Source of the DNA: an uncultured delta proteobacterium
GTDB lineage: Bacteria > Myxococcota > Myxococcia > Myxococcales > Anaeromyxobacteraceae
Length of the DNA: 64,000 nucleotides
Reading direction: 5' to 3'
Assembly (NCBI GenBank): GCA_963814585.1
Contig: CAWFDF010000004.1
Location: forward strand, 320,001 to 384,000
The notes under the pieces are model-generated. The model saw only the letters and a program-made list of their open reading frames with translations, had not been told where the DNA came from and searched no databases. Positions 1 through 64,000 of the stretch are shown here, piece by piece; within the stretch, counting starts at the first letter, position 1; each line of letters starts with the position of its first letter. The position numbers were made by a program, and so were the translations under genes.

Positions 1-351
1 GACCAGGCGGATCACCGGACCCGTGGCGGTGAGAGCGAGGCCGTTGACGACCCAGAGCGGCCTGAAGCGCGCCACCCCCCCGGCGCCCTGGCGAGCCTCC
101 AGCCAGGAGCGGATGGGACCCTGGGAGGAGTCGGCGCGGCTCCGCAGCGCCTGGATGGCGGCGCGGCGGCGCGCCGCCCGGTCCCCGCCGACGGCGCCGA
201 GGTCGGCGCGGTCCCTCAGGTGCACCATCACCGGGAGCGTCTCCCCCCGTGGCAGTCCGGCCAGCGCCGCCTGGACCTCGGCGGAGAGCTCCCCGGCCGC
301 GGCCGGCAGCGCCACCGCCATCGCCACCAGCATCGCGATCTTCCTCGTCAT
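1..351 (-). CDS. Secreted protein, probably the N-terminus (signal peptide plus propeptide) of an S8 subtilase-family serine peptidase; runs off the window edge
   Basis: Not in the ORF track. Hand translation from ATG 351: MTRKIAMLVAMAVALPAAAG (signal) ...LPVMVHLRDRADL...SQGPIRSWL...FRPLWVVNGLALTATGPVIRLV, which resembles bacillopeptidase F-type propeptides. GGGGAGGGG RBS. Catalytic domain not visible. Confidence 0.6.
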   Translation of the reverse strand, partial: MTRKIAMLVAMAVALPAAAGELSAEVQAALAGLPRGETLPVMVHLRDRADLGAVGGDRAARRRAAIQALRSRADSSQGPIRSWLEARQGAGGVARFRPLWVVNGLALTATGPVIRLV

Positions 352-373
352 GGTCCGCCCCTCCCCGTCACCT

Positions 374-866
374 CTAGTTCGCCACCACCGGCTCCACCCG
401 GACGTCCCCGAAGGCCACGGCCACCCGGGTTCCCGGGTGGATGACGCTGCGTGCATTCGGGTAGAGGAGGAAGCAGGCGGCGTTCTTCTGGATGCGGACG
501 TTTCGCATCGCCCCGTGCGACGGGGCCTGGAGCTCGGACTCGCTCCCCTCCGCCATCAGGCGCGGCAGCTTCCCGTGTTCGGCGAGGATGGGGCGCGCCT
601 TGGCCGGGTCGAGGACGGTGAACCGGAAGTCCACCAGCCCCCCACCCCCGATCACGGCGATCCGGTCGATGCGGACCCCGTAGCTCGTCTCGAGCGTGGC
701 CGCCGAGATGGCCCTCCCGCTCGCCGGCACGGACGCCGGCGTCGCCTGGTCGGCCCGCGCGGAGCCGGGGGAGGACCGCCACCAGCGCGATGCCGAGGGT
801 GAGGGCCAGCCTGCCCAGGCGGGCGGCGTGCCCGGCCCTCCACCATCGGCTCGACGAACCTTGCAT
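374..866 (-). CDS. Small exported or membrane-anchored hypothetical protein of the copper-oxidase operon (one frameshift near 740-770)
   Basis: Hydrophobic N-terminus (LALTLGIALVAVL) in the 348..866 frame. Globular beta-rich C-terminus (GVRIDRIAVIGGGGLVDFRFTVLDPAKA...LLYPNARSVIHPG) in the 374..730 frame. Confidence 0.6.
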
Positions 867-875
867 CGCGCGCTC

Positions 876-3447
876 CTAGTTGACCGTGATGGTGACCGTG
901 GCCGGCGGCGTCACCTTGCCGTTCAGCAACTCGGTGTAGGTGAACGTGTAGGTCCCGCGCTTGGAGGCCGCCCGGGCGGCTCCGTTGGCCCCGACGCCGT
1001 TGAGCGTCACCCGGTACGCGCCGTTGGTGCAGACCGTGTTGCCGCCGATGGCCGGCGTGGCGCCGGTCCCCAGCCCGCCCGGGCAGGTCACCGTGATGGT
1101 CCCCGCGCCGGTGCCGGCAGTCCGCACCGGGGCGCTCGCCAGCCTGGCGGTGCGCCCGGCCGCTCCGACGGGCAGGTCATTGGCGAGCACGCCAGCGGCC
1201 GCGTTCGCGTCGCTGGTCTGCGTCGCGTTGTTGTTGGCCGTGATGGCCCGGGCGTCGTTCACGGCGCTCGGCACGGTCAGCGTCGCGCTGCGCACCGGGC
1301 TCCAGTTGCCGGCTCCGTCGCGCACCCGGGCACGCGACGGTGTGGACGCCACCGGTCGAGGCGCTGATCGTGGTGCTGGTCCCCGTGAACGAGGTGGCGT
1401 TCGCCGGAGGCGTGGTCGTCCCGTCGAACCAGTACTGGCCGCCGGTGACGCCGCTGGCGAGGCCTCCGACCAGCGGATCGGTGGCGCCGTTCGCCGTCAG
1501 GGTGACGGCCTCGGCGATGATGGCGGTGGTCGGCGACAGCGCGATGCTGGTGAGCGCCGGGGCCGCCTTGTCGATGAGCAGGGCGACCGAGCTGGTCGGG
1601 CCCCAGTTGCCGGCCGCGTCCTTGCCCCGGACGAGGATGGCGTGGTTGCCCACCGGGAGGGCGTTGATGGTCGAGAGCGGGATGTCGGCGGAGGCGGCCT
1701 CCGACAGGCTGCCGAAGATGCCGTCGACCGGGACGAACTGGAAGCCGGTCCCCGGGGCGCCGGCGGTGTCGATGAAGCCCTCGCCGGCGGCGATGCGGGA
1801 GGCCGCATCGGCCAGGGTGGCGGTGACGCGCACCACGGCGGTGTTCGAGTTCACGGCCTGGGCGCCGTTGTTCGGGTTGGGCGTGGCGATGACGCTGCTC
1901 GCGACGGGCCCGGTCTTGTCCACCAGGAGGCTGGCGGTGGCGAAGGCGCCCCAGTTGCCGAGGGCGTCCTGGCTGCGGACCGAGACCACGTGCGGGCCGG
2001 CCGGCAGGGCCGCGACGGTCGCGGCGGGGATGGTCCCGGTCAGGCTGGCGACGGGGTCCGCCGCGTTGACGGTCAGTGACGTTCCGGTCCCGGGAGCCGG
2101 CGCTCCGGCCGGATCGATGAAGTACTCGGCCGCGGCGATGTTGGCGTTGCCGGTGGCGCGATCGTCGCCCGTGGCGCTGACCGCCACGTTCGCCGAGCCG
2201 TTGCTCGGGTTGGGGGCCAGGACCAGGCCGGTGGTGGCGGGCCCGGTGACATCGACGGAGAACGCGATCGAACGGGCCGCGCCCCAGTTGCCGAGGTCAT
2301 CCTGGCCGTTCACCGAGACGACGTGGCTCCCTGGAGGCTGCGCCGGAAGGACCGCTCCCAGGGTCACCGCGCCGGCAGGCGTGGCGACCGGCATGCCGAC
2401 CGGGCGTGCCCGAGTCGACCCAGTACTGCGCCGCCGTCACGGTTCGACCAGCGCCGGCCGCGATCGTGGCCGTCAACTGGCTGGCCAGGAGCGAGAGCGC
2501 CGTGACGGTCGGGGCCGGCCGCGGGCGGCGTCCCGCCCACCGAGAGGAAGGTGAGCATCCCGCCGAAGCCCTGGGCGCGGTTGTTGAACAGGTTCAGGCT
2601 GCCGTCCATCAGGGCGAACTGGCCGGTGGCGCCGGCCGGGACCGTGGCGATCGCGTCCATGGTCTGCCCGGGGGCGATGGTCTCCGCCACGCGGAGGCCG
2701 GGATGGGTGAGCGGGCTGCCGTCCTTGGCCACCACGGCCTGCTGCATGCCGAGCATGGTCATCGAGTGGTGCTGGACCCCCGCGTTGAGGTAGCGGAGCA
2801 GGACCTTGTTGCCGGCCGAGGCTCGCGATGGGCGCGGTGCCCGGGTAGGCCTTTCCGTTGATGAGGAAGTACTTGGGCGCGAAGTTCCGCATGTCGAAGG
2901 TGGCCGGGTTCGCCCTGCCGTTGAGCGCCGGGTCGAGCTCGGAGAGCACCAGCACGGCCTCGTCGTCGTAGGCCGTGGCCGCGGTGCCGTAGGCCTGGGG
3001 CGGGATCGTGGCCGGCGGCCGCACGATGAGCGCACCGTGGAGCCCCATGGCCACCTGGTGCTGCGAGTTGGGGAGCGGGCCGGCCTCGTAGAGGAAGGTG
3101 CCGGGGTTGGTCGCCGTGAAGGTGTAGGAGATCGAGCCGGCGGCGGCCGCGCCCACCGTGTCGGGGACCAGCGCCTGACCCTGGAAGAGGAGCCCGGTCG
3201 GCTCGCCCAGGAGGTTGTGGAGCGTGACGGTCACGACGTCTCCCTGGGCGACGTCGAGGACCGGGCCACCGGGCGGCGATGACGGTCGCGTCGGCGGTCC
3301 GAGGTGTAGCCCAGGACAGGGAAGGACCTCGTGTCCGGCAGCGTGGTCGAGCCGCTCCTTGGCGTAGAGGTCGAAGGTTGCCGCCTGTGCCGCCCCCGCC
3401 AGGAGCAGGAGGCCGAGTCCAAAGGCGTGCCGTAGGTAGGTGGTCAT
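876..3447 (-). CDS. Multicopper-oxidase-like protein A: signal peptide, two cupredoxin domains lacking most Cu ligands, tandem Ig-like repeats and a C-terminal Ig/cadherin-like domain (several frameshifts)
   Basis: Stitched from ORFs 2473..3588, 2364..3035, 1177..2394 and 876..1352. MTTYLRHAFGLGLLLLAGAAQA signal; GPVLDVAQGDVVTVTLHN, PGTFLYEAG..HQVAMGLHG, YFLINGKAYP, LLRYLNAG; repeated AEYFID..PGTG and QDxxGNWG units; GVLAND motif. Confidence 0.75.
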
Positions 3448-3461
3448 GGCGAGCTCCGGTG

Positions 3462-4766
3462 CTACGGGCAGTCGTTCGGCAGCGGGGGATCGATCCGGAG
3501 GTAGGTGACCGGTCCGGACATGACCACGCCCCAGGAGGTGATCTGATACAGGGCGTGGTTGTGGGAGATGATGTAGAACTCGCCGCACTGGTTGAGCGTG
3601 TTGGTGCCGGGCGGGAGCGGCCCCTTCTCACCCAGGTAGGGGCTCCCGCTGTAGAACATCCCGGGCACCAGGTTGGCGACGTTGCTGGTGACGACCGGGA
3701 TCGGGTTCGTCACCGGCGAGTAGCCCTCGGCGTCCCGCCACTTGAAGCTGACGTCCCAGGTCTGGCCGGGGCCGATGTTGATGGCGAACTTCTCGAAGGA
3801 GAGGTCCTGGCCCGCCGAGCCCTCGAGCGGCCAGCCGTCCCGGCCGATGACCAGGCCGTTGTTGCCGTGCGGATGGAAGGGGTAGTTCTCGCTCCCGACG
3901 CTGAGGTAGCGGATCAGGCCCGGGTCCGGGTGGTAGCTCGGATCGCCGGGCGCGGCGGTGTTCATCTCGTGGATCCGCGCCAGGGCCCCGTAGGGCTGGC
4001 TCGGCAGCCAGGAGGCGAAGTTGTCGGCGATGGTGTCGGGGAAGCCACGGCCGTTCACCATCCAGTAGCGCGGATGGTAGAGGGTGATGTTGAAGGGCTG
4101 CCCCGCCTCCGCCGCCTGGTGCTGGTACGGATCGATCTCCGAGAGCAGCACCATGAACTCCTCGCCCAGCGTGAATTTGCTGTCGGGCCGGTCGTAGGCC
4201 TGCTCGGGGCTCCCGGCCGGCCGCACCACCAGCGCGCCGAAGTACCCCATGCGGACCTGCTTCTGGGGCTCGGTGCCGCTCTGGTACAGGAAGGTGCCGG
4301 GCCGGCTGGCCACGAAGCTGTAGGTGACGCTCCCCCCGTTCCTGGGCGCGACGTTGGTCAGCGAGGTGAGCTTGCCGGTGGCGTCGAACTGGGGCTGGGC
4401 CGGGGCCCCGTCGGCCAGGACGCCCTCCTGGCCGGGGAAGACGATGGAGACGTCCTCGGGGGAGCCGTTCTGCAGGTTGATCGTGACCGTCTCACCCGCG
4501 GTGACGCACAGCACCGGGCCGGGGTGCTGGAACGGCTGCCCCGCCGCGGTGTAGCCCAGCATGTACATGGTGTTGCCGTCCGGGAGGTTGATGTACCCGG
4601 CGCTGGTGGACAGGTTGAAGCTCGGGCCGGTGGTGCAGGCGATGCCCACCGCCGGCGCCTGGGCAGCTGCCGGAGGGGCGTGGGCGGCCAGGGCCGCCGC
4701 CCCGGCCGCCAGGCCCAGCTTGACCGCGACGACCCACCGCATTCCCTTGGTCCGCTGTGCGCGCAT
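3462..4766 (-). CDS. Multicopper-oxidase-like protein B: two cupredoxin domains, with HxH motifs only in domain 2
   Basis: Intact 434-aa ORF. Signal peptide; PGPVLCVTAGETVTINLQN, PGTFLYQSG..QVRMG, WMVNGRGFPDT, YPFHPHG, ISHNH. Confidence 0.85.
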   Translation of the reverse strand: MRAQRTKGMRWVVAVKLGLAAGAAALAAHAPPAAAQAPAVGIACTTGPSFNLSTSAGYINLPDGNTMYMLGYTAAGQPFQHPGPVLCVTAGETVTINLQNGSPEDVSIVFPGQEGVLADGAPAQPQFDATGKLTSLTNVAPRNGGSVTYSFVASRPGTFLYQSGTEPQKQVRMGYFGALVVRPAGSPEQAYDRPDSKFTLGEEFMVLLSEIDPYQHQAAEAGQPFNITLYHPRYWMVNGRGFPDTIADNFASWLPSQPYGALARIHEMNTAAPGDPSYHPDPGLIRYLSVGSENYPFHPHGNNGLVIGRDGWPLEGSAGQDLSFEKFAINIGPGQTWDVSFKWRDAEGYSPVTNPIPVVTSNVANLVPGMFYSGSPYLGEKGPLPPGTNTLNQCGEFYIISHNHALYQITSWGVVMSGPVTYLRIDPPLPNDCP

Positions 4767-4785
4767 GGTCTCTTCTCCTTGCGAA

Positions 4786-6142
4786 CTAGGTGTTGGGGAG
4801 CAGCTGGGCCGGGAGCGTGCCCGCCGGGTAGACCCGCACTTCCGTGCGCTGCCCGCCGAAGCCGCCGGCCAGGTTGTTCGAGCGCTCGAAGGCGCGGTTG
4901 TAGAGGAGGTAGGTGTCCGGCCCCGGGTTGCCGCTGTGCGGCGGCGCCGTGAAGATGGCGTCGACGCTCTCGCCGGCGCCGAACGACACGGTGCTGGCCT
5001 CGTAGCTGGTGTCGGTCCCGTCGCGCCCCCGCATCGGCGTGGCGTCCTTGCCGACCACCCTCATCTTGATCCCGGCCAGCGTCATGGACGACTCCTTGAA
5101 GCCCAGGTTGGCGAAGCGCAGGAGCACGCGCTCGCCGGCGTTGCAGGTCACCAGGGCCGAGAGCGGCTGGTACTGGAGATCGGGGCGTCCGGCCGGGGCG
5201 ATCAGGTCGCCATCGGGGGCGCGCACCATCGAGAGGGTGTTCCTGGACCTGGCCGGATCCGGGTCGATCGGCGCATTGGGCGCCAGCGTGTCCGGGTAGA
5301 CCCGGCCGTTGAGGAGGGCGAAGTCGACGTGGTAGTCGCTCCACTCCGGGAGCTGGATGTGGGCGTCGGCCCAGTGCGCCTCGGCCCAGATCTCCGAGAG
5401 GAACATGGCGAACTCGCGGTGGTAGCCGGTGGATCCGTCGCCGTCGTTGTAGGCGAACCTGGTGAAGCCGCCGAAGCTCTGGCCATCCTGCAGCGGCCGC
5501 ACGAAGACGGGGCCGGTCATCCCCATGTGGACGTGCTCCACGTCCTCCACGTGGCAGTGGAACATGTAGGTCCCGGGCTCGCGCGGGCGGTAGACGTAGG
5601 TGAAGAAGCGCCCGGCGGGCACCGACGACCGAGCCGGTCGGCTCGCCGTCGAAGAACGGGATGACGTTGCGGAAGCCGTGCCAGTGGACGGTGTGCTCGT
5701 CGAACAGGTCCGGCCGGATCGCCAGCCCCAGGTTGGTGAGCTGGATCTTGAAGTCCTTCGGGCTGGCCGGGTTGAACTGGTCCACCCAGAACATCGGCGC
5801 CGAGTGCTGGGCCCGGCTCTTCTGGCCGGACACCAGGGTGGCGTCCAGGCCGGTGACGTCCCGGAAGCCGAAGATGTAGGTGGTGAACGGGGCGGGGGCG
5901 AGGTTGTCCGGGTGGAACACGCCGATCGGCGGTGACGCCGGCAGCGAGATCCAGCCGTCGGTCCCGGCCAGGAAGAGGTCGTAGGGCTCGGCGGCGGCGG
6001 CGGTCCCCACCCCGGCCGGCAGGAGCGCCTTCCTGAGGAAGCCCGGCATCAGGCCGACCCCGGCCGACGCCACCAGCGCCCCGCCTGCACCCTTGAGGAA
6101 GCTCCGCCGGTCGAACAGCTTGCCAGGTGACTTTCCGCTCAT
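4786..6142 (-). CDS. Tat-exported multicopper-oxidase protein C with a type-1 Cu site in domain 1 (one frameshift near 5625)
   Basis: DRRSFLK twin-arginine signal; EHTVHWHG; YMFHCHVEDVEHVHMGM; second cupredoxin domain (LLNGRVYP, LLRFANLG) without His motifs. Confidence 0.85.
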
Positions 6143-6195
6143 GACGCGTCTCCTTTGGATACCGAAGGTCCTGATGCAGGGATGGTTCGAGGTGG

Positions 6196-6231
6196 AGGGA
6201 GGGGGCGAGGGACGGGCCCCCACCCCCTCCC
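6196..6231 (-). terminator. Intergenic GC-rich stem-loop between the giant gene and protein C
   Basis: Minus strand GGGAGGGGGTGGGGG...CCCTCGCCCCCTCCC can pair. No U-tract, so it may be an mRNA stability element rather than a terminator. Confidence 0.35.
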
Positions 6232-6239
6232 GCCTTCCG

Positions 6240-9200
6240 TCAGGGGACGGCCCCTCCCCGGAAGTCGTCGGCGCGGGCGCCCGCCGGGAGCTGGAGGCCG
6301 ACGCGGCCGCCTCCCGTGGAGTTCGACAGGTTCGAGCGTCCGAGGTAGGTGGTGACCGACGCGGCGGTCGTCCGCCACACGTCCACCGAGCCGTCCACGT
6401 TGGCGACCGCCGTGAGCGTGTCCCCCGTGGCGAAGGCTCCCGCCAGCGTCCCCAGCGTCGCGAAGTTCGGGGTTGCGGTGTTCCCGGTGGTGGTCCTCCG
6501 GACCAGCACCTGGCCCCCATTGGCCGGCTGGTACTGGACCCGGAGGTAGTTGGCCGGGTTGTTCGCCGTGCCAGCCCCGTTCGTCACCTTCAGGAGGAGG
6601 CTCTCGCCGCCGGATGGCGCCGTCCGGAACGTGAAGGCCGCGCCCTGCCTGGTGCCGAAGTTCGGGGAAGGCCCGGCCCAGTTCGCCTGGCCGGCGAGGA
6701 GTGCATAGGCCTGGCTGGCGTTGACCCGGATCGACGCCGCGCCGAGGACCGTCACCTGGTTCCAGTTTCCACCGAGGTTGTTCGAGTTGGCCCGGCTGAA
6801 GGCGTCGAGGACGGCCAGCGTGGGAAGGATCGGCGCTGGAGGAGGCGGCGGGGTGACCTGGCCAAGCTCGTCCGCGCCGACGTCGTAGCTGCCGCCGGCC
6901 GGCCGGGGCTGGCCGTCGATGTCGAACGCGGGGGCGGCAACCGTGGTGGCCCCGACCGTCTTGCTCGCCGCTCCGGCGTTGACGGCCGGCGAGGTGTCCT
7001 TGAGGTGGTAGTTGCCCATCAGGGTTGGCGGGACGTCCACCGCCACCAGGATGGCGCCGATGAAGGCGGGGTTGTTCCGCCAGACGTTGAAGCTCACCGA
7101 GGCGTCGTAGGTGGCGACCACGGCCGGGTCGACGCCGACCTGGTTGGTGGGGCTGGCGTTGGTGCCCGTGCTCGACTGCAGCACCGAGCTGGTGGGGGAG
7201 AGCAGCCCCGAGGCGTCGGAGGCGCCCATGTCCCAGGTGCTGATCGGGCTGGCGTCCCCGGTGATGCCAAGGCCCGTCACCGTGCTCCCGGCCCGGGTCC
7301 CGGCCCGGTTGTCCCAGAAGATGTTGTTGAACTGGAGCGGGTCGCTGAAGATGGGCGAGCCTGCCGGCAGCGTGCCCTGCAGCAGGACGCTGTTCTCCGA
7401 GGTGGAGAGGCCGGCCGGGGCCGCCGAGCCGCTGCTGGTGACGGCGGTGGCGGTGGTGAGGTTCTTCATCACGGTGTTGTTGAAGAACCGGACGGCGGGC
7501 GTGTCGTTGAGGCTGACGCCGCCGCCCTCGTGGGTGGAGACGTTGTTCACGATGAAGTTGTTGTAGACGTTCATCGGGAAGTTGCCGGCCATGAGGAACC
7601 GGATGCCGCCGCCGTCGTCGTTGGCGAGGTTGGCCTGGATGACGTTGTCGTGGATGTCCACCGGCCCCGAGCCCGGCGAGAGGACGGTCGGGCTGGACGG
7701 GAGCTGGCCGGCGATCATGATGCCGCCGCCCTCGTCGTAGGACTTGTTGAAGTAGACGCGGTTGTGGTGGATCTGGCCGCCGGGGCTGAGGCCGTAGGCG
7801 GTCAGGCCGCCGCCGTACTCGGCCGAGAAGTTGCCGCAGACGTCGTTGCCCGCCACCTCGTAGCCGTCGGCGCCGGCGAAGAGGCCGATGCCGCCGGCCA
7901 GGTTGGTCCCGCCGTTGGCGATGATGCGGTTGCTGGCGATGCGGACGCCCTCGTTGTGGTTGCTGGTGTCGGGCGCCGGCAGGTCCGGCGTCCCCACGCG
8001 GATGGTGCCGTAGGCGCCGCCGTTGTTCTGGACCACGTTGTTGGTGATCTGCAGGTTGCGGGCGTAGCCGTTGGCGAAGATCGCCCCGCCCTGGGTGATG
8101 AGCCCGCCCGGCTGGCCGGTGGGGCCGCCGCCGATGACGTTGATGTTGCCGGGGAAGCCCTGCTGGTCGCCGCCACGCAGGTCGAAGCCGTCGATGGAGG
8201 GCGCCGAGGCGGCGCTGAAGGCGGTCGGGAAGGCGTTGCGCCCGGTGGCGGGCACGAAGATCGAGATGACCGCGCCGTCGTAGATGGTCTGGTTGCCAGC
8301 CCAGGTCAGGGACAGGATCTTCGTGTACCAGTCGGCGGCCACCGGGCCGTCGCCGGCGAAGGCGCCGCCGTCGATGATCGAGCCGCGCACCGAGCCGTCG
8401 GGGCTGCCCGGGCCGACGCCCTGCAGCTTGACCTTGCTGGCGACGATGAGGTTCTCGTAGTAGGCCCCGCGTGGGTTCTGCCGAGGGTCGGCGCTGGGGA
8501 GGTTCGGGTAGACGACCACCAGGGCGCCCCGGTTGGCGTTCCCGTTCGACGCCGCGACGAACGTGGCCGCCGCGTCCAGGGCCCGCTGGATGGCGTGATT
8601 GGCCGCGGCCGGGAGCGAGTCGGCCGGCGCGTAGGTCCTGCCGGGGCCCACCTCGAAGATGGCCGGGTTGTAGCGCTGAGCCGTGGGGCCCGTCGTCTTG
8701 ATGACGTGGAAGGTGAGGCCGTTCACCGTGGCCTGCCCGTTGGCGGCGGTGACCCTGAGCTGCTGCGGGCCTCCGGGCGTGCTGCCGGGGACGGTCACCT
8801 GGATTTGCCCGTCGTTCCACGAGGTCGTCGGCAGGTTGACGCCGTTCAGCGTGACCTGGCCGGTGTCCTTGATGGCGCCGAAGCCCCGTCCCTGGATCGT
8901 GAAGGAGCGGTCCGTGTTGTTGCTGACGTTGGCGTGGGGCTGGGACACCGCGAAGAGCTGCGGCGTGGCCGCGTCGAGCGCGCAGCTCACGCTGTTGGTC
9001 TGCCCGCCGGGGAGCTGGACCACCACGCCCACCTGCGTCGGCGCCAGGTCGGCCGGCACGATGAGGCCGGGGATGGCCTCGAACTCGGCGGCGATGGTGC
9101 GGAACTCCGGCCGGTAGTTGGTGTTGAGGCGGCCCGGGACGCCCGGGTCGTTGCCGACCATCCGGTAGACGTTGGCGCAGACGCCGGACGGCGTGGGGCA

Positions 9201-12099
9201 GTTGATCCGGTTGGTGGAGGGCAGCAGGACGTCGAAGAGGCCGTTGAAGTCGGACTCGACGGTGGTGACCAGCCGGTTGGTGTAGTCGTAGATGCCGACC
9301 GGGGCGAAGGGCACGCCGGCCTTCTCGCCGTAGAGCAGCGAGCGCGGATCCGAGGAGAAGGTGAGGTCGTCGACGATGAGGCCCCAGAAGCGGACCGGGA
9401 CCGGCACGTCGGTGAAGTAGTTGAAGGTCGGCGCGATCGACCGGCCGTTGGCGAGCGTGACCAGCTTGGTGCTGCAGAGCGGCTTGGGCTGGCCCTCGTA
9501 AGGGGAGCCGCCGATGTCGATGAAGGTGGCGTTGTCGGTCGGCGTCGAGGCCGGGACCGTGATCCCGACCGGGAGCGTGATGCCGTCGCCCACCATCGGC
9601 GGGTAGTTGTCGGCGCCGACGCCGGCGACGTCCACGATGTGCAGCGGCCCGGCACAGGCCGGCGGTGGGACCTGCGGGACCCAGTCGTCGCCGTTGGCGA
9701 TGTTGATGTCCTCCTCGCGGGTCACCTTGTAGCTGGGACGGCCGGTGGCGTCGTCCGGGACCACCACCTCGACCAGGTAGTCGCGGCCGCCGGGCAGGGG
9801 CGCGAACGCCCCGCCCACGCAGACCGGGGCGGACGGGTCGGTGGCGTCGAGCGTGCCGGTGAAGCAGCCCTCGCCGAAGCCGTAGTTGCCGTCCACCGTG
9901 GAGTAGCCGTTCTGGAACTGCACCCCCATGAGCGGGCCTTCCAGGCACTCGGCGTCAGGCGGCAGCGGCAGCACCTGCTCGTCGACGCCGTGGACCAGGG
10001 GGATGCCGTCCACGTCGCGGGCCACGCAGCCGGTCGGCCGCTCCCAGGTCTCGGTCAGGCGGTGTTGAGGAGGGCGCCCCTGGAGTAGGCGCCGCTGGCG
10101 TCGAGCTGGTACCGCTCGGTGGGGTCGCAGGGCGCGGTGGGAATCCCGGTGTTCGGGTCCAGGGGGCAGGGCACCGTGGCCCAGAGCTTCACCGTCAGGT
10201 TGGGGATGCCGGGCTGCCAGGGCTCCACGGCCGCGTAGCGCGGGTCGAGCTCGTTGCGGGTGGTGTCGTAGCTGATCGTGCCGACGATGCCGCCGTTGCG
10301 CGGATCGAGGCCGCCGGTGGCGCCGGTCGCGTCGTACGGACGCACGCCCCAGTCCAGGCGGCCAGCCAGGCCGATGATGGGCAGCACGCTCACGTCCACG
10401 CCGGCGCCCAGGACGGTGGTGGGCGTGTCCTGGTTGTCGGCCTGGAAGGTGACGCCGGTGGTGTAGAAGAGGTCCGCGTACGCCTCGACGACCAGCCACT
10501 GGGTCATCGGGTAGGCGTTCACCATCTCGTAGTAGCCGTTGGCGTCGGTGGTGACCCCGGTCGCCCCGCGGTCCATCACCGAGTTCTCGCGCTTCTTCAG
10601 CGCCACCGGGAAGTTGGCCAGGCCCGGCTCGCCGGGATCCTTGATCCCGTTCCGGTTGAGGTCGTTGAAGACGTAGCCGTCGATCCTGGTCCACCAGCCG
10701 TTCAGGGGGAGGATCCCCATGTCGACGGTCTCGCCCTCACCCACGGTGACCTGGACGAGGTCGAGGAGGTAGTTGAGGTCCGCCTCCCACCAGGTGAGCG
10801 TGTAGTTGCCGGCCGGGACGTTGGGGATGGTGAAGGCGCCGTTGGCGTCGCCCCGCCCCGCCCAGACCAGCGTGTCGCTGCGCGTCAGGTCGGTCAGCGT
10901 GACCCAGGGGTACGGGATCGGCTTGTCGAGCTTGGCGCCAGCCAGGCCGCCCCAGATCGTGCCGGGGAGCCCTCCCACGCCACCGCGGGTCGGGATGTAG
11001 ACCTTCACGGCCTCCACCACGCCCTTGATGGTGCCGGTCCCTCCCATGGGCCGGGCTGCTGGCCGGGAGGCACCGGCACGTAGCCGAAGATGATGGCGGG
11101 GAAGGGCTCGCCGGCGACCACGAACTCGGTGTCGAGGCCGGTGGCTCCTTCCATGACCCAGGCGTCCCAGTCCAGGTTGCCTTCGAGGGTGGTGGTCTGG
11201 GCCCAGCTCGAGCCGTCGGGCGGCACGATGGAGAGCGCGTAGCGGTTGGGGCCGACGTCCGGGATCTTGAGCTTCCCCTCGACGACGGCGCCGGCCGGCG
11301 CGAGCCCGCCCTCCAGCATGGTCAGGCCGGCCGCATCGACGGGGCAGCGGCCCGCGGCGTCGACGGGCGCCACGGTCCCGACGTCGACCCCGCCGCTCAC
11401 CACGTAGCACTTGCTCAGGCAGATGCCGGTGCCGCACAGGGGCGCACCGAAGACGTCGGTCGTCACCTCGCCGATGTAGTCGGCGATGTGCCCCTGGAAC
11501 CCGGCCAGGCCATGCTCGAGCGGCACGTCCGGAGCGCCGTTCACCGGCGAGATGTCCTCGAACACCGCGGCCTGGATGGTCGCGGTGGGGAGCGGGTAGG
11601 GCTGCAGCTGGACGGTGACGACGCCACCGCTCGAGGCCGGCAGCGGCACGGTGAAGTGCGCCCCGTCCATCTTGTAGCCAGCGGCGAGCACCGTGACGAG
11701 GTACTTGCCATCCACCATGTTCACGCCGGCTGATGCGAGGCCGGCCTCGGCCTCGGTCCCCTGCGCGTAGATCGGGGCCGAGCCCGGGACCCCGGCGATC
11801 GACGTCCAGGCGCAGCTGCCCGGGTAGCCGGGGCCATCCGGTGTGCACTCCGGTGGCGGCGCGCCCGTCACCGGGTTCAGCCGCTGGCTCGTCGTGCCCG
11901 CGTTGTCGACGTTGATGAGGAACTTGAACGCCGTGACGCTCTCCAGCGCGTTGGTCGCGCTGACCACGTTGAGCTTCACGCTGGCCGCCTCGGCGCGCGG
12001 CGCCAGGGCGACGGCCACGCTCGCCGTGACGAGCAGGTGGGCGAAGGCGCGGGTCCACTGCGCTGCGCCAGGGTTCTTGCAGTTCATTCTGGGCTCCAT
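6240..12099 (-). CDS. Giant (~1950 aa) secreted multidomain protein: SdrD-B/prealbumin-like domains, IPT/TIG domain, right-handed parallel beta-helix, choice-of-anchor-Q-like segment and C-terminal beta-sandwich (frameshifts near 11050 and 10058)
   Basis: Stitched from ORFs 11005..12324, 10055..12058 and 6240..10694. GGGGGAG RBS before ATG 12099; signal ending APRAEA; GYVFNDLNRNGIKDPGEPGL (SdrD-B-like); FTIQGRGFG..SWNDGQIQVTVP (IPT); Asn-rich N..GGGI beta-helix repeats; YHLKDTSPAVNAG..DIDGQPRP..YDVGADE. Confidence 0.8.
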
Positions 12100-12168
12100 G
12101 GCTCCCCCGTCGAGGTACGTGCGCCTGCTCGCTCCGGCGAACCGCGCCGGGACGTACGTGGCCGCCCT

Positions 12169-12184
12169 TGCGACGGCCGTGCCG
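12169..12184 (-). promoter_or_regulatory. Sigma-54 (-24/-12) promoter of the copper-oxidase operon
   Basis: Minus strand CGGCACGGCCGTCGCA is GG-N10-GC and close to the consensus TGGCACG-N4-TTGC. It lies ~70 nt upstream of the start, and a sigma-54 activator gene is divergent. Confidence 0.7.
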
Positions 12185-12380
12185 GGTCGTCGGCCGGCTC
12201 CGGGGTGGCCTAGGCCTCTGGGACTCGTACGAAGGGATGTCGCCGCGCCGAAGCGCGCGGATCGGGCACGGGCGAACCGATCACCGTCGGCGGGGTGGCG
12301 GGCCCCTCGCCTGGAGAGAGGCACCCGCGTCGGGGCGTAAGTGTGGATTCGCAGAAATCCCCTGTCACTTCAACGTGGTA

Positions 12381-12413
12381 TGTCCTGTTGCGACAAAGTG
12401 TCATATATGGAAC
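12381..12413. promoter_or_regulatory. Putative upstream activator (enhancer) sites
   Basis: TGTC-N7-GACA palindrome at 12381-12395 followed by an imperfect copy TGTCATATATGGAAC at 12399-12413, in an AT-rich patch ~200 bp upstream of the sigma-54 promoter. Confidence 0.45.
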
Positions 12414-12417
12414 CGCC

Positions 12418-13536
<1,119 letters not shown>

Positions 13537-13646
13537 GCCCCTTCCCCGGTCCGGCCAGGCTTCCTCCTTCCCTGGCGAGCCGGGCCGCCGGAAGCGCTTG
13601 GCCTTCGGCGCCCGGCACGGGTAGGTTGGCCGCCAGCGGAGGGGGC

Positions 13647-14066
13647 ATGATCGAGCGCATCGGGATCTCGCTGGAGTCCGACCTGCTGAGGCAGTTCGAC
13701 CGGCTGATCGAGCAGAAGGGGTACGTCAACCGGTCCGAGGCGATCCGCGACCTCATCCGCGACACCCTGGTCCAGCGGGAATGGTCCGAGTCCAGCGGCG
13801 CCGAGGAGCGGGTGGCGGTGGTCGCGCTGGTCTACGATCACGACTCGTCGAGCCTGGCGCAGAAGCTGGCCCACATCCAGCACGAGAACCACCGCGCCGT
13901 GGTGTCGGCGCTGCACGTCCACATGGACGAGCACAACTGCCTGGAGGTGCTGGTGCTGCGCGGCCGGGCCGGGGACGTCGTGGCCATGGGCGAGGGGCTG
14001 GTCTCCACCAAGGGCGTGAAGTTCGGCAAGGTCCTGCCGGCGACCACCGGGCAAGGGCTGCGCTAG
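13647..14066 (+). CDS. nikR: Nickel-responsive transcriptional regulator NikR
   Basis: RIGISL ribbon-helix-helix, GYVNRSEAIRDLIR, YDH, QH, LHVHMDEHNCLEV. Confidence 0.95.
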   Translation: MIERIGISLESDLLRQFDRLIEQKGYVNRSEAIRDLIRDTLVQREWSESSGAEERVAVVALVYDHDSSSLAQKLAHIQHENHRAVVSALHVHMDEHNCLEVLVLRGRAGDVVAMGEGLVSTKGVKFGKVLPATTGQGLR

Positions 14067-14242
14067 GCGGCGCGCCTCGATGTCGGCGCCAGGGCCGATG
14101 ACGAGCGGCTGGCCTGGGCGCTGGCGGCGCTCGCCGACACGGGCGCCGTCCACCGCACCTGCAGCGGCTCCTTCCTTGCCCAGGACGAGCGGCTCGGTTC
14201 CCTGTCCCGGCCGCGCCCGCCACCTCCACGAGCAGGCCGCCG

Positions 14243-14929
14243 TCACTCGATCGGCACCCGGCCTCCGGCGGCGAACTCGCCGGCTCGCGCCGGGTCGGCC
14301 AGGAAGACCCCGGTCATCCCTGACACGTCGCGGCTGCGGGCGTCGAGCCCGCGGCGCGCCAGCACCGCCGAGAGCGCCCCGCTGGCCTCGTCGTAGAGGG
14401 CCTTCTGGAGGAGGTTCATGCGGACCAGCCCGGGGCCGTCGCCCTCCCCGCGCTCGTCCAGGGCCAGGCGGCACTCGCCGGCGTCCAGCGAGCTGAGCGC
14501 GCGGCAGGCCAGCGGCCGCACCGGGTGGATGGAGCACCCGCCCCTCCCGTCCAGGAAGGGGCAGCGGACGCGGGCCCGGATGCGCTCGCCGTCGTCCTGC
14601 CACCTGACCTCGTCGTGGAACCGGAGCAGCTCGGCGGCCCGATCGGCGATCTGGTCCGGCCGCAGCCGGCGCCGCAGGTACGCGGCCGCCGCCACTCCTT
14701 CGAGCGGGAGCGTGCCGACGTTGACCGTGCAGCAGGTGGCGCAGCCGAGGGCGCAGGCCGGTTCCGGCTCGCCAGCCGGCCGGCCCGAGGAGATCGAGGC
14801 CAGCACCCGCTCCCCGACCGCCGCCATCAGCCGCGCCAGGGCCGCCTCGTCGCACGGGCCGCGCCCGAGCGCCTCGTCGGCCAGCCAGGTCACGTCCCGG
14901 GCGCACTCTGCGACCTGGTCGTCGGGCAT
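14243..14929 (-). CDS. YkgJ-family (CxxCxxCC) cysteine-cluster protein
   Basis: CALGCATCC...CPFLD..GCSIHPVRPLACR. Confidence 0.85.
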   Translation of the reverse strand: MPDDQVAECARDVTWLADEALGRGPCDEAALARLMAAVGERVLASISSGRPAGEPEPACALGCATCCTVNVGTLPLEGVAAAAYLRRRLRPDQIADRAAELLRFHDEVRWQDDGERIRARVRCPFLDGRGGCSIHPVRPLACRALSSLDAGECRLALDERGEGDGPGLVRMNLLQKALYDEASGALSAVLARRGLDARSRDVSGMTGVFLADPARAGEFAAGGRVPIE

Positions 14930-15196
14930 CCGCGTCCCCTCCGGGCCCGGATGCTCGCAGGTCGTCCGGAGGCCGTCGCTGCGGCACCTCGGCGCACCCG
15001 GGGAGCGAGCCACACGATGCCGTCCGGAGGGCCGGGTGGCACGCCGGTCGAGCCGCGGAAGCGGGCTGGCCCGCCGAGACCCGGAGGGATGAGTCCGCCC
15101 GGCGCAGCCAGGCAGCGTGCGCCGCAGCAGGGATCGGGCCAGGTGAGGGGCGCCATCGCGACCACGATGATCGATGATGGCCGCGTGAATCAGGGC

Positions 15197-15790
15197 GTGG
15201 CGCGAGACCGGCGGCTCTTCGTGGCGCTCGACCTGGACGACGAGGTCCGGGCCGGGGTCGCCGCCGCCGTGGCCGGCCTGCGCCTTGCCGCCGGACCCGC
15301 CGGGCGCTCCCTGCGATTCGGCGATCCCGCCACCGTCCACCTCACGCTCCGCTTCCTCGGCGACGTCCCCGGGGACCAGGTGGACGGCGTGGCGGCAGCG
15401 GTGGCGGCCGCGGCGGCCGGGAGCCGCCCGCTCTCGCTCCAGGTCCGCGGCGCCGGCGCCTTCCCGACACCGCGCCGCGCCCGCGTCGTCTGGCTCGGCC
15501 TGGCCGGGGACCTCGGGCCGCTCGCGGCGCTGGCGGCCGCGCTCGACGCCCGGCTGGCGCCGCTCGGCTTCGCGCCGGAGACGCGACCCTTCACGCCCCA
15601 CCTCACCGTGGCCCGGGCCCGCGCCCGCGGCGGCGCCCCCGGCCTGGCCATGGCGCTCGCGACGGCCTCGGCCGCGCTCGCCCCCGTCCCCTGGCACGCC
15701 GACGCGCTCACCCTCTTCGAGAGCCACCTCGAGCACGGAGGGGCCCGTCACGTGGCGCTGCTGCGCGCGCCACTCGGCGCGGCTCGTTGA
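15197..15790 (+). CDS. thpR: RNA 2',3'-cyclic phosphodiesterase (2H phosphoesterase)
   Basis: RLFVAL start, two HxT motifs (HLTLRFLG, PHLTVAR), RVVWLG. The start could instead be 15167. Confidence 0.9.
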   Translation: MARDRRLFVALDLDDEVRAGVAAAVAGLRLAAGPAGRSLRFGDPATVHLTLRFLGDVPGDQVDGVAAAVAAAAAGSRPLSLQVRGAGAFPTPRRARVVWLGLAGDLGPLAALAAALDARLAPLGFAPETRPFTPHLTVARARARGGAPGLAMALATASAALAPVPWHADALTLFESHLEHGGARHVALLRAPLGAAR

Positions 15791-15808
15791 CCCTTCCCCT
15801 CCTCGGCC

Positions 15809-16121
15809 TCAGGCCTCGGGCCCCTGCGGCCCGGCGGCCTGGCTCGCCCCGGCCCTCGCGGCCAGGTAGTCGACCAGCCCCTGGAGCGAGCGGATCCCGG
15901 GATAGTCGGCCTCGGGGATTCTCGACCCCGAGCCGCTCGTGGACCTGGATGACGAGCCGCAGGAAGTCCATGGAGTCGATGTCCAGCTCCTCCCGCAGGT
16001 CGCGGTCGGCGCGGATCGTGGCCAGGTCGACCTCCGGGGCGATGGTCGCCAGGATGGCCTCCAGGTGCCGCCGGAGCTCCTCGCGCCCTGGGGCGCCGGG
16101 GCCGGGGCCGCCCGCCGTCAC
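15809..16121 (-). CDS. Acyl carrier protein (one-base frameshift near 15920)
   Basis: IAPEVD..DLREELDIDSMDFL phosphopantetheine motif. Correcting one base gives PEADYPGIRSLQGLVDYLA ending at TGA 15809. Confidence 0.85.
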
Positions 16122-17329
16122 AGCCCCTCCGGCTCGCCCAGCCGCCGCCCCACCTCGGCGAGGAAGCGGGCGCCGCTCAGCCCGTCGCTGACCCGGTGGT
16201 CACCCGCCAGCGAGGCGATCACCGTAGGGACGACCTCGACCCGTCCCGCCCTCGCGCGCGGCCTGTCGGCGATCCGCCCGAAGCCGACCAGGGCCACCTG
16301 CGGCGGGTAGATGATCCCGTGGACGGCGTCCACGCCCAGGTCCCCCAGGCTGGTCACGGTGAGGGTGGAGTCGGCGAGCTCCGAGCTGCGGAGCCCGCCG
16401 CCGCGGGTCCGGGCCACGAGATCGGTGAGGGCCCGCATCAGCTCCGGGAGCGGCAGCCGGTCGGCGTCGTGGATGGCCGGCGCCACCAGGCCGCCCCGCC
16501 GCAGCGAGATGGCGACGCCGAGGTGGACGGCCGGCGACGGCCGGAAGGTCCCATCGACGAAGTGGCCGTTCACGTCCGGCGCCTCGCGGGCCACCAGCGC
16601 CACCGCCTTGAGCAGCAGGACGGCCGGGAGGAGCCGCTCGGCCACCGGCCGGCTCGCGCTGGTGCGGGTGAGCCAGGCCATGGCGGCGGAGAGGTCGAAC
16701 TCGGCGTCCAGGTGGTAGTGCGGGATCTCCCGCTTGGAGCGGGCCATGGCCGCGCCGATGGCCTGGCGCATCCCGGCGGGCACGGCGGGGGGCGCCTGGC
16801 CCGCACCGGGAGCCGGGGCTGGCGGCCTGGCGGCGCCGGCCTCGACGTCGGCCAGCGTCACCGCGCCTCCGGGGCCGGTGCCCCGGAGCGCCGACAGGTC
16901 GAGGCCGAGCTCGCGGGCCCTGGCTCGTGCGGCCGGGGAGGCTCGTGCCCGGCCTGCCGGCTGCGTGACCACCGGCGCGGGAGCCGGCGGCGGCGCTCCC
17001 GGCAACGGCCCTGGTGCGGCCGGTGGCGAGATCGGACCAGGCGCAGGCTCGGGTGCGGTGGAAGGCCCTGGCGCAGGGGGCTCGCCGGCGCCCGCCGTCG
17101 CTCCGACCACCGCCAGCACCGTGCCCACCGGGACCCTGGTCCCCTCCGCCACGCGGATCTCGCCCACCACCCCGTCTTCCCAGACCTCCACCTCGATGGC
17201 CCCCTTGGCGGTCTCCACCACCGCGATGACCTGGCCGCGCTGGACCCGGTCGCCGGGCCGGACCTTCCACTCCACCAGCGTCCCGGCCTCCATGTCGGCG
17301 CCGAGGGACGGCATCCTGAACTCAGCCAT
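16118..17329 (-). CDS. pdhC: 2-oxoacid dehydrogenase E2 (dihydrolipoamide acyltransferase)
   Basis: Lipoyl domain ([14 protein letters not shown]), peripheral subunit-binding domain (ASPAAR..GTGPGG), catalytic DHRVSDG. Confidence 0.93.
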
Positions 17330-18295
17330 GGCGAACCACCGTCCGGGCCGCGGCCGCGATCCCCTCCGCCTGCGGCAGCACCGCCTCCTCGAGGTGGCGC
17401 GGGTAGGGCATGGGCGCCTCGGCCGAGCAGACGCGCGCCACCGGGGCGTCGAGGTCGTAGAAGGCCCCCTCGGTGATGCGCGCCGAGACCTCGGCTGCGA
17501 GGCTCCCGGTGCGCCAGCCCTCGTCCACGATCACGGCGCGGCGGGTCCTGCGCACCGTGGCCAGGATGGCCTCGCCGTCGAGCGGCCGGAGCACGCGCAG
17601 GTCGAGCACCTCGGCGTCGATCCCTTCCCTGGCCAGCGCCTCGGCCGCGGCCAGGGTCTTGCCCAGCGTGCCGCCGTAGGTGATGAGCGAGACGTCGCGC
17701 CCGGGCCGGCGCACCGCGGCCCGCGAGATGTCCACCGGGCCCGCGTCGTCGGCCAGCTCGCCCTCCACGCCGTAGAGCGTGGTGTGCTCGAAGAGCAGCA
17801 CCGGGTCCGGGTCCTGGAGGGCGCTCCACAGCATGCCGCGGGCGTCCTCCAGCGTCGCCGGGGCCAGTACCCGGAGCCCCGGGACGTGCGCGTACCAGCC
17901 CTCCCAGCTGTGGGAGTGCTGGGCCGCCACCTGCCGGCCACCGCCGGTGGCCATGCGGACCACCAGCGGCACCGTCACCTGGCCGCCCGACATGTGGCGC
18001 AGCAGCGCCGCGCCATTCACCAGCTGGTCGAGGGCCAGCAGGCTGAAGTTCACGGTCATCACCTCGACGATGGGGCGCAGCCCCGCCATGGCCGCGCCGA
18101 CGCCGGCGCCGACGAAGGTGGACTCGGAGAGCGGCGTGTCGCGGATCCGCTCGGGGCCGAACTCCTCGAGGAGCCCATGGCTCACGGCGTAGGTCCCGCC
18201 GTAGCGCCCCACGTCCTCGCCCATGAGGAAAGCCCTGGGCTCCCGCCTCAGCGCGTCGCGCAGCGCGGCCCGCACCGCCTCGCGGTAGGTGGTCT

Positions 18296-18299
<4 letters not shown>
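17322..18299 (-). CDS. pdhB: Pyruvate dehydrogenase E1 beta subunit
   Basis: [34 protein letters not shown]. Confidence 0.93.
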
Positions 18300-21058
<2,759 letters not shown>

Positions 21059-21225
21059 CGGACCTCCCTCGCACTCCCCACATGCCGATGCAGGCTACGC
21101 CTCGCGGCAGGCTCCCGACCCCGTACTCTTGGAGCCCGCCATTGGGACGGCGAGGCAATCGGGCGCAGGGCGGGGTGTCGCGGGGTGTTGCGGGCCGGCG
21201 GGGTCTGGCAGGCCTGGGAGCGAGC

Positions 21226-21918
21226 TCAGGTCTTGAGCGAGAAGGGCGTGAAGTCGGTGTCGCGGTCGTAGTAGTCCTCGTGCTCCCGGCGCTTCAGGAA
21301 GGCCACCACGCGGTAGGTCACCGGCGTCGCCAGCACCTCCCAGAGCACCTTCATGGCGTAGTTCCCCGCCATCACCGTCACCAGCAGCGAGCCGTCCCAG
21401 GTGCCGAGGAAGGCCAGCGGGTAGAAGATCAGCGTGTCGACGGCCTCGCCCACCACGGTCGAGCCGATGGTGCGAACCCAGAGGAAGCGCCCCTCGCTCC
21501 ACACCTTGAGCTTGGCCAGCGTCAGCGAGTTGGCGAACTCGCCGCAGGCGTACCCGAGCAGGGAGGCCAGCGCGGTGCGCCAGGTCGAGCCGAACACCGC
21601 CTCGAGGTGCACCTGGCCGTGCCACTGCGGCGAGGGTGGCAGGCCCACCACCACCGCGCTCATCAGCGAGACGTAGGCCAGCGCCCCGAAGCCGGCCCAG
21701 ACCACCTTGCGGGAGCGGGCGTAGCCGTACACCTCGGTGAGCACGTCGCCGAAGAGGTAGCTCAGGGGGAAGAAGAGGTTCCCCGCCCCGAAGGTGAACC
21801 CGCCGATGGTCACCGCCTTGCTGACGCCCACCAGGTTGGAGGTGAGCAGCACGCAGACGAATGCCGCCATGAGCAGGTCGTAGTACCGGTATGTTCTGCC
21901 AGCGGGCCTGGTGGTCAT
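21226..21918 (-). CDS. yhhQ: Queuosine precursor transporter (VUT/YhhQ family)
   Basis: FPLSYLFGDVLTEVYG, LWVRTIGSTVVG..DT; multiple TM helices. Confidence 0.9.
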   Translation of the reverse strand: MTTRPAGRTYRYYDLLMAAFVCVLLTSNLVGVSKAVTIGGFTFGAGNLFFPLSYLFGDVLTEVYGYARSRKVVWAGFGALAYVSLMSAVVVGLPPSPQWHGQVHLEAVFGSTWRTALASLLGYACGEFANSLTLAKLKVWSEGRFLWVRTIGSTVVGEAVDTLIFYPLAFLGTWDGSLLVTVMAGNYAMKVLWEVLATPVTYRVVAFLKRREHEDYYDRDTDFTPFSLKT

Positions 21919-21989
21919 GGTGTCGAGCGGAGGAGGGAGGCGCGGTGAAGCGGACGCTGGGCTGGCCGGGAGGCTCCGAGGAGCTTCCC

Positions 21990-22959
21990 ATGGTGGACGT
22001 CTATTTACCCATGATGAAGGCGGCGGCCATCATTTCTGCCGGCCAGCTCCGGCTCTTCGAGGCGCTGGCGGGCGGGCCGCTCCCGGCCGCCCGGCTGGCC
22101 GAGGCCACCGGCGCCAGCGAGGTGGGCATCACCCACCTGGCGGACTTCCTGGTGGCGATCGGCTACCTGCAGGAGGGGCCCGAGGGCTACGCCAACAGCC
22201 GCCGCGCTACCCGCTGGTTCACCGTCGGGGGCGACGTCGACTACACCGCCGGCCTGCTCTGGACGGCCGAGTCGTGGGGGATGATGGGCCACCTGACGGC
22301 GGCGGTGCGCCAGGGGGCGCCGGCCCGGACGCTGTGGGAGTCGATGCAGGAGCGGCCGCACTGGGGGCCGGTCTTCTCCAGCTACATGCAGGCCTTCGCC
22401 CGGCACCTCGGGCCGGACCTGCTGGAGCGGGTGGTCCTGCCGGACGGGGCCCGGCGGCTGCTCGACCTGGGCGGCTCGCACGGGCTGCACTCGGTCGGCT
22501 TCTGCCGGAAGTACCCGGCGCTCGAGTCGGTCATCGTCGACTTCCCCAGCGCGCTCACCGAGACCGAGGCCATGCTGGCGCGGGAGGGGCTCTCGTCGCG
22601 GGTCACCGTCAGGCCGGGTGACCTGCTGCACGGGGACTGGGGCGACGGGCTACGACGCCGTGCTCTACCTCTCGGTGGCCCACAACCAGACCGCCGACGA
22701 CAACGCCCGGGTGCTCCGGCACGTCGGCTCGGTGCTGCGCCCGGGGGGCCTGCTGGTGATCCACGAGTACCTCACCGGCGCTCCCCTCGACGTCTATGAC
22801 GCCGCCTTCCGGCTCACGCTGCTGGTCGAGACGGCGACGCGCACCTACGGCCTGGAGGAGTTCTCGGCCTGGCTCGAGGCGGCCGGCTTCGAGCCGCCCG
22901 TGCGGGTGGACCTCGAGCCGCGCGAGAAGGGTTCGCTGCTCCTGGCGCGGCGGCGCTGA
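21990..22959 (+). CDS. SAM-dependent O-methyltransferase (dimerisation domain plus class I MTase), one frameshift near 22650
   Basis: GQLRLFEAL..LAEATG, LLDLGGSHG, GDL..YDAVLYLSVAH, LRPGGLLVIHE. Confidence 0.85.
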
Positions 22960-22977
22960 GCCTTCCGGCCGGCGCCC

Positions 22978-23982
22978 TCAGCGGTCGGTGCGGCGCGCCG
23001 GCGGGCCCGCGCTCCCGGCCTCGGACCAGTAGGGCTTGCCCAGCCGCCTCAGGCACTGGTTGCACTGGAACGCCTCCCAGCTCTCGGCCGGGCCGCGCTC
23101 CAGCCGCGCCAGCTCCGCCAGCCGCTGCTCGTGGATGATCCCGAGCAGCCGCCGGTGCGCCTCGGCCAGCGTCATCACCGCCAGGTCGCCGGCCACGTCG
23201 CCGTCCGGGCCCGGCACGCCCGAGTGCATGCAGCAGAGGTTGAGGCGGCCGCGCGGGTCGACGTGGAGGATCTCGGTGCGGAAGGGCTCGCAGGCGTGGT
23301 GCCGCTCGGCGCGCCGGAAGCCCTCGGCCGCCTGCACCGAGATGCGCAGCACCCCTCCCAGCCGCTCCACCCGATCGCGGACCTGGTCGAGCTGGTCCGG
23401 CGAGAGGTAGAGCCGCGCGTCGTCGGGCCGCCCGGTGGCCTGCGTCATGGCGTAGCCGATGCGCTGGGCGCCGAGCTCGGCGGCCAGGAGGCCCATCCGC
23501 TCCAGCTCGTGGGTGTTGACGGCGTTGACGGTGACGTTGAAGGAGAAGGGCAGGCCGCGCGCGCTGCAGGTGGCCGCCGCCGCCATGGCGTCGCGCCAGC
23601 TCCCCTCGCCGCGCAGGGCGTCGTGCGTCGCCGCCTCGGCCCCGTCCAGCGACAGGTTGACGATGCGCAGCGCCTGGCGCCGCGCCGGCGCCGCGTCGAG
23701 CAGCCCCACCAGCCGGTCGAAGCGGTGGCCGCTGGTCACCACGTGCCAGGTGAAGCCGCGCCCGGCGACGGCGTCGAGCACCTCGGCGAGCCACGGGTAG
23801 GCCAGCGGCTCGCCGCCGGTGAGGCCCACGTGCGTGAGGCCGTGCAGCGGGCCGGCCTGGTCGAGCGCCTTCTGGATCACCTCGAGGGGCAGGTCGGTGG
23901 GGCGCGCCGCCGGATCCCGCAGGCAGTGCAGGCAGCGGAGCGGGCAGCGGTCGGTGAGGTGGAGGACGAGCCACTGGGCCAT
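22978..23982 (-). CDS. Radical SAM protein with a C-terminal Cys-containing (SPASM/twitch-like) extension
   Basis: CPLRCLHC, TGGEP, SLDG..HDALRG; C-terminal CEPF..HVDPRG.LNLCC...CNQC. Confidence 0.9.
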   Translation of the reverse strand: MAQWLVLHLTDRCPLRCLHCLRDPAARPTDLPLEVIQKALDQAGPLHGLTHVGLTGGEPLAYPWLAEVLDAVAGRGFTWHVVTSGHRFDRLVGLLDAAPARRQALRIVNLSLDGAEAATHDALRGEGSWRDAMAAAATCSARGLPFSFNVTVNAVNTHELERMGLLAAELGAQRIGYAMTQATGRPDDARLYLSPDQLDQVRDRVERLGGVLRISVQAAEGFRRAERHHACEPFRTEILHVDPRGRLNLCCMHSGVPGPDGDVAGDLAVMTLAEAHRRLLGIIHEQRLAELARLERGPAESWEAFQCNQCLRRLGKPYWSEAGSAGPPARRTDR

Positions 23983-23993
23983 GGCCTGGATCC

Positions 23994-24947
23994 CTAGCGC
24001 GCCGGGGCGCAGGCGGGCGAGCCGTCGGCGGCGGGGTCGTCGGTGAGGCGCCGCAGCTCGGCGCCGCTGGCGAGCTCGACCAGCACCAGCTCGGGGTTGC
24101 CGTGGCGGTAAGAGCGCAGCACCACCCCGGCCCCGCTGGCGGTGACGGCCGGCTCGGAGTCGCCGGGGCCCGAGACCACCCGGATCTCACCGGTGGCGAG
24201 GGACCGCGCCACCACCTCGGTGTCCGAGGTGCCGCCGATGGTGCGAGCCATGACCAGCAGCGCGCCGTCGGGCGAGATCGCCGGCTTGCCGATGATCCGC
24301 GAGCCGCTGGTGACGGCCGGCGCGGGACAGCTGCCCGGGGCCGCGGTGCAGTCGGCCGGCCGCAGCGCGTGGACCTCGTACTGGCCGGTGCGGGTGGAGA
24401 CGAAGTAGATGGTCTGGCCGTCGGGCGACCAGGCCGGGCCGGCGTTCCAGGAGGGGTCGGTGGTGAGGTTGACCGGCGTCCCGCCGGCGGCCGGGACCAG
24501 GTAGACGTCGCTGCTCGCCGTCCCCGGCACCCGGCCCTCGAAGGCGAGCCGGGCGCCGTCGGGCGACCAGGCGGGCGAGGTGGCGGAGAGCGCGCCCAGG
24601 TCGAGCGGCGCCTCGGCTCCGGTGGCCAGGTCCTGAACGCGGAGCTGCTGCGACCCGGTCCGGTCGCTGGTGTAGGCCAGCTTGCCGGTGGAGGACCAGG
24701 CGGGGAGGAGCTCCTGCGCCGGGTCGCCGGTGACGGGGCGCAGGCAGGTGCCGTCGTCGCGCATCACCAGCAGGTCGTAGCTGCCGGCGCGGCGCGAGGC
24801 GAACGCCAGCCACGGCGCCCCGTCCGACGAGATCTCGCAGGGGTCCTCGTCGGGGCAGCCGGCGAGCGCGGCGGCGAGCAGGACGGCGAGGGCTGGGAGG
24901 GTGACGCGGCGCAGGGAGGCCTCCGGCTGCGGGGAGCCGTCGAGCAT
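23994..24947 (-). CDS. TolB-like PD40 beta-propeller lipoprotein
   Basis: Lipobox LAGC; repeated PAWSPDG..AF/YF motifs. Confidence 0.85.
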   Translation of the reverse strand: MLDGSPQPEASLRRVTLPALAVLLAAALAGCPDEDPCEISSDGAPWLAFASRRAGSYDLLVMRDDGTCLRPVTGDPAQELLPAWSSTGKLAYTSDRTGSQQLRVQDLATGAEAPLDLGALSATSPAWSPDGARLAFEGRVPGTASSDVYLVPAAGGTPVNLTTDPSWNAGPAWSPDGQTIYFVSTRTGQYEVHALRPADCTAAPGSCPAPAVTSGSRIIGKPAISPDGALLVMARTIGGTSDTEVVARSLATGEIRVVSGPGDSEPAVTASGAGVVLRSYRHGNPELVLVELASGAELRRLTDDPAADGSPACAPAR

Positions 24948-25105
24948 ACACCGGGGTCGAGCGGTCCCTGCCCGTGGGTGTGGTCATCGGGCGCGTGTCC
25001 CGCGGCAAGGTGACACGGCCGCACGCCGCACGACGTCGCGGCGCTTGACGGTGGGATCGGTATCATCTCACATGCTCAGGTCGACATCGGAGAGGAGCAG
25101 GGGGG

Positions 25106-25300
25106 ATGATGGACCATCTGGACCGGAAGCCGGGGGCCCACCCCCGGGACGCGCCCGCGTCGGCGCGGCCGGTCTACCAGGCCCCGAGGTTGCTCAAGAA
25201 GGTGGCGTTCACGACTCTCACACTCTCCCCCGGTGCATCTCCGTCTGCAAGTGGATTCACTGGCAGTGGACCGCTCGCCGGCGGAATGGCGGGCAACTGA
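25106..25300 (+). CDS. 64-aa peptide, candidate RiPP precursor
   Basis: Purine-rich RBS (GGAGAGGAGCAGGGGGG). YQAPRL matches the YxxPxL leader motif. Ser/Gly/Pro/Thr-rich C-terminal half. Confidence 0.55.
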   Translation: MMDHLDRKPGAHPRDAPASARPVYQAPRLLKKVAFTTLTLSPGASPSASGFTGSGPLAGGMAGN

Positions 25301-25340
25301 CCATGGCAGCCGGCCTCTCGCCCTCGATGAGAAGACTCTC

Positions 25341-27386
25341 GTGAAGTTCCAGCGTGCCATCGCCACGACCCTGATCCTCGCTTCGTGCGTGGGCGGTCCA
25401 GCACTGGAGTCGACTCCGCAGGGCGAGGAGCGCCCCCTCCCCTCCGTGGCCATGTTCGAGGGGCAGGTCGACTCGGCAACGGGCGCGTTCGGCTTCCGGG
25501 CGCCCGGATTGGGCGAGGCCTTCCTTTCGATCGCACCGGTGGCCGGTGGGACGGCCGGGGTGAGGATGACGACCACCGACCTGGTCTGGAACGGGACCAC
25601 GTGCGGCGCCAACACCTTCGAGGGCAACGTCATGATCACCAACAACGGCGCCACGGACCTCAAGAACGTCTACGCCGAGATCCTGACCATGTCGTCGAGC
25701 GGCCCGGAGTCCTGCGCCAGCGACGCCGTGCCGCGCCCGGGCTCAAGTGCCGTCACGAGAAGTTACGGCCTCTGGGCCTATGGCAACATCCCCGCCAAGG
25801 GTTCCGTGACCAGGCCCTGGGCGTTCCCCCCCACCTCAGCCACCAGCTACACCTTCACCGGACGTATCATCACCTCGGGAGAGCCGAGCTCGATCGGCGC
25901 CGGGGCTGGCATGGGCGCCACCATCAACGACGTGCTGGCGGACTCCGACGGCTCCAGCCTCTACGTCACGGTCACCTTCAGCACGCCACCCGTCGGCAAC
26001 AAGCTCTTCGTGCTCGTGGACAACCTCGACCGTGACTCGGGGATGGCCGGTGTCGATGCCCTGACGTATGACCCGACGGGCTCGGCGGGCGCCCTATCGG
26101 CCGCGAGCCCCAACGTGCTCCTCAACGATGCCGGCGCCGACTTCGACTACTACCAGGTCGGCAGCTTCGAGAGCGGTACGCTGACTCCTGACTACGCCAA
26201 GACCATCACCGGAGCGATTTCATCGATCGATGCGGCGGCGACCGCTCTGACCCAGGACGTCGCCGCCGGCCGCTACCATTTCAAGATCCCATATGCCGCG
26301 CTCGGCGCCTCGCCCGCAGACCAGGTCAAGGTCTACGTCCTGTACGGGCAGAGCAACGAGCTTGGCCCGGGCATCCACTCGGCAGCGCCAATGGCCACTC
26401 CGCCGCAGATCACCAGGATGGACAGGAAGACCGGAAACGGCCTCACCAGCCTGGCGCCGGCCCCACCCAGGCACACGCTCTTCGGCACGCGACCTGGATG
26501 CCCGGCGCCGGTCCAGTTCGCCGCAATCGGTGACTACGGATACTCGAGTCATGGCGAGTACGGGAAGCTCGGCCCGAACGAAGCTGCGGTGGCGACCCTG
26601 GTGAAGGGCTGGCACCCCGACTTCATCATCACCGTGGGGGACAACGACTACGACTATTCCCACTACTACTACGAATGGGATGGCGTGGCGGACTTCACGA
26701 CCGACCAGAACATCGGCCAGTACTATGCCTCCTACATCGGTGACTACATCGGGGCCTTTGGCCCGGGCGCGGCGGAGAACGCCTTCTTTCCGACGCTCGG
26801 CAACCACGACCGGAAGAGTCGTGGACGCATCGACGCCAAGCAGTACTTCGACTACTTCACCCTCCCCGCCTCTCCCGGGGGCGAGCGCTACTACGACTTC
26901 GTTCGCGGCGAGGTCCACTTCTTCGCGCTCGACAGCAACTCCACCGCGGAATTCCCCACCATGCCGGACGTCATGCCGGCGCAGAGGCAGTGGCTCCAGG
27001 ACGCTCTGACCTCCGACACGACGTCTCGCTGGAAGATCGTCTACTTCCATCACCCCCCTTACACGTCCTACTCGCCGAGCTACAACAACCTGGGCATGCG
27101 ATGGCCGTTCAAGGAGTGGGGTGCGACCGCGGTCATCTCTGGCCACGCGCACAACTACGAAAGGCTCGGCGTGGCCGGCTTCCCGTACTTCGTCATCGGC
27201 ACCGGCGGTGACGATCTCTACTCGATTCAATCTCCCGGCACGAACAGCCAGGCCCATTTCGACACCGACCACGGCGCCCAGCGAATCTTCGCTGACGGCA
27301 GGCAACTGGTATTCGAGTTCATTGCCGACAACGGGACACTGCTCGATACCTGGCGCATCCCCGCCGCGAACCCCTGCACGCCCTGA
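25341..27386 (+). CDS. Lipoprotein with N-terminal beta-sandwich domains and a C-terminal metallophosphoesterase (purple acid phosphatase-like) domain
   Basis: LILASC lipobox; GDYG, GDNDY, GNHD, FHHPP, SGHAHNYE motifs; visibly lower GC than the flanks. Confidence 0.85.
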   Translation: MKFQRAIATTLILASCVGGPALESTPQGEERPLPSVAMFEGQVDSATGAFGFRAPGLGEAFLSIAPVAGGTAGVRMTTTDLVWNGTTCGANTFEGNVMITNNGATDLKNVYAEILTMSSSGPESCASDAVPRPGSSAVTRSYGLWAYGNIPAKGSVTRPWAFPPTSATSYTFTGRIITSGEPSSIGAGAGMGATINDVLADSDGSSLYVTVTFSTPPVGNKLFVLVDNLDRDSGMAGVDALTYDPTGSAGALSAASPNVLLNDAGADFDYYQVGSFESGTLTPDYAKTITGAISSIDAAATALTQDVAAGRYHFKIPYAALGASPADQVKVYVLYGQSNELGPGIHSAAPMATPPQITRMDRKTGNGLTSLAPAPPRHTLFGTRPGCPAPVQFAAIGDYGYSSHGEYGKLGPNEAAVATLVKGWHPDFIITVGDNDYDYSHYYYEWDGVADFTTDQNIGQYYASYIGDYIGAFGPGAAENAFFPTLGNHDRKSRGRIDAKQYFDYFTLPASPGGERYYDFVRGEVHFFALDSNSTAEFPTMPDVMPAQRQWLQDALTSDTTSRWKIVYFHHPPYTSYSPSYNNLGMRWPFKEWGATAVISGHAHNYERLGVAGFPYFVIGTGGDDLYSIQSPGTNSQAHFDTDHGAQRIFADGRQLVFEFIADNGTLLDTWRIPAANPCTP

Positions 27387-27586
27387 CCCTTCTCCCGGTC
27401 AGACCGCTCCGGTGTAGACGATGCTGGTGCGGTCACTCCCGCCATCACGGCGGCAGGGTACACGTACTCAAAGTGACTACTGACGTCAGAAGTGGCAGCG
27501 CCTCACCCCGTCTGGGGCGTCCCGTCGCGGCCTGCTCACCGGAACAGCGGCCTCACCGCCGCCGCCGCCGCCGCCCTGCCCCGCTC

Positions 27587-27760
27587 CTACTTCGGCCCCG
27601 GCGGCCGCAGGCCGCAGGAGTCACCGCTCGAGTCGTCTTCGGCGCCGCCCGGGCGCCGTCGTGGCCGGCCTCAGGTGGGCACCCCGAACCAGGGGAGCAC
27701 CACGTGCTGGAGCAGCAGCCAGCCGGCCAGCATGAGGAGGACGCTCGGGATGTCATTCAT
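27587..27760 (-). CDS. Small membrane protein: 29 aa to UGA, or 57 aa if UGA is read as selenocysteine
   Basis: MNDIPSVLLMLAGWLLLQHVVLPWFGVPT-TGA-GRPRRRPGGAEDDSSGDSCGLRPPGPK-TAG. GAGGT RBS. Hairpin immediately after the UGA. Confidence 0.5.
27640..27658 (-). promoter_or_regulatory. SECIS-like hairpin
   Basis: CGGCGCC-CGGGC-GGCGCCG: 7-bp stem, with a G-containing apical loop 20-24 nt downstream of the UGA at 27673-27671. Confidence 0.4.
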
Positions 27761-27825
27761 CGGTTTGGTGACCTCGTAAGGTGAGAGCCAGGCCCGGCCC
27801 GGAGGGTTCGCCGGGCGCCGGCCAG

Positions 27826-29631
27826 CTAGAAGTCGATGTGGAACTGGGCGGCCGCCTGGTCCTGCCAGTCGCGGATGGCCCGGAACGAGTCCTTGACCCG
27901 GCTGCGCTCGATGGCGTTGAGCGAGGCCAGCGGGACCTTGTTGGTGACCGGCTTCCCGGCCGCGGTCATGTTCAGCTGCAGGCGGAGCCGAAGGCCGAGC
28001 AGGAAGCGGTAGGCCTCGGTCATGGTGACCAGCGCGTCCTCCTCGAGCAGGCCGGCCCGCCGGGCCGCCTCGAGCCGGCCGATGGTGCCCCGGGCCTGGC
28101 TGCCCGCCTCCAGGGCGAAGCGCCGGGCCAGGCCGACCACCGGGCTGATGCCGTTGGCCTTCAGGTCGATGGTCGAGGTGGCGCCGCGGAGCTTCATCAG
28201 CAGCAGCGGCGGCGGCCGGAAGGCGAGCGCGTCCTTGGCGAGCAGGCGCAGGAAGACCGGCTTGTTGGCGGAGGCGGCGATGAGGTCGTCGAGCACCTGC
28301 AGGTCGAGGTCGCCGCCGACCTTGCGGAAGTCGAAGAAGATGGAGGACACCAGCAGCGCCTGCGGCGTGGGCACGTCGGTCCAGCCCGTGAAGCGCTGGG
28401 TCCACTCGGTCAGCGTCCCGTGCCAGCTCTTCGCCATGTACCCGCCGGGGCAGCGCGGGAAGCCGGCCTTCTCCAGGTCGCCGTTGACCTTCTCGGCGAA
28501 GGTCTGGAACCAGTCGCGGTGGCCGCCCCCCTCGTCGGCGTAGATCAGGGCGTTGTCCTGGTCGGTGAGGAGGGTCTGCTCCATGCGCCCCTCCGACCCG
28601 AAGACCAGCCAGGCGTAGGGGGCGGGGGGCGCGCCCATGTCCTCCACGGCCCAGTGCAGCAGGCGCCGCAACAGCGCGTCGTTGAGCCGGGCCACCAGGC
28701 CGGCGATGGCCATGGGGTCGAGGCCGCCGGCCAGCAGCGCCGCCACCATCTCGGTGACCCGCTTGGCGTAGCCCCCCAGGCTGGCGCGCGAGGCCAGCCG
28801 CTCCACGCTCCGCAGCACCGCCACCGGCCCCTGGGCGGTGCTCCGCAAGATGTCGGTTGAGGTCAGCACGCCCACCACCGCGCCGTCCCGGGTGACCGGG
28901 AGGTGGTGCACCCGGGCGTCGAGCAGCACGTTCCAGACCTCGTAGATGGGCGTCTCGGCGTCCACGGTCAGCAGCGGCCTGGAGAAGACCCGGGTCACCG
29001 GCACCTCGGAGCCGAGCCCGCCGGCCAGCACCCGGTTGCGGAAGTCCCGGTCGGTGACGATCCCGGGCGGCTCGGAGCGGACCAGCACCGAGGAGATGCT
29101 GGCCGCGCTCATCAGCCTGGCGGCCTCGGCCACGGTGGCGCCGGGCTCGACCCAGACCGGCGGGCCGCGCAGCAGCTGGCCCACCTCCATGGCCATGTCG
29201 GGCTGGAAGGTGGCCACCGGCGAGTGCTCCAGGCTGGCCTTGAGCCGCTCGGAGAGCTGCTCGGTGAAGTGGCTGGCGAACCGGGCGTCGGCGAGCAGCT
29301 TCTTGAAGTGCTCGGCGGGGATCCGGTAGGCGAGCAGGTCCTCGTCCACGAAGACGTCCAGCGTGGCCTTCTCGGTGATCAGCGAGGTGAAGCCGAAGGC
29401 CTCCCCCTCCTCGAGGACCTGGAGCGTCCGCCCGTCGCGCTCGATGTGGACCGCGCCCTTGCGGATGACATAGAGGTGCCTGAGCGGGTCGCCCCCGACC
29501 TTGCCGAGCTGCGTCCCGGCCGGGAACAGCCCGACCTCGAGGCCGCGCGCCACCTCCTCGAAGAGCGTCGGCGGCAGGGCGTGGAACGGGGGGATGCCCC
29601 GCAGGTACGCCACGGGATCGATGGTCGGCAC
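27826..29631 (-). CDS. cNMP-binding, CBS-pair and DUF294 (GlnD-like) nucleotidyltransferase protein
   Basis: LYVIRKGAV..GEAFG (cNMP), GIVTDRDFR and HHLPV (CBS), FGSEGRMEQTLLTDQDNA (GS..DxD), IFFDFR, IDLK. Confidence 0.92.
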   Translation of the reverse strand: MPTIDPVAYLRGIPPFHALPPTLFEEVARGLEVGLFPAGTQLGKVGGDPLRHLYVIRKGAVHIERDGRTLQVLEEGEAFGFTSLITEKATLDVFVDEDLLAYRIPAEHFKKLLADARFASHFTEQLSERLKASLEHSPVATFQPDMAMEVGQLLRGPPVWVEPGATVAEAARLMSAASISSVLVRSEPPGIVTDRDFRNRVLAGGLGSEVPVTRVFSRPLLTVDAETPIYEVWNVLLDARVHHLPVTRDGAVVGVLTSTDILRSTAQGPVAVLRSVERLASRASLGGYAKRVTEMVAALLAGGLDPMAIAGLVARLNDALLRRLLHWAVEDMGAPPAPYAWLVFGSEGRMEQTLLTDQDNALIYADEGGGHRDWFQTFAEKVNGDLEKAGFPRCPGGYMAKSWHGTLTEWTQRFTGWTDVPTPQALLVSSIFFDFRKVGGDLDLQVLDDLIAASANKPVFLRLLAKDALAFRPPPLLLMKLRGATSTIDLKANGISPVVGLARRFALEAGSQARGTIGRLEAARRAGLLEEDALVTMTEAYRFLLGLRLRLQLNMTAAGKPVTNKVPLASLNAIERSRVKDSFRAIRDWQDQAAAQFHIDF

Positions 29632-29686
29632 GTCTCGACGTTACCACGCGGCCGCGCCCCCGGGAGGGAGCGCGGCCCGGAGCGGC

Positions 29687-30115
29687 CTACCCGGCCTCGT
29701 GGATGATCTTCTGCAGGTCCTGCTCCATCGCGGGCGACCCGACCACCACCACCTTCTTGCCTCCGATGAGGTGATCGAAGCGCGGCTCGTCCTTGTGCCT
29801 GGTCCAGGCGTCACCGAGGTGGCCGGAGATGGTCTTCATCTGCCGGTCGCTGAGCGCCTTGGCCTTCATGAGCGTCTTGAAGTTGTGCTCCTCGTTCCCC
29901 TCGAACCAGACCACGCCGAAGGTCTCCGGGGGGCTGCCGATGTAGACGTAGGTGGCCTTGTCGCCCGGGATGATCTCCATGGCGCCGTGGACCTTCTTCA
30001 CGAATTCCTCGAGCACGGCGGCGCTCTTGGCCAGCCGGACCGCGCCCGGCGAGGCGGGGTCGAGCGGCGGGTACTTCGGCTTCTCGGTACCAAACAGCTT
30101 GCCCAGGAATCCCAT
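29687..30115 (-). CDS. Hypothetical protein (142 aa)
   Basis: AAGGAG RBS, MGFLGKLFG amphipathic start, high-GC3 codon pattern. Confidence 0.75.
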   Translation of the reverse strand: MGFLGKLFGTEKPKYPPLDPASPGAVRLAKSAAVLEEFVKKVHGAMEIIPGDKATYVYIGSPPETFGVVWFEGNEEHNFKTLMKAKALSDRQMKTISGHLGDAWTRHKDEPRFDHLIGGKKVVVVGSPAMEQDLQKIIHEAG

Positions 30116-30185
30116 GAGTTCGCTCCTTGCTGGTTCAGCTCCGATGGACCACGCTCGACTCCAGCTCGACCTCGGGTCCCTCCAA

Positions 30186-30270
30186 AGCAAAAGGGCCGCC
30201 CTGAAGGAACTTCCCTTCAGGCAGCGGCCCGGCTGCCCAGTTGCCTCCGGGGGAGCACCCCGGACCCGGT
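30186..30270 (-). ncRNA. Riboswitch-like leader: aptamer-like hairpin overlapping an intrinsic terminator; possibly the Na+/Li+ (DUF1646 or nhaA-I) class
   Basis: GGUCCGG-GG-UGCUC...GGGCA-G-CCGGGCC hairpin. Its 3' GGGCC is also the 5' arm of GGGCCGC..CUGAAGG..CCUUCAG..GCGGCCC-UUUUGCUUU. Confidence 0.55.
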
Positions 30271-30274
30271 TGTC

Positions 30275-30303
30275 ATCATTTGCTTCCTGTGCCTACCCGT
30301 CAA
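30275..30303 (-). promoter_or_regulatory. Sigma-70-type promoter preceding the riboswitch-like leader
   Basis: TTGACG-N17-AATGAT. The predicted start falls just before the aptamer-like stem. Confidence 0.5.
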
Positions 30304-30324
30304 CCCCTTCTCGCCCGGCCGGGC

Positions 30325-30621
30325 TCACTGCCCGAGAACCGGGACGACGGCCGGCTGCGCCAGCCGGTGCAGCGCGATGAGCAGCATCCAGGCCAGCGCC
30401 ACGGCCAGGAAGGACATGCGGAAGACGCGCTCCTTCGGCGTCCCCGGCTTCATGCGCTTCGCCACCAGCCAGGTGACCGGCGAGCAGACGATGTGGAAGA
30501 AGTACCTCAGCTTGCTCTCGGGCGAACTGCGCCGCTCCACCAGCCAGCCGAGGCCGACGTAGACCAGCACCATGAACGCCAGCAGCCGGAGCAGCGTGAG
30601 GACGTTGTAGAGCTGCGACAT
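30325..30621 (-). CDS. Small membrane protein (2 TM)
   Basis: 98-aa ORF with two hydrophobic helices, downstream of the symporter. Confidence 0.7.
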   Translation of the reverse strand: MSQLYNVLTLLRLLAFMVLVYVGLGWLVERRSSPESKLRYFFHIVCSPVTWLVAKRMKPGTPKERVFRMSFLAVALAWMLLIALHRLAQPAVVPVLGQ

Positions 30622-30640
30622 CTAACGGAGGAAGCGGCAA

Positions 30641-30669
30641 GCGGGGTGGAGGGAGGCCCTCCACCCCGC
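30641..30669 (-). terminator. 13-bp perfect stem-loop after the symporter gene
   Basis: GCGGGGTGGAGGG-AGG-CCCTCCACCCCGC directly after stop 30681. Confidence 0.6.
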
Positions 30670-30680
30670 GAGCGCGGATC

Positions 30681-32585
30681 CTAGTGACCAGCGTTGATGG
30701 CAGCCGAGGCGCCACCCGTCTTCGGGTAGCGGACGGAGACCACCAGATCCTGGATCTCCTGCGGCGGCGGGGCCGTCATCAGGGAGACGATCCAGATGGT
30801 GAGGAACCCGAGCGGGATGCCGAAGACGCCCGAGGCCACCGTGTTGGTGTTGAACCAGAACATCCCGAAGAACCGGCTCCCGACCATGTAGAACAGCGTG
30901 GTCAGGAGGCCGACCAGCATGCCGGCCACGGCGCCAGCCCTGTTGGCCCGCTTCCACCAGATGCCCATGACGAGCGCCGGGAAGAAGGAGGCGGCGCCGA
31001 GGCTGAAGGCCCAGGCCACCAGCTCCACGATGATCGCCATGCGGGCCGTCGCCACCCATGCGGCGATGAGCGCGACCGTGACCAGCAGGACCTTGGTGAT
31101 GGTGAGCCGCTTGATCAGCGAGGCCTTGGGGTTGATGACGTTGAAGTACAGGTCGTGGGAGATGGCGTTGGCGATGGTGAGCAGCAGGCCGTCGGCGGTG
31201 GAGAGGGCGGCGGCCAGGCCGCCGGCCATGACCAGGCCGGTGATGACGAACGGCAGGCCGGCGATCTCCGGGGTCGCGAGCACCACGAAGTCGGTGCTCT
31301 TCACCACGAAGTCGGCGTACTGCACCACCCCGTCACCCAGCTTGTCGACCACGCTGAAGAGGCCGGCCGGCGCCCAGAGGTTGATCCAGGCCGGCAGGCT
31401 CGACACGCTCTGGCCCACCAGGCCCGAGTAGACGGCGTCACGGGCGAAGGCCGCGTAGGCCGGCGCCGTGAAGTAGAGCAGGAAGATGAAGAAGAGCGAC
31501 CAGCCCACCGAGGTCCGGGCTTCGCGCACCGACGGCGTGGTGTAGTAGCGGGTCAGGATGTGCGGCAGCCCGGCGGTTCCGACCATGAGGCAGAAGGTCA
31601 GGGCCAGGAAGTTCCACATCCCCTTGCCGGTCGGCACGGTGAGGTAGTTGCCCCACTTGGCGCCCGGCTTGGACAGCGGCGTGGACTGCCTGACGGCCAC
31701 GGCCTTGGCAGCCTTGAGCTTGTCGGCCTCGTCGGCGGCCAGTCCGGGGGCCTTGAGCTTCTCGTCGATCTCCTTGGCCTCGGCCGCCCACTTCTCGCGG
31801 GTGGCGATCTCGCCCGGGTCATTGGTGAGCTGGATGGCGCGGGTGTTGTTCTTCTGGAGCAGCTGGCCGTAGGTGAGCTGCGGGACCGGGAGGACGAAGA
31901 GCTTGAACGACAGCACCACCACCGGGACGAGGTAGGACGTGATGAGGATGATGTACTGGGCCACCTGCGTCCAGGTCACCGCCTTCATGCCGCCGAGCAC
32001 CGAGCAGAAGAGCACGCCGATCAGGCCGGCGAAGACGCCGACGTTGAAGTCGAGGCCGATGAAGCGGGAGACGATCAGGCCGACGCCGGTCACCTGGGCG
32101 ATGAGGTAGGTGAAGGAGGCCAGGATGGCCGCCACGATGCCGATGATGCGGGCCGCGTGGCCCTGGTAGCGGGCGCCGAGGAAGTCCGGGATGGTGTAGG
32201 CGCCGAACTGGCGGAGGTACGGGCCGAGGAAGACGGCCAGCAGCAGGTAGCCGCCGGTCCAGCCCATCACGTAGGCCAGGCCGCTGAAGCCCTGCGCCGA
32301 GAGGGCGCCGGCCATGGAGATGAAGGAGGCCGCCGACATCCAGTCCGACCCGGTGGCCATGCCGTTGTAGATGGCGGGGACGCCTCGGCCGGCCACGTAG
32401 TACTGGTCGGCGTCGGAGGTCCGGGTGACGATGCCGATGATCATGTAGATGCCCATCGACAGGGCCATGAAGATCCAGCCGATCCACCGGTTGGAGAGGC
32501 CGAAGACCTGCTCGGCGATGCCGATCAGGGCCGTGACGGCGATGAAGCCAACAGTGTAGGCCGTGAAGAGTTTCTTGAGGTTCAT
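30681..32585 (-). CDS. Sodium:solute symporter (ActP-like monocarboxylate permease)
   Basis: YYVAGR, NGMATGSDWMSAASF, GWTGGY, GTAGLPHIL, AAALST. Confidence 0.93.
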   Translation of the reverse strand: MNLKKLFTAYTVGFIAVTALIGIAEQVFGLSNRWIGWIFMALSMGIYMIIGIVTRTSDADQYYVAGRGVPAIYNGMATGSDWMSAASFISMAGALSAQGFSGLAYVMGWTGGYLLLAVFLGPYLRQFGAYTIPDFLGARYQGHAARIIGIVAAILASFTYLIAQVTGVGLIVSRFIGLDFNVGVFAGLIGVLFCSVLGGMKAVTWTQVAQYIILITSYLVPVVVLSFKLFVLPVPQLTYGQLLQKNNTRAIQLTNDPGEIATREKWAAEAKEIDEKLKAPGLAADEADKLKAAKAVAVRQSTPLSKPGAKWGNYLTVPTGKGMWNFLALTFCLMVGTAGLPHILTRYYTTPSVREARTSVGWSLFFIFLLYFTAPAYAAFARDAVYSGLVGQSVSSLPAWINLWAPAGLFSVVDKLGDGVVQYADFVVKSTDFVVLATPEIAGLPFVITGLVMAGGLAAALSTADGLLLTIANAISHDLYFNVINPKASLIKRLTITKVLLVTVALIAAWVATARMAIIVELVAWAFSLGAASFFPALVMGIWWKRANRAGAVAGMLVGLLTTLFYMVGSRFFGMFWFNTNTVASGVFGIPLGFLTIWIVSLMTAPPPQEIQDLVVSVRYPKTGGASAAINAGH

Positions 32586-32587
32586 GG

Positions 32588-32857
32588 TCAGGCGTCCTCT
32601 CGAATGCCGACTTCGAGGTCCTTGGCGTTCATGAGCTTGGCGTAGACGGCGATCTCGACGACGAAGACGGCGAGCGAGCCCTGGGCGGCGATCCAGTAGC
32701 CGAGCGGGAACCCGGCGATGATGATCTCGTTGAGATTTGCGGCGAACAGGCCGCCGAGAAGGTAAGTCACCACGAACCAGATCACGAGCAGGATCGTCGT
32801 GAGCTTGAGGTTGTAGGACCAGTACGCGTCTTTCTGCTGCTGGGTGAGGTCAGACAT
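32588..32857 (-). CDS. DUF4212 small membrane subunit of the symporter
   Basis: YW..NL, GFPLGYWIAAQGS; directly upstream of the symporter. Confidence 0.88.
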   Translation of the reverse strand: MSDLTQQQKDAYWSYNLKLTTILLVIWFVVTYLLGGLFAANLNEIIIAGFPLGYWIAAQGSLAVFVVEIAVYAKLMNAKDLEVGIREDA

Positions 32858-32968
32858 AGGTCTCCGTCTGGTTCGAGTGGCTGGGACAGCGGCGGGGGGC
32901 CATGGAGCTAGAAGAGTTCGCGTTCGTCGAGCGTGTGCCTGGAAAGGCCTTGCGGTTGAGGAGCGATT

Positions 32969-32997
32969 TTTTTAGCACACCACTTTCGGGGCTGCAA
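32969..32997 (-). promoter_or_regulatory. Sigma-70 promoter of the symporter operon
   Basis: TTGCAG-N17-TAAAAA with an extended TG in an AT-rich intergenic patch. Confidence 0.5.
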
Positions 32998-33116
32998 TAC
33001 CTGCGGTGGTTGCGAACCGGGTGCGCGCATCTATTGCGCTGCGTCATGTGGGCCCATGGAGGACTGCAGGCCACAGGCACATTGTCCTGAAGATGCCATG
33101 GCTTGCATGGCTGGGC

Positions 33117-33713
33117 TCAGCGGAGATCGCGGACCGTGCGTGCGCCCATGATCAGCCGGAGCATGAGGAAGAGCTCGGCCGTGGCGATGGCGTCGGTGAG
33201 GGCGTCGTGGGCCTGGTACTCGGGGAGCCCGTGGTGGCGCCTGGCCTTGCTGAGGTTGAGCGGGAGCTGATCGTTGGCGATCTCCGGGTTGCCCTGGCGC
33301 CCCACTCGCTTGATCAGGTCCACGGTGTCAACCACCGGGGGCGCCGGCCAGCGCAGTCCGCAGCGCCTGAACTCGCGGCGCAGGAAGGCCACGTCGATGG
33401 CTTTCTGGTGGACCAGCAGCACCCCCTCGCCGAGCCGCCACTCGATCTCGGGGAGGACCTCCTCCACCGGCGGGGCCTCTGCCACATCTCCCCACAGGAG
33501 CTGGTGGGCGACCACCGAATCCGGATCGATGGAGCCCCCGTCGTGGGGACGGACCAGCGTCCGGTAGGCCTCGCCGAGGCGGATCACGCCGGCTCGGATC
33601 GGCACCATCCCCACGGCCAGCATCGGGTCGCGCTTCGGGTCGAGGCCGCCGGTCTCGAGGTCGAGCGCCCAGTAGGTCACCTCGTCCCAGGGCGGCGATC
33701 TGAAGGAGAACAC
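33117..33713 (-). CDS. DEDDh 3'-5' exonuclease (DnaQ-like)
   Basis: ALDLETGGLD, H..ID, VDT, AHDALTDA. Confidence 0.9.
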   Translation of the reverse strand: MFSFRSPPWDEVTYWALDLETGGLDPKRDPMLAVGMVPIRAGVIRLGEAYRTLVRPHDGGSIDPDSVVAHQLLWGDVAEAPPVEEVLPEIEWRLGEGVLLVHQKAIDVAFLRREFRRCGLRWPAPPVVDTVDLIKRVGRQGNPEIANDQLPLNLSKARRHHGLPEYQAHDALTDAIATAELFLMLRLIMGARTVRDLR

Positions 33714-33777
33714 CGGGCCATGCTAGCCGGTCCCGGGTCCCGGTGCGCCGATCGCGCCCGGGTCCGCTGCCGACCGG

Positions 33778-34143
33778 TCAGGGAAACTTGTACTGTCCGA
33801 ACTCGCCGGCAAGCAGGGCGATGCTGGCGATCATCCCGGAAAGGCTGGCGATGCTCACCCAGGTCACCAGGAAGTAGGGCACGGCCAGGACCCAGCGCAG
33901 CCAGGGCGGAGTGGCGTGGCCGAAGGCCGCCTTGCCGAGGGCGTACTCGACGGCGTTCCAGCCCACCAGCGCGGCGCAGATGCTCCATGCCAGCACGTCG
34001 AGGGGCGCGAGACCCTCCAGATGGGGGTACTTGCGGATCAAGCTCCAGCCGAGGAGGGGCATGGACAGCAGGAAGGCGATGCCTACCCGGAGGATGGCCC
34101 GGTTCTCCCCGGGAATCGGCAGCCCCTCGTTGGTTGATTCCAT
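33778..34143 (-). CDS. Hypothetical membrane protein (3 TM)
   Basis: MESTNEG...; three hydrophobic segments; follows the transporter by 8 nt. Confidence 0.6.
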   Translation of the reverse strand: MESTNEGLPIPGENRAILRVGIAFLLSMPLLGWSLIRKYPHLEGLAPLDVLAWSICAALVGWNAVEYALGKAAFGHATPPWLRWVLAVPYFLVTWVSIASLSGMIASIALLAGEFGQYKFP

Positions 34144-34151
34144 GAGGCTTC

Positions 34152-35531
34152 CTACCGCACCGGCGCGGAGATGGCGGTAGGCGCGGGAGCGGGCCGGCTG
34201 CTGCCCTTGGGCGTCGGGTGCCAGCCGAGGGTGAGGACCAGGACGGCGAAGCCGGCCACGTAGGCGACCGGGACGTACCAGCCCTCCTTGACCCAGCGCG
34301 CCACGGAGCGGGCCTCCGGGTAGAGGTTGGCGAGGGCGACGCCGGCCGAGGAGCCGAACCAGATCATCGACCCGCCGAAGCCGACCGCGTAGGCCAGGAA
34401 GCCCCAGTCGTAGCCCCCCTGCTGCAGCGCCAGCTTGGTGAGCGGGATGTTGTCGAAGACCGAGGAGAGGAAGCCGAGCCCGAGCGTGGTCGGCCAGGAG
34501 GCCAGCGGGAGCTTCTCCACCGGCATCATCGAGGCGGCCAGGACCAGGGAGAGCAGGAAGAAGCTGCCAGGCGCCGCCTCGCGCAGCAGCCCCCAGTCGG
34601 GCTGGCGCAGCGCGGCGGTCAGGAGCAGCGCCACCCAGACCGCTGTGCCGATCCAGGGGAAGAGGTCGGAGTACTCGGCGAATCGCAGGTTGACGGCCAC
34701 GTTGATGGAGATGGCGGCGGTGAGCACGGTGACCACGATCCCAACCCGGACCCAGTCGACCTGGGGCGCGCCCTCCGGGTCCTTGATGATGGGGGAGTAG
34801 CGCTGCTGGCGGATCGAGGCGGGGATGCCGAAGATCACCAGCGCCACGCTCGCGGCGACGTAGGCCTCGATCACGTCGAGCGGGCTCACCTTGTCGATCC
34901 ACATCATGGTGGTGGTGGTGTCGCCCACCACGCTGCCGGCCCCGCCGGCGTTGGAGGCGGCCACGATGGCGGCCAGGTAGCCGACGCTGACCTTGCCGCG
35001 GAAGAGGGTGTGGGCCATGGCCCCGCCGATCATGGCGGCGGCGATGTTGTCGAGGAACCCCGAGAGGACGAAGACGATGACCAGCATCGCGAAGGCGCCC
35101 CTCCAGTCGTCCGGGAGGTAGCGCGGCAGCAGCGCCGGCACGTGGCTCTTCTCGAAGTGGCGGGAGAGGAAGGCGAAGCCGGTGAGGAGCAGGAAGAGGT
35201 TCACGAGGATGACCCACTCGTGCGAGACGTGCGCGACGAAGCCGGCCACGCCCGGGCCGGTGGCGAAGGGCGAGAGGCCCACCTTGAAGAGGGTGATGAC
35301 CAGCAGCCCGGTCACCGCCACCTGCAGCGTGTACTTGTGGAAGAGGGCGACGCCGACCAGCGTCAGGCCGAAGAGGATGAAGTCGACCGGGATGCCGAGC
35401 ACCTGCGGCCCCTCGGCGGCGGCGCCAGCGGACGCCACGGCGAAGGCCGGGGCCAGGGCGAGCGCGAGCAACCCGAGAGGGCGCGAGATCGGTCCGAAGG
35501 GCTGGCTCCGGACGGGGCGAGAGGCGGTCAT
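34152..35531 (-). CDS. ArsB/NhaD/CitMHS-superfamily ion transporter (Na+/H+ antiporter NhaD-like)
   Basis: LSGFLDNIAA, ASNAGGAGSVVGDTTT, SSVFDNIPL, GGSMIWFGSSAGVA. Confidence 0.88.
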   Translation of the reverse strand: MTASRPVRSQPFGPISRPLGLLALALAPAFAVASAGAAAEGPQVLGIPVDFILFGLTLVGVALFHKYTLQVAVTGLLVITLFKVGLSPFATGPGVAGFVAHVSHEWVILVNLFLLLTGFAFLSRHFEKSHVPALLPRYLPDDWRGAFAMLVIVFVLSGFLDNIAAAMIGGAMAHTLFRGKVSVGYLAAIVAASNAGGAGSVVGDTTTTMMWIDKVSPLDVIEAYVAASVALVIFGIPASIRQQRYSPIIKDPEGAPQVDWVRVGIVVTVLTAAISINVAVNLRFAEYSDLFPWIGTAVWVALLLTAALRQPDWGLLREAAPGSFFLLSLVLAASMMPVEKLPLASWPTTLGLGFLSSVFDNIPLTKLALQQGGYDWGFLAYAVGFGGSMIWFGSSAGVALANLYPEARSVARWVKEGWYVPVAYVAGFAVLVLTLGWHPTPKGSSRPAPAPTAISAPVR

Positions 35532-35722
35532 GGGCTCCACTCCTGCGAGGCGGGCGGGTTGAGAGGGGGGCTTTCGAGCGGCGCAGGATAGCAGGTCGGC
35601 GCGCCGTGTGGCGCCCCGAAGCGGGCCCCTACGCGGAGGCTTGACCCGCGGCTCGGGGGAGCGCGTCATGGGGGTGCCCTCTGGGCTCGCCGGTGGCGCG
35701 CCCGGGGCCGGAGCACCGGAGC

Positions 35723-37125
35723 ATGCGCAGCCGCTCTCCCAGGCCGACGAACGCCAGGCCGCCCGCCGTGGCCGGGTCCTTCTACCCCGGGAATCCCGGG
35801 AAGCTCCGCGCGGAGGTGGCGCGCCTGCTCGCCGGCGCGCCCGCCGCCACCGGTCCGCGCCCCAAGGCGCTGATCGTGCCGCACGCCGGCTACGTCTACT
35901 CGGGCCCCGTGGCCGCCACCGCCTACGCCCGCCTCCGCGTCCCCGGGCCACCGGTGGAGCGGGTGGTGCTGCTCGGGCCGGCGCACCACGAGGCGGTGGC
36001 CGGGCTGGCGCTGCCGGAGGAGGAGAGCTTCCTCACGCCGCTCGGCGAGGTCCCCATCGACGGGGCGGCGGTGGCCCGGGCGCTGGCGCTGCCGCAGGTG
36101 ACCCGCAGCGCCGCCGCGCACGGCCGCGAGCACTCGCTCGAGGTGCAGCTCCCCTTCCTGCAGGCGGTGCTCGGCCGCTTCGCGCTGGTCCCCTTCGCGG
36201 TGGGGGGCGCCTCGGCGGCGGAGGTGGCGGGCGTGCTGGACGTCCTGTGGGGCGGCCCCGAGACGCTGGTGGTGATCTCCACCGACCTCTCGCACTACCT
36301 GCCCTACGACGAGGCGCGCGCCGTGGACCACCGGACCGCCGCCCAGATCCTGGCCCTCGACGCCGAGGGGCTGGGGCGCGGGCAGGCCTGCGGCCGCATC
36401 CCGCTCCAGGGGCTGCTCCTCGAGGCCCGGCGCCGCCGGCTCACCGTGGACCAGCTCGACCTGCGCAGCTCCGGCGACACCGCCGGCGGGCGGGACGAGG
36501 TGGTGGGCTACGGGGCCTTCGCGCTCTTCGAGCCGGCCAGGCTCCAGGTGGTGCCGCCGCCGGCGGGGAGCGCCGAGGATCACGGCCACCGCGCCGCCGT
36601 CGCCACCGGCCTGGCCCGCGCCACCCTGGCCAGCCTCTTCGGCGGTCCGCCGCCCACCCGCCCGGCGGGGGAGCCCTGGCTCGACGAGCCGCGCTCGTGC
36701 TTCGTCAGCCTGCACCAGGGCGGCGCGCTGCGGGGCTGCTGCGGGGCGCTCGAGCCGCGCGACTCGCTCTTCGAGGAGATCGTCCGCTCGGCCCGGCTGG
36801 CCGCCACCGAGGACGGGCGCTTCGTCCCGGTGACGGAGGCGGAGCTGCCCGGGCTCGACCTCGAGGTCTCGGTGCTGTCGCCGCTGCAGCCGTTCGAGGC
36901 CCGCGACGAGGAGGAGGCCGCACGCCTGCTCCGGCCGGGCGTGGACGGCCTCTACCTGGTGGCGGGCCGGCACCGGGCCACCTTCATCCCGTCGGTCTGG
37001 GAGCAGGTCCCGGAGCCCCACGACTTCATCCGCCACCTGCTCGCCAAGGCCGGGCTGCCCGGCGGCTGGCCGGCCGGCACGCGCCTCTTCCGCTACACCG
37101 CCGAGCGCTACCAGGAGGCACGAGC

Positions 37126-37129
<4 letters not shown>
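35723..37129 (+). CDS. amrB: AmmeMemoRadiSam protein B (Memo) fused to protein A (AMMECR1)
   Basis: RPPAVAGSFYP, PHAGYVYSG, EHSLEVQLPFL, STDLSHY, then FVSL..LRGCCG..EDGRF..EVSVLS..ATFIPSVW. Confidence 0.92.
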
Positions 37130-38214
<1,085 letters not shown>

Positions 38215-38356
38215 GTTGGCTCGGGCCAGCTGCGGAGACGCCGAGCCCGCCGACGAGGCACCGGGAGACCGGGCCGGCGGAAGCCGGTTGACAGCCAGGG
38301 CCGGATCCGGAGAAGTGGCCGGGCGGTCGAGGCACGCCGTCGCGACCGGAAGCACC

Positions 38357-38430
38357 GGGCCCTTAGCTCAGCTGGATAGAGCGTCGGACTTCGAATCCGA
38401 AGGCCGGAGGTTCGAGCCCTCCAGGGCTCA
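38357..38430 (+). tRNA. tRNA-Arg, anticodon TCG; CCA not encoded
   Basis: GGGCCCT/AGGGCTC acceptor stem, AGCTGGATA D-loop, TCGGA-CTTCGAA-TCCGA anticodon arm, GGTTCGAGCC T-arm. TTGACA upstream at 38288. Confidence 0.96.
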
Positions 38431-38577
38431 TCCGTGGAGGGGCCGGGATCGGCCGGGGAACGCCCGGTCGGACCCGGCCCCCTCGACGGCTCCCGACGCC
38501 TCGCCCAGGCTGCCGCCGGCGGCACGTGGCGGCGGGGACGGGTGTCCCCGGCGCGGCCCTCGATTACAGTACGCCGC

Positions 38578-40446
38578 ATGCGCTGGCGCCCACTCGCCCT
38601 GGCCCTGACCCTGGCGCTGGCGCTCCTGGCCGCCTTCCTCCTGCTCCGGCGCGGCCCTCCGCCCACCTCGGAAGCCACCCCGGCGGCCGGCCCGGCTCCC
38701 GGCGGCGAGACGCCGCCCGCGCCACCCACCGCCCTGCCCGTCCGCATGGTCGCGCCGCGCGCGCCGGCCGACGACCGTCCGGCCACCTTCGAGGGGCGCG
38801 TGGTCTCCGCCGCCACCGGCCAGGGGATCCCCGGCGCCGACCTCACCTTCGCGCGGGCCGGCGCCGCCGACTCCATCCGCGCCGGTCCCGGCGGCGCCTT
38901 CACCTTCTCGCCGACCGCCACCGGGCGGTGGCTGCTGGCCGCCGTCAGCGCGCCCGGCTTCCTGCCCTTCGCGCCGGAGTGGGGCCACAGCCCGGTCCAG
39001 CTCGAGGCCCGCGCCGGCGAGCACGTCCGCGGCCTGGAGATCCACCTCGCCCCGGCCGTCGAGCTGACCGGCGAGGTGATCGACCCCGACGGCCAGCCGG
39101 TGGCTGGCGCCACGGTGCGGCTCCTCGGCGCCGCCAGCGAGGCGGCCCTGCTCCCGGTGGCCGACCGCTTCACCAGCGGTCCCGACGGCCGCTTCACCTT
39201 CGCGGCCCCGGAGGGGACGGTGCTGGAGGCGAGCAAGCCGGGCTTCCTCCCCGGGCGCGCCGAGCTCGGGCCGCTGGAGCGGGTCAACCGCAGGCTGGTG
39301 ATCGAGCTGGGGCCGCGCCACGCCGCGCCCGTCGAGTCCAGGGCGGTGTCCGGCCAGGTGGTGCTGGGCCCGGAGGGCCGGCCCGCCGAGGGGGCGCTGG
39401 TCTCGGCCACGCGGATGGGGCCGCGCGCCGCGAGCGACGTGCCCTCCGCCCAGGCGGTCACCGGCGCCGACGGCCTCTTCACGTTGCGTGACCTGACCCC
39501 GGGGCGCTACCGGGTGGCGGCGCGGGCCGAGGGCCGGGCCCCGGCCTCGCTCCGCGGGATCGCCGCCGGCGCCGAGGGGCTGCGGCTCGAGCTCACCGCC
39601 GGCTCCAGCCTGCGCGGCTGCGTCCGCGACGCCTCCAGCGGCGCGCCGGTGGCGCCCTTCACGGTGATGGTCTTCGAGCGGCGCGGCGCGCTGCGGCGGG
39701 TGGCCCAGCGCAGCCTCTCGGTGGTGGAGCCGGCCGGCTGCTACGCGCTCGACGGCCTCGCCCCCGGGCCGGCCGCGGTGGTCTTCTCGGCGCCGGGCCA
39801 CGCGCCCTCCGAGGAGGCCCGCGTCGAGCTGCCCCCGCCCGGCGGCGAGGCGGTGGTCGACGGGCGGCTCGAGGCGGGCGGGCGGCTCACGGGACGGGTG
39901 GTCGACGACGCCACCGGCGCTCCGCTGCCCGGCGCCGCCCTCTCGGTGGAGGGGATGCTGGCCTCGGCCGCCTCCACCTTCCCGGTCCTGGCGGAGGCGG
40001 AGTCGGATGCCGACGGGCGCTTCGCGCTGGCCGGGCTGCCGCGCCGCTTCTCGCTCCAGGCCGCCGCGGCCGGCCACCACGCCCGCATCGTGGGCGGGCT
40101 CGAGGTGGGGCCCGGCGAGGCGCGCGGGCCCGTCGAGATCCGGCTGCACGCCGTGGAGCCCGGCGAGACGCCGCGCATCGAGCTGGCCGGCGTCGGCCTC
40201 CAGCTCGTGGCGGAGGGCGAGGTGCTGGCGGTGACCGGCGTGGTCGCGGGCGGCGGCGCCGCGCTGGCGGGGCTGCGCGTCGGGGACCGGGTGCTGGCGG
40301 TGGAGGGGCGCCCGGTCTCGGAGCTGGGCATGACCGGCGCCATCGACGCCATCCGCGGGCCGGAGGGGACCACCGTGAGGCTCACGGTGCGGCGCGACGG
40401 CGCCACCCGCGACGTCGACGTGCCGCGCCGGCTGATCCGGGGTTGA
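38578..40446 (+). CDS. Membrane-anchored protein with carboxypeptidase-regulatory-like (prealbumin-fold) repeats and a C-terminal PDZ domain
   Basis: N-terminal TM; repeated G.V.D..G.P..GA...DG.F motifs; AGLRVGDRVLAVEG..IRGPEGTTVRL. Confidence 0.85.
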   Translation: MRWRPLALALTLALALLAAFLLLRRGPPPTSEATPAAGPAPGGETPPAPPTALPVRMVAPRAPADDRPATFEGRVVSAATGQGIPGADLTFARAGAADSIRAGPGGAFTFSPTATGRWLLAAVSAPGFLPFAPEWGHSPVQLEARAGEHVRGLEIHLAPAVELTGEVIDPDGQPVAGATVRLLGAASEAALLPVADRFTSGPDGRFTFAAPEGTVLEASKPGFLPGRAELGPLERVNRRLVIELGPRHAAPVESRAVSGQVVLGPEGRPAEGALVSATRMGPRAASDVPSAQAVTGADGLFTLRDLTPGRYRVAARAEGRAPASLRGIAAGAEGLRLELTAGSSLRGCVRDASSGAPVAPFTVMVFERRGALRRVAQRSLSVVEPAGCYALDGLAPGPAAVVFSAPGHAPSEEARVELPPPGGEAVVDGRLEAGGRLTGRVVDDATGAPLPGAALSVEGMLASAASTFPVLAEAESDADGRFALAGLPRRFSLQAAAAGHHARIVGGLEVGPGEARGPVEIRLHAVEPGETPRIELAGVGLQLVAEGEVLAVTGVVAGGGAALAGLRVGDRVLAVEGRPVSELGMTGAIDAIRGPEGTTVRLTVRRDGATRDVDVPRRLIRG

Positions 40447-40673
40447 ACCACCCCACGCCCCGCCCCACGCCGGCCGTACGCCCCCGTGGGGCGTGACCTG
40501 CCCGTAGCGACCGGGCGGGGATGAGCGCGGGATCGCACCTCCGGGATCCTGCCCGGGGGCGGCCCCGCGCCGCTTCGCGCCGCGGCCGGCCCTGGTCGCC
40601 TCTTGGCGGGACGCCGCCTTTCGGGGAGACTGCGGCACCCGAACCGCGGCCCCGGCCGCAGCCAGGATCCCAC

Positions 40674-41684
40674 GTGAACGTCCTCCTCACCGGCGGCTGC
40701 GGCTTCATCGGCTCCAACCTGGTCCGGCTGCTGCTGGCGGAGCGGCCGGACTGGCGGATCGTCAACCTCGACAAGCTCACCTACGCCGGCAACGCCGAGA
40801 ACCTGGCCGACCTGGCCGGGAGCCCGCGCTACCGGTTCGTCCGCGGCGACATCTGCAACGGCGAGCTGATCGCCGACCTGTTCCGCAACGAGCGGTTCGA
40901 CGCGGTCATGCACCTGGCCGCCGAGAGCCACGTCGACCGCTCCATCCTGGCCCCCTCGATCTTCATCGAGACCAACGTGCGCGGCACCCAGGTGCTGCTG
41001 GAGGCGGCCCGCGAGTTCGGCGTCCGGCGCTTCCTCCACGTCTCCACCGACGAGGTCTACGGCTCGCTCGGCCCCACCGGGTACTTCACCGAGAAGACCC
41101 CGCTCGATCCCTCGTCGCCCTACTCGGCCTCCAAGGCCGCCTCGGACCTGCTGGCGCTGGCCTACGCCACCACCTTCAAGCTGCCGGTGGTGGTGACCCG
41201 CTGCTCCAACAACTACGGGCCCTGGCAGTTCCCCGAGAAGCTCATCCCGCTCATGATCGCCAACGCCACCCGCGACCTGCCGCTGCCGGTCTACGGCGAC
41301 GGCATGAACGTGCGCGACTGGATCCACGTCGAGGACCACGCCCGCGGCCTGCTGGCGGCGCTGGAGAAGGGCCAGCCCGGGCAGGTCTACAACTTCGGCG
41401 CCAGCAGCGAGCGGCACAACATCGACATCGTCAAGCTGGTGCTGAAGCTCACCGGCAAGCCCGAGTCGCTCATCGCCTACGTCACCGACCGGCTCGGCCA
41501 CGACCGGCGCTACGCCATCGACGCCGCCAGGGCCCACGCCGAGCTGGGCTGGGCCCCGCGCCACCAGTTCGAGGCCGCGCTGGCCGAGACGGTCCGCTGG
41601 TACCAGGCCCACCGCCCCTGGTGGGAGCGGATCATCTCCGGCGAGTACCTGAAGTACTACGCGCAGCAGTACGGGAAGGGCTAG
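40674..41684 (+). CDS. rfbB: dTDP-glucose 4,6-dehydratase
   Basis: TGGCGFIGS, DKLTYAGN, AAESHVDRS, STDEVYG, YSASK, GHDRRYAID. Confidence 0.96.
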   Translation: MNVLLTGGCGFIGSNLVRLLLAERPDWRIVNLDKLTYAGNAENLADLAGSPRYRFVRGDICNGELIADLFRNERFDAVMHLAAESHVDRSILAPSIFIETNVRGTQVLLEAAREFGVRRFLHVSTDEVYGSLGPTGYFTEKTPLDPSSPYSASKAASDLLALAYATTFKLPVVVTRCSNNYGPWQFPEKLIPLMIANATRDLPLPVYGDGMNVRDWIHVEDHARGLLAALEKGQPGQVYNFGASSERHNIDIVKLVLKLTGKPESLIAYVTDRLGHDRRYAIDAARAHAELGWAPRHQFEAALAETVRWYQAHRPWWERIISGEYLKYYAQQYGKG

Positions 41685-41696
41685 GGGACGCCCCCG

Positions 41697-42596
41697 ATGC
41701 GCGTCGCCATCACCGGGGCCAACGGCCTGCTGGGCGGCGAGGCGGTGGCGCAGGCCGCCCTCGCCCACGAGGTGCTGGCCCTCGGCCGCGGCCCGTGCCG
41801 GCTGCCGCCCGGGCCCTACGCCTGGGCCTCGGCCGACCTCGCCGACGGCGGCTCGCTGGAGGCGGCGCTGCTGGCCTTCCGGCCCGAGGCGGTGCTCCAC
41901 GCCGGCGCGGCCACCGACGTCGACGGCTGCGAGCGGGACCCGGCGCTGGCCTGGCGCACCAACGTGGGCGGCACCGAGCAGGCGGCCCGGGCCTGCGCCG
42001 CGCTCGGCGCCCGGCTGGTGGCGGTCTCCACCGACTACGTCTTCGACGGCGAGGCCGGGCCGTACGGCGAGGAGGACCTGCCCAACCCGCGCGGCGCCTA
42101 CGCCCGGACCAAGCGCTGCGGCGAGGAGGCGGCGCTGCTGCTGGCGCCCGACGCCGCGGTGGCCCGGGTGGCGGTGGTCTACAGCGGCCGGCCGGGGGCC
42201 AAGCCCACCTTCGCCACCCAGGTGGTGGAGAAGCTCACGCGCGGCGAGCCGGTCAAGGCCTTCTCCGACCAGGTCGTCTCCACCACCCTGGCGGCCAGCG
42301 GCGCCGCCATGTGCCTCGAGCTGCTGCTCGACACCGGCTACCGGGGCGTCCTCCACGCCAGCGACGCCACGGTGATCGACCGGGTCGCCTTCGCGAGGCG
42401 GGTGGCGGCCCGCTTCGGCCTCACCGGCCAGATCGTCCCGGTCCGGACCGCCGAGGTGAGGCTGCCGGCGCCCCGGCCGCTGCGCGGCGGCCTCAAGGTG
42501 GAGCGGGCCGCCTCGCTGCTGCGTCACCGGCCGCTCCCGCTCGACGAGGCGCTCGACCGCTTCCACGCGGAGTGGATGAGCCGCGGCGGGCGCTGA
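41697..42596 (+). CDS. rfbD: dTDP-4-dehydrorhamnose reductase family
   Basis: TGANGLLG, TDVDGCE, STDYVFDG, YARTK, PAPRP. Confidence 0.9.
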   Translation: MRVAITGANGLLGGEAVAQAALAHEVLALGRGPCRLPPGPYAWASADLADGGSLEAALLAFRPEAVLHAGAATDVDGCERDPALAWRTNVGGTEQAARACAALGARLVAVSTDYVFDGEAGPYGEEDLPNPRGAYARTKRCGEEAALLLAPDAAVARVAVVYSGRPGAKPTFATQVVEKLTRGEPVKAFSDQVVSTTLAASGAAMCLELLLDTGYRGVLHASDATVIDRVAFARRVAARFGLTGQIVPVRTAEVRLPAPRPLRGGLKVERAASLLRHRPLPLDEALDRFHAEWMSRGGR

Positions 42597-42720
42597 GCCC
42601 GCCCGCCCCGCGCTCGCCGCGACGGGGCGCCCCCTCCGGGAGCGGCCCCCACGCCAACCTTCCGGCCCCGGCGGCCGCCAACCGTGCTTCAATCCGGGCT
42701 CCATCCGCCGGAGGCCCTCC

Positions 42721-44424
42721 GTGTTCCTCTTCAACCCGCGCCAGCTCGCCGCCCGCCCCGACGACCCCGCCACCACCGCCCTGCTGGAGAAGACCGTCCA
42801 GTTCTTCGAGAGGAAGGGGAAGGGGCGCCTCCGCGAGGACGACCTGGCCCGGACCTGGTACGCCGACTTCCTCGACTTCTCGAGGCGGGAGGGGCTCCTC
42901 GCCACCTTCCTGACCCCGAGGCCCCTGGGCGGCCCGGAGGCCCGCTGGGACACCGGCCGCAACTGCGCGCTCAACGAGGTGCTGGGCTTCTACGGCCTGC
43001 CCTACTGGTACACCTGGCAGGTCACCATCCTCGGCCTCGGGCCCATCTGGATGAGCGGCAACGAGGCCGCCCGGCGGCGCACGGCGGCGCTGCTGGCCCA
43101 GGGCGGCATCTTCGGCTTCGGCCTCTCCGAGAAGGAGCACGGCGCCGACATCTACTCGACCGACATGGAGCTGGTCCCGGCGGGCGAGGGGCGCTGGCTG
43201 GCCCGCGGCGACAAGTACTACATCGGCAACGGCAACGAGGCGGCGCTGCTCTCGGTGTTCGGCAAGGTCTCCGGCACCGGGGAGTACGTCTTCTTCCTGG
43301 TCGACCCGAAGCGGCCCGGCTACCGGCTGGTGAAGAACGTGGTGGCCAGCCAGTCCTACGTCGCCGAGTTCGAGCTGCAGGACTACCAGGTGGCCGAGGC
43401 CGACGTCCTGCTGCGCGGGCAGGCGGCCTGGGACGCGGCGCTCAACACCGTCAACGTCGGCAAGTACAACCTCGGCTGGGGGTCGATCGGCATCTGCACC
43501 CACGCCCTCTACGAGGCGGTGCGGCACGCCGCCAACCGCCGGCTCTACGGCATGGCGGTCACCGACTTCACGCACGTGCAGCGGCTCTTCACCGACGCCT
43601 GGGCCCGGCTCACGGCCATGCGGCTCTTCGGGCTGCGGGCCGCCGACTACTTCCGCTCGGCGTCGCGCCAGGACCGGCGCTACCTGCTCTTCAACCCGGT
43701 CATGAAGATGAAGGTCACCACCGAGGGCGAGAAGGTGATCGACCACCTCTGGGACGTGATCGCCGCCAAGGGCTTCGAGAAGGACACCTACTTCGAGATG
43801 GCGGCCCGCGACATCCGGGCCCTGCCGAAGCTGGAGGGGACGGTCCACGTCAACATCGCGCTGATCGTGAAGTTCATGAAGAACTACCTCTTCGCCCCGG
43901 CCGACCTCCCGGTGGTGCCGCGGCGCGACGAGCCGGGCGACGACGCCTTCCTCTGGGACCAGGGGCCGGCCAGCGGCCTCTCCGCCATCCGCTTCGCCGA
44001 CCCGGCCCCGGTCTTCGCCGCCTGGCCGCAGCCCAACGTGGCCGTGTTCCGCGAGCAGCTGGCGGCCTTCAAGACCCTGCTGGCCCGGGCCACGCCCACC
44101 GAGGCGCAGTCGAAGGACGTCGACTTCCTGCTGGCGGTGGGCGAGCTCTTCACGCTGGTGGTCTACGCGCAGCTCGTCCTCGAGGGCGCCGCGCTCCACG
44201 CCGCCGAGGGGATCGACGGGGACACCGTCGACCAGATCTTCGACGTGCTGGTCCGCGACTTCTCCCGCCACGCCGTCGACCTGCACGGCAAGGCCGCCTC
44301 GACCGAGGCGCAGATGGAGCTGGCGCTGGGGATGATCCGGAAGCCGGCGCAGGATCCGGCCCGGCAGGCGCGCATCTGGGCCCGGGTCCACGCCCTCAAG
44401 GACGCCTACGAGATGAGCCCGTAG
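42721..44424 (+). CDS. Acyl-CoA dehydrogenase
   Basis: FGLSEKEHGAD, GDKYYIGN, LPKLEGT. Confidence 0.9.
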   Translation: MFLFNPRQLAARPDDPATTALLEKTVQFFERKGKGRLREDDLARTWYADFLDFSRREGLLATFLTPRPLGGPEARWDTGRNCALNEVLGFYGLPYWYTWQVTILGLGPIWMSGNEAARRRTAALLAQGGIFGFGLSEKEHGADIYSTDMELVPAGEGRWLARGDKYYIGNGNEAALLSVFGKVSGTGEYVFFLVDPKRPGYRLVKNVVASQSYVAEFELQDYQVAEADVLLRGQAAWDAALNTVNVGKYNLGWGSIGICTHALYEAVRHAANRRLYGMAVTDFTHVQRLFTDAWARLTAMRLFGLRAADYFRSASRQDRRYLLFNPVMKMKVTTEGEKVIDHLWDVIAAKGFEKDTYFEMAARDIRALPKLEGTVHVNIALIVKFMKNYLFAPADLPVVPRRDEPGDDAFLWDQGPASGLSAIRFADPAPVFAAWPQPNVAVFREQLAAFKTLLARATPTEAQSKDVDFLLAVGELFTLVVYAQLVLEGAALHAAEGIDGDTVDQIFDVLVRDFSRHAVDLHGKAASTEAQMELALGMIRKPAQDPARQARIWARVHALKDAYEMSP

Positions 44425-44428
44425 CGGC

Positions 44429-45248
44429 ATGCCCCAGGCGCGCAAGCCCGGCCGACCGCCGGCCCACGACCCGCACCTCCTCTACGAGCGGGCCGTCCAG
44501 TCGCCCCATGCCGAGCTCGGCCTGCTCACCCGCCTGCTGCGCCGCGCCGGCCAGCCGGCCCGCCGCCTGCGCGAGGACTTCAGCGGCACCGCGCTCCTCT
44601 CGGCCGCCTGGGTGGCCGCCGGTCCGGAGCGCATCGCCGTGGCGGTCGATCTCGATCCCGCCGTCCACCGCTGGGCGGTGCGCCACCGCCTCCCGGCGCT
44701 CGGCCCGGCCGCCGAGCGGCTGCTCCTCTGCCAGGCCGACGTGCGCCGCGCGCCGCGCGGCCCCTTCGACGCCATCATCGCGCTCAACTTCAGCTACCAG
44801 GTCCTCCACCAGCGGGCCGACCTGCGAGGCCTACCTGGCGGCGGCGCGCCGGGCGCTGGTCCCCGGCGGGCTCTTCATGCTCGACCTCTTCGGCGGCTGG
44901 CTCTCGCAGCAGGCGGTCACCGAGCGGCGGCGCATCGGCGGCGGCGTCACCTACGCCTGGGAGCACGAGGCCTGCGACCCCATCACCCACCGCGTCCGCT
45001 GCGCCATCCACTTCGACCTGCCCGGCGGCCGGCGCCTGCGGCGCGCCTTCACCTACGACTGGCGGCTCTGGACCCTCCCCGAGCTGCGCGACCTGCTGGT
45101 CGAGGCCGGCTTCGACCGGGTCGAGGTCCAGTGGGACGTGGAGCCGCCCGGCGTCGAGCCGCGCTACCGGCCGCGGCGCCACGCCGCCAACCAGGGGGCG
45201 TGGCTCGCCTACCTGGTGGGGCGGCGGCCCGGCCAGACGACCCGGTGA
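44429..45248 (+). CDS. Class I SAM-dependent methyltransferase (one frameshift near 44830)
   Basis: LYERAVQSP, LREDFSGT, VDLD, ALNFSY, LVPGGLFMLD, AFTYDWRLWTLPE. Confidence 0.8.
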
Positions 45249-45367
45249 TCCCTGGAGCGCGCTCCCGGCGGGCTCCGCCCGCTCCCGCGCGCCGGGCCCC
45301 TGCACCGGCTCGCTTTCCACCCCGCGCGGCATTAGATCCAGTCCGTTCGCACCCGCAGGAGCCCCAC

Positions 45368-46579
45368 ATGATCCGCCTCGCCATCCGCACCAGGGCCCCG
45401 GCCGCCGCGCTCCTCGCCGCGGCCCTCCTCCAGGCCGGCTGTGTCTCCGAGTCCGAGCCGTCCCCGGGCTGGTTCACCGAGGCGGCGACGGTGGCCGACC
45501 TCGACGGCGACGGCACGCCCGACGTCCTGAGCGCCACGACCGTCTTCACCTCCGTCTACCAGCCCGGCTACCTCACCGTCCGCCGGCAGTCGAGGACCAG
45601 CCCCGGCACCTTCGACGCCCCGGTCCGGACCGACACCTGCCTCGACCCGGAGGCCCTCGCCGTCGGCGACATCGACGGTGACGGCGGGCTCGACGTGGCC
45701 GTGGCCTGCGGCGCCTCGGCCGGCGCGAGCTTCGAGGTGGCCATCCACCTCAAGGCCGGGGGCCAGGCTGGCGGCTTCGCCCCGCCCACGCTGCTCTCCA
45801 CCGGCACCTCGCAGCCCTCGGCCGTCCGGCTCGCCGACCTCGACGGAGACGGCCGGCTCGACCTGGTGGTCGGGACGCGCACCGGGACCGGCCTCCTCCT
45901 CTTCTTCCAGGCCCCGGGGCCGACCGCCGCCGGGACCTTCGCGCCGCCCGCGCCGGTGAGCCTCGAGGTCGGCGCCCCGCCGGTGGCCGCGGCCGTGGGC
46001 GATCTCACCGGCTCGGGCCGGCTCGACCTGGTGGCCACCACCTCCGACGGCCGCGTCGTGGTCCTGCTCCACGACACCGCGCCCGGGAGCTTCCTCCCCG
46101 GCGCCTCGTTCCCGGCCGGCGTCTCCCCGGCCGCCATCGAGATCGCCGACCTCGACGGGGACGGGCACCCCGACCTGCTCATGGCCGACCGCAATGGTTC
46201 ACTGCTGGTCATGACCCAGACGGCGGGCGGCGGCGCCTTCGACCCGGTGGTGTCCCACGCCACGCTCGACCTGCCCAGCGTGGCGCTCTCGGTGGCCGAC
46301 CTCGACGGCGACGGCCGCCTCGACGTGGTGGTGGCCAGCGCCGGACCGCCGGGCCTCCCCGGCTCGGTGGCGGTCTTCACCCAGGCGCCGGCCCCGACCC
46401 TCCCCGGCACGCTGTCGGCGCCCAGGCGCTACACCGGCTACTACGGGCCGCTCTCCGTCGTGGCGGACGACCTCGACGGGGATACCCGGCCCGATCTGGT
46501 CATCGCCGACGGGCTGGCCTCCATCCGGTACCAGGACCTGGACGGCCTGTTCCTGCCGCCGATCTGGCTGCGACAATAG
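45368..46579 (+). CDS. FG-GAP/VCBS-repeat beta-propeller lipoprotein
   Basis: LQAGC lipobox; about seven (A/G)DLDGDG..D(L/V) repeats. Confidence 0.88.
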   Translation: MIRLAIRTRAPAAALLAAALLQAGCVSESEPSPGWFTEAATVADLDGDGTPDVLSATTVFTSVYQPGYLTVRRQSRTSPGTFDAPVRTDTCLDPEALAVGDIDGDGGLDVAVACGASAGASFEVAIHLKAGGQAGGFAPPTLLSTGTSQPSAVRLADLDGDGRLDLVVGTRTGTGLLLFFQAPGPTAAGTFAPPAPVSLEVGAPPVAAAVGDLTGSGRLDLVATTSDGRVVVLLHDTAPGSFLPGASFPAGVSPAAIEIADLDGDGHPDLLMADRNGSLLVMTQTAGGGAFDPVVSHATLDLPSVALSVADLDGDGRLDVVVASAGPPGLPGSVAVFTQAPAPTLPGTLSAPRRYTGYYGPLSVVADDLDGDTRPDLVIADGLASIRYQDLDGLFLPPIWLRQ

Positions 46580-46641
46580 CGCCCGCCCGTCCTGGCCGCG
46601 GCGGCCCCCCTCGGGCCTCGCCCCCGGCGTACACTCCTGGC

Positions 46642-48534
46642 GTGAAGCCCAGCCCACCGGCTCCAGGCGCACCCGCTCCTCCTCCCGGCGGCTATGCGCG
46701 TCCCCTCGCCGTCGCGGTCGAGGCGGCCCGGGAGGCGGCGCGCCTGCTGGCCGGCGAGTTCCACCGGCCCGAGGGGCCGCGCGGCAGCGGCGACCAGTGC
46801 CCGGCCGACACCGAGTCCGAGGAGATCCTCCGGCGCCGGCTGCTCGAGGCCTATCCCGACTTCGGCTTCATCGCCGAGGAGGCGCCCGCTCGCGACCGGG
46901 CGCCGGGTGATCCGGCCCGGCACGCCTGGGTCGTCGATCCCAACGACGGCACGCGCTACTTCCTGCGCGGGCGGCGCGGCGCCGCCATCTCCATCGGGCT
47001 GCTGCGCGACGGCCTCCCGGTGCTGGGCGTGGTGCTGGCCCACACCGCACCCCACGGCGGCGAGGACCTGATCAGCTGGGCCGAGGGGCTCGGGCCGGTG
47101 AGGCGCAACGGCGAGCCGGTCACCGCGCGCCGCACCGGCGCCGCCCTCCACGCCGGCGCCGTGGTGCTGGTCTCGCCGTCGGCCGAGGAGCACCCGCTGC
47201 ACGGCGGCCTCAGCCTGGCCCCCGGCCGCTTCCGCCCGGTGGCCTCGATCGCCTACCGGCTGGCGCTGGTGGCCGCCGGCGAGGCCGACGCCGCCATCTC
47301 GCTCCAGCCGCTCGACGGCCACGACGTGGTGGCCGGCCACGCGCTCCTCCTCGGCGCCGGCCTGACCCTGGTCGATGCCGCGGGCTCGGAGGTCCGCTAC
47401 CGGCCGGAGGGCCGGACGCGGATCGGGCCGGTCGCCAGCGGCGGCGAGGCGCTGGCGTCCGAGCTGGCGGGGCGCCTGTCGCGGCGGCCCGATCCGGGTC
47501 AGGCCCGGGAGGCGTCCGGCCTGGTGGAGACCCGGCCCGGACGGGCCTGCGCCGACCCATCGGTGCTGCGCCGCGCCCAGGGCGTGCTGCTCGGCCAGCT
47601 CTGCGGCGACGCGCTCGGCAGCCTCGTCGAGTTCGAGAGCGAGGAGGAGATCGCCGAGGACTACCCCGACGGCGTGCGCGAGCTGGAGGACGGCGGCACC
47701 TGGGACCTGCTGGCCGGCCAGCCCACCGACGACGGCGAGCTGGCCCTGGCGCTGGCGCGCACCCTGATCCGGAAGGGCCGGTTCGAGGCCGACGACGCCA
47801 TCCGCGCCTACGTCGCCTGGTACGAGTCGCACCCGTTCGACATCGGCCACACCACCAAGGCCGCCCTGGCCGCCGCCGCCGCCGCGCTGCGGGCCGGGCA
47901 GGATCCGGCCGCCGCCGCCCGCGCCGCCGCCAGGCCGGAGAGCCGGGCCAACGGCTCGGTGATGCGGGTCTCCCCGCTGGGGATCTTCGGCCACCGCCTG
48001 CCGCCCGCCGAGCTGGCGGTGATGGCGCGCCAGGATGCCCGGCTCACCCACCCGCACCCGGTCTGCGGCGACTCCGGCGTGGTCTTCACCGCCGCGCTGG
48101 CCCACGCGGTGGCGCGGGGCGGCACGCCGGCGGCGCTGGCCGACTGGGCGCTGGCCTTCGCCCGGGAGCAGCGGCTCCACGACGAGGTGATCGGGGCGCT
48201 GGCGGCCGCCACGACCCGGCGCCCCGACTACGCCACGCAGCAGGGCCTGGCCTCGGTGGCGCTCCAGAACGCCTTCTTCCAGCTGCGCCACGCCGAGCCG
48301 GAGGCGGCCCTGGTGGACACGGTGCGGCGTGGCGGCGACACCGACACCAACGCCGCCATCGCCGGCGCCCTGCTGGGCGCGGTCCACGGGGTCCACGGGC
48401 TCCCGCTCCGCTGGCGCAACGCCGTCCTCTCCTGCTTCCCGGTGGCGGGGCTTCCTGGCTGCCACCGCCCCCGCCCATCCGGCTGCTGGCCGGTGGACGC
48501 GCTGGTGGTGGCGGAGCGGTTGCTGTCAGGATGA
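46642..48534 (+). CDS. Inositol-monophosphatase-family domain fused to ADP-ribosylglycohydrolase
   Basis: AEE, WVVDPNDGT, HDVVAG (IMPase); GDALG, PTDD, ANGSVMR, GGDTDTNAAIAGAL (ARH/DraG). Confidence 0.9.
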   Translation: MKPSPPAPGAPAPPPGGYARPLAVAVEAAREAARLLAGEFHRPEGPRGSGDQCPADTESEEILRRRLLEAYPDFGFIAEEAPARDRAPGDPARHAWVVDPNDGTRYFLRGRRGAAISIGLLRDGLPVLGVVLAHTAPHGGEDLISWAEGLGPVRRNGEPVTARRTGAALHAGAVVLVSPSAEEHPLHGGLSLAPGRFRPVASIAYRLALVAAGEADAAISLQPLDGHDVVAGHALLLGAGLTLVDAAGSEVRYRPEGRTRIGPVASGGEALASELAGRLSRRPDPGQAREASGLVETRPGRACADPSVLRRAQGVLLGQLCGDALGSLVEFESEEEIAEDYPDGVRELEDGGTWDLLAGQPTDDGELALALARTLIRKGRFEADDAIRAYVAWYESHPFDIGHTTKAALAAAAAALRAGQDPAAAARAAARPESRANGSVMRVSPLGIFGHRLPPAELAVMARQDARLTHPHPVCGDSGVVFTAALAHAVARGGTPAALADWALAFAREQRLHDEVIGALAAATTRRPDYATQQGLASVALQNAFFQLRHAEPEAALVDTVRRGGDTDTNAAIAGALLGAVHGVHGLPLRWRNAVLSCFPVAGLPGCHRPRPSGCWPVDALVVAERLLSG

Positions 48535-49571
48535 GCCCCATGCCAGCCGATCAGGCCGAGCGGCGCCTCATGCGGATCATCACCTGGATGAAGGCGCGCT
48601 CCGAGCCCTTCACGCGCGCCGACCTGGTCGGGGCCTTCCCCGCCGAGTACGCCGGGAGCCCGGCGGCCGTGGAGAAGAAGTTCCTGCGCGACAAGGCGGC
48701 CATCGAGCGGCTCGGCATCGCGCTGCGGCCCGACGAGGGCGAGACCACCAGCTACCTGGTGGACCGGACCGCGCTCCACCTGGCCCAGGTCGACTTCGAG
48801 CGCGGCGAGGCGGCGGTGGTCTGGATGGCGGGGCGCGCCGCGGCCCGGGCCGCCAACCACCCGCTGGCGACCGAGCTCACCTCGGCGCTGCGCAAGCTGA
48901 TGGTCGGCACCGGCAGCCTGCCGGCGACCGTGCCAGGCCCGGGCGCCCTGACCCCGCCGGCGGTGCCGCAGGCGCTGGGCGCCTGGCTGGAGCTGCTGGC
49001 CGACGCGGTGCAGCGGCGCCGGCGGCTCCACCTCGGCTACCGCGGCGCCACCGGGGTCGAGACCACCCGCGACGTGGACGTCTACGGGTACGGCCTGCGC
49101 GACGGCGAGTGGTTCCTCGTCGGGCACTGCCACCTGCGGGACGCCCGCCGGATCTTCTTCCTGCGACGGGTCACGTCGCTGAAGGCCGGGCGCGACGACG
49201 GGCACCCCTGCGTGGTCCCGAAGGACACCAAGGGCGGTGACTTCACCGTGCCCCGCGACTTCGACTTCGACCAGTGGAAGACGCAGCGGCCGTGGGACTA
49301 CCTGGCCCACCCGCCGGTCGAGGCGCTGGTGCGGCTGGGTGGGGACCTGGCCCCCATGGCCCGCCGGCTGCTGCCGCGCGCCGTCGTCACGGCCGGGACG
49401 GACGGGCGCCGGGAGGCCCGGCTGGCGGTGCGGAACCTCGACGGCCTGGTCCGGCAGGTGCTGGCCTGGGGACCCGACGCCGAGCTGGCGGCGCCGCCCG
49501 AGGGGCGGGAGCGGGTCCGCGCCATCCTCGACGCGGCGGCGGCGGCGCATGCCGCCCGGGTGGGATCGTGA
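48531..49571 (+). CDS. WYL-domain transcriptional regulator, PafB-like
   Basis: EKKFLRDKAAIERLGI wHTH, WFLVGHC..R..RIF..R, WCX domain (VLAWG). Confidence 0.88.
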   Translation: MSPMPADQAERRLMRIITWMKARSEPFTRADLVGAFPAEYAGSPAAVEKKFLRDKAAIERLGIALRPDEGETTSYLVDRTALHLAQVDFERGEAAVVWMAGRAAARAANHPLATELTSALRKLMVGTGSLPATVPGPGALTPPAVPQALGAWLELLADAVQRRRRLHLGYRGATGVETTRDVDVYGYGLRDGEWFLVGHCHLRDARRIFFLRRVTSLKAGRDDGHPCVVPKDTKGGDFTVPRDFDFDQWKTQRPWDYLAHPPVEALVRLGGDLAPMARRLLPRAVVTAGTDGRREARLAVRNLDGLVRQVLAWGPDAELAAPPEGRERVRAILDAAAAAHAARVGS

Positions 49572-50536
49572 GCGCCCGGTTCGAGGCCAGGCTGCGGCGG
49601 CTCCTGCTGCTCATCCCCGCCTGCACGCGGGCCGGGGACGCCGGCCTCGCCATCGACCGGGCGGTGGCCCTCACCGGCGCCGCCAGCGCCGCGGAGCTGC
49701 GCGCCGACGTGCTGGCCGTGCAGGGGGTGGCGGTCGACGACGAGCCCGACGCCTCCCACCTGCTGGTCGAGGTGGAGGGAGATCGGATCCGCGTCGACCT
49801 CGACATGGGCTTCGGCCGCCCGCCGCCGCTGTCGGTCCGCGAGGGGGCGGCGCTGCTCTCGGCGCTCCGGCCCTTCCTGGGAACCGGCGTGCGCGCCGTG
49901 GAGACCGCCGCCCGAAAGATCCGGCGCGCCATCCCCGACCACGTCCGCGGCGAGGTGCTGGCGCTGGCGGCCACCACCGACCTGGCCCTGCCCCCGGCCA
50001 GCGAGTGGACGGTGGCGCTGGAGGAGGCCATCAGCAACCGGCTCGAGGTGGTGGTCGACTACCACACCGCCTCCACCGGGACCTTCGCGCGCAAGGTGCT
50101 GGAGCCGCGCGTGCTGCTGCCGAGCGACGGGCGCTGGTACCTGATCGCCTTCGACGGCGGGCGCGGCGCGGAGCGGGTCTACCGGCTCGACCGGATCGCC
50201 TCGCTGGCGGTGGGGTCGCGCTGCTTCGGCGAGCACCGGGGCCCCGCCCTGGCGCGCGCCGGCCGCCGGCACTACCGCCCCTCCGGGCAGGAGCGGCCGG
50301 TGGTCCTCCGCTTCTCGCCGGAGGCGGCGCGGGCGGCCCGGGAGCGCTGGGGCGGCGTCGCCGGCCAGCCGGCCGGAGCCGATGGCGCGGTCACGCTCAC
50401 GGTCATGGTCACGCCCAACGAGCACTTCCTGGGCGAGGTGCTCGGCTGGGGTGGGACCTGCGAGGTGGTGGGTCCGCCGGACGTCCGCGACGCGATGCGC
50501 GGGCGGATCGAGGCGCTGCGCGCCTCCTACGAGTGA
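49568..50536 (+). CDS. WYL-domain transcriptional regulator, PafC-like
   Basis: RLRRLLLLIP, RPPPLSVREG, WYLIAF..RVYRLDRI, VLGWG..EVVGPP; GTGA overlap with the upstream gene. Confidence 0.88.
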   Translation: MSARFEARLRRLLLLIPACTRAGDAGLAIDRAVALTGAASAAELRADVLAVQGVAVDDEPDASHLLVEVEGDRIRVDLDMGFGRPPPLSVREGAALLSALRPFLGTGVRAVETAARKIRRAIPDHVRGEVLALAATTDLALPPASEWTVALEEAISNRLEVVVDYHTASTGTFARKVLEPRVLLPSDGRWYLIAFDGGRGAERVYRLDRIASLAVGSRCFGEHRGPALARAGRRHYRPSGQERPVVLRFSPEAARAARERWGGVAGQPAGADGAVTLTVMVTPNEHFLGEVLGWGGTCEVVGPPDVRDAMRGRIEALRASYE

Positions 50537-50620
50537 GCATGTACGCCCCGAACGGGTCCTCCAGCCCGCAAGGGTCGCGCTCCCGGTCAGCCGCCGCTAG
50601 GTCATGCTCGGAGGTCGGGC

Positions 50621-51376
50621 TTGAAGGTCGTCACCTGGAACGTCAACGGGATCCGCGCCAGGGAGGCCCAGGTCCTCGAGCTGCTCGACCGGGAGTCACC
50701 GGACCTGGTCTGCCTGCAGGAGATCAAGTCGCCGGCGGACAAGGTGCCGGCCTCGCTGCGCGAGGTGCCCGGCTACCACGGCTGCTGGCACGGCGACTCG
50801 GCCTACTCCGGCGTGGCGCTGCTGGTGCGCAAGGAGCGGGTGGACCTGGCGCCCGCCTTCGTCTACCCGCCCTTCGACTTCGAGACCCGCGTGGTGGCGT
50901 CCGAGGTGGGCGGCGTGACCGTGGCCTGCCTCTACGTCCCCAACGGCGGCAAGGACTTCGAGGCCAAGCTCCGCTTCGTCACCGCGCTCGACGCCTGGGC
51001 GGGCCAGCTGGCGGCGGCGGACCGGCCCCTGCTGCTCTGCGGCGATCTCAACATCACCGCCACCGCGGACGACGTCCACCTCAAGGAGCGGCGGGCTGGC
51101 GCCATCGGCCAGCGCGACGACGAGCGGGCGCTGCTGACGGGGCTGCTGGGGCGCGGGCTGGTGGACGTGGGGCGGGCCCTCGATCCGTCCAACCCGGCGC
51201 TGTTCACCTGGTGGCCGCCGTGGCGCGGGCTCCGGCAGAAGAACGTCGGCTGGCGGATCGACTACGTGGTGGCCAGCCGCGGGCTGGCCGGGCGGGCCCG
51301 CCGCTGCCGGGTGCTGGCCGAGTTCGGCACCAGCGACCACGCGCCGGTGGTCGGCGAGTTCGAGGGGTGGGGGTAG
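50621..51376 (+). CDS. xth: Exodeoxyribonuclease III / AP endonuclease
   Basis: TWNVNGIR, LQEIK, YSGVA, YVPNG, GDLN, GWRIDY, SDHAPV. Confidence 0.94.
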   Translation: MKVVTWNVNGIRAREAQVLELLDRESPDLVCLQEIKSPADKVPASLREVPGYHGCWHGDSAYSGVALLVRKERVDLAPAFVYPPFDFETRVVASEVGGVTVACLYVPNGGKDFEAKLRFVTALDAWAGQLAAADRPLLLCGDLNITATADDVHLKERRAGAIGQRDDERALLTGLLGRGLVDVGRALDPSNPALFTWWPPWRGLRQKNVGWRIDYVVASRGLAGRARRCRVLAEFGTSDHAPVVGEFEGWG

Positions 51377-51396
51377 GATGGCGCGGAGGTCCTGCC

Positions 51397-51972
51397 ATGC
51401 CCACCGACTACCAGCCGCTCGCGCCCACCGAGCACCAGCGCCGTCCCGAGCTCACCCGCGGCGATGACTTCATCAAGGCCATGCTCCGGCGGGGCGTGGT
51501 CGCCCACGTCGGCAACCTGAGCGGCGACCAGCCCTGGGTCCACCCCACCAACTACTGGTACGACGAGGCGGGCCACCGGCTGGTCTTCCACGGCCACCTC
51601 GCCGGCCGGACCCGCTCCAACCTCGATCACTTCCCCAGGGCCTGCGCCGAGGTGAGCGAGTTCGGCCGGCTCCTCCCCTCCAACTCGCCGTACGAGCTCT
51701 CCATCCAGTACCGGGCCGTCCTGGTCTTCGGCCGCGTGGCCGTGCTCGCCGACCCGGCCGAGGCCCGCGCCGCGCTCGGCGGGCTCATCGCCAGGTACTT
51801 CCCCGCCCTGCGCGAGGGCGAGGACTACCGCCCCATCACCCCGCAGGAGCTGGGGGCCACCAGCGTCTACGCCCTCGCCATCGAGTCCTGGAGCGGCAAG
51901 GAGAACTGGCCGGAGGCGGCCGAGCAGCTGGCCGACTGGAAGCCGCTGGCGCCCGGCCTGGCCGGGCGCTGA
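51397..51972 (+). CDS. Pyridoxamine 5'-phosphate oxidase-like flavin-binding protein (NimA family)
   Basis: P..HPTNY..LVFHG..GR, YRAVLVFG, SWSGK. Confidence 0.82.
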   Translation: MPTDYQPLAPTEHQRRPELTRGDDFIKAMLRRGVVAHVGNLSGDQPWVHPTNYWYDEAGHRLVFHGHLAGRTRSNLDHFPRACAEVSEFGRLLPSNSPYELSIQYRAVLVFGRVAVLADPAEARAALGGLIARYFPALREGEDYRPITPQELGATSVYALAIESWSGKENWPEAAEQLADWKPLAPGLAGR

Positions 51973-51987
51973 GCCCGGAGAGTCCCG

Positions 51988-53319
51988 TCAGACGCCGGCG
52001 ACGCTGACCCCCTCCAGCACCAGCGTCGGGGTGCGCAGCGCGGAGTAGGGGTAGGGATCGTTGCCCACCGCCACCAGCCGCTTCCAGAGCTCGAGGTGGT
52101 TTCCGGAGACGTTCATCTCGGAGATCGGCTCGCCCACCTGGCCGCCGGTGATCCGGTGGCCGTTGAGGCCGAGCGAGAAGTCGCCGGTGGTGGAGTTGGA
52201 GTTGCCGCCGATGAAGCCGGTCACCAGCAGCCCCTCGCCCACCGCGGCGACGAGCGCCTCGCGGTCCTTCGAGCCGGGCCCCCAGGCCAGGTTGGAGCTG
52301 CCCCGCGTGGTGGGGGCGACCTGGAGCTTCTTGCCGTAGTAGCTGTCGACGTAGAAGGCCCGCAGCGCGCCCTTCTCGAAGACCGGGAAGCGGCGCGCCG
52401 CCAGCCCCTCGTTGTCGAAGAGGCGGGAGCCGAGCGCCCGCGGCAGCAGCGGGTCGTCGGCCAGGTCGAGCAGCGGGCTGCCGATGACCACGCCCAGCTT
52501 GCCGTCGAAGCAGGACTGCTTCTGCTGCAGCGCCGCCCCGGAGAGCGGCCGGAGCAGGTGGGAGACCAGCGTGCCGGCGGCGCGGGGATCGATCACCAGC
52601 GTCATGGTGGCCGAGCTCCCCTTCTTCGCGCCGAGCCGGGCCAGGGCCCGCTCGGCGGCCCGCCGCCCCACCGCCTCCGCCGTCGGCAGCGAGGCCAGGT
52701 GGCGGGTGGTGGCCGCGTCCCAGTCCTCGGGCCGGCGGCCGTCGGCGTCCTTGACCGAGACCTCGCCGGAGACCGAGAAGGAGGTGGCTCGCCGCGTCCC
52801 CTCGAAGCCATTGCTCTGGACCCGCCAGGACTCGGCGAGGGCGTCGCCGAAGCCGGTGGTGACCGAGACGATGGCCTCGGCGCCCTTGACCTGGCGCGCC
52901 GCCGCCTCGGCGGCCTGCGCCAGCTCGCGCCGCCGCACCGCGCTCAGGCCGCCCAGGGCCGGATCGTCGAGCTGCAGGTCGACGCTGGCCTGCCCGGCGT
53001 AGAGCGCCGGGTCGGGCAGGGACCGGAAGGGGTCCTTCTCCAGCGTCCGGGTCAGCGCCACCGAGTCCTCGATGAAGCGCTGCAGCGCCTCCGGGCGCAG
53101 GTCCTTGGTGCTGACCGCGGCGTAGCGGCCGTCCACGTAGAGCTCCAGCGAGAGGCCGCGGGTGGTGGTGTCGGAGAGCTTCTCCACCTTGCCGTCGCGC
53201 CAGTCCACCGAGACCTCGCGGGCCCGGGCGGCCGTGGCCGCCGCCTCCTGCGCCCCCGCCTTCCTCGCCACCGCCGCGGCGCTGCGCGCCACCTCGAGCA
53301 TGTCGTTCCTCTGGCTCAT
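51988..53319 (-). CDS. pmbA: TldE/PmbA-family protein
   Basis: DDP..LGSRLFDNEG, NSTTGDFS, MNVSGN; no HExxxH motif; downstream of tldD. Confidence 0.88.
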   Translation of the reverse strand: MSQRNDMLEVARSAAAVARKAGAQEAAATAARAREVSVDWRDGKVEKLSDTTTRGLSLELYVDGRYAAVSTKDLRPEALQRFIEDSVALTRTLEKDPFRSLPDPALYAGQASVDLQLDDPALGGLSAVRRRELAQAAEAAARQVKGAEAIVSVTTGFGDALAESWRVQSNGFEGTRRATSFSVSGEVSVKDADGRRPEDWDAATTRHLASLPTAEAVGRRAAERALARLGAKKGSSATMTLVIDPRAAGTLVSHLLRPLSGAALQQKQSCFDGKLGVVIGSPLLDLADDPLLPRALGSRLFDNEGLAARRFPVFEKGALRAFYVDSYYGKKLQVAPTTRGSSNLAWGPGSKDREALVAAVGEGLLVTGFIGGNSNSTTGDFSLGLNGHRITGGQVGEPISEMNVSGNHLELWKRLVAVGNDPYPYSALRTPTLVLEGVSVAGV

Positions 53320-53327
53320 GGCGTCTC

Positions 53328-54872
53328 CTAGGCCTTGCCGCGGCCGCCGACGGTGATGGACGAGACCCGGATGGTGGGCAGCCCCTGCGAGACCGGTACG
53401 CCCTGCCCGTTCTTGCCGCAGGTCCAGCCCCCCTCGTCGATGGCGAGGTCGTCGGCCACCATGTCCACCTTCTCCAGGACCTTGGGGCCGTTGCCGATGA
53501 CGTTGACGTCCTTGACGGGCCGGGTGAGCTTGCCGTCCTCGATGAGGAAGCCGTTCTTCACGTAGAAGGTGAAGTCGCCGCCGCCGATGTTGACCTGGCC
53601 GTTGGTGAAGTTGGTGCAGTAGATCCCCTTCTTCACCGAGGCGATGATCTCGTCCTTCTTGTGCGGGCCGTTCTCCATGTAGGTCGAGCGCATGCGCGGC
53701 TGGGGGGCGAACTGGTAGCTCTGGCGGCGGCCGCTCCCGGTGGAGGCCAGGCCGTAGTGCCGGGCGCTGATGGCGTCGTGCAGGTAGGTCCGCAGCACGC
53801 CGCCCTCGACCAGCATGGTCCGGCCGGCCGGGTTCCCCTCGTCGTCCACGTTGATGGAGCCGCGGGCCCCCTCGATGGTGGCGTCGTCGACGATGTTCAC
53901 GAAGGGCTGGGCGATGGGCTTGCCGATCTTGTCGGAGTAGATGGAGGTGTTCTTGCGGTTGAAGTCGGCCTCCATGCCGTGGCCGATGGCCTCGTGGAGC
54001 AGGATCCCGGAGGAGCCGGCGGCCAGCACCACCGGGATCTCGCCGGCCGGCGCCGGGACCGCCTCGAAGAGGACGGTGGTGCGGGCCACCGCCTCCCTCA
54101 CCACCCGCGCCAGGCGATCCGGCGTGTAGTACTCGAGGCCGGCGCGCCCGGCCACGTTGTAGTAGCCCGACTCGCGCTTGCCGCCCTGCTCGGCCACGCA
54201 GCTGAGGACGAGCCGGGTCATGGGCTGCAGGTCCTCGACCAGCCGTCCCTGCGAGTCGGCAATGAGCACGGCGCCGTACTCGTCGCCGAAGGAGACGGTG
54301 GCCTTCTTGATGCGCGGGTCGGCGGCGAAGGCCCGGGCGTTGAGGTCGGTGAGCAGCGGGATCTTCTGCCCCGGCCGCACCTCGTCCCAGCGCAGCCGGA
54401 CCGGGTAGCGGGAGGGGAGCCGGCCGGCGACGCGGAAGCGCTGCGGCGCGGCGCCCGACGGGCCGTCGGCGATGGCGGCGGCGGTGAGGGCGCACTCGCG
54501 GACGGCGGCCGGGTCGAGGTCCTCGGTGAAGCCGTACCCCTGCTGGTCGCCCTTGACGGCGCGGACCCCGAGGCCCAGCTCGACGTTGACGAAGGCGCGG
54601 TTCACGGCGCCGTCCTCCAGCGTCAGGCTGGAGGAGACCCGGTGCTGCACGAAGACGTCGGCGGTGTCGGCCCCGCGCGACAGCGCCGCGGCGATGGCCC
54701 CGGCCAGCAGCGCCTCGTCGATGCCGAAGCGGCCGAAGTAGGAGATCCCCTCGCTGGCCCCCGGCGGCCGCACCGCCGCGCAGGCCAGCAGGTCGCCGGC
54801 GCCGGCGATGGCCAGCCCGGCGCCCGAGAGCTCGAGAAATCTCCGCCGTCCCATCCGTTCGCCGCTCGCCAT
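53328..54872 (-). CDS. tldD: TldD metalloprotease with a Tat (lipoprotein) signal
   Basis: HEAIGHGMEAD, DDEG, PRM, CGKNGQ; N-terminus GRRRFLELSG...LLAC. Confidence 0.92.
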   Translation of the reverse strand: MASGERMGRRRFLELSGAGLAIAGAGDLLACAAVRPPGASEGISYFGRFGIDEALLAGAIAAALSRGADTADVFVQHRVSSSLTLEDGAVNRAFVNVELGLGVRAVKGDQQGYGFTEDLDPAAVRECALTAAAIADGPSGAAPQRFRVAGRLPSRYPVRLRWDEVRPGQKIPLLTDLNARAFAADPRIKKATVSFGDEYGAVLIADSQGRLVEDLQPMTRLVLSCVAEQGGKRESGYYNVAGRAGLEYYTPDRLARVVREAVARTTVLFEAVPAPAGEIPVVLAAGSSGILLHEAIGHGMEADFNRKNTSIYSDKIGKPIAQPFVNIVDDATIEGARGSINVDDEGNPAGRTMLVEGGVLRTYLHDAISARHYGLASTGSGRRQSYQFAPQPRMRSTYMENGPHKKDEIIASVKKGIYCTNFTNGQVNIGGGDFTFYVKNGFLIEDGKLTRPVKDVNVIGNGPKVLEKVDMVADDLAIDEGGWTCGKNGQGVPVSQGLPTIRVSSITVGGRGKA

Positions 54873-55047
54873 GCGTCATCCTCCTCGGGACACCGGGTGG
54901 GCCCGGCGCCTGCGCGTCAGGGTACCCCCGGCGCCGCTGCCCCGCAGGAGGAAACGCCCGCCCTCCGGCGCGCGACCCGGGGGGTCAGGATGGGAGGCGG
55001 GAAGAGCCGGTCCGTGACACCCCCACCTCCGCTATCCTGCCGGCTCC

Positions 55048-56343
55048 ATGCCTCCCCCCCCGGCCGCCGCGCCGCCCGCGCCCCGCTCGCTCTTCGCCGG
55101 CGCCGCCGGCCAGGCGCTGCTGGTGCTCTCGGTCGTCAACCTGCTCAACTACCTCGACCGCTTCGTGGTCTCGGCGCTGGCCGAGAGCCTCAAGCGCTCC
55201 GCGCTCCAGCTCTCCGACACCCGGCTCGGCCTGCTCATGACCGGCTTCGTGGTGGTCTACATGCTGGCCTCGCCGGTCTTCGGCGCCCTCGGCGACCGCC
55301 GCGCCCGCCCGCCGCTGGTGGCGCTGGGTGTCTTCACCTGGAGCCTCGCCACCGTGCTGGCCGGCTTCGCCGGCAGCTTCCTCGCCCTCTTCCTGGCGCG
55401 CGCCGCGGTCGGCATCGGCGAGGCGGCCTACGGCACCATCGCTCCCGGCCTGCTCGCCGACCTCTACCCGAGGACCCGGCGGGGCCGCGTCATGGCGGTC
55501 TTCTTCGCCGCCATCCCCGTCGGCGCCGCCCTCGGCTACGTCGTCGGAGGCCTGGTCGACCACGCCCTCGGCTGGCGGGCCGCCTTCTTCGTCGCCGGCG
55601 CGCCCGGGCTGCTGCTGGCGCTGCTCTGCCTCCGGCTGCCCGACCCGCCGCGCGGCGGACAGGACGAGGCGCCCGCCGAGGCGCCGCCCACCACCGCCGC
55701 CACCTACCGCGACCTGTTCCGCAACCGGGGCTACCTGGTCACCGTGCTCGGCTACGCCGCCTACACCTTCGCGGTGGGCGGGATGGCCTTCTGGATGCCG
55801 TCGTTCCTGGAGCGGGTGCGCGGGGTGCCGCCCGCCGAGGCCACCGTCCAGTTCGGCGCCATCGTGGTGGTCACCGGGTTCGCCGGCACCTTCGCGGGAG
55901 GCTGGCTCGGCGACTTCCTGCTCCGCCGCTCGGCGCAGGCCTACCTCTGGCTCTCCGGCGTCACCGCGCTGCTGGCCGCCCCGCTGGCCTGGGTCGCCTT
56001 CACCGATCCCCGCCCGGCGGCCTACCTGCCGGCGATGGTGGTGGCGGAGCTGCTCCTCTTCGCCTCCACCGGCCCCATCAACTCGGCCATCCTGAACGAG
56101 GTCCGCCCCGGCGAGCGGGCCACCGCGGTGGCGCTCAGCATCCTCACCATCCACCTGTTCGGCGACGTCCCGTCGCCGCCGATGATCGGCTGGATCTCCG
56201 ACCGCTCGTCGCTCGACCGCGGCGTCCTGGTGGTGCCGGTCGCCATCTTCCTGGCCGGCGCGATCTGGACGCTCGAGGCCTGGCTGGCGGGGCGCCGGAG
56301 GGGGCCGGCCCCGCCGGTGGCGCCCGCCCCCGGCGCCGATTAG
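55048..56343 (+). CDS. MFS transporter (spinster-like)
   Basis: NLLNYLDR, GALGDRR, VGIGEA, HLFGDVPSP; 12-TM pattern. Confidence 0.9.
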   Translation: MPPPPAAAPPAPRSLFAGAAGQALLVLSVVNLLNYLDRFVVSALAESLKRSALQLSDTRLGLLMTGFVVVYMLASPVFGALGDRRARPPLVALGVFTWSLATVLAGFAGSFLALFLARAAVGIGEAAYGTIAPGLLADLYPRTRRGRVMAVFFAAIPVGAALGYVVGGLVDHALGWRAAFFVAGAPGLLLALLCLRLPDPPRGGQDEAPAEAPPTTAATYRDLFRNRGYLVTVLGYAAYTFAVGGMAFWMPSFLERVRGVPPAEATVQFGAIVVVTGFAGTFAGGWLGDFLLRRSAQAYLWLSGVTALLAAPLAWVAFTDPRPAAYLPAMVVAELLLFASTGPINSAILNEVRPGERATAVALSILTIHLFGDVPSPPMIGWISDRSSLDRGVLVVPVAIFLAGAIWTLEAWLAGRRRGPAPPVAPAPGAD

Positions 56344-56361
56344 GCGAGGGGGGAGGTCCAC

Positions 56362-57263
56362 ATGGCCACCCACGTCCCGCGCTCCGTCCTCGCCGTCATC
56401 CCCGCCACCGAGACCCTGGAAGGGGCTGGCTTCAGGGTTCGCCGCCCCTTCCCGACCCGGCCGCTCGACCACCTCGATCCCTTCCTGCTCCTCGACGAGA
56501 TGGGGCCGATGGACCTCTCGCCCGGTGAGGCCAAGGGAGCGCCGGACCACCCGCACCGCGGCTTCGAGACCGTCACCTACCTGCTGTCCGGCGAGTTCGT
56601 CCACCGCGACTCGCAGGGCGGTGGCGGCGTGATCCGGCCCGGCGAGGTGCAGTGGATGACGGCCGGCGCCGGCGTGGTCCACTCCGAGATGCCCAGCGCC
56701 GCCTTCCAGAGGACCGGTGGACGGATGCACGGCTTCCAGCTCTGGGTGAACCTGCCGCGCAGCGAGAAGCTGGTGCCGCCCCGCTACCAGGGGCTGGGCG
56801 GGGCCACCCTGCCCACCGCACGCAGCGCCGACGGGCTGGCCGGGGTGAAGGTGATCGCCGGCGAGGCGCTGGGCGCCCGCGCCGCCACGGCGACGCACAC
56901 GCCCATCCTCTACGTCCACGCCACGCTCCAGCCCGGGGGCACCCTGGCGCTGCCGGTGGCGAGGGGCTGGACCGCCTTCACCTACGTCTTCGAGGGGCGG
57001 GCCCGCGTCGGCCGCGACGGGCGGGCGGCCGGCCCGGGCTCGATGGTGATCCTGAAGGACGACGGCGACGAGGTCTCCCTGGCCGCCGACGGCGACGCCC
57101 CGGCGCAGGCGCTGGTGCTGGCCGGGAAGCCGATCGGCGAGCCGGTGGCGCGCTACGGACCGTTCGTCATGAGCACCGAGCAGGAGCTGCGCCAGGCCTT
57201 CGCCGACTACCAGGCCGGCCGGATGGGCGGATCCCGGCCGAGGTGGCGCGCGAGGAGGCCTGA
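56362..57263 (+). CDS. Pirin family protein (probable frameshift near 57225; true end about 57263)
   Basis: DPFLLLD, HPHRGFETVT, WMTAG.G..HSE, QLWVNLP, GPFVM. The track ORF overruns the convergent gene, whereas the shifted frame ends RIPAEVAREEA*. Confidence 0.88.
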
Positions 57264-57278
57264 GGACGGGACCGCGGC

Positions 57279-57842
57279 TCAGGGCGTCCCGGACCCCGGC
57301 GCCCGGCCGGGGCCCGCGGGCTGGAGGGTCCTGGCCAGCCTGCCGGTCTCGTACCCCTGGGCCTGCAGGCGCGCCAGGATGGCCTGGTAGGTGGCCTCGG
57401 GCATCGCGGGCGTGCGGCTCAAGATCCACAGGTAGTCGCGGTTGGGATGGCCGACCACGGCGAACTCGTAGTCGGCCCCGAGGTCGACGATCCAGTAGTC
57501 GCCCCAGAAGGGCCGGAAGAAGCTCACCTCCAGCCTGGCGTTGCTGACGCGGTCCACCACCCGGGCGCGCCCCCGGGCCGACCTCTCCTGGCCGTCGAGC
57601 GCGTCCTGGCGGCAGCGGTTGAGCACGTCGATCTGGCCGTCGTCACGGATCGTGTACGTGGCGGTGGTGGCGGTGCAGCCGCGCTGGAAGCTCTGGGGGA
57701 AGCTGGCGATCTCGTACCAGGTCCCGACGTAGCGCCCCAGCTCGACGCGCTCCACCGTCCGAAGCGGCGGGAGGCGGAGGCGCTCGGTGGTGGTGGTGGC
57801 GCAGCCGGCCAGGAGCGTGAGCAGGGCGGTGACGAGCCACAT
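57279..57842 (-). CDS. blc: Outer-membrane lipoprotein lipocalin Blc
   Basis: GAGGAG RBS, LLAGC lipobox, RYVGTWYEIA, VSFF.PF.GDYW, YLWILSR. Confidence 0.9.
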   Translation of the reverse strand: MWLVTALLTLLAGCATTTTERLRLPPLRTVERVELGRYVGTWYEIASFPQSFQRGCTATTATYTIRDDGQIDVLNRCRQDALDGQERSARGRARVVDRVSNARLEVSFFRPFWGDYWIVDLGADYEFAVVGHPNRDYLWILSRTPAMPEATYQAILARLQAQGYETGRLARTLQPAGPGRAPGSGTP

Positions 57843-58313
57843 GGCGTGTGCTCCTCGGCCTCGGCGCCCGCGCAGGAAGCCGTGCAGCCGGTGGAACCAG
57901 CCGGCGTCCGGAAGGGCCATGAACGGGCAGAGGCCGGTGACCGGCTCGACGCCGGCCGCCTGGCAGGCGGCAACCGCCTCCGGGTTCGACGCACCGGCGC
58001 CTCCGCCGCGGTGGAACCAGAGCCGGCGAACGCCGGCGGCCAGCGCCTCCTCGGCGGCGGCGGCGGTCTGGCCCGGCGCGGTGAAGAAGATGGCCCCGTC
58101 CACGGGCGGCGCCACGTCCTTCACCCGGGCGAAGGCGGTCCGCCCATCCAGCTGGGCGCCGGCCGCCGCCGGGTTGACCGGCACCACGTCGTAGCCTCGC
58201 TTCAGGAGCTCGCGCTGCACCATCCGGGAGAAGTCCTTCTCGTCCCGCGACACCCCGACCAGCGCCAGCCGCTTCTGCGCCAGCATCTCCCGGGCCCGCT
58301 CCAGCGTGTTCAT
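57843..58313 (-). CDS. CoA-binding protein (YccU-like); reads in frame into blc with no stop
   Basis: ALVGVSR..K, GYDVVPVNP, LWFH, CPFM. Confidence 0.8.
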
Positions 58314-58350
58314 CGGATCGCCTCCGTCCTCGTGTGGCCACGCCCGCCGG

Positions 58351-59451
58351 TCACAGGGCCTCCCCGAACCTCGCCGCCCCGAGCGCGCGCCCCAGCGCGG
58401 CGTCGCTGCCGGGATCCCCGCCCGGGAGCGACAGGTGCAGGTGGAGGCAGACGCCGTCACGGTAGCGCCAGGCGGAGAGGTGCCGCGTGGGCGCTCCCTC
58501 GTCGCGCACCGTGTACCAGGCCCGCGCCTCGCCGGCGCTCACCTCGAGCCGCGCGTCGCCCACCCCCTCCAGCTTCACCATCCGTGCCCAGTCGAGGTCC
58601 CGGCAGGACTCGGCGCTGCGCCGCCCCTGCGACTCGACCAGGGACGCCGAGAGGATCAGGCCGTCGGACTGGCGCTGCCCGAGCACCGAGACGCCGCTGC
58701 CGTCGAACCGGCGGATCGGCTCGGCCACCCTCCACCCGGCCAGGTCGAGGAGCAACGACCATGGCCTTCCCGGCAGCTCGAGCTCCAGCGGCTCGACGCC
58801 CTGGACGGCCCAGCTGGACGGGTCGGCGCTCCTCCGGCTGGGCGGCTCGGACGGAGCCGACGACCGGGCGGGCCGGTGGCTGGCGCCCGAGACCAGCCCC
58901 AGGGCCACGGCGCGATGCGGGCCGTCGCCGTCGTCGAGCAGGCCGAAGGCGAGGACCAGCGGCCCGGCCACCACCGCGCCCTCGACGATGCAGCGGTACT
59001 CGTCTGGATCGGGGGCCCGCCGGCTCTCCACCAGCTCCCGGTCGGTGGAGGTGAAGTACCAGCCCCGCAGCCCCGGTGGCCCGAGCGGCAGGATGGGGAT
59101 TTCCTGCTCGAGCGCCCCGTCCAGCGCCCGGTCGCGCGACGCCTCGACCAGCATGCGGGCCACCTCGGGATCGAGCGCCTCGGCCGGCTCGCCTGGCCCC
59201 CAGAGCGGCGTGACCGTGAGGACGTGGTGGCCGGTGGGCGGCTCGAACCGGATCGACACCGGCGCCGCCGGCTCGGCCTCGGCGCTGGTGGCCTTCCACC
59301 CGTCCGGGACCAGGAAGACCACCTCGCCCCGCTCGCCGACGTCGACCGCCAGCCTGACGCCAGCCGGCGCCGCCCTGGCCGGCGGCGAGCCGGCGTGGGC
59401 GCAGGCGGTCACGGCGACGGCGAGGAGGACGGCGGCCGGGGAGCGACGCAT
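58351..59451 (-). CDS. Hypothetical lipoprotein
   Basis: MRRSPAAVLLAVAVTAC lipobox; 366-aa ORF. Confidence 0.65.
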   Translation of the reverse strand: MRRSPAAVLLAVAVTACAHAGSPPARAAPAGVRLAVDVGERGEVVFLVPDGWKATSAEAEPAAPVSIRFEPPTGHHVLTVTPLWGPGEPAEALDPEVARMLVEASRDRALDGALEQEIPILPLGPPGLRGWYFTSTDRELVESRRAPDPDEYRCIVEGAVVAGPLVLAFGLLDDGDGPHRAVALGLVSGASHRPARSSAPSEPPSRRSADPSSWAVQGVEPLELELPGRPWSLLLDLAGWRVAEPIRRFDGSGVSVLGQRQSDGLILSASLVESQGRRSAESCRDLDWARMVKLEGVGDARLEVSAGEARAWYTVRDEGAPTRHLSAWRYRDGVCLHLHLSLPGGDPGSDAALGRALGAARFGEAL

Positions 59452-59491
59452 ACCCTCGTGTTCTATCCCGTGCGCCGTGCCCGGGCGAGGC

Positions 59492-60094
59492 ATGATGTGG
59501 GTCGTGAAGAGGACCGCCCGGCTGGCGCTGGCCAATCTCGAGCTCCTGGTCGAGGCGGTGCGCGCCATCGCGCCGGAGCGCGGGCTGGCGCTGGAGCTGG
59601 GGAGTGGCAGCGGCGAGCACGCGCTGGCGCTGGCCCGCGCCTTCCCGGCGCTCGTCTGGCAACCCTCCGACCCCGATCCGGCCGCCCGGGCCAGCATCGC
59701 CGCCTGGCGAGACGAGGCGCGACTCCCCAACCTGCGGCCGCCGCTCGACCTCGACCTGCTGTCGCCGGCCTGGCGCCGCGTCGCCGCCGACCTGCTGCTC
59801 TGCGTGAACGTGCTCCACGTGGCGCCGCCGACCGCCGGCGTGGCGCTCCTCGACGGCGCCGCCGCGCTGGCCCCGGGCGTGGCGCTGCTCCTCTACGGCC
59901 CGTTCCTGGACGGGCCGCCGCCGCCACGCCTGGCCCGCTTCGACGCCGAGCTGCGAGCGCACGACCCCTCGCTCGGCATCCGGCCGCTGGCGTCGCTGCT
60001 CTCGGCGGCCAGCGCCCGCGGCCTCCTCCTCGAGTCCCGCCGGACGGGGCGCGAGCCGGGCGACGTCCTGCTGGTGTTTCGCCGCGGGCCCTGA
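59492..60094 (+). CDS. DUF938-family SAM-dependent methyltransferase
   Basis: LELGSGSGEH, WQPSD, NVLH, LYGPF, FDAELR..GIR. Confidence 0.85.
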   Translation: MMWVVKRTARLALANLELLVEAVRAIAPERGLALELGSGSGEHALALARAFPALVWQPSDPDPAARASIAAWRDEARLPNLRPPLDLDLLSPAWRRVAADLLLCVNVLHVAPPTAGVALLDGAAALAPGVALLLYGPFLDGPPPPRLARFDAELRAHDPSLGIRPLASLLSAASARGLLLESRRTGREPGDVLLVFRRGP

Positions 60095-60197
60095 CGGCGC
60101 CACGCTCCGGGGCGAGACGGGAGAAGCGCCCGGACGGCCTGGATGGCCGCGCGGGCGCTTCGGGTACCAAGGCCGGACCGGCCGGCGGTCGCAGCGA

Positions 60198-60476
60198 CTA
60201 CTTCTTGTGGCACTCAGCGCACTTGGTCGGGCCCTTCTGGCCTTCCTTGTGGCAGGTCTGGCAGAGGGCGTGGGCCTTGTCCTTCCCCATCTTGCCGATG
60301 GCCTTCGGCTCGCCCGCGCCGTGGCACTTGTCGCAGGCCACCGGCTTGTGGGTGTCGTGCTTGAAGGTGACGTTGCCCTGCTTGGCCTCCAGGACCTTCG
60401 GCGCGGTCGGGGCGTTGGCGGCCTGGACGGCGACGGCGAAGAGGACGGCGGCGACGGCGAACATGAAGCGCTTCAT
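60198..60476 (-). CDS. Periplasmic triheme cytochrome c7 (PpcA-like)
   Basis: Signal peptide; GNVTFKH..H, CDKCH, KAH, CQTCH, GPTKCAECHKK; AAGGAG RBS. Confidence 0.93.
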   Translation of the reverse strand: MKRFMFAVAAVLFAVAVQAANAPTAPKVLEAKQGNVTFKHDTHKPVACDKCHGAGEPKAIGKMGKDKAHALCQTCHKEGQKGPTKCAECHKK

Positions 60477-60549
60477 GGTGTGCTCCTTCGAGAGTGTCCG
60501 GTGAAGCCCGGGAACGCGCAATCTACACGGACGGTGGAGCCGCCCCGTT

Positions 60550-60587
60550 GCGGCATTGGGACGCATGCGGGTGCGGCAATCCGTCGC
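60550..60587. promoter_or_regulatory. Tandem RegA/RegR/PrrA-like boxes upstream of the cytochrome c7 gene
   Basis: GCGGC-ATTGG-GACGC (60550-64) and GCGGC-AATCC-GTCGC (60573-87). A -10 TAGATT lies on the minus strand at 60520-25. Confidence 0.45.
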
Positions 60588-60649
60588 GGGGTGGGCCGCG
60601 TCGCCGGGTGGCGAGGTGGGAGCGCGGCGTGACGCTCCGTGTTGATGGG

Positions 60650-61510
60650 TCAGGCGACCTGGACCGCGTAGCGGGCGTTGTGGCCGAAGAGCGCCAGCTG
60701 GGCCCCCTCCAGCTCGGACAGGGTCAGCAACCTGCGCTCGAGGAAGAACTGGCCGATGCGGCGCTGCCCCTGGCTCTGGCGACCGACCAGCGCGAGCAGC
60801 TGCGCGCGGGTGAGGAAGCCGCGGCGCACGGCGAACTGCCCGAACGGCTCGGCCTGCACCCCCTCGCGCCTCCTCCGCTCCAGCAGGTCGGTGACGTCGC
60901 GCTGGCCGAGCATCCCCAGGTCGATCGCCAGCCGGCCGAGGGCGGGGCGCTGCCCGCGCTGCCAGGCCAGCGCGGCGACGTAGTCCTGCCAGCTGGCCCG
61001 CCCGGAGTAGTAGAGGAACTCGGCGAAGCGCAGCCGGCGGCGCGGCAGCCGCGGCCCGGGGCCCTGGGCGGCGCGAGCGGTCGGAGGCGGCGAGGGGCGT
61101 GGTGCCGGGGCGCGGGCCGCCGGGGGCGCGGCGGCGCGCGAGGGGCCGTGCCCGGGCGAGACGGTGCCCGGAGCCCTGCCGGGAGGCGACGGCGCGCGAG
61201 GGGCCGTGCCCGGGCGAGATGGAGCGCCCGGAGCCGGGCGGGGAGGTGACGGCGCGCCCCGCGTCGCGGCATACGACTCGAGCAGCGCGAACGCCTCGGT
61301 CACCGCCCGGAACTCGCGCTGCAGCACCGCCTCGCTCTTGCCGAGGACGGCAGCGCGATCGGGGTGCGTCTCGAGCACGCGCCGGTGCCAGGCGGACCGG
61401 AGGCCCTCGCGCCAGGCGGGACCGTGGACGGCCGCGGCGAAGCCGGGTCCGAAGAGGACCGTGCCCGCCCGGACCAGCTCCTCCCAGCTCACCTCGCGCT
61501 GCGCCACCAT
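60650..61510 (-). CDS. J-domain-containing protein with a Pro-rich linker
   Basis: LETHPDRA..FRAVTEAF (HPD motif); C-terminal RFAEFLYYSG..WQR.QRP.LG..FGQFAV..G.L repeats. Confidence 0.8.
   Translation of the reverse strand: MVAQREVSWEELVRAGTVLFGPGFAAAVHGPAWREGLRSAWHRRVLETHPDRAAVLGKSEAVLQREFRAVTEAFALLESYAATRGAPSPPRPAPGAPSRPGTAPRAPSPPGRAPGTVSPGHGPSRAAAPPAARAPAPRPSPPPTARAAQGPGPRLPRRRLRFAEFLYYSGRASWQDYVAALAWQRGQRPALGRLAIDLGMLGQRDVTDLLERRRREGVQAEPFGQFAVRRGFLTRAQLLALVGRQSQGQRRIGQFFLERRLLTLSELEGAQLALFGHNARYAVQVA
61133..61258. repeat. Tandem duplication of about 60 bp in the J-protein linker
   Basis: ggcgcgcgaggggccgtgcccgggcgaga occurs at 61133 and 61191, and each copy continues with gcccggagcc..gggagg.gacggcgcgc. 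Confidence 0.8.
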
Positions 61511-61663
61511 CGCCCCCTGGGGTCCCCGGCCGATATCGGCGGGAATCTAGGATCGCGGCCGGGGGAGGCGAGTTTTCGGCCGGTCGGATCCGGCCGTGCT
61601 GCAAGTGGATTTTGATCCGCTGCCCTCTTTCAAGGCAGCGTGCCCGGGTGCCATAACGCCCGC

Positions 61664-62449
61664 ATGCTCAGGAAGGTCGTCCGGATCGACGAGGCGAAGT
61701 GCGACGGCTGCGGCGAGTGCATCAGCGCCTGCGCCGAGGGGGCCATCGCGCTGGTGGGCGGCAAGGCCCGGCTGGTCTCCGACGTCTACTGCGACGGGCT
61801 CGGCGCCTGCCTGGGCGAGTGCCCGCAGGACGCCATCACGGTCGAGGAGCGGGAGGCCGACGACTTCGACGAGGCCGCGGTCGGCGAGCACCTGAGGCGC
61901 CTGGGCCGCGCCCCGCTCCCCCACCCGGTCACGGCGCCGGCGCCGCACGGCCATGCCCACGGCGCCCATGCCCACGCCGGCTGCCCGGGCTCGGCGCCCC
62001 GCGAGCTCCAGCGCCCCTCCCTCTCGGTGCTGAGGGACGCCCCCGGTCCCGCCGTGGCGCCGGCCCCGCGCCAGGGCGGCTCGACGCTCGGCCACTGGCC
62101 CGTGCAGCTCAAGCTGGTCCCGCCCCACGCGCCGTGGCTCGCCGGCGCCGACCTGCTGGTGGCGGCCGACTGCGTGCCGTTCGCGTACGCCAGCTTCCAC
62201 GCCGACTTCCTGGCCGGCAAGAAGGTCCTGGTCGGCTGCCCCAAGCTCGACGACAACCAGGCCTACGCCGCCAAGCTCGGCGACATCTTCGCCCGCAACG
62301 ACGTCCGCTCGGTGACCGTGGTCCGCATGGAGGTGCCCTGCTGTGGCGGCATCTCCTGGGCGGCGCGCGAGGGGCTGGCGCGGAGCGGCAAGCAGGTGCC
62401 GCTGCGCGACGTGGTGATCGGCGTCGACGGTGGCCTGCGACAGGGCTAG
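61664..62449 (+). CDS. 4Fe-4S dicluster ferredoxin-domain protein
   Basis: CDGCGECISAC, CDGLGACLGECP, GCPGS, WPVQL, AADC, GCPKLD, MEVPCC. Confidence 0.92.
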   Translation: MLRKVVRIDEAKCDGCGECISACAEGAIALVGGKARLVSDVYCDGLGACLGECPQDAITVEEREADDFDEAAVGEHLRRLGRAPLPHPVTAPAPHGHAHGAHAHAGCPGSAPRELQRPSLSVLRDAPGPAVAPAPRQGGSTLGHWPVQLKLVPPHAPWLAGADLLVAADCVPFAYASFHADFLAGKKVLVGCPKLDDNQAYAAKLGDIFARNDVRSVTVVRMEVPCCGGISWAAREGLARSGKQVPLRDVVIGVDGGLRQG

Positions 62450-62459
62450 ATCACCCCGG

Positions 62460-62891
62460 GTGAGCGCCCGGGTCCTCCAGTTCGGCCTCGACGAGCTGCG
62501 CCGCGCCTTCGGCCACCAGGCCACGCCGGGCCTGGACCCGCGCCACGACACCGCCCCGTTCCGCGCCTTCCGCGCCGCGCTCCTCGACGCGGCGGCCAGC
62601 GCCGCCGTCCGCCCCTGCGACCTCCACATGGCCTGGGCGGGCACCTTCAACGGCTACCGGCTGCTCGTCACCGTCGAGCCGCCCGACGCGCTGCCCGGCC
62701 TCGACCTGGACCGCGTCTGCGCCGCCGAGCACGACGAGGTCGCGCCAGCCCGCCCGGATCGGTATCCTCTGGCCCACGTCGAGCCGGGCCTCGCCACCGT
62801 GGCGCGCGCGGCCGACGGCACCACCCATGAGGCGCCCTTCGGGGCCGCCACCGGCCACTTCGGCGCGCCGGGGATTCGGAGGCTTCGATGA
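62460..62891 (+). CDS. Hypothetical protein
   Basis: 143-aa ORF between the ferredoxin and quinone oxidoreductase genes; ATGA overlap downstream. Confidence 0.65.
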   Translation: MSARVLQFGLDELRRAFGHQATPGLDPRHDTAPFRAFRAALLDAAASAAVRPCDLHMAWAGTFNGYRLLVTVEPPDALPGLDLDRVCAAEHDEVAPARPDRYPLAHVEPGLATVARAADGTTHEAPFGAATGHFGAPGIRRLR

Positions 62892-63874
62892 AGGCGGTCC
62901 GGTTCACCGGCAAGGGCGGTCCCGAGGTCGTGGAGCTGGCGGAGGTCGAGGCCCCGAGGCCGTCGCGCGGCGAGGTGCTGGTGCGGGTCAGGGCGGCGGC
63001 GATGAACCGGGCCGACCTCCTGCAGCGGCGCGGCCTCTACCCGCCTCCCCCCGGCTTCCGCGAGGACATCCCCGGGCTGGAGCTGGCCGGCGAGATCGCC
63101 GGGCTGGGGGAGGCGGTGACCGGCTGGAAGCTGGGTGATCGGGTCATGGCCATCGCCGCCGGCGAGGCCCAGGCCGAGCTGGCGGTGGTCCACGAGCGGA
63201 TGCTGCTGCGCGTGCCCGAGGGCATGCCGTTCGGCGACGCCGGCGCGCTCCCCGAGGCCGGCATGACCGCCCATGACGCCCTGTTCACCATCGGCGGGCT
63301 GCGCCCCGGCGCCGCCGTGCTCATCCACGCCGTCGGCTCGGGCGTGGCCACCGCCGCGCTGCAGATCGCCCGGGCCGCGGGTGCGTTCACCATCGGCACC
63401 AGCCGGACCGCCGACAAGCTCGAGAAGGCCCGGGCCCTCGGCCTCGACCATGGGATCCTGGTCGGGAAGGAGGAGCCGAGGTTCGCCGACGAGGTGAAGA
63501 AGGCGGCCGGGCGACGCGGCGCCGCCGTCATCCTCGACTTCGTGGGCGGCGCCTATGCCGCGGAGAACGTGGCCTGCCTGGCCCCGGGCGGCCGCATCGT
63601 GGTGATCGGGACCATGGGAGGCCCGCGGGCGCAGGTGGACCTCGGCCTGCTGATGCGGGCCCGCGGCTCGATCCACGGGACCGTGCTCCGGCCGCGGCCG
63701 CTGGAGGAGAAGATCGCCGCGACGCAGGCCTTCGGCCGCGACGTGCTTCCGCTCATCGCCGCCGGCAAGGTGAGGCCGGTGGTGGACGCCGTGCTCCCCG
63801 CCGCCCGCGCCCGGGAGGCGCACGAGCGGATGGAGCGGAACGACTCGTTCGGCAAGATCGTGCTGGAGTTCTGA
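62888..63874 (+). CDS. NAD(P)H-quinone oxidoreductase (zeta-crystallin/PIG3 family)
   Basis: NRADLLQRRGLYPPP, PGLELAG, IHAVGSGV, GKIVL. Confidence 0.92.
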   Translation: MKAVRFTGKGGPEVVELAEVEAPRPSRGEVLVRVRAAAMNRADLLQRRGLYPPPPGFREDIPGLELAGEIAGLGEAVTGWKLGDRVMAIAAGEAQAELAVVHERMLLRVPEGMPFGDAGALPEAGMTAHDALFTIGGLRPGAAVLIHAVGSGVATAALQIARAAGAFTIGTSRTADKLEKARALGLDHGILVGKEEPRFADEVKKAAGRRGAAVILDFVGGAYAAENVACLAPGGRIVVIGTMGGPRAQVDLGLLMRARGSIHGTVLRPRPLEEKIAATQAFGRDVLPLIAAGKVRPVVDAVLPAARAREAHERMERNDSFGKIVLEF

Positions 63875-64000
63875 CCTGCGGGCCGGCCCGGATCGTCTCA
63901 CCGGCTCCGCCGCCACCGACCCCCGCCCTCCGGATCCACGTGAGCTTCGCGCCGGCCCCCGATCGGCCCTCGGGCAGCAGGATGTGCGGCCTTGCCGCAT

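What the first reader, a model, noticed from the sequence alone, without database searches (positions are those of the whole stretch)
876..6142. Three paralogues appear to split one multicopper-oxidase active site: candidate heterotrimeric MCO with ceruloplasmin-like topology
Seen: three adjacent genes each encode two cupredoxin domains, and none has a full ligand set. Protein C (4786-6142) domain 1 has HTVHWH and HCHVEDVEHVHMGM, a complete type-1 Cu site plus 4 His of the trinuclear cluster. Its domain 2 has lost the His motifs (ESSMTLAG, LYNR). Protein B (3462-4766) is the mirror image: domain 1 has none (VSIVFPG, YQSG) and domain 2 has HPH and HNH, the other 4 His. Protein A (876-3447) lacks both sets and carries Ig-like repeats instead. 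Established: in trimeric two-domain MCOs the 8-His T2/T3 cluster sits between domain 1 of one subunit and domain 2 of the next, and six-domain ceruloplasmin keeps only one such cluster. Inference: A, B and C form an asymmetric heterotrimer with one T1 site and one inter-subunit trinuclear cluster at the C-domain-1/B-domain-2 interface, with A as structural or anchoring subunit. Only C, the T1-bearing subunit, has a Tat signal. I know of no characterised enzyme organised this way. A possible role is extracellular Mn/Fe or organic-substrate oxidation.
Basis: partly seen in the sequence, partly recalled or inferred. Interest (0 to 1): 0.9.

Follow-up and report, generated by a model that had tools for sequence, protein, structure and literature searches.

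The report
Copper oxidase split over three subunits
Three neighbouring genes each encode a copper-oxidase-like protein, but the residues for one working copper centre are divided between two of them and missing from the third, so they most likely work only as one joint, secreted enzyme; the same gene set is switched on in an iron-oxidising bacterium growing on the mineral magnetite.

Summary
Observation confirmed. C holds the type-1 site plus four cluster histidines in domain 1, B the other four in domain 2, A none. The frameshifts are assembly errors.

The split is conserved across several phyla. In loci picked by C alone, B follows in 100 of 109 (the rest end the contig). All 73 complete B copies keep four His; 0 of 57 A cores have any HxH.

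The trio arose once from an intact type-C two-domain oxidase. The upstream 2,000-residue beta-helix protein D is naturally fused to C or A in relatives, so it is probably a fourth subunit.

Best reading: an obligate secreted hetero-oligomer, most likely a C-A-B ring with one trinuclear cluster at the B-domain-2/C-domain-1 interface (0.7). Binding is inferred, not shown.

The cluster is in print (Sideroxydans Slit_1816-1818, induced on magnetite). I found no split-site reading in nine searches. C is about 10-fold scarcer than B in that proteome, and the Tat signal is subfamily-specific.

The scan already found this system in six other genomes. New variant of a known kind; interest 0.72.

The parts
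4786..6142 (-). Gene C: Tat leader, two cupredoxin domains. Domain 1 has the type-1 Cu ligands (His, Cys, His, Met) and 4 His of the trinuclear cluster; domain 2 lacks both HxH motifs. One assembly frameshift near 5626.
3462..4766 (-). Gene B (434 aa, intact): Sec-type leader. Domain 1 has no Cu ligands; domain 2 has HPH and HNH (the other 4 cluster His) and no type-1 Cys.
876..3447 (-). Gene A: Sec-type leader, two cupredoxin domains without Cu ligands (about 2510-3370), then Ig-like repeats. Six assembly frameshifts.
6240..12099 (-). Gene D, about 1,950 aa: secreted protein with SdrD-B/carboxypeptidase-regulatory, TIG and right-handed beta-helix regions. Two frameshifts (~11065, ~10060). Fused to C or to A in relatives; probable fourth subunit or scaffold.
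   Evidence: no solved relative by sequence
374..866 (-). Gene E: small secreted protein of no known family, probably frameshifted near 750. Conserved directly after A in all subfamilies.
   Evidence: 71 of the 80 loci
1..348 (-). Start of a subtilase (S8) gene with Ig/cadherin repeats that continues beyond the window. Seen after E in a minority of related loci.
12295..13536 (+). Divergent sigma-54-type activator (Walker A and GAFSGA motifs read from the translation); same position in L066. Possible regulator of the operon.
   Evidence: family not scanned; no sigma-54 consensus matched my pattern upstream of D

Best explanation
C, B and A are secreted paralogues that assemble into one asymmetric ring of six cupredoxin domains in the order B-C-A. 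Only one of the three inter-subunit clefts, B domain 2 against C domain 1, keeps eight His and binds a trinuclear T2/T3 cluster. C domain 1 also holds the single type-1 Cu. A substrate is oxidised one electron at a time at C's type-1 site, electrons pass along the Cys-His path to the shared cluster, and O2 is reduced to water: four Cu per trimer instead of twelve. A closes the ring and carries Ig-like arms. D (beta-helix, adhesin-like repeats) and probably E complete a cell-surface or extracellular assembly that presents the oxidase to a solid or polymeric substrate. My odds for the substrate: mineral-bound Fe(II) or Mn(II) about 0.5, phenolic or humic polymers about 0.25, Cu(I) handling about 0.15. 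Shown: ligand pattern, its conservation, fold, gene order, fusions, single origin. Inferred: complex formation, ring order, Cu content, activity, substrate.
For: (1) B-selected loci: order D-C-B-A(-E) wherever DNA is present in 80 genome loci from Chloroflexota, Actinomycetota, Myxococcota and Betaproteobacteria. C domain-1 motifs 77 of 77 intact copies; B motifs 80 of 80 (circular: the scan used them); A HCH 0 of 79, and 6 of 79 A sequences have a singleton HxH somewhere. (2) Loci selected on C only: B is the next paralogue in 100 of 109, and the other 9 end within 220 bases of C. Two paralogues follow in 59 of 59 loci with at least 2.6 kb downstream. Of 74 rows sorted as complete B, 73 have all four His and the 74th is a truncated A; 0 of 57 A cores have HxH; 103 of 103 C keep all eight domain-1 ligands (14 truncated B rows and 4 frameshifted loci left out; C's domain-1 motifs partly selected by the scan). 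(3) 104 near-full-length C homologues from 204 protein hits: 0 have HxH in either domain-2 ligand loop, and each domain-1 ligand is kept in 102-104. (4) Model of C: best folds 2zwn (Z 22.7, rmsd 2.6, 257 aligned) and 3g5w (Z 22.5, rmsd 2.9, 258 aligned), tied with a nitrite reductase. (5) Tree of 85 sequences: A, B and C each monophyletic (0.998, 0.924, 0.99), A+B sisters (0.99), with intact eight-His proteins P0187-P0197 outside (FastTree support). (6) Six natural B-linker-A fusions (P0121-P0126) among 17 long hits, linkers about 170-460 aa; no clean C-B fusion in 17+60 long hits. This is what a B-C-A ring predicts, since gene order runs against ring order. (7) D fused N-terminally to C in full-length proteins such as P0285, P0263, P0291, P0339 and loci L166, L177, L200, L207, or C-terminally to A in L130, L131, L133, L134, L138-L140, L156, L173, L181, L202, L221-L223. 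(8) The orthologous cluster of Sideroxydans ES-1 is co-induced at protein level on magnetite (PMC12016527). Cytochrome c, SCO1, PPIase and a type II secretion system flank betaproteobacterial copies, as they flank known metal-oxidase genes.
Against: No experiment on any member. In the ES-1 proteome summed iBAQ is about 173M for A-D, 170M for B, 193M for E but 14M for C (columns inferred from matching intensity and peptide counts; 1-3 peptides per sample), which does not fit a strict 1:1:1 ring unless C is under-detected. In the window's subfamily C goes by Tat and B and A by Sec, so subunits must meet after export. Ligand logic requires only C and B; A's place in the ring rests on synteny, paralogy and fusions. 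Many carriers are not known metal oxidisers. The loci are related, some duplicated (3 of the 73 B rows appear to repeat loci; pairs such as L170/L171 are near-identical), so counts are not independent. The window itself has no SCO or cytochrome gene beside the operon (SCO genes lie on other contigs).
Confidence: 0.7

Rival explanations
1. C and B share the cluster, but in C/B-only oligomers (CB2, C2B or mixed rings); A is an optional or separate anchoring protein.
For: Only C and B carry ligands. The ES-1 abundances show C scarce relative to B and A. A is the least conserved subunit (mean column identity 43% against 59% and 66%).
Against: A follows in 59 of 59 loci with enough DNA. It keeps both cupredoxin domains and invariant residues at former ligand loops. 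It is fused to B in six proteins.
Confidence: 0.15
2. C acts alone as a homo-oligomeric type-1 electron carrier or Cu-binding protein; B's four His form a separate Cu-loading or storage site; no shared trinuclear cluster.
For: Different export routes in this subfamily. C has further conserved residues at the start of domain 2 (H189 in 102 of 104, Q196 in 100 of 104). Cytochromes are encoded beside some copies.
Against: C keeps exactly the four domain-1 cluster His and B exactly the four domain-2 cluster His at their aligned positions across all subfamilies, with reciprocal loss. Neither half makes a known site alone. No C without an adjacent B was seen where DNA was available.
Confidence: 0.1
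3. The C/B interface holds a nitrite-reductase-like type-2 site and the complex reduces or oxidises nitrogen oxides.
For: Copper nitrite reductases tie with the type-C oxidases in the fold search. A related two-domain enzyme oxidises hydroxylamine (PMC11761707, passages).
Against: All eight His are retained, more than a type-2 site needs (recalled: three His). TIGR02376 scores 20-28 bits against a cut-off of 296. Neighbouring genes are secretion, SCO, cytochrome, CopC/D and adhesin-like genes, and no nitrogen-cycle family was among the neighbour clusters that I scanned.
Confidence: 0.05

Closest known systems
Type-C two-domain multicopper oxidases (metagenomic laccase PDB 2zwn; Nitrosomonas europaea blue copper oxidase PDB 3g5w)
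   Same: Two cupredoxin domains per chain; type-1 Cu in domain 1 with the same HCH-x5-H spacing; cluster His contributed by domain 1 and domain 2 of different subunits.
   Different: They are homotrimers with all ligands in each chain and three clusters. Here the ligands are divided between two paralogues and a third has none, leaving one cluster and one type-1 site.
Sideroxydans lithotrophicus ES-1 cluster Slit_1812-1818 (He 2017, PMC5566968; Keffer 2025, PMC12016527)
   Same: Three tandem cupredoxin genes, the third motif-less and 2,873 aa long, with SCO1 and cytochrome genes. Its published peptides match my third subfamily by eye: Slit_1817 the B loop WQHPFHFHGNH, Slit_1818 the His-less domain 2 of C, Slit_1816 A fused to D (against 51, 61).
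   Different: The papers call two of the proteins ordinary multicopper-oxidase-motif proteins of unknown role; the words trimer and heterotrimer do not occur in Keffer 2025. In the window D is a separate upstream gene and C has a Tat leader.
Six-domain multicopper proteins (ceruloplasmin, hephaestin, MnxG)
   Same: Six cupredoxin domains with at most one trinuclear cluster, between an even and the following odd domain (PMC3600357).
   Different: Single chain; type-1 sites in domains 2, 4, 6. Here three chains and the type-1 site in an N-terminal domain: a parallel reduction from a type-C ancestor, not a step to ceruloplasmin.
MofA/OmpB and MnxG/McoA metal-oxidase gene clusters
   Same: Secreted copper oxidases flanked by cytochrome c, PPIase, SCO1, a dedicated type II secretion system and, in Pseudomonas, a sigma-54 activator (compare).
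   Different: Those oxidases are complete in one chain. He 2017 states that the three tandem proteins are not homologous to them. I did not align them.
Nmar_1354 (PDB 9cck)
   Same: Two-domain oxidase crystallised as an asymmetric alpha-alpha-alpha' trimer (PMC11761707).
   Different: One gene; the asymmetry is loss of a pendant domain; all three clusters are intact.

Membership tests
Type-C two-domain multicopper oxidase | Two cupredoxin domains per chain | tested here: met
   Models of C and B match 2zwn/3g5w over both domains; A by alignment only.
Type-C two-domain multicopper oxidase | Type-1 Cu ligands in the N-terminal domain | tested here: met
   Met by C (103 of 103); absent from B and A.
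Type-C two-domain multicopper oxidase | All eight cluster His within each chain | tested here: not met
   C four, B four, A none.
Type-C two-domain multicopper oxidase | Homotrimer with inter-subunit trinuclear clusters | not testable with these tools
   A homotrimer of any one chain could not supply eight His (inference).
Type-C two-domain multicopper oxidase | O2-dependent oxidase activity | not testable with these tools
   No assay in the papers read.
Copper nitrite reductase | Family model above its cut-off | tested here: not met
   TIGR02376 19.9-27.6 bits on the pieces scanned, cut-off 296.3.
Six-domain multicopper protein (ceruloplasmin/MnxG type) | Six cupredoxin domains in one chain | tested here: not met
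   Three genes; longest natural fusions join only B and A.
Six-domain multicopper protein (ceruloplasmin/MnxG type) | Type-1 sites in even-numbered domains | tested here: not met
   The only type-1 motif is in C domain 1 (definition from PMC3600357).
Six-domain multicopper protein (ceruloplasmin/MnxG type) | A single trinuclear cluster per six-domain ring | tested here: inconclusive
   Ligand count allows exactly one; the ring itself is inferred.
Sideroxydans Slit_1816-1818 three-cupredoxin cluster | Orthology and order C, B, A(-D), E | tested here: met
   Published peptides, lengths (515, 520, 2,873, 170 aa) and order match L221-L223 and L133-L140 by eye; these group with the window's A, B, C in the tree. 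Full ES-1 sequences were not aligned.
MofA/OmpB or MnxG/McoA metal oxidases | Sequence homology over the oxidase | not tested
   He 2017 reports none.

The most novel reading that the evidence does not exclude
A widespread class of obligate heteromeric multicopper oxidases (C-B-A ring with one inter-subunit trinuclear cluster, mounted with E on a giant beta-helix/adhesin scaffold D) that oxidises mineral-bound Fe(II) or Mn(II) at cell surfaces, and is the unexplained magnetite-induced cupredoxin system of Sideroxydans.
Probability: 0.3. Interest if true: 0.88.

Novelty: new variant of a known kind. Interest (0 to 1): 0.72.

Why it matters
Characterised multicopper oxidases are described as single chains or homotrimers (PMC13151041). 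An enzyme whose O2-reducing cluster exists only between two different gene products would be a new quaternary class. It would be a living case of a homomer turned obligate heteromer by complementary loss, reaching the one-cluster design of ceruloplasmin by another route. In practice, these proteins are annotated one by one as multicopper oxidases, and any single-gene expression test would fail. The split-site model says what to co-express. It gives a direct test for the uncharacterised cupredoxins induced during magnetite oxidation in Sideroxydans ES-1, and a tractable non-pathogenic host (Cupriavidus metallidurans CH34) carries the operon.

Tried and rejected
Complex prediction (L066 C+A+B with four Zn, partner B): no verdict. 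Score 0.94, but the control with C replaced and A kept scored 0.75, so the margin was missed; no contacts were given. Not used as evidence either way.

Sequencing runs: no RNA holder listed.

L055 apparent B-A fusion: a frameshift read-through, A keeps its own leader. P0131, P0132, P0133, P0138, P0139, P0140, P0141 and P0176: read-throughs with broken domains or internal leaders, not counted as fusions.

Pseudogene reading of A, C, D: rejected.

Tat co-export of B and A on C: rejected as a general mechanism. My first Tat pattern was too narrow (53 of 77) and was widened.

The 80 of 80 count for B's motifs is circular, because the scan used them; replaced.

D: no solved relative by sequence, few conserved His, not folded. 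E: no Pfam or NCBIfam family; Atlas look-up not available. Atlas search with B gave only generic multicopper-oxidase clusters. No sigma-54 promoter matched my pattern.

The domain-1 tree leaves A paraphyletic and the domain-2 root is unsupported (0.24), so the order of ligand losses is not resolved. The neighbour clustering was noisy with antisense frames. Paired coevolution was not attempted (too few independent sequences).

The strain name UYMn621 gave no paper. Lawton 2009 was not held.
Full report
1. Observation. All three hit Cu-oxidase Pfam models and none reaches an NCBIfam cut-off. B is intact; C has one and A six frameshifts. The assembly is error-prone: rpoB and rpoC are in 8 and 7 pieces. 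Contigs of related strains lack the extra base at 5625-5627 in 4 of 4 runs laid and show gaps over the breaks in A. The genes are therefore treated as intact in life. The nearest named relatives are Anaeromyxobacteraceae and a delta-proteobacterial bin, so the host is probably a myxococcotan (inference).

2. Ligand logic. C domain 1 aligns with the type-1/cluster motif of the type-C enzyme 2zwn, and C's ESSMTLAG lies on the domain-2 His loop of 2zwn. A model of an intact C orthologue (L066, pLDDT 82) is closest to 2zwn (Z 22.7) and 3g5w (Z 22.5), tied with a nitrite reductase. The B model (pLDDT 78, C-terminal part weak) matches the same folds. In two-domain oxidases the cluster is bound by His of domain 1 of one subunit and domain 2 of the adjacent one (PMC13151041, passages). 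C supplies only the first set, B only the second, A neither, so a complete cluster can form only between B domain 2 and C domain 1 (inference).

3. Conservation. B has 2,215 relatives among 8,000 candidates. Both B motifs are kept in 119 of 119 listed. Eighty genome loci from four phyla show D-C-B-A-E wherever DNA is present; intact C 77 of 77 with both motifs, A 0 of 79 with HCH. Because that scan used B's motifs, I repeated the test from C. A profile search of 401 genomes of the host's phylum found C in 28 (29 regions fetched). A metagenome scan with a divergent C alignment gave 80 more loci. B is the next paralogue in 100 of these 109, and the other 9 end within 220 bases. After leaving out 14 truncated B rows and 4 frameshifted loci, 73 of 74 rows have all four His, and the 74th is a truncated A. 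No A core (0 of 57) has HxH. All 103 C rows keep the eight domain-1 ligands; 5 have an HxH elsewhere downstream. Among 104 near-full-length C homologues of 204 protein hits, none has HxH in a domain-2 ligand loop. These loci are related and partly duplicated, so the counts show strict conservation, not independent trials.

4. Origin. Eight proteins with all eight His in one chain and a domain-1 motif like C's were found (P0187, P0188, P0190, P0191, P0193, P0195-P0197). In a tree of 85 sequences rooted on five of them, A, B and C are each monophyletic across three subfamilies and A+B are sisters. Reading: one intact type-C gene duplicated; C lost the domain-2 His, the A/B ancestor lost the domain-1 ligands, and A then lost the rest. 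The single-domain trees do not fix this order. Six-domain enzymes keep at most one cluster and carry type-1 sites in domains 2, 4, 6 (PMC3600357, passages). This system reaches a one-cluster design in parallel and is not an ancestor of ceruloplasmin.

5. Fusions. Among 17 long relatives of B, six are clean B-linker-A fusions with linkers of about 170-460 residues. No clean C-B fusion appeared in these or in 60 long relatives of C; the tool warns that such absence is weak evidence. A cluster at B-D2/C-D1 needs the ring order B-C-A, against gene order, so only long-linker fusions in gene order should survive, as seen (inference). D, a roughly 2,000-residue secreted protein with SdrD-B, TIG and beta-helix regions, is fused in front of C in many proteins (41 of 204 hits have a D-like part, a few of them read-throughs) and in 4 loci. 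It is fused behind A in 14 loci. D is thus tied to the oxidase from both ends. E follows A in 71 of 80 loci and in the divergent subfamilies.

6. Export and context. C has a Tat-type leader in 70 of 77 close loci, B in 4 of 80, A in 0 of 79, but C has one in only 2 of 101 divergent rows. Copies on the chromids of Cupriavidus metallidurans CH34, Paraburkholderia and Ralstonia have C-B-A/D-E. Where scanned (CH34 and the Ralstonia locus) they lie between a type II secretion system and LolA-like, cytochrome c, SCO1 and PPIase genes. Single-linkage clustering of neighbours in 192 loci gave groups represented by cytochrome c (20 loci), SCO1 (18) and CopC-CopD (49; may merge families). Similar helpers flank MofA/OmpB and MnxG (PMC5566968 section 13; PMC13689576 passages).

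7. Literature. He 2017 noted three tandem extracellular oxidase genes in S. lithotrophicus ES-1 with no functional clue (section read; supplements searched). Keffer 2025 found Slit_1812-1818 more highly expressed on magnetite, two proteins with oxidase motifs and a third without, and similar clusters in Paraburkholderia, Ralstonia and Anaeromyxobacter (passages; supplement rows; the figure S4 picture was not visible). Their peptides match my third subfamily by eye. The late-magnetite versus Fe-citrate differences are +7.7, +5.5 and +3.5 log2 for A-D, B and C on fresh magnetite. Against a strict trimer, summed iBAQ of C is about one twelfth of B, while A-D, B and E are near equal. With 1-3 peptides per sample this is weak but real. 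Nine full-text searches gave no paper describing a split or heteromeric multicopper oxidase site. The library lacks most subscription journals; Lawton 2009 was not held, and Nakamura 2003 and Graff 2020 were seen only in reference lists. Also seen as passages without a split-site statement: PMC11761707, PMC6769254, PMC13488337, 10.64898/2026.01.22.701106. Six earlier notes of this scan reach the same split reading on other genomes; a word search for the Sideroxydans link among them found nothing.

8. Verdict. It works like a type-C two-domain oxidase but fails membership, because no chain has all eight His. The substrate is open; mineral-bound Fe(II) or Mn(II) is my best guess (about 0.5). New variant of a known kind; interest 0.72.

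Noticed in passing
L066:7363-8460 residues 183-206 (window about 5330-5400): In the window's subfamily C has an invariant acidic/His stretch at the start of domain 2 (E183, H189, D192, H194). Only H189 and Q196 persist in divergent C; a His at that position is also common in B and in intact relatives. Candidate metal-substrate or extra Cu site.
   Followed up: partly
P0187-P0197: Intact eight-His type-C-like oxidases of 646-672 aa with large insertions; closest complete relatives of C found; one is labelled manganese oxidase by its source.
   Followed up: partly
P0161-P0175, P0181, P0182: Divergent C proteins fused behind PF22778/PF01569 (PAP2-like, haloperoxidase-related by my recall) domains, some from Kiritimatiellia and Planctomycetes.
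   Followed up: no
P0127-P0130: B proteins with C-terminal non-cupredoxin extensions of about 350 aa.
   Followed up: no
window 13620-14066 (+): NikR-like regulator (by eye from the translation) right after the sigma-54 activator.
   Followed up: no
L112:158-1669 (-): A separate, complete three-domain-type multicopper oxidase lies upstream of one divergent operon.
   Followed up: no
G000:C8 118600-127100: rpoB and rpoC are broken by many indels; the whole assembly should be read as frameshift-prone.
   Followed up: yes
L009, L048, L004, L054, L002, L005: Three Chloroflexota genomes carry two copies of the whole operon, and many loci carry a second E paralogue downstream.
   Followed up: no
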